A DNA stretch of 64,000 bases from assembly GCF_902652985.1 (NCBI RefSeq), contig NC_047027.1, positions 25,296,001 to 25,360,000 of the forward strand, written 5' to 3'. The DNA comes from Pecten maximus. Taxonomy: Eukaryota. Positions 1-64,000 of this stretch are shown here, piece by piece. Below the pieces are notes generated by a model. That model did no database searches, had not been told where the DNA came from, and saw only the letters and a program-made list of their open reading frames with translations. How positions within the stretch are numbered: the stretch's first letter is position 1; each line of letters begins with the position of its first letter. The translations under genes were made by a program, and so were the position numbers.

Positions 1-14134: not shown

Positions 14135-14855
14135 TATATAACGGACGTAGGGAGCGGAATGGTTTTACATGTACTGTATATATATACATGTATATGCAAT
14201 GTATAACGGACGTAGGGAGCGGAATGGTTTTACATGTATATATATATATGCAATGTATAACGGACGTAGGGAGCGGAATGGTTTTACATGTATATATATA
14301 TATGCAATGTATAACGGACGTAGGGAGCGGAATGGTTTTACATGTATATATATATATGCAATGTATAACGGACGTAGGGAGGGGAATGTTTTTATTTTAT
14401 ATATAACGGACGTAGGGAGGGGAATGCTTTTTAGATATATAACGGACTTAGGGAGGGGAATGGGTTTTTTTTTATATATATATATATATAACGGACGTAG
14501 GGAGGGGAATGTTATATATATATATAACGTACGTAGGGAGGGGGAATGTTTTTTTTTTAATATATATATAACGGACGTAGGAAGGGGAATGTATTTATAT
14601 AAAACGGACGTAGGAAGCGGAATGTTTTTTTGTTTTTTTTTATATATAACGGACGTTGGGAGGGGAATGCTTTATATATATATAACGGACGTAGGGAGGG
14701 GAATGTTTTTTTATATATATATAACGGACGTAGGTAGCGAAATGTTTGTTTTTGATATATATATATAACGGACGTAGGTAGCGAAATGTTTTTGTTTTTC
14801 ATATATATATTAACAGACGTATGGAGCGGAATGTTTATATATATATATAACGGGG
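14135..14855 (+). repeat. Minisatellite with core ATAACGGACGTAGGGAGGGGAATG and (TA)n/T-run spacers
   Basis: About 15 tandem units of ~40-59 bp. Confidence 0.9.
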
Positions 14856-14988
14856 AATGCGTGTTTTTCGAGCGTGAGGAACCTATTATTTTATATAATG
14901 GACGTAATGAAGGGAATGCGTATTTTTCGAGAATCACATTGAAACTTTTTATGGTTGGTGGCCCTGAAAAGGGCCGTTTTGTGAGGTT

Positions 14989-15528
14989 TCATAGAAACTG
15001 AACTCGGTGGAAAAAACTCGTCTTTACGATTCCTTTCACATTCCCTGGTGTCGCTAATGTACCATCGCGAAGACGATACAGTGGCCTGCCTTTGGAGAGA
15101 TACCGTTTCACATCAAGGTGTATAAGAACCTCTGAGTTCTTGTTGACCAGAGTCTTGCTGTCTGCAAAGTGGATCATCTGGCGATTTCTGCGGCTTAGGC
15201 CATGCACTTTGATTTCTTCGTAGGCAGCCCTGGTCGTTCCGTGCACGCAGTAGCGGACATCTCTTGGATCTGTAATCAGCTTTCCAGTTCTAGTGATGTC
15301 TATGTCGTCTGTAGAATGGCCATCACATGTTCGGACGAATTGTTGACAATCAGACAGATTGAGTCTGTCTCCTGCAACATGGCAAACGATGTACATTAGC
15401 ATGTCTCTGGTGATGGAGAATAGATGACAAATGTACCAGATTGGTACATATCCCGCCGGATCTCTCGGAGCGGAGGCGTCATGGCTGAGGAATCGGACGA
15501 TGGTACGTGAAGTCGTTTCGAAGGTCAT
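14989..15528 (-). CDS. Intronless Tpt1/KptA-family (RNA 2'-phosphotransferase / ADP-ribosyltransferase) homolog, ~179 aa
   Basis: Motifs FLSH (cf. LRH), DPAGYVPI, VRTCDGHS (cf. IRANQGHS), CVHGT, GLSRRNRQMIHFA and TPGNVKGIV. ATG at 15528 lies in a CAACATG context. Confidence 0.85.
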   Translation of the reverse strand: MTFETTSRTIVRFLSHDASAPRDPAGYVPIWYICHLFSITRDMLMYIVCHVAGDRLNLSDCQQFVRTCDGHSTDDIDITRTGKLITDPRDVRYCVHGTTRAAYEEIKVHGLSRRNRQMIHFADSKTLVNKNSEVLIHLDVKRYLSKGRPLYRLRDGTLATPGNVKGIVKTSFFHRVQFL

Positions 15529-15560
15529 GTTGAAAAGTGTTTGTTGGTAGGATAATGATG

Positions 15561-15642
15561 TATTTAAATAATTAACAACATCAAATCGGTCCAATCAAAT
15601 GTGGGGGCGTGGCGTTTCGGGCTACCCAAACTTTATCCAATC
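15561..15642 (-). promoter_or_regulatory. Compact Pol II promoter candidate for the Tpt1-like ORF
   Basis: TATTTAAATA at 15561-15570, CCAAT at 15591 and 15637, and GC box GGGGCGTGGC at ~15604-15613. Confidence 0.5.
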
Positions 15643-15719
15643 AAATATTCTTTCACAATATCCAAAATTAATTAATTGATTATTGATGACATATCTACTG
15701 AGGCTAAGTAAACAACTCT

Positions 15720-16250
15720 CACCTGTTTGATCACCCGTGCTCATGGAGGTGAGTACAATTAACTATTGTACTGTAAACAACTCAAGGTGTCATGATTGTT
15801 TGCACAAGTACCTTCTCCGGTGATGTACCGCGCATATTTCAGTGATCATCTGTGCTAATGAATGTGTATACAATCAATTAAAACTACTTCTGTTTCATTG
15901 ATCACCTGTGCTAATGAATGTGTATACAATCAATTAAACTACTCATATTTCATTGATCACCTGTGCTAATGAATGTGTATACAATCAATTAAAACTACTT
16001 AAGCTTCATTGATCACCTGTGCTAATGAATGTGTATCCAATCAATTAAAACTACTTATGTTTCATCGATCACCTGTGCTAATGAATGTGTATACAATCAA
16101 TTAAACTACTCATATTTCATTGATCACCCGTGCTAATGAATGTGTATACAATCAATTAAAACTACTTATGTTTCATTGATCACCTATGCTTATGAAGGTG
16201 TATACACTAAATTAAAACTACCCATGTTATGTAAACAATCACGCCGCTAA
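15720..16250 (+). repeat. 55-56-bp tandem repeat (TGATCACCTGTGCTAATGAATGTGTATACAATCAATTAAAACTAC...)
   Basis: About 7 well-conserved units plus degenerate edges. Confidence 0.9.
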
Positions 16251-17789
16251 TGACTGTTTGTATTATTAATTTGAAAACAGGAGAGTTAATCTGGCAGAAT
16301 TTTAACTTTTTCTCCGGGGCATTAGATTACTAATAACACTTTGTACATCGGCTAATTTCCTGAGGAAAATAGTCGATATAACTCAGGAATCAAGGAGTCA
16401 AACAACCCTTGATATCCAGCTTCTACCTTTTTATAAAAAAAAAAAACACAATTTTTTTCCCACAATAAGTGTTCCATTATGTGTCGAACCCCACTAACTC
16501 TGTACTGGACCAGGGGAGACAACTCGTAGGAAATACCGGTCAGGACATTAAATGGGCCAAGTCCGCCTGGCAATCTGTACCTTGTACCTTTTGGTATAAT
16601 GATACTTTTATAAGATTAAAGAGGAATTAGTTGATTATTTTTTTAACTGTTTTTACATTTTAAAATGTTTTAACTGATACATTGTATACGTAGCTATTAC
16701 GTAATTATTTAAATAATAAGCTGGGTACATTAGCCCTGACGTAACAATAAATTACTGTTTATAAGTATTAGACAGCTAATGATTTTTCCTCCTCCTTTTC
16801 ATGTTAAATCCTTTGTTTTTTTTAAACTTTTACTGCCGCTTTTTTTCTTCATTTTCTGATATTATATATTGTTGATACGCATACACTAGTATAAGATAAA
16901 AAAGAATAAAAACCCGCATACACTATAGGGACGCCCCGGACCATCTATACCTCCAGCCAAGCCCGGCAAAAGGACAAAGTACTGTACCTTACGGAAGCAG
17001 TGACGTCCTCGACTGTCGGGTGTAACTGGTGGCCTTAGACCCGGGGTACAAAACAGACATTATATATCGCCCCTTATTGGAACACCAACATACGACAATA
17101 ATTTCACTCTTGAACAAATATATATATCTATCGATATTTTTTGCAAAGATTACTTATAAATATATAAAGATAAATTTTTAACATAAGTATATAGTAAGCC
17201 TCTTGGCTCCCTTCAGTCGCCCTCCCACGACAAAAAAAATAAAATAACGTGGGATATTTTTATACCACCGTAGAGCGACTGGCGTACATGGGCTTGCCCA
17301 CAATGCCACACCCGCCACATTGGATTGGATTAGACTACGGTGTCGCAGTATACAACTCGGTCAGTAACTCACAACTAGAAAAAATAATGTCGTACAATAC
17401 AGATGTCTTATTACTTGTCTGCATGTAATGAAGGGAACTTCACTCTCTAGTCTCAAAGCCGAGGCTGGGGACCCTCCGCTTCAAATACGCCGAAATTCAT
17501 TCATCGCAAAATACCAATTAAAACTTGGAAAGTATTGAAAATGACTTCAAATTTAAATATAATGAAAATAAAATACTGCCTTCATACAAATCAGATTATA
17601 CATGTCTAAAATATATCTAATCTATTTTTCAGCTGGGTAACATCAACGTGCATACAGCAGAGTTTAGTTCAATCCCACTGTGGACACTGAACAAACCGAT
17701 AATCAATATAGACTTAAAACAATGTACCTCAGACGGTAAATAAATCCATGTCTCCTGCAGACGCCATAGTACCACTGCGTCTTTTTATT

Positions 17790-18190
17790 GACTCACTTAA
17801 AGGAGTACACATATATACAGATGGCTCTAAAGATCCTAATACTAAAAAAATGTGGATGTGCTTTTGTCATTCCAGCCTTAGACATTAAAAATAGATTTCG
17901 ATTAAGTCCGAATATATAGAGAAAACATGGTCAGTGTCTTAAAATATAAGCGGTATTTTGACGAGGGTAAAGAAAGACAAAAGTGGCAAGCTTTGTCGTC
18001 ATTTATATAATGTATGTACATTGTATTACTTAAAAACTGAATAAAAAATAAATTATCAAAAAAACTCGATTAAGCAATAATATTTCTATAATGACGGCTG
18101 AACTTGCAGCCATACAGCTTTAACCAATACAGCGGCAGATAACTCCGTCATTCTTGTAGATTCACTGAGCGCATTACAAGCATTAAAACA
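17790..18190 (+). pseudogene. LINE (I/Nimb-like) RNase H fragment split by a 5'-truncated poly(A) retro-insert
   Basis: HIYTDGSKDP..CAFVIP, then SIMTAELAAI..VILVDSLSALQAL. The insert at 17907-18065 is flanked by TSD TCGATTAAG. The same arrangement is at 4660-4990. Confidence 0.8.
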
Positions 18191-18238
18191 CCAGAACATA
18201 CAATTACAAACCCGATTAAATTAGCTTCTATTTTAGGA

Positions 18239-18575
18239 CATCAACTGTGGTGCTAACAATCTTGATCCCGTGATCCCGTCCCCATCGTCCTGCAGCAGTT
18301 TCAGCAATTGTGGGAGTGGATTTGGAAAGTGTCGCCGACTATGCAGATCGCAATTTCAGCCATTCTACCGCGGATCGAGTCCCGATTTGAAGAGGCGATA
18401 ACCAGACCAGGATTTATCAACAAAATCAACTACAAGGCCAGATGTATGAACCACGCACTAAGAACCATATCCAGCATCACACTGAACCTCCACTTCATAC
18501 CCCATCCAACCTTCGCCCGGAACGGAGTTATCTAAGCTTTAAGGGCACTGACAGGGCAGTGAACGACATCCTCGT
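18239..18575 (+). pseudogene. SGNH hydrolase-like fragment (copy B; C-terminal part repeated at ~20559-20650)
   Basis: CGANNL..QIAISAILPR..MNHALR. The RDGLHL motif is present in the 20559 copy. Confidence 0.65.
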
Positions 18576-18599
18576 TACAACAATCGGAACAACGTCACA

Positions 18600-21420
18600 A
18601 ACCACTACGTCACCACCGACCACAACGTCGCCACCGAGCACTACGTCGTCACCAGCCACTACGTCACCACCGACCACTACGTCACCACCGACCACTACGC
18701 GGCTACCAACCACTACACCGACTACTAACTCACCACCGATCACTACGTCACCACCGACCACTACGTCACCACCGACCACTACGTTATCACCGACCACTAC
18801 GTCACCACCGACCACTACGTCGCCATCGGCCACCTTGCAGCCACCAGCCACTACGCAGCCACCAGTCACTACGCAGCCACCAGCCACTACGTCGCCACCA
18901 GCCACTACGTAGCCATCGACCACTACGGCACCACCGACCACTACGCTGCCATCAACCACTACGCAACCACCAGACACTACGTCGCCAATAGCCACTACGA
19001 AGCCACCGACCACTACACCGCCACCAATCACTACGTCGCCACCAGCCACTACGCAGCCACCGACCACTTCACCGCCACCGACAACTACGTCGTTTCCGAC
19101 CACTACGCCGCCACCAACCACTACGCCGCCACCGACCACTGCGTCACCACCAACAACTACGCCGCCACCGACCACTACGCCGCCACCAACCACTACGCCG
19201 CCACTGACCACTACGTCACCACCGACCACTACGCCACCACCGACCACTACGTCTCCACCGACCACTACGTCACCACCGACCACTATGTCAACACCAGCCA
19301 CTACGCAGCCACCGACCACTACGTCGCCACCGACCACTACGTCGTCACCAGCCACTACGTCACCACCGACCACTACGTCACCACCAGCCACTACGCAGCC
19401 ACCGACCACTACGTTGCCACCACCCACTACGTCGCCACCGAGCACTACGTCGCTTCCGACCACTACGTCGCCACCGACCACTACATCGCCACCGACCACT
19501 ACGCGGCCACCAACCACTACACCGCCAACGACCACTAACTCGCCACCGACCACTACGTCGCCACCAGCAACTACGCAGCCACCGACCACTACGTCACCAC
19601 CGACCACTACGCGGCTACCAACCACTACACCGACTACTAACTCGCCACCGGTCACTACGTCACCACCGACCACTACGTCACCACCGACCACTACGTCACC
19701 ACCGACCACTACGTCACCACCGACCACTACGTCGCCAGCGGCCACCTTGCAGCCACCAGCCACTACGCAGCCACCAGTCACTACGCAGCCACCAGCCACT
19801 ACGTAGCCATCGACCACTACGGCACCACCGACCACTACGCAGCCATCAACCACTACGCAACCACCAGACACTACGTCGCCAACAGCCACTACGCAGCCAC
19901 CGACCACTTCACCGCCACCGACAACTACGTCGTTTCCGACAACTACGCCGCCACCAACCACTACGCCGCCACCGACCACTGCGTCACCACCAACAACTAC
20001 GCCGCCACCGACCACTACGCCGCCACCGACCACTACGCCGCCACTGACCACTACGTAACCACCGACCACTACGCCGCCAACGACCACTATGTCTCCACCG
20101 ACCACTACGTCACCACCGACCACTATGTCACCACCAGCCACTACGCCGCCACCGACCACTACGTTGCCACCACCCACTACGTCGCCACCGGCCACTACGT
20201 CGCCACCGACCACTATGCCGCCACCGACCACTACGTCGCCACCGACCACTACGTCGCTTCCGACCACTACATCGCCACCGACCACTACGCGGCCACCAAC
20301 CACTACGTCACCAGCAACCACTCAGCCGCCACCAACCACTACGCCGCCACTGACCACTACGCCGCCACCGACCACTACGTCAAGACCAACCACTATGTCA
20401 CCACCGACTACTACGCCGCCGACCACTACGCCGCCAACGACCACTACGCCGCCACCGACCACTACGTCGCCACCACCCACTACGTCGCCACCGACCACTA
20501 CGTCGCTTCCGACCACTACGTCGCCACCGACCACTACGCCATCACTGACCACTACGTCGGAACGGAGTTATACAAGAGCAACTTCTCAGCAGAGATGGCC
20601 TTCATCTAATCTATAAGGGCAATGGCAGGGTAGTGAACGACATCCTCGCCGGAGTTACAACAATCAGGACAACGTCACAAACCACTACGTCACCACCGAC
20701 CACTACACCGCCACCGACCACTACACTGCCATCGACAACTACGTCGCCACCGACCACTACGTCAACACCGATCACTACGTCGTCACCAGCCACTACGTCG
20801 CCACCGACCACTACGTCACCACCGACCACTACGTCACCACCAGCCACTACGCAGCCAACGACCACTACGTTGCCACCACCCACTACGTCGCTTCCGACCA
20901 CTTCGTCGCCACCGACCACTACACCGCCACCGACCACTACGCGGCCACCAACCAATACACCGCGAACGACCACTAACTCGCCACCGACCACTTCGTCGCC
21001 ACCAGCCACTACGCAGCCACCGACCACTACGTCACCACCGACCACTACACTGCCACCGACAACTACGTCGCCACCGACCACGACGTCAACACCGACCACT
21101 ACGTCGTCACCAGCCACTACGTCGCCACCGACCACTACGTCACAATCGACCACTACGTCACCACCAGCCACTACCCCGCCACCGGCCACCTTGCAGCCAC
21201 CAGCCACTACGCAGCCAACGACCATTACACCGCCACCAATCACTACGTCGCCACCAGCCACTACGCAGCCACTAGCAACTACGCCGCGACCAGCCACTAC
21301 GCAGCCAACGACCACTACACCGCCACCAACCACTATGCTGCCACCAGCCACTGCGTTGGCACCAACACTAGGCAGCCACCAGCCACTACTCAGCCACCAG
21401 CCACTACGCCGCCACCAACC
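18600..21420 (+). repeat. 18-bp Thr/Pro-coding minisatellite (TTSPPT)n
   Basis: Tandem array with higher-order internal duplications and several in-frame stops. Confidence 0.95.
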
Positions 21421-21469
21421 ACTGAGCCTTCCTACTTTTCTGTATTGATGTCGGTGCCACCAACAGCAA

Positions 21470-21635
21470 CACCTGTCAAAACACATACATAATCTACTCC
21501 ATATGCATTCTAACTCATATCTACCCATGTCAAAACATAAACACCATCTACCCCACATACAGTATAACTTATATCCACCCATGTCAAAACACATACCCAA
21601 TCTACCCCATATACAGTATAATTTATATCTACCCA
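21470..21635 (+). repeat. ~54-bp tandem repeat, left part (continues at 29294-29595)
   Basis: ACCCATGTCAAAACA..CTACCCCATATACAGTATAACT units interrupted by the LTR element. Confidence 0.85.
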
Positions 21636-22306
21636 TGTGATGTATCATGCTTCATAATCATAAAGGACGAATAAAGTCGATGTAGACTCCCTTTATTTGC
21701 ATCACACACCTCAAGAGAGGGTAAAAAACTACAAAGAAAACAAAACCAAAAATAACAAAAGTTAGGAAACCAACAGAAAGAGTAATCGTCTCGGACAGAC
21801 CAATAACTGTTCCTCCTAATAAATCATGTTACAAATACAATGAAATATAACACATTATATGTTCCTACCGGATAAAATTATGAGAAATTGCTCACTATCT
21901 TTCATATTCTTAATAATAAAGATTTAAACAGCTCAAATGAGGTTATTCGAATGTCATTTGTCCAAGTTATAACATGTATTCAATGTATAAACAAACCAGC
22001 AGACGACACTTGATTGAAATATGGCGGGACCTACTCGGCCAAGCCTAACACGATTTACCAAACTTACAAGATGAGAATATATGCATATGACATAATAACA
22101 AGCATCATAGATATATTATGCATTAAACCATATATTAATTATCAACACTTACTCCTTAGGGAGGCCAGTATATCCGAAAACAATAGCGTGACAGCGACGC
22201 TTCCACATGGTACTGTAGACATGGGAACTTGTAACTAATACACTAATATGCGGATAGAGGCGGACTCTAATTTCCGGACAACAGATTCCGGACTTAGACC
22301 ATCACA
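21636..22306 (-). repeat. 3' LTR
   Basis: Direct repeat of 28623-29293 (offset 6987). No differences were found by eye. Confidence 0.97.
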
Positions 22307-22316
22307 CTCCTCCTCT
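22307..22316 (-). other. Polypurine tract (PPT)
   Basis: Minus-strand AGAGGAGGAG abutting the 3' LTR. Confidence 0.85.
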
Positions 22317-22488
22317 GATTTCAAGAGAAATCATTTACAACAATTCAATCATAAGATAATTTCTTAACTACAATATTCTAAATATAATACAGTATTCATA
22401 AATGAATAATCAAATCTAAACGCTATGAAACAATTTCAGACATCAATCACAGTCTTTGGAAATGATACAACACAAGAAAATGTCCGCG

Positions 22489-25400
22489 TCACTCATCTGT
22501 TTCCAAAAGTGTTACCAGTTCGGTAACTGGTCTGACATACAATACACGTTTATTGTCTCTCACAACAGCAATCTCAACCTTTCGTACTGCACAGTCGTTA
22601 CTTGGAAATGTTCTTTCAACTATTCCAACCGGCCATTCATTTCGAGAGCGCTCCCCGTCTTTTAAGAGAACCAGGTCTCCCGGTTGAAGGTTCTTGGTGT
22701 GTTTTTGCCACTTCTTTCGCAATTGTAAACCGTGAAGATACTCATTCCTCCATCTCCTCCAGAATTCCTCTGCAAGTGATTGCACGTGTTTCCATGTCGA
22801 GCGCAACACATCCTTTGTGTTGTAAGGAGGGAACGGGTTGACATCACAACTAGTCTTACTTGTCAACAGCATAGACGGCGTAAGAAGAACAGGTGACTCT
22901 GGATCACTGAATACATCCACTAACGGTCTATTGTTCACAATTGCACAAACTTCAGACATAAGAGTGGTCAATACCTCGTGTGTGAGACTTTTCCTTTGCT
23001 GTTGAAGCAACATAGAGTTCAAGATGTTCTTGGCGACACCAATTAACCTTTCCCAAGCGCCACCCATGTGAGGCGAGTAGGGTGGGTTGAAAATCCACTT
23101 GATTTTGCCGTCGGATAAGAAGTCAGCAACATGATCATTCTCAACAAATCTTGCATCAATGGCCAGATCTTCTGTCGCTCCCACAAAATTCGTGCCCCTG
23201 TCGGAACGAAATTGGATGACCGGTCCACGCACAGAAATAAACCGTCGTAAGGCGTTAATAAAAGACGAGCTGGAAAGTTGTTCTATCACCTCTATATGTA
23301 TGGCTCTTGTCACAAGACATGTGAACAACAAAGCCCATCGTTTCTGCGTTGCAGATCCTCCTCTGGTCCGCCGGAATGAGATAGGCCAAGGTCCAAACGT
23401 ATCCACACCGACATATGAAAAAGGTGGTGAAGGAGTGCATCTGTCAGTAGGAAGATCTGCCATATACTGTTGACCAAACTGACCACGAAGTTTCTTGCAG
23501 GTAACACAATTGTGAATAATAAAGTTAACCATTTTCCTGCAACTCACGACCCAATATCCACCTGTGCGAACAGCTCCTTCTGTAAACTTACGACCCTGGT
23601 GAACTACTTTTTGATGAAAATGACGAACCACCAGAAACGTCACGTGATGGCTCTTGGGAAGTATAACAGGGTTCCTTAATCCTGAGCCGATAATCTCATT
23701 GTCGATCTTGTTAAGGCGACCTCCTACATGTAAAAGTCCATCTGTACCAATAACTGGAGTAAGAGTTTTGAGAGAACTTGAATGAGGAATTTCTTTTCCA
23801 GCATGGATACGTTGGAACTCTGAACTGAATGCATCTTGTTGAGCTACTGCAATGATGGCACGCTCACTTTCTTGCAGAAATTCTGGTTCATCAAATCGAT
23901 CAGGTAAGCGTTCTCTGTCCTTCCGGATATGAGCTGCCAAGAACTTTATACGGGCAACAACTCTCACAAGTCTTTTCCAGTTTGAAAATCTGGTGAATCT
24001 CTTAGAGAATCCCTCTGGCACCTTTCCACAATCTGTCTGTTTTACTTTCTTCTCGGGAACATCTATCATATCCTCCGACTGCTCCATTTTTGAACAGTTT
24101 ACTTCAGGACGGATTTCCAAGTCATGATCCGGGTCTATTAAATCATAGCCATCCGGGGATGTTCTATGCTTGATATCGGGGCCAAGAATCCAACTAGAGT
24201 CTGGCAATAACAAAGCGTCTAGACCTCTAGTAGCTACATCTGCAGGGTTACACTCCGACGGAACAAAATTCCACTGAGTCGGTTTGCTGAACAGACGAAT
24301 CTTGCTCACTCTGTTTCCCACATATACGTAGAATCTACGACTTTCGTTTGATATATATCCAAGTACGACTTGACTATCAGAAAAGAACTGAAAGCTATCC
24401 TGAGGAATATCGAGTTGGACCCGAATGGTCTCAGCAATTTCTGTAGCGAGTACCGCAGCGCACAACTCTAATCGCGGAACTGTATGTCCATGCGTAGGTG
24501 CTAATTTAGCCTTTCCTAACAGAAAGCCAATGCTAAATCTACTAGGATCGTAAAGTTTGAGGTATGCGACAGCCGCTATCGCATCTTTCGACGCATCAGC
24601 AAACACAAGAACTTCCCTTCTCAAAGCGTCATCAAAAGAGATGTCGCAGTAGACGCGTGGTATGCTAAGATTCTCAAGGTTGTGCATAGAATTAACCCAC
24701 AAACACCACTGGCCATAGAGTGACTCAGGTAGAGGATCATCCCAGTCATTGCTTGAGGTGACGGACATCATTTCCCGAAGCAGTAGTTTTCCCCGAATAG
24801 TGAACGGCTGAGCAAATCCGAGAGGATCATATATACTATTGATTGTTGATAACAGGCCACGACGCGTGTAAACTTTCTCCACTTGGTTAACCTTGAAAGT
24901 GAACGAATCAGTTTCTGTATCCCACAAAAGTCCTAAGCTCCTTTGCGTGGGGAGAGTTTCTGTCAGGAGATCAATATCTTTGAGATCCTTAGCCAGGTCT
25001 TTCTGACAAAAAGCATTAAGCACATCCCTGCTATTTGAAGCAAACTTATGAAGTCTGATTTCTCCATTCTCTTGGAGAGCGTGTTTTGTGCGTTCCACAA
25101 TGTCAATAGCCTCAGACTGGGTCCTACATGACAACAGACCATCGTCAACATAGAAGTCTTTACCCACTAAGTTCTGCACGTCCTGATCAGAATTTTCTAC
25201 AGCCTTACGCAAGCCGAAATTAGCAACAGCAGGAGAGGCAGTGTTGCCGAAAACATGTCTTGTCATCTGATACTCAACTAACGGCTCACTCAAATCATTG
25301 TTCTTGTGCCACAAAAAACGTAGGAAGCGACGTTGCACCTCAGGAACCTGAAAGTTGTAGAACATTTGCTCTACGTCCATGGTGACTGCAATTCTTTCAC

Positions 25401-28400
25401 GACGAAATCTAAGTAAGATACCAAGCAGGCTGTTCAACATATCGGGTCCTTGTAACAGAACGTCGTTGAGCGATAAATTCTGGCACTTGGCAGATGAGTC
25501 AAACACCACACGTATACTATCAGGCTTCTTAGGATGTTGAACTGCAAACAGTGGCAAATACCATTTCTCTGTAGAATCTGGTAAAGCTGGTGCTAACTCT
25601 GCGTGCTTATTACCGAAAAGTTTCTCCATGAATTCCATAACTCTTTTCTGTTTGTCTGGGTTCGACTTGAGACTCCGATCAAACGAATTCGCTCTTTTAA
25701 GAGCCATACTCTTGTTGTCAGGCAGAAAGGGTCTATTCTTCTTAAAAGGCATGGGTGCCTCCCAATGTCCACTAGGGGTTTGTTTGAATCCAGTTTCCAT
25801 AGTGCTAAGGAACCTTTTGTCCTCTATCGACAAGCCAGGTTTCTCATCTCCCGGTACTCGTTCGAAGATAGGGTCCTCCTTCACCATGAGTTCACTCTCG
25901 CATGGCTGCAAGTATGTAGGTCTGCCGTTAGCGAACACTGATGTTTTGCTCACACTGACCTGTTCCGGTAGGTGTGCGCGACCTAAACACACATCACCAA
26001 TTACAACCCATCCAAGAGGTAACTTCTGGCCGAATGGTAGCCAGTCTCCATCGATACGTTGATCTACAACATGATGTGCAGATACCAAGTCCCTACCAAT
26101 CAAAATTTCAATTTCCACACTGTCGTTCACGGGTGGAATAAGTGACGCGATGTCTCGTAAATGACTGTAATTCTCTGCCACTTCTGGAGATGGAATTTCA
26201 CTACGATTGTTTGGGATCTCATTACACTCAATCAAACAGGGTGATTGCAGAGTACATGAACCATCAAGAGATTGTATTACATATCCAGATGCTCTCCGAC
26301 CAGAGGTAGTAAACTTGCCAGCACATGAAGTGAGTACATATTCTGCACTTGGACCAAATTCTCTAAAGGCGTCGAAGAATGCTGACGTAGCCAATGACTT
26401 ATTACTCTGGTCATCAATCATACAGTAAACATTGCGGGCTCGAGATGGCTGCCCATTGGGAAATACACTGACAAGCAGTATTTTAGCACACGACTTACTA
26501 GTACTGTGACGAGTACTACAAACCTCAGTACAGTGAGTTTCAACTCGGAGCTTCTCCTCCTCGTGGTCTTCACTAGGTATTTGATGTCGCTGACTTCTGT
26601 AATTATCTTGTGATTTCTCCCCCTCATACTGTTTCCCAGAGTCTGCGTCTGGATGAAGTATTCCGATGTGATCTGGGGAACCACAAACATTACACTTGAC
26701 AGTTTCTTTACATGTTTTCCTTGTATGGCGCTTCTGCCCGCAACACTTCAAACAGTAACCATTTTTATATACAAAGTCTTTACGATCTTTCAGAGTTCTG
26801 TTTCGGAATTTAAAACAGTCTTTCAGTAGATGATTAGAATTTTCACCATGAATAGGACATTTCCCACCTTTAGGGTTGGTTTCCGGAGTAACCTCGGTCT
26901 TCCGTGATGATATCGAAGTTTGACGATGAGAATCCTGTGACAAGGGTTTATATTTCTGTTGTGTACTAGGAACTTTGTTCGGCTTCACAAACGAAACATC
27001 AAAATCAAAACTGGGGTCGTTACGTAGACGGGCCAGATCACGCAAGTATCTTGTGAGTACTGAGAATGGTACTTGCGACGTTCGATTTGTCTCTTTGTAG
27101 CGATAACACTGATTGGCCCATTTTTCCCTCAAGCGTTTAGGTAATTTTCTAACAAAATCATTTATCCCACTAGAAGTGTCATAATAGCTAAAAACTGGTC
27201 CCAACACTGTGTCGGTTTTAATGGATTCAACCTCCGCTGCCAAATCTGATAGGTCAAAAAAGCGCTTAGTGTCATTTTCCTTAAGATCCGGAAACTGGTA
27301 TATTCGTTGTTTCAATGCTCTTTCGATAATTTCTGCACTACCAAACTCGCTATCAAGCCGCTTCCAAATTTCGTCCACAGCCTTCTGAGAATTCCTGGGA
27401 TTAGAAGCGCGTATGTTCTCTGCTTGTGTTTTAGACTCAGCACCAAGATGATTTACGAGCAGATCTAGATGTTCCAAGATAGACGCCCCAATTTCTTCCA
27501 TTACATTAAGAAAGCCGTATTTCCAGGTTAGGTACCTAGCTGGTTCATCTGTAAATTGAGAAAGTCTCTGAGGCAAAAGTTGATTTTTTGCCACTAATTT
27601 TGCTAAGTCAAATGCCTCATTTCTATTTTCAGGCTTAAACGCAACAGCACTAGGGTTAAGAACACGTGTAGTATCAGCCGCTCCAGTAGAGGGAATCTGT
27701 ACAACAGTTTCTATTGGTTCATCCTGAGTAACATCTTCTGTAGGAATAATAGGTGGAGATACATTATTGTCTTTATTCTCCTCTACATAGCGCAAAATGT
27801 GACGATTGGTCTCTGACCCAATATAACTGCCTCGCTTACTTGCAGAATCTTTATTGCTAGCATTTGAAGATCTAAAGTCAAAAGCTTTGTGAATTGCATT
27901 AAGTCCAGTCTCAGCTACTTCTAATTCTCTCTTCAGATTTAATAAATTCCTACTTGCCTGTAAAGCTGCCTCTTGTTTTATCAATTCAGCCTCCTCTTGT
28001 GCATATTTCATGCGAGATCTTGCCTTTTCAACTTTGGCTGTATGTTTTACCAACATTTCAGTCAACCGACTCGACCCTGAAACACCTGACCGTCTGGTTG
28101 ACAGCATCTTGTGTGAAATTGACGGCAACAAGGACTGTAAGTGCTCTATAAATGACGTCACTTTATCATGTAAAGCTGCAGATGTGAGACGATGAGCTGC
28201 CTCTTCACTGGCACTATGATCTGTGCGAGTCCCTTGTAAGAATTGTTCAAACTTTTTAGCTTTCGCTTCATAGCGAGCTAACAGTTTTTGTATGTCATCA
28301 ATAATTTGCTGGCCCTGGGCAAGATCTATATTTTCTGAGGAATCGATGATAAAGTCAATGTCCCTTTTGATTTTCAATAATTTGGTTGTATAATGCGACA

Positions 28401-28461
28401 CCTTTTCTTCATAAAGATTCACACCGGACTCTGTCATCTTCCTATTTTGGCGGACATCCAT
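22489..28461 (-). CDS. BEL/Pao Gag-Pol polyprotein (Gag zinc knuckles, protease, RT, RNase H, integrase)
   Basis: Three Cys/His knuckles (CPIH, CLKC, CNVC), protease MIDDQS, RT FYVDD, RNase H FADAS and PRLELCAA, integrase HHCC plus DTFGP/SDRGTNF/GGAWERL. The frame is uninterrupted; first ATGs at 28461 and 28437. Confidence 0.97.
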   Translation of the reverse strand: MDVRQNRKMTESGVNLYEEKVSHYTTKLLKIKRDIDFIIDSSENIDLAQGQQIIDDIQKLLARYEAKAKKFEQFLQGTRTDHSASEEAAHRLTSAALHDKVTSFIEHLQSLLPSISHKMLSTRRSGVSGSSRLTEMLVKHTAKVEKARSRMKYAQEEAELIKQEAALQASRNLLNLKRELEVAETGLNAIHKAFDFRSSNASNKDSASKRGSYIGSETNRHILRYVEENKDNNVSPPIIPTEDVTQDEPIETVVQIPSTGAADTTRVLNPSAVAFKPENRNEAFDLAKLVAKNQLLPQRLSQFTDEPARYLTWKYGFLNVMEEIGASILEHLDLLVNHLGAESKTQAENIRASNPRNSQKAVDEIWKRLDSEFGSAEIIERALKQRIYQFPDLKENDTKRFFDLSDLAAEVESIKTDTVLGPVFSYYDTSSGINDFVRKLPKRLREKWANQCYRYKETNRTSQVPFSVLTRYLRDLARLRNDPSFDFDVSFVKPNKVPSTQQKYKPLSQDSHRQTSISSRKTEVTPETNPKGGKCPIHGENSNHLLKDCFKFRNRTLKDRKDFVYKNGYCLKCCGQKRHTRKTCKETVKCNVCGSPDHIGILHPDADSGKQYEGEKSQDNYRSQRHQIPSEDHEEEKLRVETHCTEVCSTRHSTSKSCAKILLVSVFPNGQPSRARNVYCMIDDQSNKSLATSAFFDAFREFGPSAEYVLTSCAGKFTTSGRRASGYVIQSLDGSCTLQSPCLIECNEIPNNRSEIPSPEVAENYSHLRDIASLIPPVNDSVEIEILIGRDLVSAHHVVDQRIDGDWLPFGQKLPLGWVVIGDVCLGRAHLPEQVSVSKTSVFANGRPTYLQPCESELMVKEDPIFERVPGDEKPGLSIEDKRFLSTMETGFKQTPSGHWEAPMPFKKNRPFLPDNKSMALKRANSFDRSLKSNPDKQKRVMEFMEKLFGNKHAELAPALPDSTEKWYLPLFAVQHPKKPDSIRVVFDSSAKCQNLSLNDVLLQGPDMLNSLLGILLRFRRERIAVTMDVEQMFYNFQVPEVQRRFLRFLWHKNNDLSEPLVEYQMTRHVFGNTASPAVANFGLRKAVENSDQDVQNLVGKDFYVDDGLLSCRTQSEAIDIVERTKHALQENGEIRLHKFASNSRDVLNAFCQKDLAKDLKDIDLLTETLPTQRSLGLLWDTETDSFTFKVNQVEKVYTRRGLLSTINSIYDPLGFAQPFTIRGKLLLREMMSVTSSNDWDDPLPESLYGQWCLWVNSMHNLENLSIPRVYCDISFDDALRREVLVFADASKDAIAAVAYLKLYDPSRFSIGFLLGKAKLAPTHGHTVPRLELCAAVLATEIAETIRVQLDIPQDSFQFFSDSQVVLGYISNESRRFYVYVGNRVSKIRLFSKPTQWNFVPSECNPADVATRGLDALLLPDSSWILGPDIKHRTSPDGYDLIDPDHDLEIRPEVNCSKMEQSEDMIDVPEKKVKQTDCGKVPEGFSKRFTRFSNWKRLVRVVARIKFLAAHIRKDRERLPDRFDEPEFLQESERAIIAVAQQDAFSSEFQRIHAGKEIPHSSSLKTLTPVIGTDGLLHVGGRLNKIDNEIIGSGLRNPVILPKSHHVTFLVVRHFHQKVVHQGRKFTEGAVRTGGYWVVSCRKMVNFIIHNCVTCKKLRGQFGQQYMADLPTDRCTPSPPFSYVGVDTFGPWPISFRRTRGGSATQKRWALLFTCLVTRAIHIEVIEQLSSSSFINALRRFISVRGPVIQFRSDRGTNFVGATEDLAIDARFVENDHVADFLSDGKIKWIFNPPYSPHMGGAWERLIGVAKNILNSMLLQQQRKSLTHEVLTTLMSEVCAIVNNRPLVDVFSDPESPVLLTPSMLLTSKTSCDVNPFPPYNTKDVLRSTWKHVQSLAEEFWRRWRNEYLHGLQLRKKWQKHTKNLQPGDLVLLKDGERSRNEWPVGIVERTFPSNDCAVRKVEIAVVRDNKRVLYVRPVTELVTLLETDE

Positions 28462-28609
28462 CAGTAAACAAATTAAAGTTGAAAACAATTCAATTCTATT
28501 GGTGATACGAAGGATACATTACTACTGCTGTGTACTGCAGGCCAGGTCATCTTACTGCAGGCAAGGTCAAACTACAGCAGGCAAGGTCAAACTACTTCAG
28601 GCCAGGTCA

Positions 28610-28622
28610 AAGGATTTTTTAC
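28610..28622 (-). other. Non-tRNA primer-binding site GTAAAAAATCCTT
   Basis: Lies immediately after the 5' LTR and lacks the TGG that pairs with tRNA CCA. It is complementary to the predicted spliced LTR junction. Confidence 0.7.
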
Positions 28623-29293
28623 TGTGATGTATCATGCTTCATAATCATAAAGGACGAATAAAGTCGATGTAGACTCCCTTTATTTGCATCACACACCTCA
28701 AGAGAGGGTAAAAAACTACAAAGAAAACAAAACCAAAAATAACAAAAGTTAGGAAACCAACAGAAAGAGTAATCGTCTCGGACAGACCAATAACTGTTCC
28801 TCCTAATAAATCATGTTACAAATACAATGAAATATAACACATTATATGTTCCTACCGGATAAAATTATGAGAAATTGCTCACTATCTTTCATATTCTTAA
28901 TAATAAAGATTTAAACAGCTCAAATGAGGTTATTCGAATGTCATTTGTCCAAGTTATAACATGTATTCAATGTATAAACAAACCAGCAGACGACACTTGA
29001 TTGAAATATGGCGGGACCTACTCGGCCAAGCCTAACACGATTTACCAAACTTACAAGATGAGAATATATGCATATGACATAATAACAAGCATCATAGATA
29101 TATTATGCATTAAACCATATATTAATTATCAACACTTACTCCTTAGGGAGGCCAGTATATCCGAAAACAATAGCGTGACAGCGACGCTTCCACATGGTAC
29201 TGTAGACATGGGAACTTGTAACTAATACACTAATATGCGGATAGAGGCGGACTCTAATTTCCGGACAACAGATTCCGGACTTAGACCATCACA
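28623..29293 (-). repeat. 5' LTR containing a predicted 424-nt GT-AG intron (29139..28716)
   Basis: Donor AAGGA|GTAAGT, acceptor TTTTGTTTTCTTTGTAG|, and AATAAA at 28684-28679. Confidence 0.95.
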
Positions 29294-29595
29294 ACCCATG
29301 TCAAAACATATACACAATCTACCCCATCTACAGTAAAACTCATATTCACTCATATCAAAACATATACACAATCTACCCCATCTACAGTAAAACTCATATT
29401 CACTCATGTCAAAACACATACACGTTCTACCCCAAATACATTATAACTCATATCCACCCACAAACACATTCTACCCCATATACATTATAACTCATATCCA
29501 CCCACACACACAATCTACCCCATATACAGTATAGCTCATATCCACCCACACACACAATCTACCCCATATACAGTATAACTCATATCTACCCGAGA
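29294..29595 (+). repeat. ~54/43-bp tandem repeat, right part
   Basis: Continuation of 21470-21635. Confidence 0.85.
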
Positions 29596-29611
29596 AAAAA
29601 CACTTACACAC

Positions 29612-32170
29612 AATTCATTATTCAATTATTTTATTACTTTCGCCCGTAGGACCTATCAGTCACGAAAACATTGTACATGAAAAACAAATTACAGCATGGC
29701 GTATACAACAGGACATAACATATAGAGAATGAGACATCATAACATCAATGATTGGTTCAGTAATTATTTCTTAATTTAGTAGCTTCATGTATATATGTTC
29801 CTAGAGAACACAGTTATTTTATACTTGAATAGCTGGATTAATTTAAAAACAGATGGGTTATTCCAGTAATAGCGTTTGATGTATGTTTTCCTTAAATTTC
29901 TATAACTTTTACATTTAAGAATAAAATGACATTCATCTTCAATTTGTTGTCTAGTATTACACATATTACAAAATCGTCTTGATCTTGGAGTATTATTATA
30001 TCTACCAGCTTCAATGGCTAAACAATGTGCAGATAGACGTACAAATCTTTTAGGAATGTATTTGGTAATATAAAAAGGTAGTGTTACAGTCCCCACAAGA
30101 TTTTTTTTTTATATATATGACATTTTGTGACTCTAATAAATGATGTAGGTGTTGCTGAGATTGGTCAAAAATTCTCTGGCAAAATATTGTCGATATAGCT
30201 TGCATACATTTGCTGGTTTTCGCACACAACCAAAACCAAGCGAAAAAGTTCATTTTTAACAAAATTAATTATCCTTAGTTTCCTATAATATTGTAGTGGA
30301 AAACGACCTTGTTCACAATATACCACCGCATTTGAGGTTGATTTTTTTTACATGAAGTATTCTTTTGCAAAATGTGTGTGGACCTTTTCAATGTCAATTG
30401 CCTTTGACGATTCCCATATCTCGCAACTATAGCTTAAAACACTTCCAATATATGTATCGAAAAGATGAAGCATAGTTTCAATATTTAATGAATCTCGCAC
30501 TCTCGCCCACGCGATTTCGCTCCCTCGATGTCAAGTTTTCGCATTCTCGCATTTTCGACCTAAGGTCGAGAGTGCGAAAATGCGAGATTATGCCTTAACT
30601 TAACGGCCGCCCTCGCACTCTCGCTTCCTCGCATATATTTAACCAACGTAATGTATATCATTATGCATGTTCCTTACGCGAGAATGCGGGATTATGCTTT
30701 AACGGCCGCCCTCGCACTCTCGAACTTAGGTTGAAAGCGCGATAATGTGAAAACTCGACGGCGAGAGTGCGAGATTAATTTCGCGTTTTCGCCGTCGCGT
30801 TTTCGCATTCTCGCCGTCGCGTTTTCGACCTTAGGTCGAGTGTGCGAGAATGCGAGATTTGATACTTGGCCCTAACGAGCCACCATACTACCCTGATATG
30901 TCCATTTCTCATTGCAATGAACTATACCACCTTTTCGAAAAACATCGACTTAAGTTTTTTTTTCTCAATATTTACAGTAAGTTTCCATTGGTTTGAATAC
31001 CTTTCTAAACTATCGAGTAGATCTTGCAAACCCTTGACAGTCTCCGAAAATAGCACCATATCGTCAGCGTAAAGCATGAGAAATAAACTAAGGTCTTGAA
31101 AATCGTATTGTGAATTACAAAAATTCAAAATCATTAACATACAAAGAAAAGAGTATCAGGGAGAGAATTTCCCCTTGGAAGAGGCCGATCTCATTATCGA
31201 AGAAATCAGAGATACGACCTTGAAGATTTTACGTGTCCATATAAAGATTTGATCAAATTCAAAAGTTTTCCTCGTATTCCTAATTTTGATAATTTGTACC
31301 ACAAATTTAAACGATCAACGCGGTCAAACGCTTTATGAAAATCAACGAAACAGCAATATAATCGTTTGTTGTTGTTAAAAGAGGCTTTGTAATTATTGAA
31401 TGTAATACAAAAATAGCATCAATTGTACTCACTCCAGGACGAAACCCGAATTGGGCATCAGACATAATGTCATATGATTCACTCCATTTCAATAACCTAC
31501 GATTTAATATTGAAGTAAATAATTTTCCAAGACAGCTTAACAAACTTATACCCCTGAAATTGTTAGGATTCGATTTATCTCCCTTTATATGCACCGGAGT
31601 AATCACGGCTCTAGACCATTCAGCCGGAAAATATCCCGAATTTAAAATTTCATTAAACAAAGTACAAAATGTGAGTAAGAGGAGAGTTTTCCCCGATAAT
31701 AAACATTCATTTAAAATACCATCAAACCCATGTGCTTTTCCACGTTTCAGTGTCAGAATTGCTCGTGATAGTTCTTATATAGAAATATCATAATCTAATA
31801 CATCATATACTTGTGTATCGTGGTCAACTTCATTATCTGCAGATATAAGTCTGTATCGTTATTAGTGTTTACGCCATTACCACTTGACAAATCCTTAAAA
31901 TATTTATATAAACAATTCAAATTCGTTTGCCTTCCAAATTTCTTATAAAACTGATGCAGATTATATTTCCGCAAATATTCTAGCATGTCTCCCTCTAATC
32001 TCATATATTGTCTTTTTTCTTAGATTCTAATATCTTAAACATTTTCTTACTTTCTATTAAAATTCTGTGATTGACAGACGATTTACAACTATTGAAATCG
32101 CGTAAAGCGTTTCGATACAGGTACCATTTGTTTTTGACCTCAACATCAAACCATGGCTTGTCTTCACTGT
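29612..32170 (-). mobile_element. Decayed CR1-like LINE (RT fragments)
   Basis: FPAEWS..KGDKSNPNNFRGISLLSCLGKLF, QFGFRPG, LMLYADD, C-terminal EDECHFILKC, an ATTGA-type tail, and many frameshifts. Confidence 0.9.
30492..30886. mobile_element. GC-rich MITE-like insertion in the LINE
   Basis: Dense TCGC/GCGA short inverted repeats and the palindrome TCGACCT(A/T)AGGTCGA. It interrupts the LINE ORF2. Confidence 0.6.
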
Positions 32171-33203
32171 ATTAGTGTATACATACATGTATGTACGTTC
32201 ACCACGTCCACCTACACCTGCACGCTCCGAGCGAGCCGGTTACACCCACGAGTCGAGTTGTAAATGTGATTTCTTCTGTAAATAAATGGACACAATTAAG
32301 GATTAACATCAATTATTTTTTCTGTTATACAGTCATAACAGAAAAAACTGGAGTGTACTCTAAATAAACCGCGAAGCCTGCGGCCTCCGTTATTAATTTA
32401 ATTGCAAAATATCGTCGTCCTCGTTGTATATCATGCGACAATACACGAATCATCGTTAAGTATTTCTTAAATAAGCTTGATGTTTAATAATTAGTTTAAA
32501 CCCATAAGGAGTCAACCGAAGATAAAAATAATAGCCAACATCTATCGTGTAGATGTTTAGATGTTTCAGTAATTTTCAGTAATTTATTTCACGTGTTTGT
32601 GTGTTTCAGAATATTACTTGTCTATCCAGTCGTCGAAGTCGCTCTGGCTTTATAGTGTTTAGTCATTGCTCCGAGACGTAAGTAGGTCAAAAACACTACA
32701 ATGTTATACGTGCTGTTCACTGGTTAGAGAGTTCATCAGTGATGCTTTTTTAAATCCGCCAAGTTCAATTAAGGCACATACACAATTCTCAGGAGATAAG
32801 GCAATACAGACGGTATAGTCACTTAGCAATGAAGTGGTGAATGACGGAGACGAAACAATTATACTTCATTGTGAAGTAAAGATTTCCTGTTAACTCTAGA
32901 CATAGGCCTGTGCTACGAACTCGCCAGCATACGAATCTTAAAAGTATGAAACTTAATGTACATTGGGGGATTGAACAGTCAGTGATCGATGTGAGTTAAA
33001 AAGTAGATTATGAAAAAATATTTATTCTTCATACAAAGTTTATCTAAATGCATATATATCATAAAATTTTTTACAGAAATTTTAATTAAGAATCTTTATG
33101 TTATACATCATTGAATATTACAATGATTATTTCATAACAATGTCATTCCAAATAATCAGGTATACCTGTTACTTCATCACGTATATATCAGACATATACA
33201 ACG

Positions 33204-36200
33204 TCAGAGCATCTGCTTAATTAGGACGTTAAGTGAACGCAGAATTGACACAAGTCTCATTTGTCTCTTCAGATTATAACGTGAGCACGGCTTGCTGGTC
33301 CCGTAAAGGGACCGTTCTGAGAATTTAAACTTCATATTAGTAAAACATTCCATGATATATCAAAAATTCATCTTAATAAGTATATTCAATAACATAAAAC
33401 GCAAAAGAGGTTTTTTTTTTTTTTTTTTTTAGACAACGCACCTTCGAGTTCATCATATACGGCCGCATTACTTCTTGTGCCAAGGGATTCATACATTTGT
33501 CTAGAATGAGAGGAAAAATCATTCCGATTAAATGATGTGCTTTGATTTGATTACTTTTACTCATTAATTATTATTTCAATAAACACATAACACATCTACA
33601 CTGATTTCACGATTACGTCTCACATGATACTTGTGACATCGTAGTATGATCAATACAGTACGAATGTACATAAAAGAGAGTCTTTTCAACATTATTCTGC
33701 AATATTAAGCCATGCTGTAATATGCTTGGATTTTATTTTATTGAACATTGTTTTCATATGCATAATTTTGTCGAATGGCCTTGGCTGGTCTGTGCTTACT
33801 CTTACAATATATGTAATGGATTTTTTTAAAAAGAGTATGTACAGTTCACATTTGAGATTAAAGTATACATCATACTTATATCCTTTGTAAGTAAATCTAC
33901 CATACAAACCTGTCGTCAGTGGAAGCTTGTGTATTCACATTGGCTGAAACAGAGTCAATGGATAATATTACGATAGCGTATTTCAAGAACGGTTTAGCTA
34001 AGTATCGCGAGACGTTTTGATATAATAATTATAACGAGTGTTATTTCCTCAGACAAAGACATACAATAATATAATAGTTCAAAGCTCTTACATACTGCTT
34101 TATCACACCAATATATAATTGTCTCTAAGTTGTGATTATCTAGACTTTAGCAAACAGCTCTGCCTCGTTTCACTTATCTCTTTGAGAGCCGCCATCCAGA
34201 GCTGCCATTCGGCGCAAAGAAATTACTATATAGAAACATTTTCATTTATCAATCATTATGAGTGTTGTTTTGTTCAGACTAAGATATATACTAATTCAAA
34301 ATTCTTATAAACTACTTTATCACAGCAATATATATCCTTCGCTAATGTGTGATTATGGGTGTCAAGTGTCGAAACCTACGTTGGGAGGTTTCCAGGTACT
34401 GACCGTAGGCCGGTGGTTTTTCTCTGGTTAGTCCGGCTTTCCTCCACCTCCAAAACTTGGCACGTTAAACAAAACAAACCAAACCAAGTGATTATGGCGA
34501 CTTCAATTACAAGCCCTGCCTCTTTTCATTTCATTCCATTGAGAGCTTAAACCCGGACCTATCGTTCGGCGCAAACCGCTTGAAAATTTCCAGCACTGTC
34601 CTTTGACGTATAAATCCAACGTATCATAACCAGAAGGGAACACAAAGGATTGCCCCTACTCGGACTCGAACGAGCGATAAGTCCATCATAATTCTATTTA
34701 CCAATATACCCTCATACCCAACAAAACAAGCACTTCATCAGTTCAACAACAGTATGACATTCGACTTACCTGCAACATTACTACCAAGACACTCATAGTT
34801 TGATGGTGGTTCTCTTTCCTGTAGGTTCAAATCGTCATAGTGTGATCTGATCAACAAAATCACAAACATACCAGTCAGTTACAGGTGTTTATACTCACTT
34901 CACTGAATGTGCTACGTCATAATTGGTAACATTATATTAAGCTACAGATGTTAGATGTGTCATAGTATCTTGCAAAAAACAAAAACGTTGAGATCAAACA
35001 TGTACATGAATTCCATGCATCAAATTCATACCCAGTATGTTGGAAACTATTTACATCATAGATGTGACAAACAAAATATATTTACAGTAATGAATGAGGG
35101 TATCTCATTCGGAAATGGAATGCAATGTAGACATCATAAGGCATGCTATAAAAACATAATTCATAATCTGAAACATTTTGTTCTCAGCTGTAAATACTGA
35201 ATTTTGTCAAAATTAACATTTCTGATTAATAAAAACGTAAAATGGGAATTCAATCGTACCTCTCTGTTGGAATGTCATGTTGTCCTACAGGAGACAGAGG
35301 CAGGTTTACACCTATGAAATAATACATATTGAAATGAAAACCCAGCAAATCCTAAACGTCACATTATATGGCTGTTCTGCTGTTGAATAAAAACAATGAC
35401 ACATGGAATAAAATAAAAGATGCGTCTTTAAAGTTGTTACTCGAGGGATTTTTCTGACATAACTCAATATTTTTGTAATTACAAAATAACACCGATATTT
35501 ATGTTGGCATGTGTTTAGGGGATGGAAACAAGTCAACATATTTGACAAGGCAAACAGAAAAATGTCACACAAAATGGGCAAACGAAGATAAGCTATGAAC
35601 TTTTCTAAATTTCAGCGTAAAAGTTTAGATGGTTCTGCTGTGTATATAAATGGTTATTTGTTTGTATTGGAGAAACAGAAGGTAACAAAACAAACAAGAT
35701 CGCATAAATCAACTTGAGAGTTTCATTTGTATTTAAAAAAAAAAAAAAAAGTTAATCAATATGTATCCGTCGCTAATGTGTGATTATGGGGCCTTCCATT
35801 ACCAGCCCTGTCTCTTTTCATTTAACTCAGTAGTAACCAATAGACCGTCATACCCTACAAAGTAAGCACTTCATCATTGAAAAATGTAGCTGTCATCAGT
35901 TCAACAACAGTATGACAATTGACTTACCTGCAGCATTACTACCAAGACACTCATAGTTTGATGGTGGTTCTCTTTCCTCTAGGTTCAAATCGTCATAGTG
36001 TGATCTGATCAACAAAAGCACAAACATGCCAGTCATTTACATGTGATTATACTCACTTCACTGAATGTGTTACATCATAGTCGGTAAAATTAGATTAAGC
36101 TACAGATGCTAGATGTGTAAAAAAAAAAAAAAAAAAAAAAATTTGAGATCAAAACATCAACATGAATTCCATGTATCAAATTCACGTCTAGTATTGTTGG

Positions 36201-51200: not shown

Positions 51201-54200
51201 TGACTGTAGATCTAAAATCTACTGGAATCTTACCAGATAACAGATTTGTTATCGAAAACAATGGAACGCTGGTCTGGGTTGACGATGAATACTGAGTGAT
51301 CCTGTCAAGCAACACATTTGTTCATAGTAGAACAGCTATAACCTCAAATGTCACTTTTAATATGATATAATATTAAAAAATCCTGGTCCTGACGGGAAAA
51401 TGTAATACAGCTTACTTAGACTGCAGCTAAACGCCTTTGAGTCGAACGAGTAAGCGGCGTGAAGTCCCCGGTGTTATTCCATCCGGAACTCCTCGGGGAA
51501 TCATTTCAGTGACAATACCCTATGAGTTCAGGATGGCGTTATTCTATAGTTGTCCTTTATATATGCGGACAAGCCGACCAAACTAGTTGTGTCAATAGTA
51601 TATTACGAATAAATTTCATACATCAATCTTAACGGACCTGTTTATGTTTTTGCAGGCTTTGAAAGACATCATCAAGATGATTCGTCCTAAACAAATATAA
51701 AACCGGCTGATCCATAATTATTTTAATGTTAACAACTTTATATGCCTACCCGGTCTATCTGTTCAACCGCTAAACGGAATGGAAACGCCCGGTCTTACGT
51801 CATCAAAACATGCAGCCTATTTATAGGAAAATACCCCTGTCGAGTGGAAAAATACTGAGAAGGTCGAAAAAATAGGCCATTTTCAAAACAATCTTGTGAC
51901 CGTTCTGTTAAAGATATCGAAAAACTAAACAGATAGTTTTCTTCAGGAAACATTTATCTATTTACATGTGCATCATATATGTTTCTGGATTTTTTTTCGG
52001 AATTTTGAGGGCGATTTAAACAGAACCTCTTAGTCAAAATGACGATTTTGGCATGTTTGACCCAAAATATCTCATAAATACGAATTTCCACAGGGATACC
52101 AGATACATCCAGACCTAGATCGAGCCGAGTTTTACAATGGTTCAAAACCCCTTCAAAATTGTATATGCCATTTTTTCCACCCCCAAATCGCTACAATAGC
52201 CGGCAAAAATCGCGAATTAGCTCATACTATCATTACGTTCCGTAAGGAACGATAACGAGTTATCGCCCCTTACTACACTTCATTCTTTACTTTTCCCCCA
52301 GAAGACATGTTGCTAATTTTATTCTTTTTTTTTTCTCTATACATTTTTTAAGCTTAATGAGACAGTACTAAACGTGCATGCATTACATTTTTACATACGC
52401 CAGAATGGTTCTCTGTCATTAAACTACTCATTATTACATTTGATATCGGCCTATTTACTGAAGTTAAGATGACAGTTTCTGATTGCCTTTCTTTTCTCTT
52501 TCAGTAATCTGTGTATGTATGGAGCTATTACGCCTTTAATTTTTTCTTCGTTTTTTTTTTTTTTTTAAAGAGAATAGAGTATATTTGAGCTCATTATACC
52601 AATTTACTACTGAATGTAAACATGATATATTCAATGAGTACAACAAAATTTATATCTGACTTTATCTTACATGAACATTCTTGGTTGGTTTTACTGATAA
52701 TATCCACCACACTGCTGAGTGAGCTGTTCATTTCGTATAACGTCTGTTGCCCCTTTCGTGTTAGTAAGACGTAACGTTATGTTGGAATGTTATCACTGAG
52801 TACTGTTCTGTTGTTTCATGTCTATGACAACCGAATAAACATAAATGTCTGGGGCGGCCGGCCATTTGCTTGNNNNNNNNNNNNNNNNNNNNNNNNNNNN
52901 NNNNNNNNNNNNNNNNNNNNNNNNNNNNNNNNNNNNNNNNNNNNNNNNNNNNNNNNNNNNNNNNNNNNNNNNNNNNNNNNNNNNNNNNNNNNNNNNNNNN
53001 NNNNNNNNNNNNNNNNNNNNNNNNNNNNNNNNNNNNNNNNNNNNNNNNNNNNNNNNNNNNNNNNNNNNNNNNNNNNNNNNNNNNNNNNNNNNNNNNNNNN
53101 NNNNNNNNNNNNNNNNNNNNNNNNNNNNNNNNNNNNNNNNNNNNNNNNNNNNNNNNNNNNNNNNNNNNNNNNNNNNNNNNNNNNNNNNNNNNNNNNNNNN
53201 NNNNNNNNNNNNNNNNNNNNNNNNNNNNNNNNNNNNNNNNNNNNNNNNNNNNNNNNNNNNNNNNNNNNNNNNNNNNNNNNNNNNNNNNNNNNNNNNNNNN
53301 NNNNNNNNNNNNNNNNNNNNNNNNNNNNNNNNNNNNNNNNNNNNNNNNNNNNNNNNNNNNNNNNNNNNNNNNATTTGTAATATTATAAACTTACTTTTCT
53401 CATGAACTGTGAAACTTAGCGAGGCGCTTCCATGTGTGTTGGTTGCAGTGACGTTGTACAGCCCAAACCAGTTCTGTTGTATGCTGGTACGTGTCACTAT
53501 TGACACAGCGGTTAAATTTTTTGTCTCAAACGTGTTTTGTATCAATACGTTACTTTCCCCATTCTTAAGTTTGGTGAAAGTTGTCGATTCAGGTAGTTGA
53601 AAAGTCCACACAAAAGATGGTGATGGATTAGAGGTAAACATTGCTAAAATCGTAAGGTTTTCTGTTGTAGCTAGATCAATCGTTTGGATTTCATCCGGAA
53701 TCTGATACGGGAGTGGCTTACCTAATATGGGAAAAAATGGTGAAATTAAACGAATTATCTAAGTAAGGACAAATCAACCATACTGTTGTCCCATGTTTAT
53801 TGTACCAGAATGCTATTAATGTCCTTAATTGCAACAACATTATATCATTTAATGAAGATATTTCAATATTAAAACGAAAGCTTTTACAAAAATTGAAGAC
53901 ATATTTTCCATTTTTGTTTAACGTCCTATTAACAGCCAGGGTCATTTAAGGACGTGCCAGGTTTTGGAGGTGGAGGAAAGGCGGAGTACCCGGAGAAAAA
54001 CCACCGGCCAACGGTCAGTACCTGGCAACTGCCCCATGTAGGTTTCGAACTCGCAACCCAGTGGTGGAGGGCTAGTGTTAAAGTGTCGGTACACCTTAAC
54101 CACTCGGCCACCGCGGCCCCTCAGACAGTTGAAACTGGCCCTGACACAATGTCTACCAGACTAACGTGAACTTAACAGCATTATTCTGTGATACATTTTG

Positions 54201-57200
54201 AATATTTTCTTTAAACGAGCATGAAAACAAATGAAACTTTATTTGTGGTCAAAATCGATTATTTTTTTATAAAACTGAAATTGTGAAAGACTATGTTTCT
54301 GTCACTGTCAGTAATAACTGCTTCTATATTGTGCTGTATATTCATTTATTAACATCTTACAGTTAAACAAAAGTAAAAAATATGACTGCGACCTATATCA
54401 TGTATACAGTTAAATATATTTTTTACTGAAATTATGTGTTTGTATGCAAAAACATGTGCATGTAGCAGTGTACGGTAAAAATGCCAAATTCTGATAAATA
54501 TGGCACATGTTTTAGATATGTAAACATTGCCAGTTAACTCTACATATAACCTCTAATAAAGTATATATATTTGAAAACTGTACAACATTTGCAACATCAG
54601 TTTACTTATCCTTCAGAGCTCTATTAAAGTTTTCTGTGAGTTTTAGAGCTGTGAATACCATGGTAACAGCTTAAAAAATTCCCAAAAACTGCAAAATATT
54701 ATGATATTTGACCAAAATGGCGCAATTCTCTACACAATTTTTTTTTCTGAAACCTATTTAAAATCAAACATCGCTATCCCAAAGACAGAATTAATCTTGT
54801 TTGGACATATGCTGTAAATTAAGTTTTTCCGCTATTTTACCTTTCCTGTGGGCTTCCATTTTTCGCTGTAGGCATATCATAATACAGGAGTTATTTGCTT
54901 AACAATAAAATTGCCCATGGCCAGGCTGTCTTAATGTGATGTGCTACCTAATGACACAAACCGTACACAGCCTGTTTTTTCCGCGGATATTATTTAGTAA
55001 CTGATCTTTGTACTCACAAGTTACGCTGATGCGCAGCACATAAGTTTGCCTTTTCTTTTTACTCGTATTATGATTTTTTTTTTAATTTTTTTTTTTTAAT
55101 TTTTAGATTTTTCGAACATTTGTATCCTTCGATGAAGGTACATTTATATGTGAACTTCGCATCATACACGCAGGTTACTATATATCAATTAACATGTATG
55201 AATCGCCATTTGTATTGTATCACATTGCATATCATTGCTTTATTAATGATCCCCTACCACGATAGACTATACAACTACATACTTGCATAACAGACAACAT
55301 ATTGTATATGAACATTTAATGTATACCTGCCATGTTGAGTGTATAGTCATCACTGTCCACTTGTTTGTTACCATTAGGTAGGTAAAAGTTGGTACGTCTA
55401 CAGTACCACACAGATCCATGGTCTCCCGTCTGCTGTGGCTGTATGATCCACCGGAACGCTGTACCAAGCCTTACTCCAGACGTTACACAGGAACAGACAT
55501 CCGGTGTACAGGGGACGGCGGGGCTGACTTTAACGTTGTAACATTGGTCACCACCTATTTGTATACCACCTACTGGAGTAGTGACGTCACGACGGCGGTA
55601 AAACTGGACACTATTGGCCTCCTCTGGTACATCACACGTCAGTGTAAACTCAGTCCCAGGGACGGCGTACTCAGACGACCCGGTCAGGGTTACAGTATCT
55701 GAATATGAAATTGGATGACACGTTTAATGTGAATGTACCGCTTTTTCATTTAACGAAATGGTTAAGCATTGAGCTGTTACCAAATGGTAATATACAGTCG
55801 ACATGAATACAAGTCTGGTGACAGATTTATAGAATGTCGCAGGGTAACATAAATCATCAATCTGTCACCCAAATTATATCGACCGTATAATAACAACAGT
55901 TCAGTGCGTATGTATACATTCAAAAAGATTATTTTTTATTATTTATTTACTGTAGCATTAGACGTATTTAAATCTACCGCTTACCCTGTCACTGACGTCA
56001 TCAAGTTCAAATAGCGGAGCAAACGAAATTTTCAAAAGAAATGATATAGTCCCCCGTGTCGTTATCAGTAGCAATGACATACAATGGTTTTGGCATAGAT
56101 TTAGCTTTAAAACCGTTTTTCTGCGCAATGATATACGGTTATCATTTTGTAGTGATGCGGCATTGAATGGGTATAACTGGATAGACCCGATTCCTCAAAA
56201 ACACATATGTTTTTATCGTCTTGATATACGTTATTTCGGTAGAAAATCAGCTCTTACATTCTAAATGAAAGTCATCATGATAGAAGGTGAAAATGATTCC
56301 AAGGATATTTCGTTCGAAACATATTCCCATCTAATATAACCGGCCATATCAGTGTCGCTAATTAAGCCGACGATGATTTAATTTAACATTGGCTCGATTT
56401 CAGAGTAAGATAGGCCTTTGACATCAGTGCTAACAAAAACAAAAAGAGAATAGTAGGCCTATACATAAACAAACGGAAACCATGTTCATAATCCCGATTT
56501 TTTCACTATTTTATATAAATCCTGGACTGGTCTTTGGGCAGTGGCTCTCGCCTAATTGTTGTAGGGTGGTAGCTCTCGTCCTACGGCTCTAGGATTGTGA
56601 CTCTCGTCTTAAGGTTCTAGGGTGGTGGCAATCGCCTTATTGTCCTAGGGAGTGGCTCTCGCCTTATGGTACTATGGCGTTGCTTTTGCCTTACGATTCT
56701 AGGGTGTTGGCTCTCGCCTTACGGTTACAGGGCGGTAGTTCTCGCCCAACGACTCTAGGGCGGTGGCTCTCGTTTCACGGTGATGTGGCGGTGGCTCTGG
56801 CCATACGGTTCTAGGGCGTTGGCTCTCGTCCTACGGTTCTAGGGTGGTGGCTCCCGCCTTACGATTAGAGGGTGGTGGTTCTCGCCTTACGGTTCTAGGA
56901 CGGTGGTTTCTCGCCTTACGGTTCTAGGGTGGTGGCTCTCGCTTTACGATTATAGGGCGGTGGCTCTTGCCGTACGGTCCTAAGGCGGTGGCTCTCGTCC
57001 TACGGTTCTAGGGTGGTAGCTCTCGCTTAACGGAAATATGGCGGTGGCTCTCACTTTACGATTATTGGGCGGTGGCTCTCGTCCTACGGTCCTAGGGCGG
57101 TAGCTCTCTTCTAATGGTCCAAGGGTGGTGGCTCCCACCTTACGGTTCTAGGGCGGTGCCCCTCACCTTACGATTATATGGCGGTGGCTCTCGTCTTACG

Positions 57201-60200
57201 GTTCAAGGGTGGTGGCTTCGGTCTTGCGGCTTTAGGGTGTTGGCTCTCGTTTTATTGTCATGTGGCGGTGGCGCTGGCCTTACGGTTCTATGGCGGTGGC
57301 TCTCGTCCTACAGTTTTAGGTTGGTGGTTCTCGCTTTACGATTATAGGGCGGTGGCTCTCCCGTTACGGTCTTGTGGCGGTGGCACCCACCTAACGGTTC
57401 CTGGGCGGTGGCTCTTACCTAACGATTATAGGGCGGTGGCTCTCGTCTTACGGTCATATGGTGGTGGCTATCACCTTACGGTTCTTGGGTGGTGGCTGTC
57501 CTCTTACGATCTTTGGGCGGTGGCTCTCGCTTTAATGTTCTAGGGCGGTGGCTCTCGTCCTACGGCTCAAGGGTGGTGACCCTCATCTTACGGTCCTAGG
57601 GCGATGGCTCTCGACTTTCGGTTCTAGGGAGTAGCTATCGCCTTATGGTCCTATGGCGTGGCTTTTCCCTTACGATTCTAGGTTCTCGCCTTACGGTCCT
57701 GTGGCGGTGGGTCTCGTCTTACGGTCTATATAAACAGTCGGTGTAGTATGGTTGGCTCGCCAGCATACTTTGTACGCAGTGATTGGTTACCTGCTATTTC
57801 TAATGTCACCAAGTATAGAGGTAAAATGCAAAACAAATATATATATATTGCAATGCGAATGTAATTGATGAAATCAGAGAGATCCGAATATTTAAACATG
57901 ATTGTTAAACATTGCTCTGCTATTTCTTGCCCAGTTGCTGTTTTATTTGGTTATGGTTGGAATTCGATAAAATCAGAGAGACATGCGTATGAACAACAGG
58001 TTCATAATTGTCCGCTCGTAGACGCACTTAATACATAACTATATATTTCATAAACAATTTATCTCCATAGTTACTCGAGTTTCAGCATACCCATCTTTTT
58101 CAAATTTTCCTATTATTCTTTACTAATAAATTAACTGTTTGTCGCTCTTTGTTATAAATGGCTTATGGTGTGATATCCGTTATACAATTATAAACTTTGG
58201 AGTGCTAAAGTCATGAAACATTTATTATCATACTATTAGCCTAATCTGTTTTATAAAATATTTAATTTTAGTACAATTCATATGGACAGTAAAACATAAA
58301 ACACATTTCTGAAATGGCGAATATGTGTAAACATTCGTGTCAAAACGAGAAACATAACTTTGTCTTACCTAAATAAAACTTCATCTAATGTTGAGGCTTC
58401 AGTGTTTGATTGAGAAGTCTTAGATACAGTTAATACATTGATTCCATGAATTTACAACTATACTGTTGGTGGCGGTCAGTTAATCAATATGTTTGTTTGC
58501 TTGCTTGCTGAGTTTATCGTTCCATGAACAGTCAGTGTCATTTTGAGGCGGACTCTCCTTGTAGTAGTTGATGACTACCTCATTAAAAAAAAACACGGAC
58601 GTCCAGTCGTATGCCATACAGGATCCGTTAGGGATAAAGTGCCTTCCCAAGGGACCCGACTACGACAGCACAAACCGGTCCGTTTCTCAGCTTATCGATA
58701 GCGTAATGGTAACATTACTAATATCCTATGTATGGTGGCATTCTTAACGTCAGTCGTTACATACGCGACCAGCGATGTTTGCCTGAATTCAAACTAATAT
58801 TCCGGTTTACTTCGAAATGTTTCATATACATATTGATTTTAATATATCACGATTAACATTTAAAGTTAAGGTCAGGAAAATGCTATATTTTGATAATTTC
58901 TGGGTTCATCAAATCAGTGAAATATATTTACATCAACAATCCAACAAAATAGATGTACATGTTTTGTTATCTTATACCATAATAGAGGTTTAAATATCTC
59001 TCTCCAAATTATGTATTTTGTTTTTAGCTCTTGTATTCATGCTAACATATGGGCTGTAAGGCTTTTGGAATAGTATTCGAATAGCCCACTAAGTGACTCG
59101 CACACACTCTATGCTACGAGTTCGGTTATCAAGCCATTTTTTTATATTGGCCCTAATACGCTGCCGTATGTGTGTTATCTGAGAAATGGGATGATAGTGT
59201 TTGCTGTTCTGTAATCGTAGTCAGAAAGCGACACCTTTGAACTCATTTACGGGCCCACAATATGTAATGGCGATAACATATTGAGATTTGTGAGGGTTTC
59301 ACGTGACGTAAAATGTTATTATCCTCAGCAACACAAAACATATCATAACCTGACATAAATGAGTTGTTTAATTTATACAAAAATATATAGCACCCATTTA
59401 TATGAATTTAGTAATATATACAACTACACCATGCAGCGGTTTCATTCTGTTAGGGTTTGTAACTATTACAAGGTGTTATCTTTGAAAAAAAACAGAAAGA
59501 GAAGAACGGACGAATGACGGGCAAACGGCCGATCGGACGGTCGGACAGACAGACAGACAGACAAAGAGACACACAGGTAGCTTTGGTACTGTATATATAT
59601 ATTATAGGCGCTAGGTAAACAGCCAATTGAAACAATTACATTGCATTATCTTTTGCATATTGAAACAACAAATGAACAATATTATGATACATTTGAGGTT
59701 CACGTCAACATCTGTATATCTAAACTGTATTAAGGGTATCAGTCTAATGACGTCACTCGGCACGATTTAAATAGACTCACTAAATTTATAAAATAAAAAC
59801 TACATTTTTTGATATAATGACAGGGTTGATACGAGTAAGTGTACATTCTATACGTACCTGACGGTGATGAGAGTAAGTGTACATTCTATACGTACCTGAC
59901 GGTGATGAGAGTAAGTGTACATTCTATACGTACCTGACGATGATGAGAGTAAGTGTACATTCTATGCGTACCTGACGATGATGAGAGTAAGTGTACATTC
60001 TATGCGTACCTGACGGTGATGAGAGTAAGTGTACATTCTATGCGTACCTGACGATGATGAGAGTAAGTGTACATTCTATACGTACCTGACGATGATGAGA
60101 GTAAGTGTACATTCTATACGTACCTGACGATGATGAGAGTAAGTGTACATTCTATACTTACCTGACGGTGATGAGAGTAAGTGTACATTCTATACGTACC

Positions 60201-60890
60201 TGACGGTGATGAGAGTAAGTGTACATTCTATACGTACCTGACGGTGATGAGAGTAAGTGTACATTCTATACGTACCTGACGGTGATGAGAGTAAGTGTAC
60301 ATTCTATACTTACCTGACGGTGATGAGAGTAAGTGTACATTCTATACGTACCTGACGGTGATGAGAGTAAGTGTACATTCTATACGTACCTGACGGTGAT
60401 GAGAGTAAGGGTACATTGTATACTTACCTGACGGTGATGAGAGTAAGTGTACATTCTATACGTACCTGACGATGATGAGAGTAAGTGTACATTCTATACG
60501 TACCTGACGGTGATGAGAGTAAGGGTACATTCTATACGTACCTGACGGTGATGAGAGTAAGTGTACATTCTATACGTACCTGACGGTGATGAGAGTAAGG
60601 GTACATTCTATGCGTACCTGACGGTGATGAGAGTAAGTGTACATTCTATGCGTACCTGACGGTGATGAGAGTAAGTGTACATTCTATACTTACCTGACGG
60701 TAATGAGAGTAAGTGTACATTCTATACGTACCTGACGGTGATGAGAGTAAGGGTACATTATATACGTACCTGACGATGATGAGACTGCCAATAGTAGTAA
60801 GATGAACCAGTAGATTCTTATGTCACTTTTGGATACAGATACGTGTTGATTCTGTAGGTACATTTTGGACGTATATCTGTTTACGTTCAT
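33204..60890 (-). CDS. Multi-exon Ig-superfamily type I membrane receptor with ITAM/ITIM-rich tail (gene 1)
   Basis: Phase-compatible GT-AG exons: 60890-60770 (signal peptide), 55698-55327 (IgV-like, LTC..DHGSVWYC), 53721-53395 (Cys-less Ig), FN3? ~52872-52671 at the gap edge, 46968-46864 (TM), 43697-43682, 43368-43328, 7x cassette 42791-34770, 33943-33910, 33500-33442 (ITAM), 33316-33204 (putative last exon). AATAAA at 33026-33021. Confidence 0.8.
33442..33500 (-). CDS. Gene 1 canonical ITAM exon (QMYESLGTRSNAAVYDELE)
   Basis: TTCTAG|...|GTGCGT, phase 2-1, encoding YxxL-x8-YxxL. Confidence 0.8.
34355..34487 (+). mobile_element. Truncated V-type SINE
   Basis: CCAGGTACTGACCGTAGGCCGGTGGTTTTTCTC..TTTCCTCCACC matches 53911-54120. 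Confidence 0.75.
34700..43250 (-). repeat. Seven tandem ~1.15-1.35-kb units, each with a 25-nt and a 77-nt exon
   Basis: 77-nt exons at 42354-42278, 41012-40937 (76 nt), 39851-39775, 38508-38432, 37350-37274, 36004-35928 and 34846-34770. 25-nt exons at 42791-42767, 41646-41622, 40287-40263, 39142-39118, 37784-37760, 36641-36617 and 35284-35260. Confidence 0.9.
44050..46645 (+). repeat. 27-bp G-rich minisatellite (GAGGATGTAAGAACCACGTCTGTGGGG)n, intronic
   Basis: About 95 tandem units. It explains the EDVRTTSVG ORFs. Confidence 0.95.
46864..46968 (-). CDS. Gene 1 transmembrane exon
   Basis: TTTACAG|..VASIAFFITSSVLLVTAVSLVLCII|GTAAGT, followed by a basic CRRTLR micro-exon (43697-43682). Confidence 0.8.
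47805..47933 (+). mobile_element. 129-bp TGTA..TACA element with tRNA-like A/B boxes
   Basis: A box GGTAGCTCAGTGGTAGAG, B box GGTTCGAAGCCC, and flanks AGAG/GGAG. Confidence 0.55.
48965..49130 (-). mobile_element. CORE-type SINE remnant (related pieces at ~48740-48835 and ~58500-58690)
   Basis: TCTCCTTGTAGTAGTTG.TGACTACCT and CTTGCCCAA.GACACAAC (reverse of the CORE GTGTCCTTGGGCAAG). Confidence 0.55.
49171..49366 (-). mobile_element. tRNA-derived V-type SINE
   Basis: GGGGCCGCAGTGGCCGAGTGGTTAAGG head; paralog of 53911-54120. Confidence 0.85.
52873..53372. other. Assembly gap (500 N)
   Basis: Run of N. Confidence 1.
53395..53721 (-). CDS. Gene 1 second Ig-like exon (no canonical Cys pair)
   Basis: 327 nt open, phase 1-1: FTSNPSPSFVW...FGLYNVTATNTHG. 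Confidence 0.85.
53911..54120 (-). mobile_element. Full-length tRNA-derived V-type SINE
   Basis: A box TGGCCGAGTGG, B box GTTCGAAAC, V-domain-like GGTTTTTCTCCGGGTACTCCG.CTTTCCTCCAC, and tail GGACGTTAAACAAAAA. Confidence 0.9.
55327..55698 (-). CDS. Gene 1 IgV-like exon
   Basis: 372 nt open, phase 1-1: DTVTLTGSSEYAVPGTEFTLTCDV...GDHGSVWYCRRTN. Confidence 0.85.
56535..57725 (+). repeat. Diverged 28-bp minisatellite (AGGGCGGTGGCTCTCGYCYTACGGTTCT)n
   Basis: About 42 degenerate units. Confidence 0.92.
59833..60784 (-). repeat. 38-bp tandem repeat derived from the exon-1 donor site (~25 copies)
   Basis: Unit CTTACTCTCATCACCGTCAG|GTACGTATAGAATGTACA. Confidence 0.95.
60770..60890 (-). CDS. Gene 1 signal-peptide exon
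   Basis: M...IYWFILLLLAVSSSS then G|GTACGT, phase 1. Confidence 0.7.
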
Positions 60891-62426
60891 GTCGTAGGCA
60901 AACTTCCTGGTCGGTATACTACTAAATACAACTATAAATAGAATACCCTGTGTCGTAATGTAGGTCTGCTGTCAATCAAAAAAACCACATCACATAATAT
61001 CCCGTAAATACCAGTAGCCGGAACTATTACAGTGGATTTTTGGTGCGATGAGTAGAGATGTGATTCAAATATCACAACATATGTTATCTGTTAAGAATTA
61101 AGATTCAAATTTGACATACAAATCAAATGAATCACTCTTAAAATTTCCATTTCCTCTATTCATTATCGAAACTTTCTAGACAAAATAATTTCCCTACGAA
61201 AGGTTATCATGACAGCAGAAAAAAACGAAGAGAACAGAACAGATATAGAACAGAAAAAGGAAATAACAGAAAAGAAAAGTTCTAAAAGGTTTCAGCATAA
61301 GAAAAGAAAAAAAGTTTCGAGTAAAAAGTATACCACAACACCGTACAGCCGTTTAATCAAAGAGAAACTGCCAGGAGTGAATATTTGAACTAGTACATTC
61401 ACAAAACAAATAAACAGATTGCCGAGGTGATTTATACAAAACAAAAAAACAAAAAAAAACGTTATACCGCTGGAGTAATACAAGGAGATAACAGCTTGAA
61501 CGACGGCCATTTATTTACATTTGTATTTCAAGAAATACATGCATATATATATATATATATATAGAATGTCACATGGTAGAATACATAATATCACATGCCA
61601 TATCAGTTTGGGGACCCAGTATCAAACACAAGGCTTCGTCACACAAAAGGCTTCGTCACACAAAACGCTTCATTACACAAAAGGCTTCATTACACAAAAG
61701 GGTACGGGTTTATAATATGTCCATGTAGTTTAATGAATGCTGCGTCGGTTGTATTTTTACCCGAGATACATAACTCAGGCATCGCTAACTAATTTCATTT
61801 TGTATCACACAAAACAATTAAGAAGGCCAATAAGTATGTGAAGAATGCTAACAGGAAACATCAATTCACTTGCACACAAATGTTCGAAACAGCAATGGCA
61901 TTATTTTGCTTTCAGATCGGCTCAAACACTTTAGCTGAATTTCTACTATGCAGAAAAATACATTCTAAATCAACTAGATATTTAAAAAAAAAAAAACATG
62001 CTAAAATAGAGCTGACAGTGGTTAACTAGCTAGCTTTTTATAAGGGAAATTGCCGAATATATTAATAAAATCGATCATATACCGATGGTGCTTTAATCAT
62101 TAAGAGAGATGAACGATGAATTTATAATCAATTTAGTTGATGAGTTATGTGTTAACATTTCATTGTGCGAGGAGAACGTGATAGGGTATCTCGTGTCACG
62201 TTTATGATACTGATTGGTGATTTATATATTTGCTCTATATGACTTGATGCTAGGTACATATATTTATATGTATGTGTTTATGCATTTGAAAACGACAATG
62301 AAAGTAAAACAGTCAAGGTTTCATTTCACAAATATAACAACTGGACGATGTCTCCCTTGATCTCCTGTTTCCAACCAGACTTTGATGAAACATCGTCTCA
62401 CTGAGTTCCATAATGTTGTATAAACA

Positions 62427-64000
62427 CTAATCTCTACCAGCGATGGTAGTATTGATGTATGTCCCTCTGTTACCTGACAAAGAAAGAACTGAATATATAC
62501 GAGCATGGAAAGATAGATGTGCTTAAGATAGTAAGAAAACATAACCTACTTATATATCACCAAATACGTATCATCATATATATATATATATAGTATACAT
62601 ATGTATAGCATATCAATAGAAATTGTATATTAGCAGTACGATCCTGCATTATCGATGATAATTTGTAAAGAAAGGTTTCTTATCCTTCTCGTAATCTTCC
62701 TAAAAGAAATCAATTCACGTACCAGACGTTGTAGTATGAAGTTCTTCATAAACGTTTGGATTCGAACGTCCCTCCAACGACTCGTACTTTCTGTTATTAG
62801 AAGGAAATAGTTGTTAATGTATGGTTACATGGTTTATCCGCAACATCAATGTTAAAAAAGAATGATATAAGATATCGTACAAATCACAGCGAATCAAAAG
62901 CATTGATAATCTACCTACCCAGCATCTCCTTCATTGTCAGGACCAATTGGGTTAACTGAAAGTACAAATAAAAAATCCGTTAATTTGTTTAATGAATAAT
63001 AATGAAGCGGTTAGTACATTTAAATGCAAAATGTATAAATATATAAAAATACACACAAAATAGTACAAATCCTCTTCGTATATGCTACCCGATTATATGT
63101 TGATAACGTAAAAATGGCCATAGAAGTTCCTAAAAACACTACAATGAGGTAAAAATTCAAATAATGGGATTGTTAACCAGACAAAATATACGAAACCCCT
63201 AGTAGCAGCTATACAATATGAGAACTATGATAACGGCGTAGCAACCTCCGAAAACAATCTTGAGGATTAGATATTATAAATTTTAGAACTATGATTACAG
63301 TGAAGCAACCTCTGAACAAATCTGAAAACGGACGCTACCGAATTTGAGTCTTAAAAGAGCAGCTAAACTAAAATTTGGTTGCCTCCGGCAGTCAGAATTT
63401 CCTTAGATTGCTACGCTGTTTTCATAGTTCTTATATTCATAATATATGAAGACTCAAGCTCAGTTGTCCGATGTCATCGGCAATATTCCTGACATTACAT
63501 CTCTGAGTTCCGAGACTTAAATTGTGTCCTCTTCCTATTGTCAGATTTATTGGAGGTTGCTACTTTATATTATGTTGGGACGAAATGTCTGTTAAGATTC
63601 AGCGTTTTCAAGCACGGGAAACATTTCTTTTTTGACTTAGCGTTCAATCATAGAACATTGATTCTGTACATGTCATTCTAACATCTGCCTTCGGCCCAAG
63701 AAAGCTTCAGGTTTCATTTTTTTTCAACTGCCATATAGATTACTCTTGCTGTATCTTATTGTATTTCTAGTACTGTTCATATATCTTGTGAATGTGTTTG
63801 TTTTCATTGTGTCTTGATGAAGGGGCGAATTACCTCGAAAATGTGCCACACGGTTGGAATTACCATAAATATACCCATACATATATATATATAATATGCA
63901 TTAAACACCGAATGCGTGTGCTTCTTAATCTATATGACACTATGCCTTACCATGATGATGTCCTCCGATTTCAGAATACACGGACGGCTTGGCAACCTCA
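62427..64000 (-). CDS. 3' exons of a paralogous ITIM/ITAM receptor (gene 2, partial)
   Basis: Exons >64000-63951 (KPSVYSEIGG), 62955-62919, 62790-62723 (KYESLEGRSNPNVYEEL) and 62473-62427 (GTYINTTIAGRD*). All are GT-AG and phase-compatible. Confidence 0.8.

Follow-up and report, generated by a model that had tools for sequence, protein, structure and literature searches.

A BEL/Pao retrotransposon of Pecten maximus whose primer-binding site is complementary to a predicted splice junction within its own LTR: comparative evidence for probable splicing-dependent self-priming

The window (the whole 64,000-nucleotide stretch of the Pecten maximus genome that was analyzed) contains a complete BEL/Pao (Belpaoviridae) LTR retrotransposon of 7658 bp, located on the minus strand at positions 21636-29293. 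Self-BLAST of the window delimited its two LTRs as direct repeats of 671 bp each that are 100% identical: the 5' LTR at 28623-29293 (minus strand, TGTGATG...CATCACA) and the 3' LTR at 21636-22306 (minus strand). Reading of the flanks yielded a 5-bp target-site duplication, TGGGT, at 29294-29298 upstream and 21631-21635 downstream (minus strand). We consider this element to be young. About ten copies, with 98.5-100% identity, are present in the Pecten maximus genome, for which we searched an assembly of 918 Mb in 3,983 contigs. The copy in the window sits inside a 54-bp satellite; as a separate observation, an 18-nt satellite dominates repeat finding over 15-35 kb of the window.

Gag and Pol are encoded by a single ORF of 1999 aa plus stop (22489-28488, minus strand). 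Its Pfam hits are Peptidase_A17 (the Pao peptidase, 8.9e-40), DUF5641 (1.5e-24) and a weak RVT_1, its closest protein is an uncharacterised Pecten maximus protein (100%), and its homologues are annotated as BEL/Pao-type. A polypurine tract, AATCAGAGGAGGAG (22307-22320, minus strand), abuts the 3' LTR, and its counterpart in relatives reads AAATCAGAGGGGGAG followed directly by TGT. Membership of the Belpaoviridae is established by Pol, in which Peptidase_A17, RVT_1 and DUF5641 are all present, and the LTR features of the family are found as well (TGT...ACA ends, the TGGGT duplication and the tract AATCAGAGGAGGAG). The element does not belong to the Tf1/sushi chromovirus lineage (Ty3/gypsy), as both Pfam and the homologues indicate BEL/Pao. 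What is missing is the 18-nt primer-binding site (PBS) for tRNA-Arg or tRNA-Gly: the post-LTR sequence GTAAAAAATCCTT has no TGG and no matching host locus. Since a tRNA PBS is a descriptive and not a phylogenetic feature, the assignment by Pol stands.

The PBS GTAAAAAATCCTT occupies positions 28610-28622 (minus strand), beginning at the first base after the LTR, and four tandem units of ~20 nt resembling TTTGACCTGGCCTGNAGTAG lie directly 3' of it (28540-28609, minus strand). Within the LTR we predict a spliceosomal intron of 424 nt (28716-29139, minus strand) that reads GTAAGT...pyrimidine tract...TGTAG. Exon 1 ends with CCTAAGGA (29140-29147, minus strand), so that AAGGA closes the exon at 29140 and GTAAGT opens the intron at 29139; on the other side, the pyrimidine-rich TTTTCTTTGTAG closes the intron at 28716 and exon 2 opens with TTTTTTAC at 28715. 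These first 8 nt of exon 2 (28708-28715, minus strand) would form the 3' end of the primer; they pair with PBS positions 1-8, and the last 5 nt of exon 1 pair with PBS positions 9-13 (8 nt of exon 1 pair in another genomic copy, L007, described below). An AATAAA poly(A) signal (28679-28684, minus strand) is located between the acceptor and the end of the LTR. The 3' LTR has the corresponding exon 1 end at 22153, intron at 21729-22152 and exon 2 start at 21728 (minus strand).

Joined together, AAGGA and TTTTTTAC form a perfect 13-nt reverse complement of the post-LTR sequence, with the 3' C pairing with the first base after the 5' LTR and A-U pairs making up 8 of the 13; the unspliced LTR offers only a contiguous 8-mer complement. 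When all combinations of the 57 GT and 31 AG dinucleotides of the Pecten LTR were scanned, the predicted pair was the unique best, with 13 nt against 10 for the next. A preliminary description of the locus, made from sequence alone, had given the donor at 29139, the acceptor at 28716, a 13-nt match upon splicing and an 8-nt match without it, all of which held on re-reading. The promoter that drives exon 1 must lie in the first ~150 nt of the LTR; the start of transcription is inferred, and no TATA box or start motif upstream of the donor was consistent across families.

Relatives of the element were reached via Pol-region protein homologues, followed by retrieval of contigs with flanks. This yielded ten families at 49-65% Pol identity, from Saccostrea echinata (two families), S. 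cucullata, Mytilus edulis, Crassostrea virginica and Logan assemblies (five families). Family L076 was left out of the LTR comparison because its LTR was not within the contig. A nine-family set was used, comprising Pecten, the two S. echinata families, S. cucullata, Mytilus edulis, Crassostrea virginica and three Logan contigs. These close families share a GTAAGT or GTAAGC donor, a pyrimidine tract followed by TAG or CAG, then after 20-35 nt an AATAAA-type signal, ACA as the last three bases of the LTR and a PBS that begins with GTA or GTG. A blind scan of all GT..AG pairs in each of the nine LTRs returned the consensus donor and acceptor as the unique best combination, with a match of 11-16 nt against 9-10 nt for others. 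The intron was present in every Logan contig of relatives examined, one of which was circularly collapsed.

The paired sequences differ between families on both sides of the junction. Written as exon 1 end plus exon 2 start, then PBS, they are AAGGA + TTTTTTAC and GTAAAAAATCCTT in Pecten (window copy); TAAGGA + TTTTTCAC and GTGAAAAATCCTTA in S. echinata L074; ATGGT + TTTTTTAC and GTAAAAAAACCAT in S. echinata L077; ACAGGA + TTTTTTAC and GTAAAAAATCCTGT in S. cucullata L078; TGGA + TTTTTTAC and GTAAAAAATCCA in L080; AAGC + TTTTTCAC and GTGAAAAAGCTT in Mytilus L081; AAGA + TATTTTAC and GTAAAATATCTT in C. virginica L082; and TAAACT + TTTCTCAC and GTGAGAAAAGTTTA in L163. Exon 2 shows compensatory changes at primer positions 3 and 7 and exon 1 at positions 9, 11, 12, 13 and 14, and in a cross-matrix each PBS was best matched by the junction of its own family. 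The two S. echinata families, L074 and L077, share one host, and their PBSs differ, each following its own LTR. Diverged Pecten LTR relatives (L019-L030) were considered as a further test of PBS covariation and rejected, being solo, fragmentary or composite, with none followed by gag-pol. Two of these relatives retain AAGGA followed by GTRAG.

The sample was widened to 80 BEL/Pao loci at 29-56% identity from a metagenome collection, which were subjected to an automated scan that let the PBS be anchored anywhere upstream of gag, placed the acceptor 25-260 nt upstream and required at least 6 nt of exon 2 and at least 3 nt of exon 1. The strict version returned 8 loci against 0 in reversed-sequence controls, and the relaxed version, allowing G-U or one mismatch, 22 loci against 5/80 in reversed controls. 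Four relaxed-scan loci (L098, L120, L133 and L143) were judged spurious and excluded from the family count. About ten more families (35-45% Pol identity) were found to carry the signature with entirely different paired sequences. In L096, for instance, GAATTATAAC precedes the donor GTAAGT and TTCTCAC follows the acceptor TTTAG, which together match the PBS GTGAGAAGTTATAATTC over 17 bp; the helices measure 14 bp in L088, 13 bp in L084, L092, L128 and the L099 group, and 12 bp in L094 and the L104 group. The close sisters L092 and L094 differ by compensatory changes between exon 1 and PBS (GACT/AGTC versus GGTT/AACC).

The same layout is shown in 19 independent families at 35-65% Pol identity, drawn from metagenome contigs as well as from scallop, mussel and three oysters. 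Throughout this set the donor, acceptor, poly(A) signal and geometry have been preserved, and the helices span 10-17 bp. Donors are GTAAGT, GTAAGC, GTGAGT or GTATGT and acceptors YAG, and the introns range from 90 to 549 nt with unrelated sequences. The helix starts exactly at the first post-LTR base in all 19 families, and the poly(A) signal falls between acceptor and LTR end in 18/18 tabulated families. A quick maximum-likelihood tree built on Pol residues 1000-1480 placed all signature-bearing elements in one clade (SH-aLRT 100), which also takes in other Pecten families without 5' end sequence in the comparison. A distant relative in the outgroup branch, L131, has a normal tRNA-type PBS in which ACA is followed by TGGTGGCAGCGG (ACA, then TGG).

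Minimum free energy (MFE) folds of the spliced leader, computed with a local ViennaRNA installation, contained the complete junction/PBS helix in 9/9 families. RNAalifold on the contiguous segment from exon 2 to the PBS returned only a small hairpin, and the 8-bp exon-2 helix was scored explicitly instead: in a reference-based alignment of 8 families, 64/64 cells were paired, with two compensatory pairs. When the partner was shifted by one column, the paired fraction of the whole scored structure fell from 96% to 58%. The small hairpin of the RNAalifold consensus, CCTC-TCTT-GAGG (28696-28707, minus strand), lies directly 3' of the predicted primer end; as CCUC...GAGG it is stacked on that end and appears in the MFE folds of the nine closest families. 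Pair counting across the aligned families found no compensatory change in this hairpin. Upstream exon 1 could also form an outer helix with sequence lying 3' of the PBS, where the tandem units hold GGCC, able to pair with a GGCC of upstream exon 1. This outer helix is strong in about half of the families and its support is moderate (own versus cross-family duplex energy, permutation p ~0.016), and we therefore do not count it among the main evidence.

Two natural variants bear on whether a spliced RNA intermediate exists. The first is family L107, whose 237-bp LTRs have no intron: in both of them ...CCTACCACGGA runs straight into TTTTTTACCAC..., complementary to the PBS GTAAAAAATCC. L107 is sister to L085 within the intron-bearing clade (SH-aLRT 92), and its exon-like flanks resemble those of L085 and L083. 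From this nested position it follows that the loss of the intron is derived and that it was precise at the predicted junction, which is the outcome expected if an RNA with a spliced 3' LTR had been reverse-transcribed. The second is the Pecten copy L007, which differs from the window copy over 754 nt by five substitutions and one 4-nt deletion at the donor. Two of the five substitutions, T to A at PBS position +14 and A to G at +16, each create a base that pairs with exon 1, bringing the junction/PBS match to 16 nt versus 13 nt in the window copy, with a chance probability estimated at ~4e-6. The resulting 16-mer is the reverse complement of the junction and has no second occurrence in the 918-Mb Pecten genome, so that its template was not DNA. 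In retroviruses the PBS of the progeny can be copied from the primer. By analogy, spliced LTR RNA copied as a primer would yield exactly the PBS of L007. Intron loss in L107 and PBS conversion in L007 are in our view indirect support for a spliced RNA intermediate.

Among the assembled contigs of four sequencing runs aligned to positions 23294-29293, no splice joint was found. In two RNA-seq runs (X9 and X10) contigs were colinear with the genome across the LTR donor, and in X9 across the acceptor too; these contigs extend 350-620 nt into DNA beyond the element, and coverage of the element interior was zero. They are therefore not transcripts of the element itself, and we take them to be read-through RNA or contaminating DNA from some LTR copy. 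Two other runs (X1 and X5), the kind of which we could only guess, cover the whole element thinly and evenly. The absence of joints neither supports nor refutes splicing, as the element interior is unexpressed in the true RNA runs; assembled contigs also drop minor isoforms.

A host locus for a primer was sought by searching the 918-Mb genome for the 18 nt after the LTR with at most one mismatch, and only the ten element copies exceeded the control. The other matches numbered 3, against 15 in a reversed-pattern control, and none adjoins an LTR end. No host locus encoding the joined exon-exon sequence was found in the Pecten genome either.

The best explanation of these observations is, to our mind, Tf1-like self-priming by a primer that only comes into being through splicing of the LTR, a reading that we hold to be likely (probability of about 0.8) and in which splicing and cleavage are inferred. 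Its basis is that the complement of the PBS exists only once the LTR intron is removed, so that splicing would make the self-primer. Complementarity, conservation with two-sided covariation in 19 families, the splice signals, the L107 loss and the L007 conversion are shown. The element would use no tRNA primer; splicing of the leader would instead join the last 3-10 nt of exon 1 to the first 6-9 nt of exon 2, and the joined exon ends would pair with the PBS, which follows the 5' LTR without a gap. On its 3' side (...UAC) the complement would then end exactly where minus-strand DNA is required to start. The spliced RNA on the PBS would be cut after the C, presumably by the RNase H of the element by analogy with Tf1, and the new 3'-OH would prime minus-strand strong-stop DNA. 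With somewhat wider scope, it is likely that splicing-dependent self-priming is spread across a large clade of marine-invertebrate BEL/Pao elements.

Whether the primer originates in cis or in trans, and what becomes of the intron in the 3' LTR, are matters of inference. In a cis version, the 5' leader would be spliced, fold back onto the PBS and be cut after ...UAC, with the intron of the 3' LTR retained. Strong-stop DNA would cover only LTR positions 587-671 and transfer to the R segment that lies beyond the acceptor of the 3' LTR, and the rest of the new LTR, intron included, would be copied from the 3' LTR; because the intron would be inherited from there, it could be removed from the 5' copy without loss. 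In a trans version, a separately spliced LTR transcript would prime on fully unspliced genomic RNA. As both LTRs carry the intron, replication needs either differential splicing or a trans-acting primer RNA, and neither has been shown.

The idea of a self-primer made by splicing was already put forward in the preliminary description, and the comparative and genetic evidence strongly supports it, while the spliced RNA itself has not been directly observed. The checks proposed there came out as follows: junction-PBS covariation is present on both sides in 19 families; no host RNA matching the PBS equally well was found in the Pecten genome; and spliced reads are represented by no joint in assembled contigs, from RNA runs in which the element interior is unexpressed. 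The caveat raised there, that both LTRs keep the intron, stands in a narrower form, since the requirement to remain unspliced applies only to the 3' copy or to a separate template RNA.

A bolder reading, which we consider less likely than not, is that the LTR acts as a miniature gene whose product is an RNA dedicated to priming. A short transcript would begin in the LTR, be spliced and end at the poly(A) site of the LTR itself, and this short RNA would anneal in trans to the PBS of unspliced genomic RNA and be cut to prime. If so, splicing would sort the RNA of the element into a primer class and a template class, and a whole clade of BEL/Pao elements in marine invertebrates would depend on the host spliceosome for its retrotransposition.

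Several alternatives to splicing-dependent self-priming can be weighed against it. The one that retains most of the evidence accepts that the intron is spliced and that the junction pairs after the LTR, and assigns the helix another purpose (hiding the 5' poly(A) signal, marking spliced versus unspliced RNA for packaging or translation, or dimerisation), with priming left to another primer. In its favour, the junction/PBS helix encloses the AAUAAA signal and U5, and no primer has been directly observed. We nevertheless find it unlikely: the helix starts at the exact first post-LTR base in 19/19 families, which is the site required for the 3' end of a primer, no TGG-type PBS or other conserved candidate lies nearby, and the conversion of the L007 PBS towards exon 1 is what primer copying would yield. 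A more radical alternative does without splicing altogether, the two LTR segments pairing discontinuously with the PBS while an insert of 240-550 nt is looped out as a folded domain, and the primer being released from exon 2 by a Tf1-like cut. In unspliced RNA the 8 nt of exon 2 are indeed contiguous, and the contigs showed only unspliced LTR RNA or DNA. This account leaves unexplained, however, why the insert always runs from GTAAG, GTGAG or GTATG to a pyrimidine tract and YAG while neither its sequence nor its length is constrained, why the loss in L107 removed precisely this insert, and why the PBS of L007 has exon-1 bases contiguous with exon-2 bases; we regard it as very unlikely.

Still less credible is priming by a small RNA or a tRNA fragment of the host (...AAGGAUUUUUUAC), which would make the match to the LTR secondary. 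Host tRNA priming is the stated rule for Belpaoviridae (PMC8742986), and a short host match of 12-13 nt cannot be excluded by genome pattern counts. Against this, no locus in 918 Mb exceeds the control count and the junction 16-mer is found only as the PBS of L007; the PBSs differ between families of one host, each following its own LTR, and do not start with TGG; and the variants seen make it impossible for one conserved host RNA to match them all. Finally, the match could be due to chance, chosen post hoc in an A/T-rich LTR, which would be a fair objection to a single element with 8 A/U pairs and GT and AG sites picked afterwards. Its recurrence in 19 families with different sequences, with no hit in the reversed controls of the strict scan, all but rules this out.

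A primer assembled by the spliceosome, if confirmed, would be a new way to start reverse transcription and a direct mechanistic link from host RNA processing to retrotransposition. To our knowledge, the primers described for LTR retroelements are either host tRNAs, intact or cleaved, or contiguous 5' pieces of the element's own RNA, the latter in the Tf1 group. Surveys of BEL/Pao elements in metazoans, molluscs and annelids (PMC3118150, PMC6238403, PMC8556966) make no mention of PBS, introns or self-priming, and the open-access full texts that we searched contain no earlier description of LTR introns, junction-PBS pairing or Pao self-priming; subscription journals were mostly outside this search, and an earlier report is possible. 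The finding contradicts the tRNA-primed description of Belpaoviridae for a large clade with abundant and recently active members in bivalve genomes, accounts for the failure of tRNA-based PBS finders on this clade and offers a simple signature for annotation. It also raises the testable question of how the intron is kept in both LTRs while its removal is used, and the L107 intron loss and L007 PBS conversion provide a natural system for studying the inheritance of a primer sequence.

The elements described here resemble canonical Belpaoviridae in having a Gag-Pol with a peptidase of the Pao family, a reverse transcriptase and an integrase with a DUF5641 tail, as well as TGT...ACA LTRs, a 5-bp target-site duplication and a purine tract before the 3' LTR. 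The ICTV profile describes the family as host tRNA-primed, with an 18-nt PBS for host tRNA-Arg or tRNA-Gly (PMC8742986); the clade with LTR introns differs in lacking a TGG PBS, which its distant relative L131 has. Spliced introns or LTR donors occur in other retroelements, including Ogre of legumes, the gag RNAs of copia and BARE elements, the R region of HTLV-1 and foamy viruses. There, as in our proposal, RNA of the retroelement is processed by the spliceosome of the host and some of it has to remain unspliced to serve as the genome, but splicing yields subgenomic mRNAs or joins ORFs, and none of these elements is known to have donor and acceptor both inside the LTR or to give the junction a role in priming. 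Internal or half-tRNA priming, as in copia and Ty5-like elements, uses a fragment of a host tRNA. It shares with the BEL/Pao clade a PBS that does not start with TGG and a primer 3' end made by cutting a longer RNA, whereas in the BEL/Pao clade there is no host match and the PBS covaries with the element's own LTR.

The closest parallel is provided by Tf1 and Tf2 of S. pombe and Tj1 of S. japonicus, which are self-primed by a contiguous 5' segment of their own mRNA (PMC4600332, where the Tf1 mechanism is summarised with references to Levin 1995/1996 and Lin and Levin 1997/1998). In both groups the PBS complements the mRNA of the element itself and not a tRNA, the complement ends at the LTR/PBS boundary and a cut in an RNA duplex is needed to free the primer; the small hairpin beside the duplex also recalls the U5-IR stem-loop of Tf1. 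A self-complement of the Tf1 type abutting the LTR end is found in the scallop element only in the predicted spliced form (13 nt), and it is contiguous in the intron-less L107. The Tf1 group belongs to the Ty3/gypsy chromoviruses and the scallop-type elements to BEL/Pao, and whereas the Tf1 primer is the contiguous first 11 nt of the transcript, the scallop-type complement is split by an intron of 90-549 nt. A BEL/Pao primer of this kind would carry exon 1 upstream of its paired part, and would therefore probably be longer than 11 nt.

In the Pecten copy L007 (G000:C1992) and its 3' LTR, L016, we observed a 4-nt deletion present in both LTRs, which converts the donor, at the start of the predicted LTR intron, from GTAAGT to GTGTTG, while a single site distinguishes the two LTRs from one another. 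L007 is also the copy in which the PBS match reaches 16 nt, so that three of its six mutational events hit the system formed by the donor, the junction and the PBS.

Downstream of the PBS, the leader of the Pecten element comprises four tandem units of roughly 20 nt each (window 28540-28609, minus strand), which abut the PBS and begin with the PBS-region tail (TTTGACC...). A two-fold repeat was also found at positions 166-240 of L075, one of the copies and relatives of the element, where part of the PBS itself is duplicated (AAATCCTT...). The leader repeats of the Pecten element and L075 could conceivably act as repeated docking sites for exon 1; alternatively, they might reflect slippage as plus-strand transfer starts. 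Two copies of the family (L009/L010/L027/L028, on G000:C2029 and C1852) carry a leader insertion of ~1 kb, located 33 nt downstream of the LTR, shortly beyond the PBS, and starting with an ATA-rich simple repeat.

At the other end of the LTR, TCCGGAA/TTCCGG motifs (ETS/STAT-like palindromes) recur within the first 40 nt across the families, as exemplified by the LTR start of the window element (window 29250-29293, minus strand), and are candidates for the promoter required upstream of exon 1.

The window element is inserted in a satellite with a 54/44-bp period that continues on either side (window 21474-21638 and 29297-29591). Arrays of an 18-nt unit (ACCACTACGTCGCCACCG) occupy window 18601-21423 (157 copies) and 5423-6467 (58 copies), and a 345-aa ORF (20611-21648, minus strand) traverses one of the two; given this ORF and a period divisible by three, the array may be a repetitive coding exon. 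Together with further large tandem arrays at window 7614-12731 (period 32 nt), 44097-46642 (27 nt), 56536-57730 (28/56 nt) and 59833-60784 (38 nt), the minisatellite content of the window is unusually high.

At least three contigs (L023-L025; G000:C3792, C1016 and C173) share a composite repeat that contains inverted repeats and has no gag-pol within 1.5 kb; embedded in it are 165 nt from a related LTR, with TGTAG|TTTTC... and the end ...ACA|GTGAAAAAG among them. Finally, the Pol of L085, a relative on metagenome contig NSIT01000151.1, is nearly identical to that of two Pecten maximus loci (L070/L072), from which we infer that the Pecten genome harbors a second BEL/Pao family with a junction-type PBS, only distantly related to that of the window element.
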